Below are positions 1-64,000 of a stretch of 64,000 bases of DNA, in pieces. Origin of the DNA: Mizuhopecten yessoensis. Lineage: Eukaryota. Each line of letters begins with the position of its first letter. Within the stretch, counting starts at the first letter, position 1. Made by a program: the position numbers and the translations under genes. The stretch covers positions 58,638-122,637 of the forward strand of contig NW_018407439.1 in assembly GCF_002113885.1 (NCBI RefSeq), read 5' to 3'. The notes below the pieces were generated by a model. That model made no database searches. It had not been told where the DNA came from and was given only the letters and a program-made list of their open reading frames with translations.

Positions 1-1651
1 GACTGATAAGGATCTTTTAGCAAGCTCACAGATATAGCCAGCGGATGAAGTGATAGTCTACGACACGACTGATAAGGATGTTTTAGCAAGCTCACAGATA
101 AAGTCAGCGGATGAAGTGATAGTCAGGACTGATAAGGATCTTTTAGCAAGCTCACAAATATAGTCAGCGGATGAAGTGATAGTCTACGACAAGACTGATA
201 AGGATATTTTAGCAAGCTCACAGATATAGCCAGTGGATGAAGTGATAGTCTACGACAAGACTGATAAGGATCTTTTAGCAAGCTCACAGATATAGTCAGC
301 GGATGAAGTGATAGTCTACGACAAGAAACATAAGGATCTTTTAGCAAGCTCACAGATATAGCCCGCGGATGAAGTGATAGTCTACGACAGGACTGATAAG
401 GATGTTTTAGCAAGCTCACAGATAAAGTCAGCGGATGAAGTGATAGTCAGGACTGATAAGGATCTTTTAGCAAACTCACAAATATAGTCAGCGGATGAAG
501 TGATAGTCTACGACAAGACTGATAAGGATCGTTTAGCAAGGTCACAGATATAGTCAGCGGTGAAGTGATAATCTACGACAAGAAACATAAGGATCTTTTA
601 GCAAGCTCACAGATATAGCCAGCGGATGAAGTGATAGTCTACGACAGGACTGATAAGGATGTTTTAGCAAGCTCACAGATAAAGTCAGCGGATGAAGTGA
701 TAGTCAGGACTGATAAGGATCTTTTAGCAAGCTTACAAATATAGCCAGTGGATGAAGTGATAGTCTAGGACAAGACTGATAAGGATCTTTTAGCAAGCTC
801 ACATATATAGCCAGTGGATGAAGTGATAGTCTACGACAAGACTGATAAAGATCTTTTAGCAAGCTCACATATATAGTCAGCGGATGAAGTGATAGTCTAC
901 GACAAGACTGATAAGGATCGTTTAGCAAGGTCACAGATATAGTCAGCGGTGAAGTGATAATCTACGACAAGAAACATAAGGATCTTTTAGCAAGCTCACA
1001 GATATAGCCAGCGGATGAAGTGATAGTCTACGACAGGACTGATAAGGATGTTTTAGCAAGCTCACAGATAAAGTCAGCGGATGAAGTGATAGTCAGGACT
1101 GATAAGGATCTTTTAGCAAGCTCACAAATATAGTCAGCGGATGAAGTGATAGTCTACGACAAGACTGATAAGGATATTTTAGCAAGCTCACAGATATAGC
1201 CAGTGGATGAAGTGATAGTCTACGACAAGACTGATAAGGATCTTTTAGCAAGCTCACAGATATAGTCAGCGGATGAAGTGATAGTCTACGACAAGACTGA
1301 TAAGGATCTTTTAGCAAGCTCACAGATATAGTCAGCGGATGAAGTGATAGTCTACGACAAGACTGATAAGGATCTTTTAGCAAGCTCACAGATATAGTCA
1401 GCGGATGAAGTGATAGTCTACGACAAGACTGATAAGGATCTTTTAGCAAGCTCACAGATATAGCCAGCGGATGAAGTGATAGTCTACGACAAGACTGATA
1501 AGGATGTTTTAGCAAGCTCACAGATATAGCCAGCGGATGAAGTGATAGTCTACGACAGGACTGATAAGGATGTTTTAGCAAGCTCACAGATATAGCCAGC
1601 GGATGAAGTGATAGTCTACGACAGGACTGATAAGGATCTTTTAGCAAGCTC
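1..1651. repeat. 66-bp tandem array (about 25 units, runs off the window start) with recurring 60-bp deletion variants
   Basis: Unit GACTGATAAGGATCTTTTAGCAAGCTCACAGATATAGCCAGCGGATGAAGTGATAGTCTACGACAA; explains the 22-aa repeat ORFs. Confidence 0.97.
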
Positions 1652-2755
1652 TGCACTCTTTTATCCTTTTATATGTTGTATTCCCAGACTGTTATTTTAT
1701 ATCAAATTACGGTATTTTTTCCTAGTCAACGAATACATACCAGTATCCCATCTGTGTAACTTGCCTTTTAAAGAATGGAGATAAGAGTAAAATCGTGCTA
1801 CCACAAACATCTCTCAGTAATTGGGTTGGGCCCGTGGGTTTGTCAACTTCTGCGTCTGCACATGTCAGTCAATAGACACGACCTGCTACGGGGTTTTCCT
1901 AAACTCTGTTTCCAAGATATTCAGTTCCTCGTCAGTTGGAAGAATAACTTCCAGTCCATAAATAAATATCGCTTCTTTGTACAAGGATAGAGACCAGTTT
2001 GTCCTCATCAGACTGTACAAAGCTCTCCTTCCTTTAGTGAGGTTATCAATTGTAGTTGAAGAAGCTGTTTTATAGGGGGTTGGTTGTTGTTACATCAAAA
2101 TGATGTCCAAGTGGGTGGTTATTCGAGACGTACCGCCCTTCCTATACTGTATATCTGTCAGAAGTCTGTTGATAAACAGCTTGTTGTATAAGTTCGGTGC
2201 TAAGTGCAATGTATACTTGTAGTGAGTAGTTGTACCAATGCCTCTTCGCGTTAGCGTTTTCATCTTTGCTGATGTTTTGTAGAATCTCCCTTGTTTTCCG
2301 TTGAATTCCAATGTCAATGATCTATCTGTCTACAAATAGCTACGACCGATTGCAATATCAATATATAATTAAACTATATCAATATATAATTAAACTATAT
2401 CAATATATAATTAAATTAAAGACAAATTCAGAACGTGGTGTTTAATCACATTTTATTGCGGTAATCACAAGTATACTGTACACATGGAAGGGAAGATAAG
2501 AACTTATATTTAAATTGCTAAAACCATCAACAAAAACTCATAAATCCCTTACTTCTTTAACAACAAGTCAGATTTTTATTTTACTTTCTTATTTAGGAGA
2601 GGAGTGTATGAAAGAAGACAGAAATAATATCTGAAATGAGAAAACTGTTATCGATTATTAAAGAAAAATTACAAGCTCAAGAGAAAATTCTGTTTTTGGA
2701 CAGGCGAACACCTTACAAAGGTGAGGAGAGATGTTTAGCATAATGATTCAGAGGA

Positions 2756-3399
2756 ACATGAGCCTTAGAGGGCCTGTTCCATTCACCTGGACTATTAAAA
2801 CAATCATAGCAAATTATTCTCGACAACAGTAATATTTCAGATAAAACCCAAGGGACAGGGACAGGGACAGTCATCCAGTCAAATCTTCATACTCGGCAGT
2901 TGCGTATATTACTATTGGGGCAGTTCTCGGATGTTTCCATGCTGTTACCAAGGGAAACAGTTCCTTAAGGTGGGTGGGGGGCATGTGGCAGACCCAAAGG
3001 CCAATTCTTCTCCATGTTTGAAATCTGGGGATATTTTTCAACCAAACATATACTGTACCTATGATAGCTATCTCTTAATTCAAGAGAAGATATTGCTTAA
3101 ACCAATATGACTAAATTATCCCAAGGGGACCGGTCCCTCCATTAGTACAATCATATATAGTTTGGTTGATATCAATCTCATAGGGCTTGAGGAAAGCAAT
3201 ATGGTCAATTTACCCTTTTTTGGCTCCTCTCCTTATCCCGAGGTTGTCCAACCCATCAGTTGTAAAATTTTGAATCTTCATGATCAAAGGATGCTTCCAG
3301 TCAAATTAAATCAACAGTTCAGTAGAAGCTGTTAACAGACAAGGAAATCTACCCTAGGTCATAAGCTCACATTGGTCCTACAGACCAGGTGAGCTAAAA
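2756..3399 (-). mobile_element. Degenerate non-autonomous Helentron (HINE)-type element
   Basis: One end AGCTCAC...GTGAGCTAAAA (sub-terminal inverted repeat plus T-run on minus); other end has the palindrome relic GAGCC..GGGCCTG..TCACCTG. Confidence 0.55.
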
Positions 3400-3436
3400 C
3401 GTAGTGGGAAAAGTAGATTGATGACAAGATGTCTAT

Positions 3437-3723
3437 AACAAGAGGCCCAATGGGCCTGCATCGCTCACCTGTTATTAATCTAACACTTGTAATCTTAAGA
3501 TTTCATAAGAACCTATTAAAAGATTTAAAAATATGACGCCTCTGACCTTGATTGTCGAACAAGGACATTAGGTTGAAAGTGGATCAAGGTCATTCATTTG
3601 AACTAACATGGTAATCCTTCATCCCGGCATGCTACAGGCCAAATTTCAGTACCCTGGCCCTTTTGCTTATTGAAAAGAAGTCGCTTGAAGATTTTACGAC
3701 ATTTGACCCCTGTGACCTTGAAA
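3437..3723 (-). mobile_element. HINE-type element terminus, cut at the N at 3724
   Basis: AACAAGAGGCCCAATGGGCCTGCATCGCTCACCTG terminal palindrome plus subTIR; TGACCTTG repeats inside. Confidence 0.6.
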
Positions 3724-4479
3724 NAATGTATATATACAAATATGTTCAATTAACATATTTAGAAGACACAACTGGAGAATTTCATTTAACACCGGATCAG
3801 TCTGTTTCTGATGTACATGTTAGGTAAACAACCTCACTATGAAAGCTGCTTATTGTAACATCCCACAGGTAGAAAAATATGTAACAACAAACACTTGGCT
3901 TTCCGGTAACACTTGAACTTCTTACCAGAAATAAATGATAGTATGAAATGGAGTAAAAATAATAATAACATGTGCTGATGAAAACAAAACTGGTTATCTG
4001 ATTGGTACATTTAAACCTCACAGTATAATGAGTAAATGACATTAAGTTGAACACTTGTAATCATGTTTAAATTGCAGTCTTTAACAAATTATGGCAACAA
4101 CTTTTTTCTTTCTCAAAGCATAAATGGCACTGCAACGTATTTTGGAACTTGGCAAAACAAGCGATAAACAAGAGTAGGGTAGGGATCTCGACTGTTTGCA
4201 TGTTATGACCCAGGGAGTAAGTCCCTAGGGGTGGGGCCAAACTAAAGAAAATTCCTGGTAGCACAAGTGTATTTGTCTCTTTATGCCTAGCAATTCTATA
4301 TATGGTTTTAGAGTGAGGACCTCAACTGTTTCCATGTTATAACCCAGTGAATAAGCTTTAGGGGTTGGGCTGGACTTCTGGGCCAATCAAAGTAGCATGA
4401 TTATCTTCGTCTCTTCATAGGGTTGGGGATACAAACCACATCAAAGTTACATAGGTATGACATAACTTCTCCCTTTAGG

Positions 4480-4800
4480 CCCAACTTATCTGCCCCCACA
4501 GAGGCCACATCCTCTGTTTATACACCACTGAATTTCCATGGGCCAAGTGTGCTCTAGACAAATTTTTCAGCAAAAATCTCTACATTTGTACTAAAGGAGT
4601 ACTTAAGACTTTAAAGATTAATCTCTATTTTCCTTATTGGGGCCAACCTCTTAGCCCTATACAACATTCAATCCCTTTGGCAAAGGATGTTTCAATACCA
4701 AATTCTGGACTAGAAGCATTTTAAAGGATGAGTTGATGACTGATGGACTCCCCCGCCGATAACATAATCTCACCAGTCTCGGATCAGGTGAGCTGAAAAA
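4480..4800 (-). mobile_element. HINE-type fragment
   Basis: Ends ATCTCACC...AGGTGAGCTGAAAAA, the same terminus type as at 3360-3399. Confidence 0.45.
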
Positions 4801-7399
4801 CCATATCAAAAGCATGAAATATGTACCATTCTTCATTACTTGACAAATGAAGGGATTAGTATCATCATTCATGTATTATTGCAAGGTAAATTCTAATCAT
4901 CTTATCATGGCTAAATTTCTTTACTTTTTAATATTAAAACAATTCAAAATGGCAAAATTTATTGTCTGACAACATTTAAGTATCCAGACATAATCATAAC
5001 CTCACAACAATCAGCATAGCCTTGGATTCCAGGGCTACCACTATTGCAACATGTAAGCAAAAGCAGATTTTGACAGCAAATAATTTATTTACATATCTTA
5101 TTTGTTATACATAGGTGATTGGTTGAACACAATGATACTGACGTCTTTAAGTTGTTTAATAGACTGATTGATGTATGAGTTTACAAGTTTCATCCTCCAA
5201 TTTATATTACACCAACATTTGACCTAATACTCACAATTGATTTGGAAATACTCCAAGCTTCAAAGAGTTAACTCCCTTCACATATGTACTGGTAATGCTT
5301 TATTAAATTTTTACAACATGCACTTGCATTTTCCAGCTATTAATGCAGTCTTTTTATATTTGTAGATAAAATGGGAACAAAAGTTTTCAATTTTAGTGTT
5401 TCAGGTGTCTAAACCCCAATAAACTGCACCATTGACTGTACATAGAGACAATGATCCACTTCAGGGGAGGTAACAACATCAGTTAACAATAATAAAAACA
5501 AAGTTTGTATAATAAATAGGACATTATTTACATTATCAGCAAAAATTGTGTAAAATAATATCAACAATAATGTAAATGAACATAAAAATGTTCAACAATA
5601 TAGCACTGTCAACAAAATATTTACCAAAAACCTCTTTGGTGATTGTAATGATACAATTAATAAAAGTTGTACACTTGTCGGCAGGCACAAAATCAGCCGA
5701 GTACCGGCAACACACACTCACACACACATATATATACACTGTACAATTATAGATATTGTACGCAAGGAATAGCTTTCCCATTCAGACACGCTAATCTGCA
5801 TAACACTGTAAAACACACATATAAAGTGTCATACAATTAAGAGTTAGATTACATATTTAGTTATACCCTAAAATCATGTATTAAATCAATGGCTTATTTT
5901 AAAACTTATTTTTAGTAGAACAACTTTTAAAATTTACTACAAAATTACTGAAACAAAAAGTTATCTCAGGTTGTGCATACCAACTTTCTCCCTTGCATTA
6001 ATATGGTATTAATTACATTGTATCATATTGTCTTGTTAACTTGTGTTAATTCAGATAAACACATCCATCTGAATAATTTAGATGCTGTTAACTTGTGGTG
6101 ATTATTTTCTCACACAACCATGAAAATGTGGCACACACAGAAGTATTGTACGTTCTTCACACATTTGCTTTCATTTATTAACAAAACAATGACACTATAG
6201 TAGTTCTAACTCTGCGACAGCACATGCTTTACATTGATTACATATTTCAGTATTGACAATTGCTTTCAGAACCTTCAATGTTGTCTCTGAATACAGTTGA
6301 TATGTATTTAAGGACAGGCAATAAACATTCAATACTCTTTCTGAACGATATGTTTTTAACGGGAATACATAGAGCGATTCCATAAATCTTTAAAACACTG
6401 ATGTGAAAATAAGTTCAGATGTCACATGAACTGGCCAATGATCAGTTCAAAGATGATGCTATTTAAAAGTTAATGGTAGTTTCTAGGTAAAAATCATAAC
6501 ACATGCACAAATGAACACTAATCCTACACACACTCAGGAAGCCAGTAATCCCATAGACACAAATGTACACTAATCCTACACACACTTGAAAACCAATAGT
6601 CCTCACACACACACATGTAAAGTGTACATGAACCCTACACACACTCAGGAATCCAATAATCCACACACACATATACATCAACCGTACACACACTCAGGAA
6701 GCCAATAATACACACACACACATGTACACCAATAATACACACATTCAAGAAACGAGTCATCTTACTTAATGAAATACCATGAGCCAGTAAAGCAGCAAAT
6801 TTCAATCAATTTGCTTCATAAAAAGAGAACACATGGCTATCTACTGGAAAGACAAAGATTGGTTTTAAAAATCAGTACATAACACCACATTATTTGTTCA
6901 TGTTGTAATAACTTTCTCGTAAAAATTCATTACAGCACTTTTAACAAAATGTAAGATTGACTCAATAACTTCTAAGATTACTGGTAGCACCATCAACAAC
7001 TCACTATAGCACTATAAACAGATGTTACACATACCTTTATGCTAATTTTCATTGCTTGTGTACTTTTTTCTAAATTGATAAACATGTGATGATCTAAATA
7101 TTTACACAGTGTAAATGAACTATGAAGTAATCTTTTCTGGTTACCATTGAACACTTTTTTCATGTATTCCAACACCACATCAGCTCTGTAAATGGTTACA
7201 ATCCTACCAATTATAATGTACATAATCAAGTTAATTTCACCTCTACTCTTTACCTTTGTCTATTCTATGTATCAGTTAATTTCACCTCTACTATTTACCT
7301 TTGTCTATTCTATGTATCTTAATTGTTTTGTTTAAGATATATAACACAAGGTTTTAAGTGGCAGTCGTCTTGTAACACGTTTTTTAATATGATCTGAAT

Positions 7400-7610
7400 T
7401 ACTGTAACATACTTTTTGAGTGGATTTTAGCATATTATTGAATTTCAATCAATTTAGCAAATTGGTGAATTGGCACTCTCACAATATACGCAATAGGAAA
7501 CTACATATAGAAACTTCAATGTGAATTAGTGCAACCATAATTTAGCGCAATATTGAAAGCCAGAAAAGGGCCAAAATTAGAATACTGCTAAAATATGTTT
7601 GTTCACAGTA
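7400..7610. mobile_element. Degenerate TA-flanked MITE (Tc1/mariner-type ends) in the IBTK 3' UTR
   Basis: Ends TACTGTAACATAC... and ...GTTTGTTCACAGTA are imperfect inverted repeats. Confidence 0.5.
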
Positions 7611-7627
7611 TTGATCAGATATTTGCT

Positions 7628-7750
7628 TTACGACTTTTTCCATAACGGTGTTGCCATTTGCTGCACGACCCTTTCCACTGTAATCTGTTCGTTAAAGTTG
7701 TCGGCAGCCCGGTAGTACACCAAAAGCTCCTGTATAGCCTGTTCCTCTAT
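7628..7750 (-). CDS. IBTK: IBTK last coding exon
   Basis: IEEQAIQELLVYYRAADNFNEQITVERVVQQMATPLWKKS*; stop TAA at 7630-7628. Confidence 0.93.
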   Translation of the reverse strand: MEEQAIQELLVYYRAADNFNEQITVERVVQQMATPLWKKS

Positions 7751-10700
7751 CTGGCAACATAAACAAATTTAAAGGAACTTGTTATTAATATGTTAATCAT
7801 TTGGTATTTTCTTTATTTCAAAAAAATATATAAATAAATATAGATAAACATTTTTTTTCTCTCGCTACAATCCATCCTTGGGTCTGATCAAAAGTTGAAG
7901 TGGAAACCATATGTCAAATAGTATAAGCATAAAATACAATTTTCTTTGAAATTTAGCATATGAATTTGTTGTGTTTCCATGTCCGTAAATGCTCCTTCTT
8001 AAGTTCTATGGTCTGGCGATATAGGGGTTCTCACTTCTGGTTGAAGCAGCCTTATAATGAACTGTAGTTTGATGATTCAATCTAATATCCAATTATTCCA
8101 TAATTTTTTCTGAGAAACAGGATATTATACATTGTTGAAGAGATCCACTGTATATCTTAACAGTGTGCAATTCTTCCTACCTACCTGGATCAAGCCGAGG
8201 GGTTTCCTGGCCAGCTTAGCCAGGGTCTCAAACCGCTGCTCTTCATCCTTGACAATGTCAGTGAAGCTCACAGAATCCCCAGGGGAGGGGCTGGCGATGA
8301 CTCTTTTAGTCCAGGGGTTGTCCAGGCTCCTGGGACTCAAAGGCTCCTCCGTTATGGGGTCACTCAGCGAGCCCTCATTTCGTACACGACCTGTTGGTAT
8401 TCCCCAACTGCAAGATCAATGCAAAACTGTAATGATTGTCGACTGATTGTGACAAGGATACAAAGGTTAAATTGTACCACTTCAAATGATTAAGTCTTGC
8501 GAGTCTTCATAGATATAGAAGGAGCAGATACAATCTTCTATTTACATAAACCACTTTTGAAACGTCATTTCCAGGGTCGGACTTCAGGAAACAGCAGTTT
8601 TAACGCTTGTGATCTGAAATGGAATCTATCAACGTCCATTACCTGACTGTGGGTTTTGGTTTTGATCCCTTGTGCGGTACAGGATTTGTTTGGATGGTCT
8701 GTTTTGATGGTGAGGATTTTTTGACTACACTAGAGCTATCCTCGGACATCAGATCTCTGAACGGTTTTACTGTGGTGTTCACATCACCCCTGGAAATAAG
8801 ACAAAAATTAATTATCCTGGTACATCAGAAATGATTACCTTATTTAAATTAACAAATAAAAAAATGGAATTACCAGTTCAAATAGTGTTGAATATATTAA
8901 CATATTTATTCATTTCACGATGTCCTCCATGACTAATACCAGATAGTTAGCTGGGGCTAGACTTTAGATGAAAATTTGATTGAAAATCAAGTTGTTGTTT
9001 TTTTTTAAAATATTGTTCAAATAATTTCAGCAGAGTTTTCTGAGTTTGTTTGCGTGTTGTGGAAATTTCAAATTAATTACTAGAGTAAGATACGTTTACC
9101 ATGGACATGCTGGTTTGTTGGGGGTGGGGCTGGTTTGGGGCTCCGTTTCATTACTTCCCACCGGTGGCTGACTACTACTGCTCACGGCCACAGCTTTCTG
9201 GTGTTTCTTGGCTTCCTTCCAGGAAAACTTGGAGCTGCTCTTGATTGGACTTTTAATCCTGAGGTAAGCATGAACATAAAATAAGAATATCTTTGTTCTT
9301 AAATACAAACAATTGCTACTGAAAAAGTAGCACATCAGGTATATTTACAACCATTTACAAGTTAAATAGAATTTACCAAGATTGTAGATTCAGTGTACAA
9401 GCTGATCAACATACCAGTATAGTACATGGCTAACATTTATCGTTCATATGTCTTCTACAGTTCATTGTCATCTTGAACCTTTGAACAATCTGAAGCAGAT
9501 CAGTAGTACCTAGAGATATTTGTGGTATCTCAGTGTAACTCAATGTGATGAGTTTGATATTGCCTAAGACAAAATACCAAGTAGACCAGTTTGTTTTCCC
9601 TACCTCCTGTTTTCTTCCTCCATGATCTCTCTAAGACTGAGTCCAGCACTTGAAACTCTGGGGCTTATCATATCCGTGGTCGAGACAGGAAGTACACTAG
9701 GAGTGGTGATTTTCTGTGGAGTAGGAGATTTCTGTGGAGTAGGAGATTTCTGTGGAGTAGGAGATTTCTGCCAGGCCACCACCACTGGCTGCACTGCCGC
9801 TGGGGAAGTCACAGAGGTGGTAGAGGTCACAGGTAAGGGATCATGTGACCTTGAGGTCAGGCTGATTGTTAGTGGTTTCTGGGTATTCTTGAATCTAGAT
9901 TTGTTCTTCCTTGGTAATGCTTCTTCCCTTGGCAACATCTTCTCGTTCAAATGTTTTTCGGTTTTGCTATCTTCCACTGGACTCTGAAACATTACAACAT
10001 TATTGTAAAGAACGTATCAACTCTACCAGGGAATGTAACTCTTTTTAAACTTGGAATGAAGATATTGCTTATTGCTGCAAAGCTGTAAAAGATTTCTACC
10101 GTGTACAGTGCTAGGATATTTTTAAAAGTGATCTTGGTAATGTGGCTCTGTAAACACACCACTATAGTGAACAATCCCATGCAAGTAACACAAAGTATTA
10201 CTTTGTAATAAATAATGTGAAAGTACCTGTATAGATTCAGAACAGTTATTAGTACCTGTACAGCTTCAGTGTTGTCAGGACTAGTAGCAAGTAAGTTAAG
10301 GATGTTATCTAAGCTTTCCTCCTCAGACCTAACACTGGTATCTGAGCTGACTGAGATCTGTCGATCCCGTTTGTGTGGGGTGATCTGTGCTGACTTTTCA
10401 AATTCCTCACTCAAGCTTTTCTGACGGCTTCTCCTCTTCTTTGACTTGTTTTTCTTGTGACTGCCTTCACTAGAAGGCGTAGGGCCTTCTCTGTCCATGT
10501 CTACTACCAGAGATTCCAGAAAATTCTTACTAGGCCCGTCAAAGTACGGTGTAACTATACGCCGGGACATTGCTTCGGTCTTTTTGTGGTAGTAGGTGGT
10601 CAGACCAGCCAAGACATCGTCACTCAATACATCAAGGTGTCTGTGTTAACACAGAAAAATGACTTATTGCTTACTGAGTGCAAGTACGATAGTACAGAGA

Positions 10701-13700
10701 ACAGTAAAAGGCAAGCTCCAAGAAATTGCAAACATATGCCAGCTCTATTGTCACTTTTAAATGTATAGAAAAGTAGTAAATATAATTGTAACATACCTGC
10801 CCTCAAACATGGCGGCCAGGTTGATGACGATGAACTCCTGACAGGCAGCCCGCAGTTGATGTGCATTGTAAACACAGGAAAACTCTAGGATCTCCGACAC
10901 GTTCTTCAGGTTAACTGGAAAACACAACAGTGAAAATTTTGATTTTCTTTTTCTCTTCTCTTTTTCTTGTTAAGGGTCTGGATGCAATTATTTTTTTCAT
11001 TACAAATGCTCTACCTAATTATGTAGAGAAACCTTTTATATGTGAAATAGAGAAAATTAAGATTAAACCTTACTGAGTGTGGTGATGGACACCTCACATA
11101 TCTCCTTTAGTCTGCTAATCAACAACTGGTCAGCTGACACCAGGATGTTACACAGGAACTCAGCGTTGACGCACTCTGTAAATAAATATTTAAACCTTTG
11201 TAAATTTATTACTGTTAGGTCATTATAATATTGATGTAAACCATAAAAGTGTTTAGTGTTAGAAACCATTATAATTTATGGCAATAAATTTATTAGAAAA
11301 TAAAATTGCATTTATTTTTAATAAGATCATCATGCCAATAGTAGAAAATTAAGACAAAATTCAAAGTCAATTGAAGTGTTACTGAATAGATGATATAATG
11401 CAAGGCAGAAATTAAAATTGACTGAAAAGGGGGCACTTTTATGAAGTGAGGATACTTTGTCTGGCAAAGATTAAATGCCATACCCACCTTCCACTTTAAC
11501 AGAGGAGTCTGTGTACAGAAAGTCTACGAGTATCACCAGTATGTCGCCAGAAACAGGTAGAGAGAGAGATTTTGTGTTGGATGTCTGAAATACAATTCAT
11601 CCAGGTCATCTACATACTTAAAATATGGTGCTTATGTCATAAACATTGTTTCAGGTCAAATTCATCAACACAAACATCATCTATAAACAAAATCAGATAA
11701 AGTTCACCCACATAAGTTTTAAACAGGATCAGGTCAAACTTGCTTTACACTATCAAACATCAATAATTAGTTCAGAATTTTTGGAAAATTCAAACAAGAA
11801 TCCTCGAAATTCTGTACTTAATGTGAAGTTTGTGAAAATGAGTTCAGGTTTGCATTACAATAACATGTGTTAAGCTATCAGAATTTCAAACCAAAATTCC
11901 GTAGTTAGATTACCTAAAAAAATATCAACCTTCAAATAAGACTTCAACTCAGCATTGTCAATAAAACTTTTTCTGTGAAGTCAGTTTTTGTAATCTTTGT
12001 CATCAAATAAAATAAATTAAGTTATTTAACAGCTTAAATAAGCAAGTAATTTCAATATCATGTCAAAGTCATTAGCAATAGATGCATACAAGTATATTTT
12101 TAACATGATTCTTTGGGAATTAGGATGATTGGATAAGGTGAAGTTACTGGCAGTCAACATCAGGAGATAAAAGATGTTCATTGTTCAGGCTACTTACCTC
12201 GACCCAGCCACTGCCTAGCATGCTGTGGAAGTACTCCAGTCTGGCCACTAACACACACTTGTGACAGTGGATCACTGTGTCACTGTCTGATTGGATACTA
12301 ACATCATACAGATCACATCTGTGGACAAAAACAATTTTACAATACATGGATAAGACTATCAATTACCTTGGTCATTTTCCTATGAATCTCACATGTTATT
12401 TCAATTAGAAAAAAACACACCTGATTTCTCCCTCTATTCAAAAATGTATTTGTACAGAGTGTTATTATGAAATAAGCCAGAGAAATATTAAAAGGTGGGC
12501 AGATCCCCCTTAACTATTGATGGTGGGAAGTATGTCCTTGATGTCACTACTGTATTAACACAATAATGAATTTACTCATGTTGGGGCAAGCGTCTCCCTA
12601 AATGACCTCTGTAGTGGTATAAGTGATATTTGAATTATTAAACTAGAGCTTTATCACATTGACCCTTACTGCAATGCAATCCGAGCTCACTATATTAACA
12701 ATTTCAAGAGACATTTAAAGTCTTAACTCACAACTTGTGTCTGTCAAACTTCATCTTTGGTACAGTGGAATGTTTCTTGGCCAGCTCAATTCCTCCATTC
12801 ACATACTTCACTGTCTCCAGTCTAAGTGTAACAAATAAAATAACAGCTTCAAAGTTACAAAAATAAGGAATAAAGAAATCTTAAATATTCTATGAATTTA
12901 AAACCTTCTTGATTTCAATAGTAGTTATTCTTGAAAATAAGAACTTTCAAAATTTTCAAAATGATTTTGTGCTGTTTCTGAAAAACACAAGTTTTGTACC
13001 TAATATATCCTAGAAATCCTGTTCATTGATTTACCTCTTCCCCAATCCTTTAACTCCAAATTTCTTGGCAGCATCCATCAGCATTTTGACAGGGTTCTTA
13101 GTTCTGGCCTTGTTGCCATTATCTTTGATCTCTTTACTGGCACTCTTCATTTTCTGACGAACCTCAAATGCTGACAACTCTTTCCCAGATTTGGAGAAGA
13201 AAATATCAGGACTGTCTCCCTTCTCCACCTCATTCCTGTCAAACCCGTCCCCCTGACCCTGAGGAGGGGGTGTCCATGGACTCAGGTCAAACTTTGTCCC
13301 CGGGGTAAGGAGGCTGCAGGTGTCAGTATACAGGAAGGTCAGTAATTGCTCAAATATATCTGGGTGTATATCATCAATATAGATAACCTGATGATCAGTT
13401 AATGAATCTTTCTTTTTGGACTCGGCCAGAAGTTTGTGGAAGTAGTCACTCCTGCTAAGTAGGATGTACTTATGGGCTGGCCATGTATGCCCACCTGCCT
13501 ATAAATAATGGAAACATTATTTTCACAATATGCCAAGATGATACAAATCTTATCTATATTCAGAGATCTGAGATAAGTTGCTCACTAACATAAGAACATG
13601 CAACATGAAATTGGTTAGATCGCCATGTTTTGGACAATTCGTGTCGGACCATTTCTCATGTGCAGAGATTCAGGTCATCTTAATGATAAAGATGTTTTGT

Positions 13701-16700
13701 GGTAGAAGTATCTTCGCCAAAATATGTCACATCAATATCTAAGATAAAAAAATAAATATATATATCAAATCATACTGACAATTAAGTTGTCTTATTTTTG
13801 GTTTTACAACAAGTACATTGTAGATGTTCCTGCTGAGACAGATTGAAGGGCTTACCTGTATAACAATGTCATGGATCACATCATACTCGTCTGCCTCATC
13901 CAGAAGTTGAGTGAAGTCCTCTATGAACGTAGAACTGCTGACACAAGGAACATCTGTAACACTGAATTTTGTTGTTCTATTTATGACTGGTGCAGTGGTG
14001 AAACATCAAGTCGCTTGTTCATGACTTGATAAAAGCCAAGTTCTCTTTAACTCAATCAGGAGAACACTGGACTAGTAATCTGTAGTTCTGGGTTCAATTT
14101 CAGTGGCATTTGAACAAGTGACCTCTGTTACTGTAAATGCGTAGAAATGGCTACTTCCATTTTATTGATATGTTTAATACATAATACAGTATTTGTTAGA
14201 GAAAATGTAAAAATATTAGATAGACCTGATCTATAAAAGGAAATCAAGCATTATCATGATATTAAAACCTTAAGTTTTCTTGATTGATTAACAAATCAAA
14301 AAATTCAAATAAATCACATAAAGCAGGTTTTTTTTTTTTTTGGATTAAGCAATTAACATTAAAGAGAACAATTTTGATGCTTTGGAAGTTTAAATTCAAT
14401 CAAATATCAATATTAAATACATGGTCACTTTAAAATTCAGTCAGATTTCTTGAATAACATTTATCAACCACTGGTTGTGAAGTTTTAGTGATCTTGTCAT
14501 TAGAGGAGATAAATAATGTCCTACCACAGATTGACCAGTGCCTGCTGCACAGCGTAGTTACGTCCTTTGATGTCAGTCTGGATGAAGAGTCCACGATGGA
14601 TTTGTGGGATCCTGTGAACCTGAACCTCCTCATCTCCATCCTTCAGCATCAGGTCCAGCAGGCTCATACTAAACTCATCAGGACGGTGGTCACCATGGCC
14701 ACGACCTCGCTCACCTACAATCACATACCTATAATATTACATTGTGCTAAATTTGTAGTGTGTCTTGTTAGTTTAATGTATTGTCAATTCATAATGAATG
14801 TTTTTATGTTGGGTTGTTCTCCTTTAATTGACTTAATTGACTATTTAGGCCAATAAAATGGTTCATGACCTCAGAATTCATGATAAATTTTAGTCAGAAT
14901 AATTGTGTGTATGTATTATGCAGAATTCATGATTGATTTTAGTCGGAATAATTGTGTGTAGGGATTATGCAGAATTCATGATTGATTTTAGTCGGAACAT
15001 ATGTGTGTATGTATTATGCAGAATTCATGATTGATTTTTGTCGGAATAATTGTGTGTAGGGATTATGCAGAATTCATGATTGATTTTAGTCGGAATAAAT
15101 GTGGGTAGATACATATTATGGAGTTTCAGTAGATTGATTGATAATTTCAAGTTTATCTCCTTGCTAGATATTATCAAGAGTAATGCAATATTCTCCAGAT
15201 AATATAAGAAGCTGCTACATTGACATCAACACTGACTCACTTTTACTGTTCAGCCTGGTTAGGACTATAAATTACAGATCTAGTGTTTGTAGGAAGCTAT
15301 TTCATACAAAATGAAATGTACATGCATTATTTTTCATTTGTGTTAGCAACTTGCAGCAACAACATGGAGGGTTTTTAGAAACGATTATTATTAAACGATA
15401 GGCTTATGGTAACCATTGATCCATCATAAAATTTCAATTGATTCCCAACACTAATTGTAAGAAGAGACTTTGACTTTGGATCTTCACGATAAATGAAAAG
15501 CAAATGTAGTAAAGCATGATGTGTTGTATGTACAAATGGATCTATTCTGACAATGCTATATGCATCCAACCACCCAATGTTATGATGGGACATGTAGTGA
15601 TATTTTTACCCCATTTTTAGTGTTGTACAACGTGGTTAAAAATTTTCACAAATAGAAGTTTATCTTGGGGCATTGAATTCAAGCTTCAAGCTTTGTTTAC
15701 ATAGGAGGTTGTTTGAGCGCAATCAAACAAAATTTCCCCAATATCATACATCCGTAACATGTCGTAAAATTCCCAATTCTTTGTGTCCGTGCAGTAAAAT
15801 TCCCAATAAAAAAAGGCACCGGCCCTTTGGAAAAAAAAGTTAAAAAATCACTGGCATGATACAATATTTTTTACCTTTAGTCTTGCCATGTTGTTTACCT
15901 TTAGTCTTGCCATGTTGTTGAGTGGTGTCTTTAGAACTATTTGGCTTTGCGGCTGTGATAGTACCCAGGAAGCCCTCACCCTTCTCTGTGATGATCCCTA
16001 TGGTAGACCTGCTGAGACTCACATCCTTTACAATGAGCTGACGACGTATGCGCCACTGGCATTGCCTCAGCTTGGGTAGTGATGCTCGCCATATCAACAC
16101 CTACAAACATAGAAGTCAGGGACATTTTCTATTGGTCTATTACACGAGGATATGGTCTACTGGTCTACAACAAAAGGTTAATACATACCTGTCAAGCCAC
16201 CCAATTCGGGAAGGTTGATCTTGATAATTCAGAACTTAAAAAAAGGAAATTTCACCAACAATGATGTCCCATGTGGGTAATTCCACTTTTTGTTCTTTTT
16301 GTGATTTAAAGTTCTCATGAAACTCTATATGTAGTTGGTAGCGAAATTGTAAATACATGTTTTGAAACTAATCAACTGATTTGTAGTCTATCCATTGGTA
16401 AGAAGTAGTATCCATGTTGTGTATGACTTACAGAGCCAGATTCACTGAGCAGAACCACCACTAGTTCAGATCCTCCCTCTTCCCTGATGATGTCCAGGTC
16501 AGTGTTGTGGTCAAGGTTCCCTCCGGATATTAACAATTTAGTGACCTCTTGTAACCTTCAATGACAAAAATTGTAAACTACTCTAGATTTCGATACAGCA
16601 AACATTTAGATATCAACTTTATTTTATTGCATTTCAAAGTAAATGTGCTTGGTCTGTTAAGTTCACATTCATATTGAGGGCCCTCAAATTATAGGAAAAA

Positions 16701-19700
16701 TGTATCACACAATATGCTATAGGACTATAACTAATATGGTTCGCTTTTTTCTGTATTAATTAAATTTAACTACTCAGTAATAGCACAAAAGATTAGGCCC
16801 AAAAAATTTGATTACTTGGTTCTCAGGCCCGCGCGCATTTCATGGCAGTGTGCGCATTGCCGATTTTATCGTGAAAGTAATAAAAAAAAAATCGTGAATG
16901 CGCCAGCCGCCATCTTTAAAAAATAATCCAGAAAATTGGTCCGCATGTCATTTTTACTCGTTAGTCACCCAAGTGCCAAAAACGTTTGAATAAGGCTACA
17001 TTTGCGTATCCGGTTGAACCTGTAAAGAAAACGTCAGGTACAGATTTGGACCGAGGCTGACCTCAGGAAAATTTAGCACGTGTAGATTGAGGGGTCCAGA
17101 CGTACCTTACCGAAACTAAAAGGCTGACTATTGCCAATTTGCGTTATTTCTTAAACAATGTCAAGCCACATGTAATTTTTAAGATACGTTATGTAAATTA
17201 GTGGACGCGTGAGAGAAGGGCATAATATTCTTGATACATTGTTTTTTATTCTCCGAAACTGTACATTTTTAGCTCTGCTTATAGAACGGTCCAAGTATGT
17301 TCATTTATCGTGGAAAATTTCTGCGCAACACGTACCGTTTCAAACGGAATATGCGAATGTAGCCTAGATGTGAGGATTGAGATACAGGCAAGCATTAAAA
17401 TGATTATGACTTATTAGTCTTGTGTACAAATGGCACTCAATTCGGTACAAATAAGGAATGGGGGGTTCGTGATTCTAGTTTGGAACATTGTGGGGGGATT
17501 TTCGGATGCTTGCTCTATGACGGGTCTCTACACAACTATAAAAAGACAAGGTAATGTCCACAATGAACGTTTTACAAACTACACAATAAAAAAAAATCGC
17601 CCTCGTCTCGTTTTTGCCATGTAAAATGAAAAAACAATAACCCGCCCTGCCGCATCTATTTTGAAAAAAAATGGCCTGAGAAACAAGTAATTAATTTCAT
17701 TTGGCCTTACCCAGAATGTGTTTTAAAGCAGAGCCACTGTAACCTTGACATATGTGAATTATATTTGTACTTACTTGGAGGCTATTTTCCTACACTGGTA
17801 CTCGTGTATGACATACAGGTCACCCTTGCCTGTCAGAATAACGATGGCAGCATCAGAACTTGCTGCTAGACTTATCACCATGTCACTGTGATTGAGGGCG
17901 GCCACCAGCCTGGGCTGGCTCTGCTTCTCTGTACCCTTGGAGTGACCTTCAAATGAACAGTGTCAAAAACTGCACACTTATTACAGAATACACACTGCTT
18001 TTTATCATGTTAATTTAATTTCATTATTAAAAAAAAAAAAAAAAGTTTATTCTGGAGGGTTATATAATAATTAGTTTACTACCGGTATTTGGAGATTTCA
18101 GAGACCAAATATAAGACTTTGTGTTCTGAACATAAATCATTTATTAAACTTGGCCTATAAAATATCTTCTTCATTCTGGAATAAAATCTACAAAATAGGT
18201 GAATTTCGTTAACCTAAACTTGTTTAATAGTCCAGATATATAAAATTTGGTGATTTTTTTCTTGACAAAGCAGCATGGACTTTTAAAACAATGAATGAAA
18301 ATTTTGTAAGAATAAAGGTCAATAATATATTCAAGTTCATTTAAGAGTTGAGCTTCAACGAAGCTTTCCTAAATGTATTTATTACTAAAAGTGACACTTT
18401 TGGCTAGGTTGTATTTACTGGTAAGTAACTGACTTACCAAGTTGTCCTGCATTAAGTCCAAAAGTGAAAACAGAATCTGAGGTAAACATGGCAGTGTGGA
18501 AGCGACCAGCACACACACTCAGGATCGTCTTACTCTTGTGACTCTTGTTTGAGACCTGTGAAGAAATACATTGTTTATGTTGATAAAGCAGGCACAATAA
18601 ACGGTGTGTTCCAGTCACAGGCTAATTATTACAATACCTTTTTGTTTTAGCAGAATTTAAATCTTACAATGTAATTCTATTAAAATATTTTAAAGAAGTT
18701 TTATTAATATTTGGCCTGACAAGGGAATTGAGATTGAAACACACCTGCTTGGGAATCAAACTTTTCCCAGTAGAAGGCATTGGGAACTGTCCTAGCTGGT
18801 GGTTGTCATTCATTCCACAACTGTACACAGCACCACTGTCAATATAACACATACCACATGATAAATTTTGCAACTTTTCTAGAATGCAGAAGAGGTAGAG
18901 ACTGTCTTTTGTCAATTTCTGGCCAACCTATACCATAAGATAGGCTTAATATTATGAGCTTTGGAATGAAGTGTTTCTTAAATTTGTTTTTACAAATAAC
19001 TAAAAGAGGATTACAAAAGAATGTTTAAACCTTTGCATCAGAAGGACGGTGTGGTCTTGTCCTGCTGCTACTTGTGTACAAACTTCATCCTTGACAGCTT
19101 CCACAAGTCTTGGTACCTGTAATACAGCCAAGGAAATCATCCTGTACTATACAATATCATCAAAGCATGCTTATTATATATCCTTCAAAAACAGAGAATG
19201 AAAAAGGAACCATGCCATATCCATATTGAATACAGTACTACAGAATGCAAAGCTCACCATACAAACTCTAAGACCAAACAAAAATATTTCTTTTTTTTCT
19301 GGTAACCCTACATATCTGACTTTTTTGTGCCTAACCTAAACTTTTAAGGCAATTTTCAAAGAGACACTGTTAAATTCAAGGTCACTCTCCTGTATAAACC
19401 ACATAAAAATATTTTTTTAAATAAAATTAGTTTCCTAGCTATCAACCCTAAATATTTCAAACATGTTACAGAAAATTGTGCTTTTTTGTTTGGCCTAAGT
19501 CATGTCAAATCATTCAATAATGACAATACAAATTGTCCAGATTATATATTCAGTGATCAATTTGACAGCAACTGCAGACTTAAAATGAAAAGAAATATAA
19601 ATTTACATTGGAAATTGGCTTTATAACTGAGAACAGACAATAGATGATATCGCGACCAGTGGAACTCTTCAAATAGGAGGGGATTTAACTGTACTCGCTG

Positions 19701-21459
19701 GGGCAACAGATATATAAACAACATGGCAGCGCCAAAACATTCAGATACGAATTTCCACGAACTTCCATGTAATGAATTGGGTAATATTTTAAAGTCAAAA
19801 GGTATCACCTACTATAAATAAGAAAAAGGGGGAGCTAGTACACCTATGATAGCAAGCAGACATGTTAAATTGGCAAGATATTGAAAAGAGGACGAAGTTA
19901 AAGCGTCACAGCTGTGACGGACCGTCAGCGGCGTACAGAGTATCGTGTGTTACCTTTATGTAAATGAAATGTCAGAAGGCTTGTTTTGGACGAACAATTT
20001 GATTGGAATGTCATTACTAAATGCATTTGATGTGACCTCTATTCTTGTGAGTTATTTGTGTTGGTTCAATACAGTGAAGGTGTGTCATATTGTTTAGACA
20101 TGGCAGATTATTTTGCCCCCGTATCCTCGCATTCTCACGCGAGACTTGTGCATTTTCCGGCAAGAACACTTCGAAGGGGAGTAACTCGTGGATGGTCGCG
20201 ATAACAAGTATTGCAACAAAACAACTTACCACACACGTTTCCTCATCCCCATGGCCGAGTCGCCCTCCATGGCCGTGACCACAGCTGTATACCTGACCCG
20301 TCACTGTCAGGAACACTGTGTGATACTTACACAGAACCACCTGTAACATCAATAAACACAACAATGATTCAATAGAATTTGTGAACATGTATTATCATTG
20401 CTCTTCTAATCTGCAGTGCAGTGTAAATTTAGAAGTTACTTTTCAATCTATTCAGTTTATCAAACACACACATGCAGTGTCACTTTTTAATGAATTCACA
20501 TATCTTACATTTTTTACACTAATATTTTGCTTTCTGAAAATCTCCACAGCTTCTGGATAGGTCCGACGGTTTTCACTAGAATGTCCAAGGGTGATGTTGG
20601 AATTATCTCCCCATGTGAAAGTTTCAGTTGGATCTGAAAATGAAATGACATAGATGTCAATATTGCAATAGAATTGCTAGAAGCATGAGAAACTCAGGTT
20701 AAAAATCTCAATACCAATCAATGCATACCTGTGGATGAAAAGGAAACATAAACTGGTCGATCTTTGGACAGCAGGTCGAGTGGTCCTAGTCCCTCATTGT
20801 CTCTCGTGTACATGTCACTGTTGTACTGTCAAATTAGAACAAACATACATCAATTATACAACAATACATTTTGTATCTCAGCAAATCTGATAGACATACA
20901 TTTCATAAGTTTTCATATTATCATTCATAATTAAATGACTTTTTTTTACCTTGAAATATTCCAGTATCTTCAATTACTATGGTTGTCTTTAAAATGCCAT
21001 TTTACATATTTTGGAGTTTTGCCCCTTTTTTAAATAGAAAAAGGTTTGGGCATCAGAGTATCAACAATGACATAAACCAGAATCAAACACTTGAGTACTT
21101 TTACTTCATATATGTTACTGTCAGGTAGGATGTTTCACCTGGATAAGGAGTCGCATGGTAGCGAGATGTCCATAGAATGCAGCCCTGTGTAAAGCTGTCC
21201 AGCCTGACTCCATGTCTTTGGATGTGAGATCTCCATGCTTTTCATTTAACAACCATTCTGCGATGTCTATTTTACCACAGGCAGCAGCAACATGGAGCGG
21301 CCATCGTCCATAACTGTCGCAGAACTGAGTGGCAGAGTAACACAACTTGCTATATGCCTGGACCTCCTGTAGGTTTCCCTTCGTAACAGCGCAGAGAAAC
21401 TCCAGGGCATGTTGTCGCGACCGACATTTTGGGCCACATTCTGGCTCATATCCTGGCAT
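7628..21459 (-). CDS. IBTK: Inhibitor of Bruton tyrosine kinase (IBTK) ortholog, spliced CDS span (24 coding exons, 4152 nt, 1383 aa)
   Basis: Manual exon assembly with GT-AG ends and matching phases throughout. N-terminus CGPKCRSRQHAL...KDMESGWTALHRAAFYGH (ankyrin), RCC1 repeats (GQVYSCGHGHGGRLGHG, CAGRFHT), two BTB domains (AHKYILLSRSDYF; CHKCVLVARLEYF) and C-terminus IQIEEQAIQELLVYY...PLW all match the IBTK family as I recall it. Confidence 0.96.
8185..8407 (-). CDS. IBTK: IBTK coding exon 23
   Basis: WGIPTG...NPWTK...SFTDIVKDEEQRFETLAKLARKPLGLIQ|GTAGGT; 223 nt. Confidence 0.9.
8643..8789 (-). CDS. IBTK: IBTK coding exon 22
   Basis: GDVNTTVKPFRDLMSED...PTV|GTAATG; 147 nt. Confidence 0.85.
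9100..9258 (-). CDS. IBTK: IBTK coding exon 21
   Basis: IKSPIKSSSKFSWKEAKK...PACP(W)|GTAAAC; 159 nt. Confidence 0.85.
9604..9983 (-). CDS. IBTK: IBTK coding exon 20 (low complexity)
   Basis: ttcag|SPVEDSK...SLREIMEEENR|GTAGGG; 380 nt; phases fit. Confidence 0.86.
10256..10640 (-). CDS. IBTK: IBTK coding exon 19
   Basis: HLDVLSDDVLAGLTTYY...MSRRIVTPYFDGP...TEAVQ|GTACTA; 385 nt. Confidence 0.88.
10797..10914 (-). CDS. IBTK: IBTK coding exon 18 (BACK-like)
   Basis: NLKNVSEILEFSCVYNAHQLRAACQEFIVINLAAMFEG|GTATGT; 118 nt. Confidence 0.92.
11074..11175 (-). CDS. IBTK: IBTK coding exon 17
   Basis: CVNAEFLCNILVSADQLLISRLKEICEVSITTL|GTAAGG; 102 nt. Confidence 0.92.
11488..11584 (-). CDS. IBTK: IBTK coding exon 16 (BTB2)
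   Basis: TSNTKSLSLPVSGDILVILVDFLYTDSSVKVE|GTGGGT; 97 nt. Confidence 0.9.
12198..12318 (-). CDS. IBTK: IBTK coding exon 15 (BTB2)
   Basis: CDLYDVSIQSDSDTVIHCHKCVLVARLEYFHSMLGSGWVE|GTAAGT; 121 nt. Confidence 0.94.
12732..12821 (-). CDS. IBTK: IBTK coding exon 14
   Basis: LETVKYVNGGIELAKKHSTVPKMKFDRHK; TT|GTGAGT; 90 nt. Confidence 0.88.
13035..13498 (-). CDS. IBTK: IBTK coding exon 13 (BTB1)
   Basis: AGGHTWPAHKYILLSRSDYF...HPDIFEQLLTFLYTDTC...NPVKMLMDAAKKFGVKGL; 464 nt. Confidence 0.93.
13856..13961 (-). CDS. IBTK: IBTK coding exon 12
   Basis: VTDVPCVSSSTFIEDFTQLLDEADEYDVIHDIVIQ|GTAAGC; 106 nt; acceptor is A-rich but is the only one in phase. Confidence 0.85.
14525..14714 (-). CDS. IBTK: IBTK coding exon 11
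   Basis: ERGRGHG...RIPQIHRGLFIQTDIKGRNYAVQQALVNL; TG|GTAGGA; 190 nt. Confidence 0.85.
14872..15120. repeat. 49-bp intronic minisatellite (about 5 units)
   Basis: GCAGAATTCATGATTGATTTTAGTCGGAATAATTGTGTGTATGTATTAT repeated. Confidence 0.9.
15241..15264 (-). CDS. IBTK: Candidate 24-nt cassette microexon of IBTK (VLTRLNSK)
   Basis: atttatag|TCCTAACCAGGCTGAACAGTAAAA|GTGAGT; symmetric phase 1, no stop, lies in a phase-1 intron. Confidence 0.5.
15899..16100 (-). CDS. IBTK: IBTK coding exon 10 (alternative in-frame donor extends it to 15875)
   Basis: VLIWRASLPKLRQCQWRIRRQLIVKDVSL...GEGFLG...; two AAAG|GTAAA donors 24 nt apart. Confidence 0.85.
16432..16555 (-). CDS. IBTK: IBTK coding exon 9
   Basis: LQEVTKLLISGGNLDHNTDLDIIREEGGSELVVVLLSESGS|GTAAGT; 124 nt. 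Confidence 0.9.
16796..17706. mobile_element. PIF/Harbinger (Tourist-like) MITE in an IBTK intron
   Basis: About 35-bp TIRs GGCCCAAAAAATTTGATTACTTGGTTCTCAGGCC / GGCCTGAGAAACAAGTAATTAATTTCATTTGGCC, with TTA on both flanks (TSD). Confidence 0.8.
16994..17364. mobile_element. Second PIF/Harbinger-type MITE nested inside the first
   Basis: TIRs GGCTACATTTGCGTATCCGGTTGAA / TTCAAACGGAATATGCGAATGTAGCC; flanks TAA / TAG. Confidence 0.7.
17775..17946 (-). CDS. IBTK: IBTK coding exon 8
   Basis: GHSKGTEKQSQPRLVAALNH...AASSDAAI...EYQCRKIAS|GTAAGT; 172 nt. Confidence 0.92.
18438..18555 (-). CDS. IBTK: IBTK coding exon 7 (RCC1)
   Basis: VSNKSHKSKTILSVCAGRFHTAMFTSDSVFTFGLNAGQL|GTAAGT; 118 nt. Confidence 0.92.
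18745..18835 (-). CDS. IBTK: IBTK coding exon 6 (RCC1)
   Basis: SGAVYSCGMNDNHQLGQ...IPKQ|GTGTGT; 91 nt. Confidence 0.9.
19031..19116 (-). CDS. IBTK: IBTK coding exon 5 (RCC1)
   Basis: VPRLVEAVKDEVCTQVAAGQDHTVLLMQ; weak donor AG|GTTTAA but phase fits; 86 nt. Confidence 0.88.
19272..19495. mobile_element. Short Harbinger-type MITE
   Basis: TAA|GACCAAACAAAAA ... TTTTTTGTTTGGCC|TAA. Confidence 0.6.
20230..20340 (-). CDS. IBTK: IBTK coding exon 4 (RCC1)
   Basis: VVLCKYHTVFLTVTGQVYSCGHGHGGRLGHGDEETCV|GTAAGT; 111 nt. Confidence 0.94.
20509..20633 (-). CDS. IBTK: IBTK coding exon 3 (RCC1)
   Basis: DPTETFTWGDNSNITLGH...ISVKN|GTAAGA; 125 nt. Confidence 0.92.
20729..20825 (-). CDS. IBTK: IBTK coding exon 2
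   Basis: gacag|YNSDMYTRDNEGLGPLDLLSKDRPVYVSFSST|GTATGC; 97 nt. Confidence 0.92.
21139..21459 (-). CDS. IBTK: IBTK coding exon 1 (ATG, ankyrin repeats)
   Basis: MPGYEPECGPKCRSRQH...LLIQ; donor CAG|GTGAAA; 321 nt, phase 0. Confidence 0.93.
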
Positions 21460-21758
21460 TCTGCAGGTGTCTTCATAAATCTTTTAAGATTTTATACAAT
21501 ATTTATTTTTCTCTTAGTTCACTCTAGTGTATTTACTGTCTTAATATTTTATATCAATAAGGCAAAGTTAATTTTCTCTGCAACCTTGACACCTTTCTTT
21601 TCTTTGCCCTTAATGCTGAGACTTGTTACCTGGACAACATTTGACTACAATTAAAGCTGCCTGGATCTGTAGCTGGATACCAGCCAGATTAATGGATGCC
21701 CATGATAGGGCAGCCATCACAAGGTTTCTTCTTAAACAGCCATAATTGTATTCTACAC
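21460..21758 (-). promoter_or_regulatory. IBTK 5' leader (non-coding part of the ATG exon) containing five uORF starts
   Basis: Acceptor tttctaacttcag at 21760-21759, with no usable acceptor nearer the ATG. ATGs at 21743 (MAV*), 21717 (35 aa), 21703 (MGIH*), 21640 (MLSR*) and 21476 (69 aa, overlaps the CDS). Confidence 0.7.
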
Positions 21759-22915
21759 CTGAAGTTAGAAACGTTAGTTAGAACAATCCATGATAAAAAT
21801 ATATATAATATACACACTTTAAAATGTCCATCATAAGTATACAAGTAAAATTAAAGCTTCAGCATGTTCACATGTTCTATATTCACACATCGAATGGTTC
21901 CCGTCAGAAAATAGTTGTCAAAACATTTCATTGTTCAGTCTGACATTCTGGTTCAAGTTTTAGGCATGTACTACTAATATAATGAGATAGTGTCATGTTA
22001 TTAAAACTTACAGCACTTTACCAATCTACATTTTGCTTCATCATATCTTACTGTTGAATATATAGTCAAATACATATCATGTTTAATTGTTTATGGTCAG
22101 ATGCATGTGATAATTACATGTAGGTCACTGCACCTTACTATCCTTTGCCCTTGGTCAGACTGAACAATATTTGATATTGGTGCTAAAATTAGGTGACTAA
22201 ATTTGATATTTTTGCTCTAACAAAAAAACTATACATGTGCAAATTTACTTTCCCAAAAGCCTCCAATATATGGGTATATTGCACATACATGTACAAACAA
22301 GTAAGCTAGTCTCTATTAGCTGACAATGTTTGTTCTTTTTTTTTACATGATTTATTAGAGCAGAAATAATAAGCATCCATTAATCCTATTGGTATATATA
22401 TGATGAAAAGATAATAGGGAAAATTGATCCAGAGGTTGACCACGTTACACTGTTTTAGGATGAAATGACAAAACTTGTGGCAAGCATAATGCACACCTTA
22501 CGAGAGTTTGCATTGTAAAGCCTGCCATTTTTTGCAAATAATTCATCACTTTTCGACAATTGTTTTGCATATGAGACTTTATCAGAGTCTAGCAGTTTAT
22601 GAGTGACCCGAACTTTGTTGTTTTACTCCAATACGAATCGTAATTCGCTGATTGCATAACGTTCAGAAATTGTCGGCCTTACAGGATATATTTATTCGAA
22701 CATACATTTTTCTTACAATGATTGAAAATATTTTTCGTTTGTTCTAAAATGTCATGAAAAATTGCGTTGACCACTTAAGAAAGTTTACATACGTGTAGAA
22801 CCACGGAATTAGATTCGTGGTAGAACGTGATACTGATATAGCCGGGAAAGCACTGCATCATCAAAGATAGGTTTTGCATCGAAATATATATTTTATAAAA
22901 ATATCAGTCATTCAC

Positions 22916-23060
22916 CTGGATTAAATTGCAATGGAGTAGAAAAAGAAGCAGACAAATTTTCCTAAAATCGCAACAACACTGGAAGACATCCTAGATTAGT
23001 AAATATGTTCAATGACAGACGATGCCCTCATTTTTGCCAACTCCGCGAACATGAAGATTA
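22916..23060 (-). promoter_or_regulatory. Candidate non-coding first exon / promoter of IBTK
   Basis: Locally CpG-enriched. Donor CAG|GTGAAT at 22916/22915, with an alternative C|GTATGT at 22793/22792. Contains two more short ORFs (23031-22996, 22989-22921). TSS not visible. Confidence 0.35.
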
Positions 23061-26000
23061 TAATCTCTAAACCACTTTCAATTGAAGTATTGTTGGGGTT
23101 TAATAAAAACATAAAATTGATTTAATATTTTTATTGCATAAATTGAATTAAAATGTATAACATAGATGTATTTTTGGGAGTTTAGATATCGTAACCAAAG
23201 TTAAATTTATCAACTATATAATGGTGTAGAGAGTAAAATTACAACAAAATTAGTAAAAGTGGACAAACCGTAGTGTATTTTCCGGAACGGAATGAAACAT
23301 ATATTTTAAAATGTTTTATCTGTATTTTATCTGTTTATATTCACAGTTGAATATCTCCATCATTATAATAATATTACATAATGAACACTTAATTAAAACT
23401 AAAATATTAATAGGATAATACTATTTCCATTTGAATGCAATCCGGATCACATCTTGCTGTATTCGTTTATCATCATATTTATTACTCTCTACTTTCATTT
23501 TTCGATGGCTTATTGCGGCCTGAAGAAAAAAGTTGTTTTGGAGGGAACTTTTTGGTAATAATTGAAAAACCTTGGAGTAGGCCTAACATTTCTATAGTAA
23601 AACAATCATTTTTTAGAAAATGAAAGATTGCTCGTATCCAAAGTTGAAAATATGCAGGGGACATAATCGTTATATGGGGAAAATTAGTTGAGAGAGCAAG
23701 AAAATGCCATTGTTTTAGATCTCAAAACGGGACAGAAGGGGACAATCATTTGTAGGAAAATATCCCCAAAAAATGTCATGCAATGCAAAGAAATAGTGCT
23801 ATATATGCAATTTTCACTAAATGATACATCTATGTCAATTAATTAGTGTATCAGCTTTATTAGCTGCTGATTATGTGGACGGTTCTAAAGTCGAAAATGG
23901 GCCGAATTAAAAAAAAAACGTTCTTAACTGTGTCCTGGGAAGGTATTCATTTGGGTATCATTTTCAAAAGTCTTTTTTTTCTCAAAACTAACGCTATTTT
24001 GGAGAAGAAATTTAATAAGAACATCCGTTGACCCTAAAATATTTGAACGACATTTAATTAACACCTCTTCAAGGGCATACGTTACCGTGCCAGTATTTTG
24101 CATTTCAAATTCTAGAACCATTTGTGGAAATATCAATTTGTAACCAAAAAGTGGATGGTATGAATTCTTAAAAAGTGAACCAATTTTCTTGAAATTAATA
24201 CTATATGGTTGATAAAATTCGTGGAAACAATTGACTAATGAAAACTTTTCAGTTTTGAGTACTGGCTTTGGTAGATAGCAATCTAATCTAATTCTGTGGT
24301 TTAACCTAATTTGTAAATTAATTAACAATTTACAAGTGAAAAATATCAGATACATATATTTATCCACCATTAGGAGCCTATTTTATGTTTTTTTAAACAA
24401 ATACAAATGTACACAATTGACCTTAAATGACAGACCAGCAAATCTGCATGACCTGTGACCAGAGATTCTGGACTGCAAAAGGTCAACAAAAGATAATCAT
24501 GAAAAGAGCCTGAGAGAATTGTGATCAGTTTGAAGAACAGTGTCATTATTAAAAGTTTTTGGCTTTTTCTAGATATACTAGAGATTGTTTAAAGATTTTT
24601 TCTTTTCAATTTTATTGCAAAGGATTGGTTGGATTTTTAGATTTTACTTCTAAGTAATCTGAAGTTATAAATCTCGAGAGTTTTCATTGGTGATAATCAC
24701 TCTGTATGGCCATTTTCTTGATTCTGTAAGAGGTTTTTAATAGGATGCAGCAAGCCAAAAAATTACCTTTTCTAGGTAAAAATTAGAAAAAGGAATTGGG
24801 ATGACTTAATTTAGGAAAATTATCTTTGGTTATGCAATAAATCCTGAATTTATTGGTTCTGTATCAGTAGCAGATGAAAGTTTTTCCAGATGTCTGCTTA
24901 CTTCTGAATGAACTTCTTTTTGTACATTAAAGTTAGAACTTAAAATTTCCTTCTTTTAACAAATTACTGAAGTTATTAAAAAATGTTCAAGTCATCCGTA
25001 TTGCATAATTAGTTTTTATGGTGATCGGGAATATAAACATGTAAATATAGTTAAAAGTAAACTGAAACCTTGATTATTGCCTAAATTGTTTAAAAATTAA
25101 CTTTTCTTCAACTTTGTACTTAAACCAAGGAGTAATTATTCTAGATTTTTAATTAAGATCATTAACTCTCTCTCAATTAAAATCCATAACCCTGAAAGAC
25201 TTCCAGAAAATATTAGGATAGACTAGCTGACAGATAAATATAATTGGGATATGAAATATTCACCTTGTTATACATATTTTCTACTATTTTCTGTATAGTT
25301 ATATATATAAGGATTGGCTGACAGATAACTAATAGGGATATGAAATATTCACCTTTTAAATGTATTCTATTATTTTTTGTATAGTTTTGCTTTTTATTTA
25401 TTTCTCTTGAAGCAGTTTATGTTTGACTTTGTGTGATCTTCTATGTTGCCAGCAGCTAATTCAATGAGTGAATCATGAATTAATAGAATCTTCCCCTACC
25501 CTGAGGGTGTGACAGAGAAATCTCCAACCCGAGGGGTGATGTTTTTAGGTTGTCTAACCCAACCAAAAATATCACCATTAATTGGTACGAGGAAGCAATA
25601 TATGTAAGCTGTAACTGATAATAATCATCAGACATTTTGTGACATTGATAAATAAGATTTGCATGTCCTTATAGTAAAGTATATATTTTATTCGGGAAAC
25701 TCAACAATCATGTGTATAAATGAAATTATTTTAATCCTGTTTTTTCTAGCATTGTTGTAATCTTAGTTAGCTAGGCCGCTGAGAAAAAAAAAGTTTTTTC
25801 CACTTTTGGCTCTGAACAAATTAGGGAAGGAAGGAAACCATGTTTTTGATGCAAATAGATAGCAGAATCGCACGAGCAGTACTGTAACCCTTTGATTATT
25901 GTGCAATTAACAAGTAAAATCCTGTTATACCATGTTTAATGCTTATATTGCACGATGGTTTTATTTTTGTTGTATTTGTAGCACTGGAATAAGATGTGAG

Positions 26001-26182
26001 GTTATACTAGACGGTGGATGCTTTCTTATTGTACAGCTATACTGGACACCTGTGTTTTTTATGAACAGGGAGTGTCTTTGATGGAATAGTAACATATACT
26101 TCATTCAGAAGTATGGTCAAGACATATGATGAATTTTACATACTTTTGGTCCAAGTATTTTTATTTTATTTTTATTACCCTA

Positions 26183-27010
26183 TTTTTTAGCCCACCATCA
26201 TCTGATGGTGGGCTATTCAAATCACCCTGCGTCAGTGGTCTGTCGTCCGTCCGTTGTCCGTCGTCCGTTGTCTGTCGTCCGTCCGTAAACATTTCTTTGT
26301 TATCGGTATTTCTCAAGAAGTACCAGAGGGATCTTTCTCAAATTTTATATGCAGGTTCCCCTTGGTCCTTAGCTGTGCAGGGCAACTTTTGAGACTGATC
26401 GTTTAAACAACATGGCCAACAGGCAGCCATCTTTGATTTTGATATTGAAAGTTTGTTACCGCTATTTCTCCGGAAGAACTAGAGGGATCTTTCTTAAATT
26501 TTATATGTAGGTTCCCCTTGGTCCTAGCTGTGCAGGGCAATTTTAGAGACTGATTGGATAAACAACAAGGCTGACAGGCAGCCATCTTGGATTTTGATAG
26601 TGAAAGTTTGTTATCGCTATTTATCGGGAAGTACGGGAGGGATCTTTCTCAAATTTTAAATGTAGGTTCCCCTTGATCCCTCGTTGTGTATGTTATATTT
26701 TGAGACTGATCATAAAAACAAAATGGAATAAAAGAAGAACTAAACAGATCTTTCTCATTGCAATGATCGATTCTATTTCTTTCACATTAAGTACTGTACT
26801 AGTCAATATGTGAAATGACAAACTCACTTTGAAGGTTGGCTTTCATACACATCAGTATTAAGTTTAGATCAAAAGTTACCTCAAGGTGCATTTACTGTTA
26901 ACATGACTCAATCAAACAGATTAGAGGAAAGAAGAGAAAAGATTGAACTGACAAAGAACTAATGAAGATGGTACAGAGGTGGGCGCCAAGATCCCTCTGG
27001 GATCTCTTGT
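26183..27010 (+). mobile_element. Complete HINE (non-autonomous Helentron) with an internal 156-bp tandem array (about 2.7 units)
   Basis: T-run, AGCCCACCATC-atct-GATGGTGGGCT hairpin, (CGTC)n microsatellite, 156-bp repeats, GTGGGC subTIR and terminal palindrome CAAGATCCCTCTGGGATCTCTTG. Confidence 0.85.
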
Positions 27011-28777
27011 AATGAGATTGCTAGAGGATGTTTTGTGGGTTAAGCTAACTTTCAACACCAAAATAAGAAAAACAGAACATGAATAGTTTGTTATTAACAG
27101 AATTTGTCTAAAAAATACATTATGCATTATTGTGATATTATGGGTCTCCTATGTAAGTATAATGATTTAATGTATTTTTTGTCTTCCTCATCTTAAGTGT
27201 TTATATGTTTGTATGACAGGGAGAAGCCATACAGGTTATGGAACGGAGAGGTGATGAGAGCTGTGAATGGGAGAAGATTATTGATTCCCTGGAAACAACT
27301 GGATGCTGTACTGGTTTAACTCATTCACCCCTGAAGTTTCATAATGAACTATTCCAACCTTTGAATTGGAAGAGTTCAAGTGTGTCTTCAGGGGTGAATG
27401 AGTTAAGTATGGGAGAGAGTATTACATGAAAGAACATCTTATCGTTTTGATGGACCATTCATTTACATGTATCACATAGGGAAAAAAGCCATCTCATGAT
27501 TGTCAATTTGTCATAAGTGTATTTTGTCGATCTGAATTGTCATGGTTACAAGGGAAAACCTGGCAAAATTAATTGATTCAATTATATTAATCACAGTGTT
27601 TATTCAACGAAAATATTGATCTTGATTCGTGGCTAAATATAGTCTGTAAAAGAACAGCTTTCATCAGCAGAATTCCCAATTTGATGGCGGTCTGATACAG
27701 AATCAGATAAGGTTCCCTAGCTGAGCTAATTAGCAGGTTTTGACTGAAGTTATTTGTAAGATGTCATTCTACGACCTAATCACTTGTTGATATAAAACAG
27801 GCAGTATATACTTGCACTGTCAAAATATTGACAAAAATGAAAAACAGGAAATTGGAAAATTGGGGATAATTGGAAGAAATTGTTATTTTTATACCTTTCA
27901 ATTGTTTTTATCTTTCCTGTATTGGGTTTCGATAGTTTTTATAGCCTAGAAACAAAATTAAAAAATAACAGAGATAGCCATATCATGTTACCTCGAATGT
28001 GTTATTGATTAGAATTTTTTTAATATCTACCTGAAAATATTATACATCTGTTTCAAGATAGAAAGATGTGTGATAAGCTTTTTTTTTTTAATATATTTAT
28101 GACACAAGAAAACCAAGATTAACATTTTCCCTTGACGACAAATGTAATAATAGATTTTTTACGACGTAAAATATCTTCAAAGCTGTACCATGTATGGAGA
28201 TTGCATATAAAAGTGATCATAGGGTGTGCTGCTAGTCACTGAAACAAGATTTATTTTTGATAACTCGGAATATGATCAATTTGTTTTAAATAGCAGTCTT
28301 TGTGTACTATAAAAATTCAATCTTTGATATTTTGAACATTGATCTGAATATTCATAAATGAACTTTGTGCATGTCTTACCCAGACACGATATGACAACAA
28401 TATGCAAATGAAATGGGTTGAATACTGTTAACCTTGTTTATTCAATGGTTACCTGGACTGAAGCTAACCTGATGGTCTATTGTGTCCTTGGTAATTATAT
28501 TATTAACAGCATATTTAGTTGGTTTTTATAAGTTTACAATCCAGAGTTAGATCTAAATCTAAACGTCACAAGACATATTTTCCAATATGTAAGTCTGGGT
28601 GGTTGATGTTGATGGAACATGTAAGGGATGTATCCATTGAAATCCGGGGGTTATCAATCTTATACTTAAAACAAATCTGTCAATCCTTCCATTTTTAATA
28701 GTAATGCAACAATTTGATCACATTTCTTTTAGACTTATTCAACAGGATTTTACAAGCCTTTGAAAATTGGATAAAGA

Positions 28778-30893
28778 GGATATTGAACATCTCATTTTGC
28801 CTGTAGATCCATAAGTCATTACAGGATATAGAACATCTCATTTTACCTGTAGATCCATAAGTCATTACAGGATATAGAACATCTCATTTTACCTGTAGAT
28901 CCATAAGTCATTACAGGATATAGAACATCTCATTTTACCTGTAGATCCATAAGTCATTACAGGATATAGAACATCTCATTTTACCTGTAGATCCATAAGT
29001 CATTACAGGATATAGAACATCTCATTTTACCTGTAGATCCATAAGTCATTACAGGATATAGAACATCTCATTTTACCTGTAGATCCATAAGTCATTACAG
29101 GATATAGAACATCTCATTTTACCTGTAGATCCATAAGTCATTACAGGATATAGAACATCTCATTTTACCTGTAGATCCATAAGTCATTACAGGATATAGA
29201 ACATCTCATTTTACCTGTAGATCCATAAGTCATTACAGGATATAGAACATCTCATTTTACCTGTAGATCCATAAGTCATTACAGGATATAGAACATCTCA
29301 TTTTACCTGTAGATCCATAAGTCATTACAGGATATAGAACATCTCATTTTACCTGTAGATCCATAAGTCATTACAGGATATAGAACATCTCATTTTACCT
29401 GTAGATCCATAAGTCATTACAGGATATAGAACATCTCATTTTACCTGTAGATCCATAAGTCATTACAGGATATAGAACATCTCATTTTACCTGTAGATCC
29501 ATAAGTCATTACAGGATATAGAACATCTCATTTTACCTGTAGATCCATAAGTCATTACAGGATATAGAACATCTCATTTTACCTGTAGATCCATAAGTCA
29601 TTACAGGATATAGAACATCTCATTTTACCTGTAGATCCATAAGTCATTACAGGATATAGAACATCTCATTTTACCTGTAGATCCATAAGTCATTACAGGA
29701 TATAGAACATCTCATTTTACCTGTAGATCCATAAGTCATTACAGGATATAGAACATCTCATTTTACCTGTAGATCCATAAGTCATTACAGGATATAGAAC
29801 ATCTCATTTTACCTGTAGATCCATAAGTCATTACAGGATATAGAACATCTCATTTTACCTGTAGATCCATAAGTCATTACAGGATATAGAACATCTCATT
29901 TTACCTGTAGATCCATAAGTCATTACAGGATATAGAACATCTCATTTTACCTGTAGATCCATAAGTCATTACAGGATATAGAACATCTCATTTTACCTGT
30001 AGATCCATAAGTCATTACAGGATATAGAACATCTCATTTTACCTGTAGATCCATAAGTCATTACAGGATATAGAACATCTCATTTTACCTGTAGATCCAT
30101 AAGTCATTACAGGATATAGAACATCTCATTTTACCTGTAGATCCATAAGTCATTACAGGATATAGAACATCTCATTTTACCTGTAGATCCATAAGTCATT
30201 ACAGGATATAGAACATCTCATTTTACCTGTAGATCCATAAGTCATTACAGGATATAGAACATCTCATTTTACCTGTAGATCCATAAGTCATTACAGGATA
30301 TAGAACATCTCATTTTACCTGTAGATCCATAAGTCATTACAGGATATAGAACATCTCATTTTACCTGTAGATCCATAAGTCATTACAGGATATAGAACAT
30401 CTCATTTTACCTGTAGATCCATAAGTCATTACAGGATATAGAACATCTCATTTTACCTGTAGATCCATAAGTCATTACAGGATATAGAACATCTCATTTT
30501 ACCTGTAGATCCATAAGTCATTACAGGATATAGAACATCTCATTTTACCTGTAGATCCATAAGTCATTACAGGATATAGAACATCTCATTTTACCTGTAG
30601 ATCCATAAGTCATTACAGGATATAGAACATCTCATTTTACCTGTAGATCCATAAGTCATTACAGGATATAGAACATCTCATTTTACCTGTAGATCCATAA
30701 GTCATTACAGGATATAGAACATCTCATTTTACCTGTAGATCCATAAGTCATTACAGGATATAGAACATCTCATTTTACCTGTAGATCCATAAGTCATTAC
30801 AGGATATAGAACATCTCATTTTACCTGTAGATCCATAAGTCATTACAGGATATTGAACATCTCATTTTACCTGTAGATCCATAAGTCATTACA
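28778..30893. repeat. 46-bp near-perfect tandem array (about 46 units)
   Basis: AGGATATAGAACATCTCATTTTACCTGTAGATCCATAAGTCATTAC. Confidence 0.98.
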
Positions 30894-31539
30894 GAATCTG
30901 GAATATGCATTTTACCTCATTATACCGCATTTCATTGTTTTCAAGAGCAAATACATAAATGATTTCAAGATCTCATCTCATTTTACCTGCAGATGCATTT
31001 TAAAGGCATTACAGGATGTAGGACATCTCATTTTCCTGTAACTTTTAAATTCTTTATAACAAGATCTATATCAATTTACATTAAAGAAACTCAAAAACAC
31101 ATCTTTCTCTACTGTCAGACTACTAAAATTTGATAATGTTAAATGGATCCATATTGAGAAGAGCATTCTGCACTGGACATAACCCACAATAAGTTTTGGT
31201 TATATACAAAATGTACCTAGGTGTCGTTCTGTATTTCTGCTATACCAATCATTCTTGGTGTATTGTATATCTACTCATCTAGATCATCTCATTTTACCTG
31301 TATATCCATAAGTCATGACAGGATGTAGGACATCCCATTTACCTGTAGATCCATAAGTCATTACAGGATATAGAACATCTCATTTTAAAATAAGTTTTGG
31401 TTATATACAAAATGTACCTAGGTGTCGGTCTGTATTTCTGCTATACCAATCATTCTTGGTGTATTGTATACCTACTGAAATTATTAGGTAGATGAGCAGT
31501 TCTTTGAAATATTTGGAACTGTCTGTGATTGTGTATATC

Positions 31540-31735
31540 TGTAGCTACAATCACTAACCCTTCACCACTGTGTTGCAAGTTTGAGGCCTGTGGGACAGTC
31601 GCCAGGTACCGGCCGCTGCGGTCGGTGGTTTCTTTTTTTTGGTACTCAGGATTTCCTCCACCACCAAAACCTTACTGGTCCTGAAGGACCATATCTGCTA
31701 ACAGAATGTAAAGCACAAACAACCCAAACCAAGTC
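31540..31735 (+). mobile_element. tRNA-derived SINE, degenerate 5'-eroded copy (V-domain-like core)
   Basis: CACTAACCCTTCACCACTG...GGTCGGTGGTTT...GGTACTCAGGATTTCCTCCACC...CAAAC tail; homologous to 38085-38285. Confidence 0.65.
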
Positions 31736-32266
31736 GGTGTATATCCGTGACTGTCACGTTTTGGTAACTGGAAGTACACAAAATTTAGTGTGATATTGGA
31801 GAATATTTTACCTTAGTTATAATTCAATACTTAACATCTTGCTGAGAGAAGTATATGGGTTATGACATTTTTTGATTGTTCATAAAGTAAGTAGGAAGAA
31901 GCTTTTTCATGAAAAAGTTGGAAATATCAGTAGAAGGTGTCATATTCAAACATCTATTCTACCTTTCGAAAATTGTTTGATACATGAATAAGTGTCTACT
32001 TGCAGAAATGATACAGTTAACATACCTCAGATAGATTGTAGCTGTTTATTGGTGGCAAAGCAAAAAACTGAACATTAATTTATGATAGTCCAGTCAATTG
32101 CATCAATAAATTGAATTGAGTAACTAAATTGGTTTAGCCACAAATATGCGTTGTGGTGTAGGGAAACAGCTGTCTATACATAGATCAGTCCTAGCTGTGT
32201 TTTTACACCAGGTGGGTTATAACAGATAAATTAGTCATTTTCCTGGACATTTTCACTTTAAAATTT

Positions 32267-34683
32267 GAGTACCTGGACCATTACTTACTCCTGAGATAGG
32301 CTGAGTGTTACCTTCAGTGTAAGTTTAAATTGGAGTACCTGTACCATTACCTACTCCTGAGATAGGCTGAGTGTTACCTTCAGTGTAAGTTTAAATTGGA
32401 GTACCTGGACCATTACCTACTCCTGAGATAGGCTGAGTGTTACCTTCAGTGTAAGTTTAAATTGGAGTACCTGGACCATTACCTACTCCTGAGATAGGCT
32501 GAGTGTTACCTTCAGTGTAAGTTTAAATTGGAGTACCTGGACCATTACCTACTCCTGAGATAGGTTGAGTGTTACCTTCAGTGTAAGTTTAAATTGGAGT
32601 ACCTGGACCATTACCTACTCCTGAGATAGGTTGAGTGTTACCTTCAGTGTAAGTTTAAATTGGAGTACCTGGACCATTACCTACTCCTGAGATAGGTTGA
32701 GTGTTACCTTCAGTGTAAGTTTAAATTGGAGTACCTGGACCATTACCTACTCCTGAGATAGGTTGAGTGTTACCTTCAGTGTAAGTTTAAATTGGAGTAC
32801 CTGGACCATTACCTACTCCTGAGATAGGTTGAGTGTTACCTTCAGTGTAAGTTTAAATTGGAGTACCTGGACCATTACCTACTCCTGAGATAGGTTGAGT
32901 GTTACCTTCAGTGTAAGTTTAAATTGGAGTACCTGGACCATTACCTACTCCTGAGATAGGTTGAGTGTTACCTTCAGTGTAAGTTTAAATTGGAGTACCT
33001 GGACCATTACCTACTCCTGAGATAGGTTGAGTGTTACCTTCAGTGTAAGTTTAAATTGGAGTACCTGGACCATTACCTACTCCTGAGATAGGTTGAGTGT
33101 TACCTTCAGTGTAAGTTTAAATTGGAGTACCTGGACCATTACCTACTCCTGAGATAGGTTGAGTGTTACCTTCAGTGTAAGTTTAAATTGGAGTACCTGG
33201 ACCATTACCTACTCCTGAGATAGGTTGAGTGTTACCTTCAGTGTAAGTTTAAATTGGAGTACCTGGACCATTACCTACTCCTGAGATAGGTTGAGTGTTA
33301 CCTTCAGTGTAAGTTTAAATTGGAGTACCTGGACCATTACCTACTCCTGAGATAGGTTGAGTGTTACCTTCAGTGTAAGTTTAAATTGGAGTACCTGGAC
33401 CATTACCTACTCCTGAGATAGGTTGAGTGTTACCTTCAGTGTAAGTTTAAATTGGAGTACCTGGACCATTACCTACTCCTGAGATAGGTTGAGTGTTACC
33501 TTCAGTGTAAGTTTAAATTGGAGTACCTGGACCATTACCTACTCCTGAGATAGGTTGAGTGTTACCTTCAGTGTAAGTTTAAATTGGAGTACCTGGACCA
33601 TTACCTACTCCTGAGATAGGTTGAGTGTTACCTTCAGTGTAAGTTTAAATTGGAGTACCTGGACCATTACCTACTCCTGAGATAGGTTGAGTGTTACCTT
33701 CAGTGTAAGTTTAAATTGGAGTACCTGGACCATTACCTACTCCTGAGATAGGTTGAGTGTTACCTTCAGTGTAAGTTTAAATTGGAGTACCTGGACCATT
33801 ACCTACTCCTGAGATAGGTTGAGTGTTACCTTCAGTGTAAGTTTAAATTGGAGTACCTGGACCATTACCTACTCCTGAGATAGGTTGAGTGTTACCTTCA
33901 GTGTAAGTTTAAATTGGAGTACCTGGACCATTACCTACTCCTGAGATAGGTTGAGTGTTACCTTCAGTGTAAGTTTAAATTGGAGTACCTGGACCATTAC
34001 CTACTCCTGAGATAGGTTGAGTGTTACCTTCAGTGTAAGTTTAAATTGGAGTACCTGGACCATTACCTACTCCTGAGATAGGTTGAGTGTTACCTTCAGT
34101 GTAAGTTTAAATTGGAGTACCTGGACCATTACCTACTCCTGAGATAGGTTGAGTGTTACCTTCAGTGTAAGTTTAAATTGGAGTACCTGGACCATTACCT
34201 ACTCCTGAGATAGGTTGAGTGTTACCTTCAGTGTAAGTTTAAATTGGAGTACCTGGACCATTACCTACTCCTGAGATAGGTTGAGTGTTACCTTCAGTGT
34301 AAGTTTAAATTGGAGTACCTGGACCATTACCTACTCCTGAGATAGGTTGAGTGTTACCTTCAGTGTAAGTTTAAATTGGAGTACCTGGACCATTACCTAC
34401 TCCTGAGATAGGTTGAGTGTTACCTTCAGTGTAAGTTTAAATTGGAGTACCTGGACCATTACCTACTCCTGAGATAGGCTGAGTGTTACCTTCAGTGTAA
34501 GTTTAAATTGGAGTACCTGGACCATTACCTACTCCTGAGATAGGTTGAGTGTTACCTTCCGTGTAAGTTTAAATTGGAGTACCTGGACCATTACTTACTC
34601 CGGAGATAGGTTGAGTGTTACCTTCCGTGTAAGTTTAAATTGGAGTACCTGGACCATTACCTACTCCTGAGATAGGTTGAGTA
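32267..34683. repeat. 66-bp near-perfect tandem array (about 36 units), unrelated to the 1-1651 array
   Basis: GAGTACCTGGACCATTACCTACTCCTGAGATAGGTTGAGTGTTACCTTCAGTGTAAGTTTAAATTG. Confidence 0.98.
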
Positions 34684-34965
34684 TTCCTTTTCATTATAAA
34701 TGAAAACTGTACTTATAATGTCATTAGATACATACACATACAGTCATCAGTAAGGTGTTTAAATGTATACCTTGTCATAAATAACATTGGCTAGTAGAAT
34801 TTAGCAGACCTTTGTATCATCACTAATTTTAAAAGTCAAATTGAATCTATCACTTTGAAGTTTGTAAAGAAGAGTTGACATTTAGAGAGGATTGTGTCCA
34901 ATTATTTTGCAGGGTTATTAACTGAAATACCATTGTTTTTATTACAGCAGTAACACATGGACAAA

Positions 34966-35276
34966 ATCTCAACTCCAATCTCACAGCTCCAAGATTACAA
35001 CTCCAAGATCACAGCTCCAAGATCACAGCTCCAAGATCACAGCTCCAAGATCACAACTCCAAGATCACAACTCCAAGATCACAACTCCAAAGATCACAGC
35101 TCCAAGATCACAACTCCAAGATCACAGCTACGAAATCACAGCTCCGAAATCACAACTCCAAGATCACTGGTCCAAGATCACAACTCCAAGATCACAACTC
35201 TGAAATCACAACTCCAAGATCACAATTCCGAAATCACAACTCCAAGATCACAACTCCGAAATCACAACTCCAAGAT
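34966..35276. repeat. 14-bp minisatellite
   Basis: (TCACAACTCCAAGA)n; accounts for ORF 34957-35280. Confidence 0.93.
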
Positions 35277-36179
35277 ATGAAAAAACCATGAAGATAACAT
35301 CTGAGGAGACACCAGAACAAAAGAGAAATAAGGTGTTCCTGCAGGGTAAGTATTTCCCCAACACATACTTGTCACTGTTTTTTGGTGTTTCTTAATTAAA
35401 GTGTCATTTAACTGCACATTGATCATTTCCGACTCGACTGTGAAAGATAAATACTGTGAGATTGTTTTACTTCCAGCATGCTAGTGTATACTATTTCTGA
35501 CTGTTGGAATCCCAAGATTGTGTTTTCAGGATTGTAAGAGTTCAAATATGTGTATTCAGGATAACTCGATTGTTAGACACCTGAAAGGTTATCTTCAATA
35601 CAGTGTTTTCTGATTTGTTGATATTCGGCTGCTGAATACAATGATTTTTTGTCTAGATAAAGTTTTATCAGGATTGTTCGCATCAGGATGTAGTGTTGTT
35701 GAAATTGTTGAAGTCTAGAAAGTACAGCCAATGTTATTGATACAGGCGAGATTGGCTTGTCAAACTGTATGTATGACACGTTGTTTGTGTGGAATCATAA
35801 TGGGTACATGTAATGGAGCTGTAAATGGAACCTCCATAAGGTTGGCTTTAGTTTTGTTATCAAATGTTAGAGCTTGGATAGTGATACAAAACTGGCATAA
35901 TTACCATGGGAATGTAACTAGATATTTCATATTTTATACTTACACCTTCAAACAGCGTCTTATTCAGAACGATGACTGTAGTACTGTATTGATGGTTGAC
36001 GTGAAGCCGTCTTGGATTGATTGGCCATATCCACTTTTTAAGGCAATGATGATCAGTTACGTTAAAACCTGAGATAAAACACGTGTATGGTGTTTATTTC
36101 ACGTCACCTGAGACATTCACACAGTTGATGAATGAATGACAACTTTTGCTTGAGTTGTGTTTTGAGGTTTAGATAGAAA

Positions 36180-36572
36180 AATGGAGCTAAGGAGTTGAGC
36201 TAATTGCTAGCTTTTGTCTGTTAGTCGTCCTGGAAGACCAGGAGTGGGGAAATCAATAGCGAGACTGCTGAGATGGATGTCACTGTGTCAACGACAGTTG
36301 TATAGGCACATGGTGGCAGTACACTACCCTGGCCGCCAGTCCTCTACACACACTGCCAGCTTCCCTGTAAAGCTAACCATATCAAAAAGTTTGTTTTTGT
36401 GGTTATTTGTTTACCTCTGTTTTAAAATGGTGTGTATTGTATGAAGTGTCTAATTGTTAATTGCTGTGGGGTTTCTGAGGAATGTGACTAGAGGTTTTCA
36501 AGTCTGCTGGTATTGTGTGGAGTTACACAGGGATCTCAGTGCACTAGCGATGCCAGCTGCAATTGTGAAAAG
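36180..36572 (+). other. Candidate first exon of an unidentified plus-strand gene (ATG 36550: MPAAIVK + phase-2 donor)
   Basis: GCGATGCCAGCTGCAATTGTGAAAAG|GTAAGC: good Kozak -3 G and a consensus donor. CACGTG and CACGTCA motifs lie just upstream (about 36080-36106). 5' boundary is a guess. Confidence 0.4.
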
Positions 36573-38084
36573 GTAAGCAAGATGGCACGATACATTAAAT
36601 ATTTATAAAAAGACATTTCAACCATATGCAAGTATTGTGACGATTCTTGTAAAACAGTATTCGTCATCATGGACTTGTTATTTTTAGCTGCACTCCACTT
36701 ATTTCATGATATCATTATTAATAATATTACTTGGGAGTCAAGCATATCTCTAAATCCCAGGGCTCATCAGAATTCTGTCATTGGGTGATTCGGTCAGGCT
36801 TAACCAAGTAAGTTACATCAGGATGAATCTGTACACCATGAGGCTATGTCATGTTTCACCCCCAGGATGATATCTGTACAATATGAGGCTATGTCATGTT
36901 TCGTGTCGAAGATAACTCCTAGAGACATTTATAGGTGTTATAATTGAAAAAAAATGGGATTAGTTTCCATAGAAAATGAAAAAATGGGTTATTTATTTTA
37001 CTCATTGTTTTTCTTTTACTTTGCCTGTTTTCCTTGAAATCTATTAAATATACATATTGCATTTTGAACAGACATGTATTGGAAATAAACTAGCATGGGC
37101 AGCTTGAAGCTTACATAGACTGATACAGTTTTTTGCCTGAATGTGTAATTTCAATGGTATAATATTCTGAAATATATTGACACATCATACAAGAAAGTGT
37201 CAAACTTACTTATGGATAGTGAGGATTTTTTCCTAATCTCCCCAAACTTCAGGAATTGATTGCCTTTCATGTATGGAGATAAATTGGTTATCTGTGGCAC
37301 TGTGACGTCACAATCGGTCCCAGAATAGAACCCCACAATATCGTACCGAAATAGATGACATTTACGAGCAAATTTTGTACTGTTCCTGTTTAGTAGCAGT
37401 GTAAACCTGTAATAATTGTTCACACCTTCAAATTATACTGATTCCCTGGACTCATCGCCCCCATATATTTCCAAGCTTCAGTCTTTATATAAGAATGATG
37501 TACTTACCTGATTTTAAGCTAACATTTGTTTATGAGGTGCGTTTAGGTGTTACTCACCAGTGTTTGTCAACTCACTTAAATGTCAACTGTTTAATACTTC
37601 ACACCATTCATTTTCATTAAGAGCCTCACTGTGAATTTTTCAGCAGAAATCAGAATTCTTACACTTAGGATTCACTACTTTTGGAGTTAAAGGTATTTTA
37701 TTGTCTTTTAAGACTATATGAGTTACCAATTCTATGTAACTAACAAAAGGTGTTGTTTAAGACAACCATGTTTTTACGGTGAGGCGGTTAATTTTTGGAA
37801 AAAACAGAACTGCTGTACTTCATAAGCTATTGTATTGATGGCGTCAGGAGGATTGGAACATTCAAGACTTATCCTTGATTAATGGTAAAAGTCTGTGACT
37901 CCATCGTGGAAGTTGAAATTGTGAAATAACTTTTCTCATGATGGAAAGACACCATAGCTTGTTTTCATTAAGGTTAGGAACGAGCAAAATCAATCAATTT
38001 CTAAAGACAGGGTTATACTTAAAGATCAATTGCCCAGGTTGTGTGAGTTGGTGGAGAAATATAGAGGTTTTTTTTGTAATTTAT

Positions 38085-38285
38085 GTCCTATAAACAGCTA
38101 TGGTCATTTAAGGATGTGCCAAGTTTTGTTGGTGGATTAAAGCCGGAGTTCCGGAGAAAAAAACACCGACCTATGGCCAGTACCTGGAGACTGTCCCACA
38201 TAGGTCTTGAACCTGCGACCCAGTGGTGAAGGGCTAGTGGTAGCAGTATGTCAGGCGCCTTAACCACTTGGCTACAGCGACTCCA
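38085..38285 (-). mobile_element. tRNA-derived SINE (V-domain-like core, LINE-derived tail)
   Basis: Minus strand: A box TAGCCAAGTGG, B box GGTTCAAGACC, core GGTCGGTGTTTT..CTCCGGAACTCCGG, tail CCTTAAATGACCATAGCTG. Confidence 0.8.
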
Positions 38286-38424
38286 TAAAAAATAAAGCGT
38301 AATTAGGATCATTGTTGTACATGTATAAGATAATAGCAATATCAGTTGGTTTCTGAAACATGGCAGTAGATCAGCTCGAACTTTTCATCAGTAACATGAT
38401 TTTTTCTTTGATTACAGGGGGTTT

Positions 38425-39059
38425 TCAGTTCAACCTAGATGTTCAGGTCAACCTAGATGCTCAGGTCAACCTAGATATTCAGGTCAACCTAGATGCTCAG
38501 GTCAACCTAGAGGTTAAGGTCAACCTAGATGCTCAGTTCAGCCTAGATGTTTAGGTCAACCTAGATGCTCAGGTCAACCTAGATGTTCAGGTCAACCTAG
38601 AGGCTCAGGTCAACCTAGATGTTCAGGTCAACCTAGATTCTCAGGTCAACCTAGATGTTCAGGTCAACCTAGATGTTCAGGTCAACCTAGATGCTCAGGT
38701 CAACCTAGATGTTCAGGTCAACCTTGATGCTCAGGTCAACCTAGATGTTCAGGTCAACCTAGATGCTCAGATCAACCTAGATGTTCAGGTCAACCTAGAT
38801 GCTCAAGTCAACCTAGATGTTCAGGTCAACCTTGATGTTCAGGTTAACCTAGATGTTAAGTCAACCTTGATGCTCAGGTCAACCTAGATGTTCAGGTCAA
38901 CCTAGATGCTCAGATCAATCTAGATGTTCAGGTCAACCTAGATGCTCAAGTCAACCTAGATGTTCAGGTCAACCTATAGCTAGATGCTCAAGTCAACCTA
39001 GATGTTCAGGTCAACCTAGATGTTCCGGTCAACCTAGATGCTCAGGTCAACCTAGATAT
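38425..39059. repeat. 18-bp minisatellite (about 35 units)
   Basis: (TCAGGTCAACCTAGATGY)n. Confidence 0.96.
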
Positions 39060-39417
39060 TCTTTCATTCTTTTGACAATGCTCTGCTGTAAGGACAGTAA
39101 GTCACAAGTGAAATAGATTATGATGGTGTCCCATTTCTGTGTCTCTTTTTCAAATGAGTTGTACATGTGATGTTGAAATTTCTAATGAACGTAATTACTT
39201 CAGTGCTTTAATTCTTTTCTTTAGTAGGATATTTCAAACAAGGCCCATGAACTTATTATAATAAACAGTTTATATCTATTATGACATTTTTGTGGACTCT
39301 TTATTTGATGATGTTACACAAATGTCTTATTAAAGTGATTCAAGTATGATTTAATTTTAGGATCATGCATTGATTAGTGCTGCATGATTATATACAGTAC
39401 TTAAATACCTGATATGT

Positions 39418-40062
39418 ACAGTATATCTGTATAGTATGACAACCCCGCTAGTGTGGTCAGTACCAGGACTGACCACTCTATCGCTGTAATACAATATATC
39501 TGTGTATTATGACACCTCCCCCAACCCCTAGTGTGGTCAGTACCAGGGCTGACCACTCTATCGCTGTCTCTGTAGTATGACATCTCCCCCACCCCTAGTG
39601 TGGTCAGTACCAGGGCTGACCACTCTATCACTGTCTGTGTAGTATGACACCTCCCCCAACCCCTAGTGTGGTCAGTACCAGGGCTGACCACTCTATCACT
39701 GTCTGTGTAGTATGACACCTCCCCCAACCCCTAGTGTGGTCAGTACCAGGGCTGACCACTCTATCACTGTCTGTGTAGTATGACACCTCCCCCAACCCCT
39801 AGTGTGGTCAGTACCAGGGCTGACCACTCTATCGCTGTAATACAGTATATCTGTGTAGTATGACACCTCCCCCACCCCTAGTGTGGTCAGTACCAGGGCT
39901 GACCACTCTATCACTGTCTGTGTAGTATGACCCCTCCCCCAACCCCTAGTGTGGTCAGTACCAGGGCTGACCACTCTATCGCTGTCTGTGTAGTATGACA
40001 TCTCCCCCACCCCTAGTGTGGTCAGTATCAGGGCTGACCACTGTATCACTGTAATACAGTAT
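39418..40062. repeat. 68-bp tandem array (about 9 units) with an internal hairpin
   Basis: AGTGTGGTCAGTACCAGGGCTGACCACTCTATCACTGTCTGTGTAGTATGACACCTCCCCCAACCCCT. Confidence 0.95.
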
Positions 40063-40920
40063 AACATGGTCATTATTTTGATATGAACATCCATTACTTT
40101 TCATTAAGTTGTTAGGCTAATGAAGAGCTGACAGCCGTATTTCACTTACTTTTTATATCTTTATTGTAATTGAAATATTCAGTAGCACTTATCGAGACAC
40201 ATATGGATTTTTCGGGTTAATTTAGAGCTTCAGAGTGACAGTGGAGCTGTTGTGAGATGGTTCTTTCAAGGGTTGTGTTGAGATGTGGCCTAGCAGGTAA
40301 TTAATGACCGCGATTATCGCCTGGTCATTTGGCAAAATAGGATGAAAATGCGAGAAGCTGACTTGTATACGTGATTGTGTTATGTTAGCATAGAAAAAAA
40401 ATACTAAAGGCTAGACAAGGTGATGATCTATATGTGGTAACAGGGATCTGGTGTCAGGATCTACAAAATGGCTGCTTAAACCGCCTTGGTGAGAGGGAGG
40501 CTGGCGTTAGATTTTACCCAGGGGTGATATTTGAGGGACGGAGTGATAAAATATTGTGTTAACCTCACCTTTTACCCTCCCTTACGTAGCCTTAATCTGC
40601 TAATTGATTCAGTCAGAACTGGCAACTGATTCGTGGTCTTAAATATTTAGTACCTCAATAGAAAAAAGTGGCAATAATGCCAATTGACTGAATCTTTGGA
40701 CTCTGATTAGCTAGGGCTTAGACTGATATGAATATTCATGATGCCATATAATTATACAGGTTATATTATAATTATTCAGTAGTTAATTCTATTAGAAGTA
40801 TAATGGGTTAACTCTAATATGAAGATGTCTGTCGATGTATATGGATAACGAAATATGTCAAACATATCAGAAAATAACCATATATGTCTGGAATATATCA
40901 AGGCATAGATGAGGGGAGGT

Positions 40921-43585
40921 AGGCTATCAGAAAGGATGGCTGAAAGTTCACTATATATATAGGGCTGTCAGTGTCACTGTAAGTTCACTATATAGGGCTG
41001 CCAGTGTCACTGTAAGTTCACTAAATAGGGCTGTCAGTGTCACTGAAAGTTCACTATATAAGGCTGTCAGTGTCACTGTAAGGTCACTATATAGGGCTGT
41101 CAGTGTCACCGTAAGTTCACTATATAGGGGTGTCAGTGTCACTGTAAGTTCGCTATATATGGCTGTCAGTGTCACTGTAAGTTCACTATATAAGGCTGTC
41201 AGTGTCACTGTAAGTTCACTATATATGGCTGTCAGTGTCACTGTCAGTGAGGATGACTGAAAGTTCACTATATATATAGGACTGTCAGTGTCACTGTAAG
41301 TTCACTATATAGGGCTGTCAGTGTCACTGAAAGTTCACTATATAAGGCTGTCAGTGTCACTGTAAGTACACTATATAGGTCTGTCAGTGTCACTGTAAGT
41401 TCACTATAAGGACCTGTCAGTGTCACTGTAAGGTCACTATATAGAGCTGTCAGTGTCACTGTAAGTTCACTATATATGGCTGTCAGTGTCACTGTCAGTG
41501 AGGATTACTGAAAGTTCACTATATATATAGGACTGTCAGTGTCACTGTAAGTCCACTATATAGGGCTGTCAGTGTCACTGTAAGTTCACTATATAGAGCT
41601 GTCAGTGTCACTGTAAGTTCACTATATAAGGCTGTCAGTGTCACTGTAAGTACACTATATAGGGCTGTCAGTGTCACTGTAAGTTCACTATAAGGACCTG
41701 TCAGTGTCACTGTAAGTTCACTATATAGAGCTGTCAGTGTCACTGTAAGATCACTATATAGGGCAGTCAGTGTCACTGTAAGTTCCCTAAATAGGGCTGT
41801 CAGTGTCACTGTCAGAGCACTGTAAGTTCACTATAAGGGCCTGTCAGTGTCACTGTAATTTCACTATATAGGGCTGTCAGTGTCACTGTAAGTTCACTAT
41901 ATAGGGCAGTCAGTGTCACTGTAAGTTCACTATAAAGGCCTGTCAGTGTCACTGTAAGTTCACTATATCGGGCTGTCAGTGTCACTGTAAGTTCACTAAA
42001 TAGGGCTGTCAGTGTCACTGTAAGTTCACTATATAGGGCTGTCAGAGTTACTGATAGTTCACTATATAGACCTGTCAGTGTCACTGTCAGAGGGGATGAC
42101 TGAAAGTTCACTAGATAGGGCTGTCAGTGTCACTGTAAGTTCACTATATAGGGCTGTCAGTGTCACTGTAAGTTTACTATATAGGTCTGTCAGTGTCACT
42201 GTCAGAGAGGATGACTGAAAGTTCACTTTATAGGGCTGTCAGTGTCACTGTAAGTTCACTATATAGGGCTGTCAGTGTTACTGATAGTTCACTATATAGC
42301 CCTGTCAGTGTCACTGTCAGAGATGCATGATGACTGAAAGTTCACTATATAGGGCTGTCAGTGTCACTGTAAGTACACTATATAGGGCTGTCAGTGTCAC
42401 TGTAAGTTCACTATAAAGACCTGTCAGTGTCACTGTAAGATCACTATATAGGGCTGTGAGTGTCAATGTAAGTTCACTATATATGGCTGTCAGTGTCACT
42501 GTTAGTTCACTATAAAGACCTGTCAGTGTCACTGTAAGATCACTATATAGGGCTGTGAGTGTCACTGTCAGAGACGACGACTGAAAGTTGACTATCTAGG
42601 GCTGTCAGTGTCACCGTCAGAGAGGATGAATGAAAGTTGACTATATATGGCTGTCAGTGTCACTGTCCGAGATGCATGATGACTGAATGGTGACTATATA
42701 GGGCTGTCAGGGTCACTGTCAGAGAGGATGCCTGAAAGTTCACTATATGGGGCTGTCAGTGTCACTGTAAGTTAACTATAAAGACCTGTCAGTGTCACTG
42801 TAAGTTTACTATATAGGGCTGTCAGTGTCACTGTAAGTTCACTATATAGGGCTGTCATTGTCACTGTAAGTTCACTTTATAGGGCTGTCAGTGTCACTGT
42901 CAGAGAGGATGACTGAAAGTTCACTATATAGGGCTGTCAGTGTCACTGTAAGTTTACAATATAGGTCTGTCAGTGTCACTGTCAGAGAGGATGACTGAAA
43001 GTTGACTATATAGGGCTGTCAGTGTCACTGTAAGTTCACTATATAGGTCTGTCAGTGTCACTGTAAGTTCACTATATAGGGCTATCATTGTCACTGTAAG
43101 TTCACTTTATAGGGCTGTCAGTGTCACTGTCAGAGAGGATTGCTGAAAGTTCACTATATAGGGCTGTCAGTGTCACTGTAAGTTCACTATATAGGGCTGT
43201 CAGTGTCACTGTCAGAGGATGACTGAAAGTTCACTTTATAGGACTGTAAGTGTCACTGTCAGAGATGCATGATGATTGTAAGTTCACTATATAGGGCTGT
43301 CAGTGTCACTGTCAGAGATGCATGATGATTGTAAGTTCACTATATAGGGCTGTCAGTGTCACTGTCAGAGAGGATGACTGAAAGTTCACTATAAAGGTCT
43401 GTCAGTCACTGTCAGAGAGGATGACTGAAAGTTCACTATAAAGGGCTGTCAGTGTCACTGTCAGAGAGGATGACTGTAAGTTCACTATATAGGGCTGTCA
43501 GTGTCACTATCAGAGATGCATGATGATTGTAAGTTCACTATATAGGGCTGTCAGGGTCACTGTCAGAGAGGATGACTGAAAGTTG
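40921..43585. repeat. Mixed 33-bp / 49-52-bp tandem array
   Basis: GTTCACTATATAGGGCTGTCAGTGTCACTGTAA, with or without the TCAGAGAGGATGACTG insertion. Confidence 0.96.
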
Positions 43586-44274
43586 AGGTGGGTTGTGCCA
43601 CTTTTGAAAAGATCGACGCAGGATTGTCAGTAGTTTAATTTTATATTCCTAGAAATAAAAAAGGTGAAAAAAACCCCAAATAAAAACTATTGTTTCTTTA
43701 TTGAAAACAATTTTTTTTTTATAGAAGTATGTGTTCTGCATTGTATTTTTATTGACTATATAGAGAGATAGAAATCTGCGACTACAATCACAAAACTTTA
43801 TAGAGATTTTGACCCATTCTTTTATTGGCAGACAAGCGATCTCCCATGTAGCCCTAGGGGACATTCGTAAACTATACTTCTCATATCAAGGGACTAAACA
43901 ACATAGCAGAGATGACTATGGTACTGAAAACAGATATTGCAATATCATATCGATCTTGTTCAAATTAATGGAATATTCTAGTCTGTTTTGGGAAGGTTTT
44001 ATTGTGGGATTCTTTGTGAGAGTGAGAGATTTATGAGGAGAGGAGACAGCTTTATGTTGGCTATAGCCTCTCCTTGTGTTGGGCAGGATTCTCTAGCTAT
44101 TCTGTTTAAACATGTTCATTATTTTACATTCATTTTATTATAGAAGTTGAGGCAATATAATATTTTGAGAATATTTCCTTACTGTGAAAAGTGTTTATTT
44201 AATTTGTGTGGGCTGCACTCCACCTCAGTCATTAGGGTTATTACCATAAAACAAACAAAAGTGTGAGGTTAACA

Positions 44275-44722
44275 TCCTGCCAAGCTGCTACCGTTTCCTG
44301 TTTAATGCCTGAGGTTAGCTTTCTACAAAGATGCTACTGTTTCCTGTTTAATGCCTGAGGTTAGCTTTCTACCAAGCTGCTACTGTTGCCGGTGTAATTC
44401 CTGAAATTAACTTTCTACCAAGCTGCTACCGTTTCCTGTTTAATGCCTGAGGTTAGTTTTCTACCAAGCTGCTACTGTTGCCGGTGTAATGCCTGAGGTT
44501 AGTTTTCTACCAAGCTGCTACTGTTGCCGGTGTAATGCCTGAGGTTAGTTTTCTACCAAGCTGCTACTGTTGCCGGTGTAATGCCTGAGGTTAGTTTTCT
44601 ACCAAGCTGCTACTGTTGCCGGTGTAATGCCTGAGGTTAGTTTTCTACCAAGCTGCTACTGTTGCCGGTGTAATGCCTGAGGTTAGTTTTCTACCAAGCT
44701 GGTAGAAAGCTTACCTCAGGCA
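44275..44722. repeat. 46-bp tandem array (about 9 units) ending in a fold-back
   Basis: CTACCAAGCTGCTACTGTTGCCGGTGTAATGCCTGAGGTTAGTTTT. Confidence 0.93.
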
Positions 44723-45701
44723 CCCAAATTTCTACCACCCAAATTATTATTATATTATATATTCCTTGTTTGCTTTAACCAAGGAGAGAGATTAGCATCC
44801 TGCCAAGTTGCTACAGCTATTACCACAAACTTAAGCAAGGCATTAGACTTCATTCTTCTTAAGCTGCTTCGCTGTTCAGTGTATGACTTGCATTACTAAA
44901 AACCTGAATTTTTGAGTCCACATTAAGCTTCACTTCAAGCTAAGTCTCTATGCTAAGTCTATGTGAGAGTAAGTTTAAGTCTCTAGATTAGCCAATGGGA
45001 GATTTAGCTGAGCCCAGATTAGGGCAGACTTACAGCATTGGTGATATGTGGGCATGCTCTGATAGATATTGTTGATCAATACGTTTGTATACTTCAAACC
45101 TGGCCCAAGCTTAAGAAATTTTAAGGTTGTGACTTTTCCTACATATTCTTAAATTTCAATTAATCTTCCATATTATGGATTGATTGGGCACAACTATAAT
45201 CATGAAATCGTCTGCTTACCTTCTGATTGAATTAATGTAGACTAAGATTTGTCTCCCCTGTACTGCTGTCCATATATATTATTATAAGAAGCAAACATTC
45301 AAAAATATTTTACCAAAAACTGATTTCTAGTGTATTATGAACATCTTTGTTCATGATAAATCTGTCCCCTACACTAAAGGATCTTTAAAAGCCTGTGATA
45401 TTATATGGTATATTATCATATTTTTTACTAATAAAATATGAAATTTAATTAAACAATGGGTTGTTCAATCTGAGAAAAATGTTCATTAGTAAATAATATC
45501 TTCTTCCTATACATCCAGAAATGATCTGGTCATATGCTCCAGTATGTGTTGCATTTAAACTACATATCAAACTTGATTACCATATGTGCAAATATTTCTC
45601 TTTTTACAGTATGATAAAAATGTGATACTAAACATTTGTTTCGTTGTAGGGAAACATGATCATGCATTTTCCTGTGATATATCATGTTTCATGAAAGGCG
45701 A

Positions 45702-46055
45702 TTTTTAGCCCGAAGGGCAAGTGAGCTTATTTCATGGTGCGGCGTCTGTCGTTCGTCCCTCAACTTTTCCTTTAAACAACTTCTCCTGAAGAACTGACAG
45801 GCCTAGAGTCATGATATTTGGCTGAAAGCTTCATTGGTAGGAGCCCGACAAAGTTTGAGAATGAAAATGACCTTGACCTGCTTTCAAGGTCACAGGGGTC
45901 AAATTTGTAAAACTCTTCAAACGACTTCTTCTGAGGAACTGAAAGGTATAGAATCTTCATATTTGGCTGGTGGCTTCTTGGGATAGAGCTCACCAAAGTT
46001 TGCAAATGAAAATGACCTCAACCTACATTCGAGCTCAGGTGTGATGCATCTTGTT
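45702..46055 (+). mobile_element. Degenerate HINE-type element of another family
   Basis: TTTTTAGCCCGAAGGG..GTGAGCT, CGTC microsatellite, two diverged internal repeats with TGACCTTGACC, end CAGGTG...TCTTGTT. Confidence 0.6.
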
Positions 46056-46594
46056 TGTTTGAGAACACGATGAACACTTTACTTTTCTTTTTATTAATAT
46101 AATCCATTCAGATATGCTAACATATATGAATTATAATGATATACATTTACTGCCCTTATAGAGAGGATACATGAACATTTGTTTCCTGAAGTGAATAATA
46201 TTTCCCGAAGATAAAACTTAAGGAAACAAACCTCTATAATTCTGTACTTACAGGGCAATGCCTTGTTCATTACACAGACAAAAGAAACAATGTATCTTTT
46301 AGCAGACTACTTATGTTTCTGTTGGGGGAAAAAAAGTGTCCTTTCTCCAAAGTTCTTACTCTGCATGCACCAAATATGAGACGTCAACGAGGCAATTTGG
46401 CTGCTGGAAGGTAGGATGTTTTGTCAACTTCAGTTAAGCATGGGCTACTGTGAGATGTGGTTTTGTCTCTCAGTCAGGTGATATCTTTGACCAAATCAAA
46501 CACACTGTTATATTTAGATCAGGTATAATGAATAAATGATTTACAGTGCAGCAATTTAAGCACAAAAAAATATTAACTTTCACAGTATATTTGT

Positions 46595-46900
46595 GTGACC
46601 ACAGATAATAGGTCATATGTAGACGGTGTCCACGGATGATAGAGCCACTCAAGGTGACTTTATAGTGTCATCTCACTGAAATGTGATGTCACATGTACAT
46701 GGCCACCTCTCCCACCCATACGGTCAAATGACACTGATAATGGGCTAACCAGTCCTTACCTCCACCTATTTAAAGATGGACGTCGGGCAGAGACCAGTAT
46801 AACTACCAATGTTAAGGAGTTTGGTTTGTCTTGGTCAGTGAACATAACCCATAACCTTCACTTGGGCAGAAGCTCAAAACTAAAGCCAGAGTTATTGCCA
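46595..46900 (-). mobile_element. Degenerate mollusc SINE-like fragment
   Basis: TTTATAGTG..TCACTGAA...ACTGATAATGGGCTAACCAGTCC...TTTGGTTTG motif order resembles a widespread bivalve SINE core, from memory. Confidence 0.35.
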
Positions 46901-47098
46901 AGTAAGGTGTAAGGTAACAAAAAAGTACCTCAGAGATAGAGAGAAAATAAGAAGATCAAAATTGTTGCAATATAGGTGCAACAGATTAATTTTGAATACT
47001 TTTTTGTCCTAAAGTAGAGGACACAAAAAAATCCCCATTTTTGCAGGTCGCCTCCTGTAAAGCAGTTAATCCTACATTGAGGAACAACAGGTTTGTTC

Positions 47099-48961
47099 TT
47101 TTTAGCCCACCATCATCTGATGGTGGGCTGTTCAAATCACTCTGCGTCCGTGGTCCGTGGACCGTTCTTAAACAATTTTTGTTATCGGTATTTTTTCAAG
47201 AAGTACCAGAGGGTTCTTTCCCAAATTTTTATATGTAGGTTCCCCTTGATCCTTAGCTGTGCAGGGCAACTTTTGAGACTGATCGGATAACAACATGGTC
47301 GACAGGCAGCCATCTTGGATTTTGATAGTGAAAGTTTCTTATCTATATTTCTCACGAAGTACCAGAGGGATCTTTCTCAAATTTTATATATAGGTTCCCC
47401 TTTGTCCTTAGCTGTGCAGGGCAACTTTTGAGACTGATCGGATAACAACATGGTCGACAGGCAGCCATCTTGGATTTTGATAGAGAAAGTTTCTTATCAG
47501 TATTTCTCACGAAGTACCTGAGGGATCTTTCTCAAATTTTATACGTAGGTTCCCCATGGTCCTAACCTGTGCAGGGCAACTTTTGAGACAGAACGAATAA
47601 ACAACATGGCCGACAGGCAGCCATCTTGGATATTGATAGCGAAAGTTTGTTACAGCTATTTCTCCAGAGGTACCAGAGGGATCTTTCTTAAATTTTATAT
47701 GTAGGTTCCCCATGGTCCTTAGCTGTGCCGGGCAACTTTTGAGACTGATCGGAGAAACAACATGGCCGACAGACAGCCATCTTGGATTTTGATAGTGAAA
47801 ATTTGTTATCCCTATTTCTCGGGAAGTACGGGAGGGATCTTTTTCAAATTTTATATGTAGGTTCCCCGTGTTCCCTTGTTGTGCAGCAGTGCCTGAAATA
47901 GACGGTCTCTCGCTTGCCAATGTGATTAAAGTCTTGCTCGGGCGACCAAAAGTTGTCAAAAGTGAAGTAGTCACTGGCCCAACAAGAATAGTTTAGGCTG
48001 TTGAAAAATTTATGAATAAAAGAAATTATAGTCCCTTCCACATTAACTGGGGGGGTGGGGGCAGTATATTTTTCAGTTGCCATTACTTCGATTTGAATCA
48101 AACTGTCGGTGATTTAGAAAATGTGATGATTTTGTTTTCAGATTTTCTATATAAACACTACCAGGGTGTCTTCTTGGAGGTGCAAGTTTTGTGTATTTCT
48201 TTTTGGGAAGACCTGAATGGAGTGGATCATGTCAGGTTTTAACTAGGGTTGAAGAATTAAAAATATAATGTTTTATTCTGTTTTACATATAACAAACATT
48301 GTCATGTTAAATGTAATTTAAATGTGCTGAAGCATTGGGTTAAATGCTGTGGAAATATTTCTTGCCAAAATTATTTGGGTCACCAATATGTCATTTGGGC
48401 CTGTGCTTCAAATTCATTACTCACCCCAAAATTTGTTTTTGGGCCAACCAATGCAGGTTCCCCACTATCCTTTATTTATATTCATGTTTACTTTTGAAAC
48501 TGATCAGTTAAACAAAATGGCCTACCGACAGCCATCTTCGATTATTGACATTGAAGGTTTGTTAGTACTATTTCTTGGAATACCTTGAGGGATCTTTCTC
48601 AAATTTGATATGTAGGTTGCCTTTGATCCCTCGTTTTCCATGTTATATTTTGAGACTGATCATAAACATAAAATGGCTAAAGGAAGAACTAAACAGATCT
48701 TTCTCATATTGCAATGATCAATTCTATTTCTTTCAGATTAAGTATTGTACTAGTAAATATGTGAAATGACAAACTCACTTTGAAGGTTGGCTTTCATACA
48801 CATCAGTATTAAGTTTAGATCAAAAGTTACCTCAAGGTGCATTTACTGTTAACATGACTCGATCAAACAGATTAGAGGAAAGAAGAGAAGAGATCGAACT
48901 GACAAAGAACTAATGAAAATGGTACAATGGTGGACGCCAGGATCCCTCTGGGATCTCTTGT
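47099..48961 (+). mobile_element. Second copy of the 26183-27010 HINE, with a longer 156-bp array and an internal insertion
   Basis: Same 5' hairpin and near-identical 3' 300 bp; about 4.5 repeat units, foreign DNA at about 47887-48450, then the array resumes. Confidence 0.85.
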
Positions 48962-50223
48962 CTAAATCCCCAAGCTGCAGCAGTGTAAAGTCATGGAAAA
49001 TGACTGAAATTTAAGAAAAGGAAGTTTTTTTTATTTTAAAATAGGAAAATTTGAGTTCTTTGAGCAATTTGAAAATTGAATTTTGTAGTATTGAAACAGT
49101 AGGGAAGGTTATAACATAGATTTGAATTTACATACTCCTAGACATATTTTCTGTAGTGGTAATGGACAAAGCTACCGGACTATGGTGTGCTTGGTGTGTA
49201 TTGGTTCTGTTTTGTTTGTCCCCTCTCCCTCTACCTCCTTAGCTTTACGTTTAGTAACATACTTCTGTATAGATGACTTTGAGTTTGTACACGTTGTCCT
49301 ACTACTCCATGACTATAAGTTAACTAGTTTTAGATTATATACTCAGACTCTGAAATGTTACTGAGGTCATTATCATATCAGGCTGTGACTTCATGCATGT
49401 CATTGTATGGTATTGATTTGGGGGGATCAAGGTCAGTGCCAGTAGATATATAGTAGGTTTGGATGCTAACTTGATGGATATCTATCCATACACAGACAAG
49501 GTTTGGGTATGTAATTTGATTGATATTGGTTAATAGGTTAGAAGTTGAAATGTGTCCACTCACTCAATCAACATTTTGTTGTTGTACTGCAGCTACAAGA
49601 TTCATTTAGTCATGTCGACCACCACGTTGTCCATTCCTTGAGCTAATAGACTGATCCAGGTATGACAAGTCATATGACAGATGTTATCTATTGACAATTT
49701 TTTCCCCCCAGTTTCTGTTGCAATTGCATATATATCAATTCACTATGGTGAAGTCATTGAAAAAACCAAAGGAAAGAAATTAGAAATTTAGAAAGTCAAT
49801 GTCATTGGAGAAATTAGGAATACAATAAAGCTTCCATCAATTGAACTTCGAAGATTTGAATTTCTCGATGTGTCAAAAGTGCGAATTTTCCCCCTTATAT
49901 AATACTACAAGTTGTACTCATAATTCCTTCATAAATCAAACTTTGATGAGTTGAATTTCGCGCTGTTTGGAAGTATCAGCAAGGTCTGTTTGTAATGAAA
50001 ACATTCAAAATTACAACTTCTAAATCAAAGGCAAATATTTACCTGTACAAAAACAATCCATTTAGTACATTTTTTTGCATCTTTTATTTATAAAATGACA
50101 TTATATGCAATCCAAAGGTACTAATAATCTTTCAAATACAATTTTCAATTTAGCAAAGGTTTTAAATTCAAAATCCTAACATTAAGATTGTCTTTATATA
50201 ATTATAATTGCTGATTAGCCCTA

Positions 50224-52292
50224 ATGGCATGTAAGACTTGTTACGGAACACTTCCACACACGGGCCTGTAAGACTAGTTACAGAACACTTCCACATACTG
50301 CATGTAAGACTTGTTACTGAACCCTTCCACACACTGGCATGTAAGACTTGTCACTGAACACTTCCACTCACTGGCCTGTAAGACAAGTTACTGAACACTT
50401 CCACTCACTGGCCTGTAAAATTAGTTACTGAACACGTCCCCACACTGGCCTGTAAGACAAGTTACTGAACATTTCGACATACTGGCCTGTATTTATTAGA
50501 CAAGTTACTGGTAGGACTATTTACTGAACATTCCACATACTGGCCGGTAAGACTAGTTACTTTACAGAACACTTCCACATACTGCATGTAAGACTTGTAA
50601 CTGAACACTTCCACATGCTGGCCTGTAAGACTAGTTACTGAACATTTCGACATACTGGCCTGTAAGACTAGTGACAGAACACTTCCACATACTGGCATGT
50701 AAGACTTGTTACTGAACACTTCCACATACTGGCCTGAAAGACTAGTTACTGAACACTTCCACCCACTGGCCTTGAAGACTAGTTACTGAACACTTCCACT
50801 TATTGGCCTGTAAGACTAGTTACTGAACACTTCCACTTATTGGCCTGTAAGACTAGTTACTGAACATTTTGACATACTGGCCTGTAAAACTAGTTACAGA
50901 ACCCTTCCACACACTGGCCTTTAAAAATAGTTACTGAACACTTCCACATATTGGCCTGTAAGACTAGTTACACAACACTTCCACACACTGGCCTTTAAAA
51001 ATAGTTACTGAACACTTCCACACGCTGGGCTGTAAGCCTAGGTACTGAACACTTCCACACACTGGCATGTAAGACTTGTTGCTGAACACTTCCACATGCT
51101 GGCCTGTAAGACAAGTTACTGAACACTTCCACATGCTGGCCTGTAAGACAAGTTACTGAACATTTCGACATAGTGGCCTGTAAGACTAGTTACTGAACAC
51201 TTCCACCCACTGGCCTTGAAGACTAGTTACTGAACACTTCCACTTATTGGCCTGTAAGACTAGTTACTGAACATTTTGACATACTGGCCTGTAAGACTAG
51301 TGAAAGAACACTTCCACATACTGGCCTGTAAGCCTAGTTCCTGAACACTTCCACACACTGGCATGTAAGACTTGTTGCTGAACACTTCCACATGCTGGCC
51401 TGTAAGTCTAGTTACAGAACACTTCCACCCACTGGCCTTGAAGACTAGTTACTGAACACTTCCACCCACTGGCCTTGAAGACTAGTTACTGAACACTTCC
51501 ACACACTGGCCTGTAAGACTAGTTACTGAACATTTTGACATACTGGCCTGTAAGACTAGTGACAGAACACTTCCACATACTGGCCTGTAAGACTTTTTAC
51601 TGAACACTTCCGCACACTGGCCTGTCAAATTAGTTACTGAACACGTCCACACACTGGCCTGTAAGACTTGTTACTGAACACTTCCACATACTGGCCTGTA
51701 AAACTAGTTACTGAACACTTCCACGTACTGGCCTGTAAGACTAGTTACTGAACACTTCCCCACACTGGCATGTAAGACTAGTTACTGAACACTTTCCCAC
51801 ACTGGCCTGTAAAACTAGTTACTGAACACTTCCGCACACTGGCCTGTAAGACTTGTTACTGAACACTTCCACATACTGGCCTGTAAGACTAGTTACTGAA
51901 CACTTCCACACACTGGCATGTAAGACTAGTTACTGAACACTTTCACACACTGGCCTGTAAAACTAGTTACTGAACACTTCCACATACTGGCCTGTAAGAC
52001 TAGTTACTGAACACTTCCCCCCACTGGCCTGTAAAACTAGTTACTGAACACTTCCACATACTGGCCTGTAAGACTTGTTACTGAACACTTCCACATACTG
52101 GCCTGTAAGACAAGTTACTGAACACTTCGACATACTGGCCTGTAAGACTTGTTACTGAACATTTCCACACACTGGCCTGTAAGACTAGTTACTGAACATT
52201 TCCACTCACTGGCCTGTAAAACTAGTTACTGAACACTTCCGCACACTGGCCTGTAAGACTTGTTACTGAACACTTCCACATACTGGCCAGTA
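50224..52292. repeat. 37-bp tandem array (about 55 diverged units)
   Basis: ACTGGCCTGTAAGACTAGTTACTGAACACTTCCACAT. Confidence 0.96.
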
Positions 52293-52760
52293 AAATAGAT
52301 TTTGATGGATTGTGACATTGCATCAAATATGGTATGATGACCCATTTGTTGTTGATTTGAAGCAATTGCCGTATCGGGGATGAGTTGGTGATTGTTGTGA
52401 TTTCCCTAATCCTTTTGATTGAATATCGTCTAGGTATAAAGCACTTCGATGTTATGATGGCAAATCAATTTGATCTTACTTTATTTGAACTTTTATAATT
52501 ATTAGCAAATAGATGCCAAATAACATGACATGAGTCGTACAAGGAATGTCAAAATATTTCTACTCGATGCAAAATTGAATCATTACGCTGATTGTTATCA
52601 TTTATTATATAACATGATTTGTCACTTCATAAAACTGGGAGTTAGTTTATTGACCTAAACTTTTAATAGGACATGTTACACAGCACCATATAAACAGTAC
52701 ACATGTAACAGTAAATGTTGACATAAAACAGTACCCATGTAACAGTAAATGTTGACATAA

Positions 52761-53077
52761 TACTTGTTTGTTTGTTTGTTTGTTTATGTTTAACGGCCCA
52801 TCGACGGCTGTGGTCATTTAGGGCCATGGTGATTTATTTATTTATTTTACTTTTTTAACAAACATGTGAATAGCGAAGATAAAATCAGATAAAATGGTTC
52901 ATTTTAAAAGTATTCGCATTGTATGTGTAGATAATTAAAAATAATAAAAGGGGGTTAAAATAATAAAAGAGATAACGAATAGATGATATGGAATATGCGA
53001 TATATATATAACGTCAAAAAGGATAAGGTGGGTTAAAAGACATCAGAGTCTATAAAATAGACCGATGTCTTTCAAAT
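52761..53077 (-). mobile_element. 5'-truncated LINE 3' end (I/Nimb-like) with a (CAAA)n tail and TSD, inserted in a 35-bp minisatellite
   Basis: Minus strand reads YLKDIGLFYRL*, then a UTR, GGCCCTAAATGACCACAGCCGTCGATGGGCC and (CAAA)n; AAATGTTGACATAA on both flanks. Confidence 0.75.
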
Positions 53078-55198
53078 AAATGTTGACATAAAACAGTAAA
53101 CATGTAACAGTAAATGTTGACATGAAACAGTATAATGTAACAGTAAATGTTGACATAAAACAGTACACATGTAACAGTAAATGTTGAAATGATATATTAT
53201 ATATAACTACATCATTATACTGTAAAATGTTACATCCTGCCCACTTGAACCTATTCCGTCTTTGCGTATTGCAGAGTTATATATATATAATCTTCTCTTG
53301 GGAACAGGTATTGATTGTTACGTCACTTGTTTGCGAGAGTAACGTCATCAATTTTTGAGAAAACGACGGAATAAGTGGCATCAACATTTAAAAATTAAGG
53401 TAGAGTGTTATGTGTTCTGTGTTGTTTCTCCAATGAAAAAAAAAAGAATTCCAATTTTTTGACATTTTTCTGACGTCAGGTTGCTTGCCCATTTACTATA
53501 GCAAAGAGTAATATACTTATGAAATGAGTTTACTATAATTTAACTTTTTTTTCAAAAACATGTATTGGATTAGGATGTTTTATGACATACATATATATAC
53601 TTATGAGAAATAGTGTACCGTGGCGAACTACAAATGTATATATCAGCCGTGGCGTTCTACACACTAACAAAGCTATATACTGTACCCCACATCTCTGTTT
53701 ACCATTTTATGGTTGTCTGCAAATTTTGAAATTCTCATTTGTGGTATAATAATATATGTGACATTTTTTCAGGTTTTACAATCATTTATACATTGGATTG
53801 ATCTATCAGGTAGCATTACCATGCAAACATACTAAAATTGATCATTCAAGTCTTCAAAGATTTATTGTGCTTTAATGTACTGGATAAGATTCCAACTATT
53901 ATTCATTTTTTTTCTTCGTCTAAATATCAAAGCATTGTCTTATTCTTCACTAAATGCATATTAAAACTATTGACAAACATTTCTATGTATACTAATGAAT
54001 TTCCTGTTGTTTAGCAATTATCCCAATAAACTAAAAAATCCACATTCTGAGTGATAAAGCTATCCAGACTTTGACTAAATTGTTCCTGACAATCTCCTTC
54101 ATTTGACCATAAAATGTCTTAATAGACCCTGAGGCCTATCTGTGTATAAACCTCTATGGTAGATCAATACTGTGGAAGATGTATCTTCATATTGAATAAC
54201 ACTCAAGCTAAAGACATCAAATTCAAATCTGCTTTAATTATTGTTTTCTGCCTTTGGCGTTATATGACACTATCATATAAATATATCTGTTACAAGTTAA
54301 GGTAATAGGATTGTGTCGTCATTTCTCAGTAGAATTTCTTCAAATTTTGTAGTTATATTGCTTTAAAGTAAAGAAAATGTTCTGCCACCAAAAAAATATA
54401 GGTTGTCATAATTTTAAGGAATTTAAATGGAAATTTATGTAAAAAGGAGTCACTTTTGAAAAAGAAATGAAAGACACAATTTGTTGCAAGATAATGTCAA
54501 TAAAAATGATACTGCCATAGATTTGTATTGCATTAATGTATATCAATTTAATAAATGCTGAAATTATGTCAAATAAATTATCTATAAACGATTAAAAATT
54601 GACATTTTTTAATAAAACCATATGCACAGAGTAATTGCAGGTAAGAGTTATCTTTCTTGAAAAGTAGTGACAGAAGTGAAATAGGTAGCCGGTTTCCTGA
54701 AGTACAGAAAAATGGATGCATGTGGCTCATTGATTAAAAAAACCTGAATTAATGCCTGCATTGCTTTGAAATACTTTAATATTGAGAGAAAACACTGTTC
54801 TTTCAATAATAAACATACAATATTCATCAGTTTAATATTAAACATTCGAATATGCGGAAATTGTGATACTGTCTCCCTACTTCCTACTTCCGTTTATCAA
54901 TACACTCCTATGACCTTAATGTTATTTGTGTATTCAGTATACGATGATCTTAATTATTATATACTAATAAATACAGATTTTTTGTATATGCGATACGACA
55001 CAATTGCTCTAACCCATATCAGCCCTCACCGTATCACACCCCAAAATCTGTATCAGCCCCCGCCATATCACACCCCAAAACCTGTATCAGCCCGCAAAAC
55101 CTGTATCACACCCCTTTTGGCAATTTTTCGTTTTTCAATATTTCAAACTAAAAATAGATAATAAGATAGTAGCTGTTATAAGTAAGTATGTAATAAAC

Positions 55199-55324
55199 AG
55201 AATAAAACATGCCTTTTTCCATATCACACCCAGTATCAACCCTCGACCAATATCAGCCTTCGGGCTGATATTGCAGTCTCAGGTTGATACCGGGTTTTAT
55301 ATGGAAAAAGGCATGAATTATTCT
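55199..55324. repeat. About 126-bp imperfect palindrome (fold-back MITE end)
   Basis: CATGCCTTTTTCCATAT...CAATATCAGCC-TTCG-GGCTGATATTG...ATATGGAAAAAGGCATG. Confidence 0.8.
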
Positions 55325-55444
55325 CTACTACACGTAGTGTTTGATAGATTTTATCTTCAACGGTTATAATATATGTATGACTGAATGATGTTTCTTCAAA
55401 TATTATTTAATATAATACATAACAGTGTATTGTGACTAAAACAC

Positions 55445-55800
55445 ATGTATACTAGTATGTCATAATATATTACAATGTATGCATGGTGACACTGACATCT
55501 GTATACTAGTATGTCATACTATATTACATTGTATGATGATACTGACATCTATACACTACTAGTATGTCATAATATATTACAATGTATGGTGACACTGACA
55601 TCTCCTTACTAGTATGTCATAATATATTACATTGTATGATGATACTGACATTTTAATACACTAGTATGTCATAATATATTACATTGTATGGTGACACTGA
55701 CATTTATACACTAGAATGTCATAATATATTACATTGATGGTAACACTGACATCTGTAGACTTGTATGTCATAATATATTATATATTGTATAGTGACATCT
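55445..55800. repeat. About 50-bp diverged minisatellite
   Basis: ACTAGTATGTCATAATATATTACATTGTATGGTGACACTGACAT repeated about 6-7 times. Confidence 0.85.
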
Positions 55801-57554
55801 ATAGTTGTTAAATATTTACAAAAAGACAATCAAATTAACAAATTGATTCAGCTACGCCTTGCTGAATACCTGGTCATAGATATGTAAGAGTCTTTGAGCC
55901 CCCTCATTTTGATTCAGGACAGTCCCACCGTAGCATATCCAGATGGCTTCCTTTATCTGCCGCTTGAACAGATTGCTCTCTGTGTCCAACACGTTGGAGT
56001 TATCCGAGTCAATAACATGATTATGCTGGGTGGCTTGGTCTGTGTTTGCCCATTTATTGATCTGGAAGTGTGACTGCTTCCTTTCTGATAGGGTAAATGT
56101 CTTTCCCTCTTGGGTTTTTGTATCTTTCTGGTATTCACTAAGTTGAACTCAAACTGCCTTCCAACATTAGCAACAATTATTTAAATAAAAAATCTATAAT
56201 ATTTACAATCTTTATAAACATCACAAATCAAGAACATTTACAGTTAATGTAAACTTTATAGAAATCACACGTAAATGAACGTAACAGTTGTAATAGTTGT
56301 CATGAGTTACTGACATTTGTGGATATTGTTTGGCTGCTGCTCCTGTTCATTGAAGCGTGAATGGCCCTGGATGACGAGGTCGTTAGAGATATATAATATA
56401 CTGCAGTATCTTGATTACATCAGACATGCTGTATGATCATGTAAACGTCTGATGTGTATTGCCTTCACGGATCAGTGATTATTGATAAAGGTTGACTGCA
56501 GGCATTAGACACCTTGCGGTATTGGAATAATTTCACACCTGACTGAACACGATCAGCTGTTTCACATGATATTAGTAGTGGATATCTGACAGCCATAGAC
56601 ATTTATTTCAATGAATGGTAATTTGACAGCTAGGTATGAAAATGAAAATATTTTGATAGGCTTTTAATTAAGCATCCCCATACCACTGCCAAAAGCTGAA
56701 ACTACACATTAGAAACTGCAGGACTGAACTTCAAAATGATATACTTTTTCTTTCACCAACTGAGCTACCTGGCCTAACTGTGCTACGGTTATAAGGGAAA
56801 CTATATACAAAAAAATCATAGTGCCGCGGGACAGGGATATATACAGAATATAGGGAGAATATATATATATACACACCATCAAAGGGAGGTGATCTCAGCA
56901 GAGATCATCAAAATTCTTTAAAAACTGAGCTGTTATGTATTGAAAATTATAAACAAGTAAAAATGATATAGCTGCTGATTTTATGTATATTAATAGTTCA
57001 TTCTAACCTTTGATGTCTCCTATATGAATATTAAGATAGCGTCTGGTTTGATAACTTTTGACATGATATACATAATCACAATGTATTTGAAAGGAGGCTT
57101 TTCAATAATATTTTGTTCAGTTTGAATTTAATATGAAATATATTACCAGCATTTATGAATATGTTGTGCCATAAAACACTCTGGGGTTAGGGTGACCGCA
57201 GGAACTTTAACTATATGTGGCTTCAATGCCTTTAAGATTTGCATAGACTTCGGAAAGGTGACCCCTAAATAGAAGCGGAGTGTATAGCTGGAATATCCAA
57301 ATCTACAGCAGTTTAGATGTTCATTGATCAGTCTGTGAGGAATATACAGGACATGTTTGGGTATAGCTCCATGCTATATACAGCTCTGCAACAATAGCCA
57401 GACCGTGGCGTTACTAGGTGTGTATCAGCCATTTTCTTTATCATTTTGTCAGATTTGAGTTATTTTAAGACTTAATAAGACCAAACAATTAAGTATCTGA
57501 ATATAAATGTACCAGTACATTTATATTCTTGACAACTTGGTGTCTGTACATTTG

Positions 57555-58285
57555 TATATAGTGTAACCTCTGACTAGCCTGTATACAGTAGAACCTCTTA
57601 AATCCAGATACTTAAGTCTCTGTATAACGTAACCTCAATAACCTGGCCACTTTGGTGCATGTATACAGTAGAACCTCTTTAATCCAGGTACTTAAGTCTT
57701 TGTATAACGTAACCTCAATAGCCTGGACACTTTGGTGTGTGTATACAGTAGAACCTCTTTGAGCCGGATACTTTAGTCTCTGTATAATGTAACCTCAATA
57801 GCCTGGACGCTTTGGTGTGTGTATACAGTAGAACCTCTTTAATCCAGGTACTTAAGTCTCTGTATAACGTAACCTCAATAGCCTGGACACTTTGGTGTGT
57901 GTATACAGTAGAACCTCTTTAATCCAGGTACTTAAGTCTTTGTATAACGTAACCTCAATAGCCTGGACACTTTGGTGTGTGTATACAGTAGAACCTCCTT
58001 AATCCAGGTACTTAAGTCTCTGTATAACGTAACCTCAATAGCCTGGACACTTTGGCGTGTGTATACAGTAGAACCTCTTTGATCCGGATACTTTAGTCTC
58101 GGTATAATGTAACCTCAATAGCCTGGACACTTTGGTGTGTGTATACAGTAGAACCTCTTTGATCCGGATACTTTAGTCTCTGTATAACGTAACCTCAATA
58201 ACCTGGACACTTTGGTGTGTGTATACAGTAGAACCTCTTTAATCCAGGTACTTAAGTCTCTGTATAACGTAACCTCAATAGTTTG
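57555..58285. repeat. 80-bp tandem array (about 9 units) built from two related 40-bp halves
   Basis: GTATACAGTAGAACCTCTTTAATCCAGGTACTTAAGTCTCT + GTATAACGTAACCTCAATAGCCTGGACACTTTGGTGTGT. Confidence 0.95.
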
Positions 58286-61200
58286 GACTCTAGTGTCTAG
58301 TATACAGAAGAATCTAGTTAGTCTGGACATTGTTTTACTTTGTGAAAAACTAAAGGGGGGCAATAAGTCACTCTTTTGTTTGTTCTTCCATTACGCATTT
58401 TTGTCTGAAACATGACTTTTACAGTTCCTTACAATACTTGGTCATACCTTTTTCCCGTTATGGGTGGGTCACTCCCAAGGATTTGTTTTTAAGGAAATTA
58501 CCTGATCGATGATTATGACCGGAGTGGGTACCGTTTTTTCACAAAATGTTCACTGAAGTCTTTGTTCATGTTCTGCCTCTTCTAGCAAACATTAGCTACT
58601 GATACACACTGATCTTTGCCTCTTACATCTTGCCAGGTACTAAATCACATACCACACCAATTATATGTGCTTGATTGGTGTGAAAGACTGGTGGTTAGGA
58701 GGAGCCGTAATCATCCATGTATGAAGTATTTAAATCAGGGATCTCAAATGTTTATAGGTGTGGACTGCATGGTCGCTAATTATTCTAATTAATGTAATTT
58801 ACAGGGTTTTTTTCTGGAAAAGCATGGGTCCTTTTTTTCCAACTTTTTATTGTTCTTAAATATTTAAAAGAAAATCCTCAGGGTTTTTTTATCTACAATG
58901 TACGTATTTATGCATTTTGCCTTTCGTGCAACTTGTTTTAAGTGTACACTGTTTCTGGTTGGAGAGTGCAGGTCATCAAATTGGAGATAATCAAGTTTGT
59001 TCAACCATTGCCAGGAATACATGATAAAGACACTGTATATTGATTATTCCATCATACAAGTTAATGTGTGTATCATTTCAACATGAAATCATTTAATATT
59101 TTGTTTATTACAATTTTATGGTTCACTTGCTCAGTACATATAATTTTTGTGATTTGGTTGACAGATTTAATATTGGACAATATCTTCTTCATCCTGATGA
59201 TATTAATTGTTTGATTACAGATGGTACCGGACACATCTGGAAACACAGCTTTTTTGTTTTCCTCCCTGTTCTAAACTTAAGTGTTCAGTGGGCCATAACT
59301 AGGCTACTACTGTGACCTTCATGTAAGTGTTAACTATTGATTTCAAATGCAAGTGTCATGCATACAGTAATTTGTATATGATATAAGCCATACACTTTGA
59401 TTGTAACGCGCTAATTAAGAATCCTTGCAGGTATAGACAGAAATAAAATTTCAATTTGTGAAATTGCATGATTATGAAGAAGAGTTAAACTCAGAGCTGT
59501 ATGAACAACTTGGACCATTCTCCCTTTTATACCTAACATAAAGCATTCTAAAGGTATTTTCTCTGGCTTAGAGTTACTTCCCTTTGCAATTGATTCATCT
59601 TTCATTTTGATACTCTGCATTTACAATTCACCTTTTAAGAGAGATATTCACTTTGAATTATCTGTCCTTATTTTTTGGAGGTCATATAATATTGATTACT
59701 GGCCCTTTAGTTCTGCTGAAACATCATTTCTGCTTATATATAAATAACTTCAAATTTACTTAAATCTAGATAACAAATTATAATATCATAGAAGCATGAA
59801 ACCTTGTGATCTGGATAATTAATGTGTTAAGCTTGAATCACAATACGGATCACAATACAGTACAATTTTATTTGATCCCATTGCCGACTTGATATCTGCA
59901 GTTATCTAGTTATCTGCAGGCACTGATTTACCTACCTTTATCTGACTGTAGTGGGTTAAATTATTTCTCTTGCTCCCATTACTTCAATAATCTATACATA
60001 GGTACATTATTCCCTGAAAGATTTCTCCCTAACATCAATTAAAATCAACCAGCTTATATATTCACACCATAAAAACAACTGTCTAACTAATTTGTTCAGG
60101 TGTGTTAAACACTGCTTCACGTTAAGCTTGTCTTTGTTTATTTTTGTTTTCCAATACTCAAAATTTTGAACAGCTCTATACTTCTGTGAAATGCATAAAA
60201 GATGTGTTGTATGTAAAATTTCATCTGTAAAAAATGACAAACAGTTATATGACACTGTAAATGATGTACAGTGTTATCCGCCCCTATCTGGTCTAGGTAG
60301 TGTATGTGATAAACATTGACAATTGAACATATTCCCGACATCATCCAACATACCAAGGACATTGACAAAGACCCCTGCTCTCTGTCACCATTCTTGTTGG
60401 GCGTAGGTGTAATGTACGTCACTAGAGACAAGCGCTGTACAGACTCAGATGTGTTTGAAGGGTTGCGACTGATCTACTAGAGCGGATGTGAGAAGGATGC
60501 ACACATAACAGGACCATTTTGGTCGTCGCTGATTGATTAATAAACAGATTTCTTTGTCTATACCTTCTATAGATAGAAACTCTAATTGACCACTTCGTGG
60601 CATGTGATGTCCAACACGTGATAATTTTTCGAGATTACGGTGTAAAGACTACCCCAGAGGATCGCTGTATCGCATTTGATCAAGTTAGGGTCTGTTTTTG
60701 CCTCTACCCAAAATAGCATTCAGATCAGCTGTTTTTGGATGTTGTCTACTGATGGATCAATTATTGTCAAATTTAGGTTATGATGTTTTAAGTGTAACAT
60801 AGGCTTGTCAACATGCAATACATTTATTCCTATTGTCTATACAATGACTTGCCTGTGGTTTAGTAGTGAGTCTGACTTTCGTCACAGCTGGAATCCTGAC
60901 AAATGTGATAATTGAATTTGTAGTAAGTTGTTACCGTGTATGGTAGCTCAGACACATGTATGATGCAGGGCTGAGACTGTAAGAGTAAGGCTGATTACAG
61001 AGCCAACACTTCAAATACTGGTAGGTTCCTGGGGGAACCAAGCTCTGATGCTGAATTATAGATAGATTTGCACCCAAATATAGATTAAGTGCTAGAGGTT
61101 GGACACCCTCCTTAAATTGTTTTTTTTGCATGATTTTTCTCAGTAAGGAAATCAAATTTGAATAATAATTTCGAGGTTTTGTTTTTTTAGCTTAGAACAT

Positions 61201-62378
61201 ATAGAGGGCTACTACTATCTTTTTACACATTAAAAATCTTCAATATTTCTTTCTGGAAACATCAAATTTCATTATAACTTAGAAAGTAATTCAGTTAAAA
61301 CTTATATTTGTTGATCTTTGTCATATATTCCCTAAATATTGATATAATCTTACCTCACCTTGGGGCTAAGGACTGAAAAATATGTCTAGTCCACATCAAA
61401 TACAAATGTTTCATTTTTCAAAAGCTTACCTTGATTTCATAATTTCTAGCAAAATGGAGATATCTTGTGTGATCTGCTACTGTTGATGTATTGCTATAAA
61501 GTGACGTACAATTGTTTTGACAGGGGAATCACCCCTGTTTCCCTTACTGGAGGTGTGGATATTCTGGTCTATAATGGGCGATAATACGCTTTCTGTCAAA
61601 TGGGACATTTTACACCATTGACTGACATGATTTTTTGAATGCTTTGTTATAGAAAAACATTTTATAATCTACAAAAAAGTATCTAAACATGTATACATCA
61701 AAACTGATACGCCAGATTAACGGTCATATGACCAAAGCAGAAGTTGGGATTTGAATTCAAAATCTAAACACTTGCAGCAAATACATTGATTTTTCTGAAA
61801 ATATCTTATCTGATATCTTGTATCGACTTTCATAGCAATTTAAAATCAAATTTATATAACCATATCTGGCATGATTCCCTGAAATCTTGTTTGTTGTATT
61901 CTGACCTCGCTGCACCAGACGTAAGCATTATTAATTCTCGTCACAGCAGTATAGAATAGGATCCTGGTGAGGCCTCGTACTGGGGAGCTTATTTGTCTCC
62001 TTATACAGACTTTACTGTGTTTAGATTTCAATATATCTTGGTGACTTTTCCAATTATCAACTTTACTGGCCTCAGTTGGAATATCCAATGACAAAGGGTG
62101 ATCATCAGAAAGGGTCTTTATATCTAGAATGTCTACCTAAGTATAACTAAATCACTAGTACATTATCTGTTAGAACAAAGATCCTAAGGTCAAGGTCATG
62201 CATTCAAATAATTGGTTGATGAATTCATTAACTTCTCTTTTTCCATTGTTTCAAGGTTACAGGGGTTAATTTAGTACAGACAAAAGAGGGGATGCATGTT
62301 TTGATGATTCCTACTCCATTTTCCTCCCTTTATAACAAAAACCTGTAATGCTAAAGTTTGTGACATCTTGGTTTGGTA

Positions 62379-63030
62379 GTTATCCCCCGCTTTCATTGAA
62401 ACGGGGAATATTAATTTGGGTTTGCCCGTCTGTCTGTCACGCTTCGTTTCAGCAAACTTTATTTGGCGGAGTTATGGCCCCTTGAATAATGAAAAACGTC
62501 ATTATCTGCCAAGCTTTGTTTTCGTGCAATAACTACAACAAATTTTCACCGATTTTCTTCAAACTTGGTCACAGGTTAAATGCCATAAGGGCTCGGTCAA
62601 GTTTGATGACAACTTTCAGCGAACTTTATTTGGCGGAGTTATGGCCCCTTGAATAACGAAAAACGTCATCTGCCGTTTCTGTTCATTTACTATTGCAAAT
62701 ATTATCCGATTGCCAAGTTTGACAACCACTTAAATCGGACTCCATTTGACAGAGTTATGTCCCCTTGATTAACGAAAAATGTCATTATCTGCAGTTTCCG
62801 CTTAATAACTCTAGCAAATATTAGCTGAATTCCTTTAGACTTGATAACGATGTTTGTGTTCCTCTGTCTTTCCACCCATCTTGGGCACTCTTTGGTTTTT
62901 GTGTGATAATTGCTATAGAAAATGTTCAGATGTTTCAACCAAATTCCATATGCACATCCGACTCATGCTATGTTTGCCAACCCATGTGATTTGTGCATAT
63001 TTACGGATAATCAATGGGGTATAGTTTGAA
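62379..63030 (+). mobile_element. HINE-type element of a further family
   Basis: TTATCCCCCG...CGGGGAATAT hairpin, (GTCT)n, internal repeats GGCGGAGTTATGGCCCCTTGAATAA about 168 bp apart. Confidence 0.55.
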
Positions 63031-63433
63031 GCTCTACATTATGTCTCAACAGCACGATACTCACATGTTTAAACCTAACCTCAATAATGTTAACCTACAA
63101 TATGTCCTGCAAGCTAGGGATATAAATTCCACGAATTGTTTTATGTATATATCTAGAAAGATCTAGAAAGCTTATATATTAACTTGTGTCACAGTACTCT
63201 GGACGTTCTGACAAACTAGATTTCTGAATTGATATCCCAGCTTGTGATAATGGTAATACAGTGAACTAATTTGTAATGTATGTGGACAGTCATGTGGGTT
63301 ATTTAATGTGGTCAGTCCCAGAGGTGATGGAACTGGTGCAGTATACCAGGGTCAGATAACTGCAGATCTATATATATGGTACTGTTGAGTGTGAAGTACA
63401 CATCCTAAGACATTACTACAAAGGTTCTATTAC

Positions 63434-64000
63434 TATAGACCCCCAGATAAGGATATAGACCCACCAGATAAGGATATAGACCCACCAGATAAGGATATAG
63501 ACCCACTAGATAAGGTACAGGGCTGTCGATTTAGACCCACCAGATAAGGTACAGGGCTGTCAATATAGACCCCCAGATAAGGATATAGACCCCCAGATAT
63601 GGTACAGGGCTGTCAATATAGACCCCCAGATATGGTACAGGGATGTCAATATAGACCCCCAGATAAGGGAAAGGGCTGTCGAGAAAGACCCCCAGATAAG
63701 GATATAGACCCACCAGATAAGGTACAGGGCTGTCAATATAGACCCCCAGATAAGGATATAGACCCCCAGATATGGTACAGGGCTGTCAATATAGACCCCC
63801 AGATACGGTACAGGGCTGTCAATATAGACCCCCAGATAAGGGAAAGGGCTGTCGATATAGACCCCCAGATAAGGATATAGACCCACCAGATAAGGTACAG
63901 GGCTGTCAATATAGACCACCAGATAAGGATATAGACCCACTAGATAAGGTACAGGGCTGTCAATATAGACCCCCAGATAAGGTACAGGGCTGTTAATATA
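63434..64000. repeat. Compound 20/21-bp + 33-bp minisatellite running off the window end
   Basis: ATAGACCC(A/C)CCAGATAAGGAT interleaved with ATAGACCCCCAGATAAGGTACAGGGCTGTCAAT. Confidence 0.95.

What the first reader, a model, noticed from the sequence alone, without database searches (positions are those of the whole stretch)
21267..21758. ATF4-like uORF switch in an invertebrate IBTK leader
Seen: the 299-nt leader in the ATG exon has five upstream ATGs. These give a 3-codon uORF (MAV*, 21743-21732), a 35-aa uORF (21717-21610), two 4-codon uORFs (21703, 21640) and an ATG 17 nt before the main start that runs out of frame 69 codons, ending at 21267 inside the CDS. Known: a short reinitiation-permissive uORF plus an overlapping inhibitory uORF is the ATF4 delayed-reinitiation design, and mammalian IBTK-alpha is preferentially translated under eIF2-alpha phosphorylation through leader uORFs. 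Inference: integrated-stress-response control of IBTK may be ancient across bilaterians, or convergent, and active in a mollusc.
Basis: partly seen in the sequence, partly recalled or inferred. Interest (0 to 1): 0.75.

Follow-up and report, generated by a model that had tools for sequence, protein, structure and literature searches.

The report
IBTK three-codon uORF plus hairpin

Summary
All five upstream ATGs sit where stated. Spliced transcript contigs from three studies show that 21139-21758 is one exon whose whole 299-nt leader stays in the mRNA. The number of uATGs is no higher than chance.

Only one part is conserved. It is the three-codon uORF (21743-21732), which lies 15 nt after the splice acceptor in a strong start context and is followed 12-14 nt later by a GC-rich hairpin (21717-21692). 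I found the same layout in 12 other lineages: 10 invertebrate contigs, a teleost and a non-human mammal-like contig. They carry at least six unrelated hairpin sequences.

This matches the published human IBTK-alpha uORF2/stem-loop module (Amin, Carlson and Wek 2022; conservation shown there for mammals only). That module blocks reinitiation and is bypassed under eIF2-alpha phosphorylation.

The out-of-frame overlapping uORF that the ATF4 analogy needs is present in only 3 of 8 invertebrate leaders, always in weak context.

Verdict: ancient stress-type control of IBTK is supported by comparison, through the known IBTK mechanism rather than the ATF4 one. Function in molluscs is untested.

The parts
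22916..23057 (-). Exon 1, non-coding. The 5' end is a minimum: contigs stop at 23036-23057.
   Evidence: Spliced contigs of X1, X2 and X4 join 22913/6 to 21755/8. The donor CAG|GT at 22916/22915 is visible.
22921..22989 (-). Exon-1 uORF of 22 codons plus stop (context A at -3). In the spliced RNA its stop lies 20 nt before the three-codon uORF's AUG, so it is the positional analogue of the mammalian positive-acting uORF1.
   Evidence: The analogy to uORF1 is an inference from PMC9971878.
22996..23052 (-). Exon-1 uORF of 18 codons plus stop (weak context, with an in-frame ATG at 23031). It may lie at or before the true transcription start.
21759..22915 (-). Intron 1 (GT..AG, 1157 nt).
   Evidence: Joint 21755>22913 (cut +3) in three runs.
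21139..21758 (-). Exon 2, made of the 299-nt leader plus the first 107 codons of IBTK (ankyrin repeats).
21732..21743 (-). Conserved three-codon uORF (MAV-stop). It lies 15 nt after the acceptor, in the context AUU-AUG-G.
   Evidence: Present at the same place in 13 of 13 module-bearing lineages.
21718..21731 (-). Spacer between the stop codon and the hairpin. It is 14 nt to the core stem, or 12 nt to the extended stem.
21692..21717 (-). Hairpin SL1. It has 9 bp with one C-U mismatch and a 6-nt loop. Energy is -13.6 kcal/mol for the core and -17.7 when extended. Its 5' arm contains the ATG at 21717 and its loop/3' arm the ATG at 21703.
   Evidence: The motif occurs once in the 988-Mb genome.
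21672..21684 (-). Second small hairpin (5 bp, 3-nt loop, -5.5 kcal/mol). It is conserved only in the clade that shares the SL1 sequence.
21610..21717 (-). 35-codon uORF. Its length and peptide are not conserved: relatives that share the same AUG have 27, 4 and 4 codons.
21689..21703 (-). Four-codon uORF. It is a by-product of the hairpin sequence, and the ATG is absent in L004.
21626..21640 (-). Four-codon uORF, not conserved.
21267..21476 (-). 69-codon out-of-frame uORF overlapping the coding sequence (weak context, U at -3). An equivalent is present in only 3 of 8 invertebrate leaders.
21139..21459 (-). Start of the IBTK coding sequence (main ATG at 21459, A at -3).
   Evidence: Ank domains. 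Orthologous exons share 61-67% identity.

Best explanation
The functional core of this leader is a two-part translational brake homologous to the mammalian IBTK-alpha uORF2/stem-loop module. It consists of a well-contexted three-codon uORF at the very start of exon 2 and a GC-rich hairpin 12-14 nt behind its stop codon.

The following points are shown. The leader is in the mature mRNA. The uORF's position, its length of exactly three codons and its start context are invariant in 13 lineages, while its codons and its stop codon vary. A stable hairpin follows in all but one or two of them, and it is built from at least six unrelated sequences.

The following steps are inferred from the mammalian experiments. 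Scanning ribosomes start at this uORF and terminate after three codons, at which point the hairpin sits at the mRNA entry channel. The hairpin prevents the post-termination 40S subunit from resuming scanning, so IBTK synthesis is low. Ribosomes that have first translated the exon-1 uORF, which ends 20 nt upstream, cannot reload initiator tRNA in time. They skip the brake, all the more when eIF2-alpha is phosphorylated, and reach the main AUG about 270 nt further on. The other uATGs of exon 2 are lineage-specific extras, like the human uORF3 and uORF4.
For: IBTK identity rests on Ank, RCC1 in four downstream exon ORFs and two BTB domains, relatives named IBTK by a source, and a Danionella protein with RCC1.

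The module appears in the window, L001, L003, L004, L005, L007, L009, L011, L013, L014, L093, fish L010 and mammal-like L016. The distance from acceptor to AUG is 14-17 nt, A is always at -3, G is at +4 in 11 of 13, and the peptide has three residues in 13 of 13.

Hairpin energies run from -13.5 to -23.6 kcal/mol, with at least six sequence classes. G-rich and C-rich arms are swapped between vertebrates and molluscs.

Among 133 three-codon strings in the window, this one has the strongest downstream hairpin, and only 4 of 133 reach -14. The hairpin motif is unique in the genome.

L016 has MEF-stop, a 12-nt spacer and a 29-nt hairpin of -22.4 kcal/mol, 329 nt before the ATG. This fits the published human description: a three-residue uORF2 in optimal context, a 29-nt stem-loop of -20 kcal/mol 11 nt downstream, an upstream positive uORF1 and dispensable uORF3/4 (PMC9971878).
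Against: There is no functional or ribosome-profiling data for any mollusc. The scallop hairpin core (-13.6 kcal/mol) is weaker than the human stem-loop (-20). Dinucleotide-shuffle tests on single species are weak for L001, L003, L009, L014 and the fish (p 0.1-0.47). Within the scallop's own clade the stem is sequence-invariant, so the structure is argued only from comparison between clades. The module was not found near the ATG exon in L008, L012, L015, L018-L022 or the annelid-like contigs L023-L044; it may lie in unsampled exons or have been lost. Exon starts in the relatives are predicted from acceptor consensus only. Conservation of the exon-1 uORF could not be tested.
Confidence: 0.72

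Rival explanations
1. This is the first reader's model of ATF4/GCN4-type delayed reinitiation. The three-codon uORF is a positive, reinitiation-permissive element. The out-of-frame uORF starting at 21476 captures quickly reloaded ribosomes and blocks the main AUG. Stress delays reloading, so ribosomes skip that uORF.
For: Both elements exist in the window. ATF4's uORF1 is also three codons long (own knowledge). Overlapping uORFs also occur in L004 and L011.
Against: The overlapping uORF is absent in 5 of 8 invertebrate leaders, and L007 has no uATG other than the three-codon one. Its context is weak, with U at -3, and it lies only 17 nt from a better-contexted main AUG. Exon 1 places three uATGs ahead of MAV. 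A conserved hairpin follows the short uORF, and in mammalian tests that same element turned ATF4 uORF1 from permissive to non-permissive (PMC9971878). Baird et al. state that IBTK-alpha control differs from ATF4 control.
Confidence: 0.1
2. The conserved block at the start of exon 2 serves something other than translation. It could be a splicing enhancer or acceptor-definition element, a DNA-level regulatory site in intron 1/exon 2, or a hairpin bound by a protein for mRNA stability or localisation. On this view the three-codon frame is incidental.
For: The block abuts a conserved intron position, and the bases just before the AUG (CAAUU) are conserved as sequence.
Against: The conserved features are the AUG, an in-frame stop exactly three codons later (UAA, UAG and UGA are all used) and A-3/G+4, while codons 2-3 vary. 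That is the signature of a translated minimal uORF. Hairpin sequence is free while pairing is kept, which argues against a sequence-specific DNA or protein site. The mammalian counterpart has been shown experimentally to act in translation (PMC9971878).
Confidence: 0.08
3. The uATGs carry no regulatory meaning. They are what an AT-rich 299-nt leader gives by chance, and IBTK is translated by leaky scanning.
For: The uATG count is at or below the shuffle expectation. Four of the five exon-2 uATGs are not conserved as ORFs.
Against: The first uORF and the hairpin are conserved across phyla in leaders that otherwise cannot be aligned. The hairpin ranks first of 133 in the window.
Confidence: 0.05

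Closest known systems
Human/mouse IBTK-alpha uORF2 plus stem-loop translational control element (Amin, Carlson and Wek, J Biol Chem 2022, PMC9971878; Baird et al., Mol Biol Cell 2014, PMC4019499)
   Same: It lies in the orthologous gene. It has a three-residue uORF in strong context, a GC-rich hairpin about 11-15 nt after the stop, a further uORF just upstream, variable and apparently dispensable uORFs downstream, and a long leader. A mammal-like contig and a fish show the module at the start of an exon with nearly the same bases before the AUG as in the molluscs.
   Different: The scallop hairpin is weaker (-13.6 to -17.7 against -20 kcal/mol). It carries an AUG in its 5' arm, which opens a 35-codon uORF. 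A second small hairpin follows it. In molluscs the module shares an exon with the main ATG, whereas in the fish it lies in a separate small exon. The literature I could search reports conservation for mammals and vertebrates only. No functional data exist here.
ATF4/ATF5/GCN4 delayed-reinitiation leaders
   Same: A short three-codon uORF upstream and, in this species, an out-of-frame uORF overlapping the coding start.
   Different: The short uORF is followed by a conserved hairpin expected to block reinitiation. The overlapping uORF is not conserved and is weakly contexted. The short uORF is not 5'-proximal.
CHOP and GADD34 single inhibitory-uORF bypass leaders
   Same: An inhibitory uORF that is thought to be bypassed when eIF2-alpha is phosphorylated.
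   Different: In those leaders inhibition comes from the encoded peptide or from termination context. Here the peptide is free to vary, and the inhibitory partner is an RNA structure.

Membership tests
IBTK-alpha uORF2/stem-loop module | The host gene is the IBTK orthologue (ankyrin repeats, RCC1 repeats, two BTB domains). | tested here: met
   Ank in exon 2. RCC1 in four and BTB in two downstream exon ORFs. N-terminal exon relatives include one named IBTK by a source and a Danionella Ank-RCC1 protein.
IBTK-alpha uORF2/stem-loop module | A uORF encoding only three residues, with a strong start context, lies in the mature 5' leader. | tested here: met
   MAV-stop at 21743-21732 with A at -3 and G at +4. 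The leader is retained in spliced contigs from three studies.
IBTK-alpha uORF2/stem-loop module | A stem-loop of moderate stability (about -20 kcal/mol) lies about 11 nt downstream of that uORF's stop. | tested here: met
   The hairpin at 21717-21692 starts 12-14 nt after the stop. Its energy is -13.6 (core) to -17.7 (extended) kcal/mol, somewhat weaker than the human one. It ranks 1 of 133 in the window.
IBTK-alpha uORF2/stem-loop module | The uORF and the stem-loop are conserved phylogenetically. | tested here: met
   Thirteen lineages including a fish and a mammal-like contig carry them, with at least six hairpin sequence classes.
IBTK-alpha uORF2/stem-loop module | A modestly translated uORF1 lies close upstream and antagonises uORF2. 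| tested here: inconclusive
   The exon-1 uORF 22989-22921 ends 20 nt before the AUG in the spliced RNA. Its translation and its conservation could not be tested.
IBTK-alpha uORF2/stem-loop module | The uORF and stem-loop together block reinitiation, and the block is relieved by eIF2-alpha phosphorylation. | not testable with these tools
   This needs reporters, ribosome profiling or polysome profiles in mollusc cells.
ATF4/GCN4-type delayed reinitiation | A 5'-proximal short uORF allows efficient reinitiation. | tested here: not met
   Three uATGs in exon 1 precede it. It is followed by the conserved hairpin, which in mammals abolishes reinitiation even when transplanted behind ATF4 uORF1 (PMC9971878).
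ATF4/GCN4-type delayed reinitiation | An inhibitory uORF overlaps the coding sequence out of frame and is kept by selection. | tested here: not met
   It is present in the window (21476-21267) but occurs in only 3 of 8 invertebrate leaders, always with U at -3.

The most novel reading that the evidence does not exclude
The three-codon uORF plus hairpin, together with the intron position just before it, is a bilaterian-ancestral translational switch that has been kept on IBTK for more than half a billion years. That would make IBTK, beside ATF4/GCN4, one of the oldest cis-encoded targets of eIF2-alpha signalling. The natural replacement of the hairpin by unrelated sequences at a fixed 11-15 nt spacing would then be an evolutionary experiment showing that only structure and distance matter for blocking reinitiation.
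Probability: 0.55. Interest if true: 0.7.

Novelty: new member of a known kind. Interest (0 to 1): 0.6.

Why it matters
The uORF2/stem-loop mechanism was worked out only in human cells, and its conservation was shown only among mammals. Finding the same layout in many molluscs, a fish and a mammal-like contig, with the hairpin sequence replaced several times, has three consequences. First, it is strong comparative evidence that a 'short uORF plus nearby hairpin' is a real, selectable way of stopping reinitiation. Second, it suggests that stress-tuned dosing of IBTK, a CUL3 adaptor acting on translation factors, is an old and important part of the integrated stress response. Third, it supplies a set of natural variants in hairpin sequence, stability and spacing that can be put straight into reporter assays. 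It also shows that counting uATGs in one leader can suggest the wrong mechanism, and that comparison across species picked out the one uATG that is conserved.

Tried and rejected
- uATG enrichment: rejected. The counts are 5 against an expected 7.3, and 8 against an expected 10 when exon 1 is included.
- Splicing-out of the leader at the donor-like site near 21629: no contig shows it, although contigs can miss rare isoforms.
- A conserved uORF2 peptide: rejected. The AUG at 21717 opens frames of 35, 27, 4 and 4 codons in species that share the hairpin.
- The hairpin as a genomic repeat: rejected. It occurs once in 988 Mb.
- A known RNA family: none found in Rfam.
- MAFFT/RNAalifold-style covariation on all 12 modules: not pursued. 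The hairpins are too different to align column by column, so I tabulated pairs by rank from the loop instead.
- Three-codon strings with hairpins just before the ATG in the annelid-like contigs L031, L032 and L044: rejected. They lie out of frame inside an acidic N-terminal extension of the coding sequence.
- The scan's notes near this place: blank.
Full report
**Observation.** The main ATG is at 21459. Coordinates, lengths and the 17-nt offset are all correct.

**Transcript evidence.** One search found 20 runs holding the exon. I laid four of them, from four studies, on 20801-26800.
- Contigs of X1 (3804 nt), X2 and X4 cover 21139-21755 without interruption.
- These contigs skip 1157 nt to 22913-23057 (GT..AG on the minus strand, with a cut ambiguity of 3, so the intron is 21759-22915).
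- All four runs also skip 20826-21138.

Contigs that lack both introns must come from spliced RNA. X10 is an RNA library by its record. Exon 2 is therefore exactly 21139-21758, and the whole 299-nt leader is retained in the dominant assembled form. The donor-like site near 21629 is not used in any contig, though contigs can miss rare isoforms.

It carries uATGs at 23052 (18 codons, weak context), 23031 (in frame with the first) and 22989 (22 codons, A at -3). The last of these stops at 22923-22921, which is 20 nt before the MAV AUG in the spliced RNA. Low-depth X10 contigs inside intron 1 look like unspliced RNA or DNA carry-over.

**Gene identity.** I scanned exon ORFs one by one and searched no joined model.
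- Exon 2 gives ankyrin repeats.
- ORFs at 20455-20676, 20020-20391, 18667-18927 and 18418-18621 give RCC1.
- ORFs at 13034-13498 and 12147-12362 give BTB.

Ank-RCC1-BTB-BTB is the IBTK architecture. Relatives of the first coding exon include a JGI protein named inhibitor of Bruton tyrosine kinase and a Danionella Ank-RCC1 protein. Earlier notes of this scan call the genome a scallop. I did not test that.

**Chance.** Five ATGs in 299 nt is below the dinucleotide-shuffle mean of 7.3. With exon 1 added inside a script, eight are observed against an expected 10. The number of uATGs is therefore not a signal.

**Comparison with relatives.** I obtained genomic contigs encoding the orthologous first coding exon (52-67% protein identity) by the word search, by exact look-ups and by one metagenome scan. 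Apart from one block the leaders cannot be aligned.

That block is found in the window, L001, L003, L004, L005, L007 (identical in L006), L009, L011, L013, L014 and L093. In each of these:
- a pyrimidine-rich acceptor is followed 14-17 nt later by an AUG;
- A at -3 is invariant, G at +4 occurs in all but L009 and L093, and most have CAAUU before the AUG;
- there are exactly two further sense codons and a stop.

The peptides are MAV, MAF, MAI, MAL, MEC, MDC, MCA, MAC, MDC, MDV and MRF, and all three stop codons are used. L007 has no other uATG at all in its 167-nt leader. The other leaders have between 1 and 8 more, at unrelated places.

**The hairpin.** A GC-rich hairpin follows the stop codon, with its core usually 11-15 nt downstream.
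- The window, L001, L003 and L004 share one sequence: a 9-11 bp stem with a C-U mismatch.
- L014 and L093 carry variants with a different 3' arm.
- L007 and L013 share a second sequence (10-13 bp, -16.3 and -22.5 kcal/mol).
- L005 has a third (7 bp, -14.7).
- L011 has a fourth (18 bp, -23.6).
- L009 is weak or ambiguous.

Tabulated from the loop outward, each of the first seven pair positions shows two to six different canonical pair types across lineages.

In the window, 133 strings have the form ATG-two sense codons-stop. The IBTK one has the most stable downstream hairpin (-17.7 kcal/mol), and only 4 of the 133 reach -14. Per-species shuffle tests are strong for the window, L004, L005, L007, L011, L013 and L016, and weak for L001, L003, L009, L014 and the fish. 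The scallop hairpin motif occurs once in the 988-Mb assembly and matches no Rfam family.

**Vertebrates.** In the Danionella contig L010 the coding exon has an acceptor 12 nt before the ATG. About 960 nt upstream lies a small exon-like segment with an acceptor, 15 nt, MED-stop in a strong context, a 15-nt spacer and a 10-bp hairpin, followed by a donor.

L016 and L017 encode an N-terminus 58% identical to the fish. It differs at about ten of its first 60 residues from human IBTK as I remember that sequence, so I take these contigs for a non-human mammal. L016 has an acceptor, 15 nt, MEF-stop, a 12-nt spacer and a perfect 12-bp, 29-nt hairpin of -22.4 kcal/mol, 329 nt before the ATG. The bases before the AUG (UUGCAAUU-AUGGA) are nearly the same in L016, L007 and L014.

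**Link to the literature.** Amin, Carlson and Wek (PMC9971878) report the following for human IBTK-alpha.
- uORF2 encodes a three-residue peptide in optimal context.
- A 29-nt stem-loop of -20 kcal/mol lies 11 nt downstream of it.
- The two together prevent reinitiation at the coding sequence.
- Moving the stem-loop 50 nt away, or deleting it, derepresses translation.
- A heterologous stem-loop of equal stability substitutes for it.
- uORF3 and uORF4 are dispensable.

Conservation is shown there for six mammals. Baird et al. (PMC4019499) say the uORFs are conserved among mammals/vertebrates and that the mechanism differs from that of ATF4. In the library I could search, no paper mentions the module outside vertebrates.

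**Mechanism proposed for the scallop.** The structural facts above are shown. The following steps are inferred.
1. Ribosomes that scan past the exon-1 uATGs initiate at 21743 and terminate three codons later, with the hairpin at the entry of the mRNA channel.
2. The post-termination 40S fails to resume scanning, so basal IBTK synthesis is low.
3. Ribosomes that translated the exon-1 uORF ending 20 nt upstream lack a ternary complex when they pass 21743, more so when eIF2-alpha is phosphorylated.
4. These ribosomes melt the moderate hairpin while scanning and reload over the roughly 270 nt before 21459.

The AUGs at 21717 and 21703 lie inside the hairpin and are conserved only as part of its sequence. 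The AUGs at 21640 and 21476 are lineage-specific.

**The ATF4 analogy.** An out-of-frame uORF overlapping the coding start occurs in the window, L004 and L011 only, each time with U at -3. MAV is not 5'-proximal. The element behind MAV is the one that, when transplanted in mammalian tests, made ATF4 uORF1 non-permissive. I therefore keep the ATF4 reading only as a minor, species-specific possibility.

**Limits.**
- The module was not found within the available upstream sequence of L008, L012, L015 and L018-L022.
- It was also not found in the annelid-like contigs L023-L044, whose coding sequence has an acidic N-terminal extension. I cannot tell loss from relocation to an unsampled exon.
- Exon starts in the relatives rest on acceptor consensus, not on RNA.
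- Taxon names of most contigs are unknown.
- I did not fetch protein hits of vertebrate type with many Logan contigs (for example P0077), because they could be human. I used no human sequence.
- The single N in the window was left alone.
- I searched no spliced joined model. The only joined string was exon 1 plus the leader, used inside a script to count ATGs.

**Novelty and verdict.** This is a new member of a known kind. The known IBTK-alpha uORF2/stem-loop element is extended from mammals to a teleost and to many molluscs, with natural hairpin replacements that support the structure. The evolutionary inference is supported by comparison. The proposed ATF4-like mechanism is not.

Noticed in passing
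window 25479-25562 and 26184-26800: Short contig pieces pile up at very high summed depth (hundreds to tens of thousands) in all four runs, with many loose ends and internal joints. This looks like a highly repeated, transcribed element (a transposon or satellite) upstream of IBTK exon 1.
   Followed up: no
window 126-1668 (minus-strand frames): Long open frames consist of a repeating unit of about 24 residues (…LSLHPLAISVSLLKHPYQSCRR…), which points to a tandem DNA repeat at the low end of the window.
   Followed up: no
L005 2200-2290 and 2720-2800: The start of exon 2, with the three-codon uORF and the hairpin, is duplicated about 500 nt upstream. The distal copy has a G-to-A change that weakens the hairpin (-9.6 against -16.8 kcal/mol).
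   Followed up: partly
L008 2680-2860: A GGTGGTTTG-type minisatellite lies directly upstream of the IBTK ATG exon in this relative, which lacks the module nearby.
   Followed up: no
window 21828-22046 and 22378-22942: Low-depth X10 contigs lie inside intron 1, and one runs across the exon-1 donor. This could be unspliced pre-mRNA, intron retention or DNA carry-over in the metatranscriptome.
   Followed up: no
L023-L044 (e.g. L032 2440-2510): Annelid-like IBTK first exons encode an acidic N-terminal extension (MDDVEDDEE…) ahead of the conserved MDC…C.S start. The extension is absent in the molluscs and vertebrates.
   Followed up: partly
window 21672-21684; L001 356-368; L003 440-452: A second, 13-nt hairpin (GCUGG-NAU-CCAGC) lies 7-18 nt behind the main hairpin. 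It is conserved only in the clade that shares the scallop hairpin sequence, and its role is unknown.
   Followed up: partly
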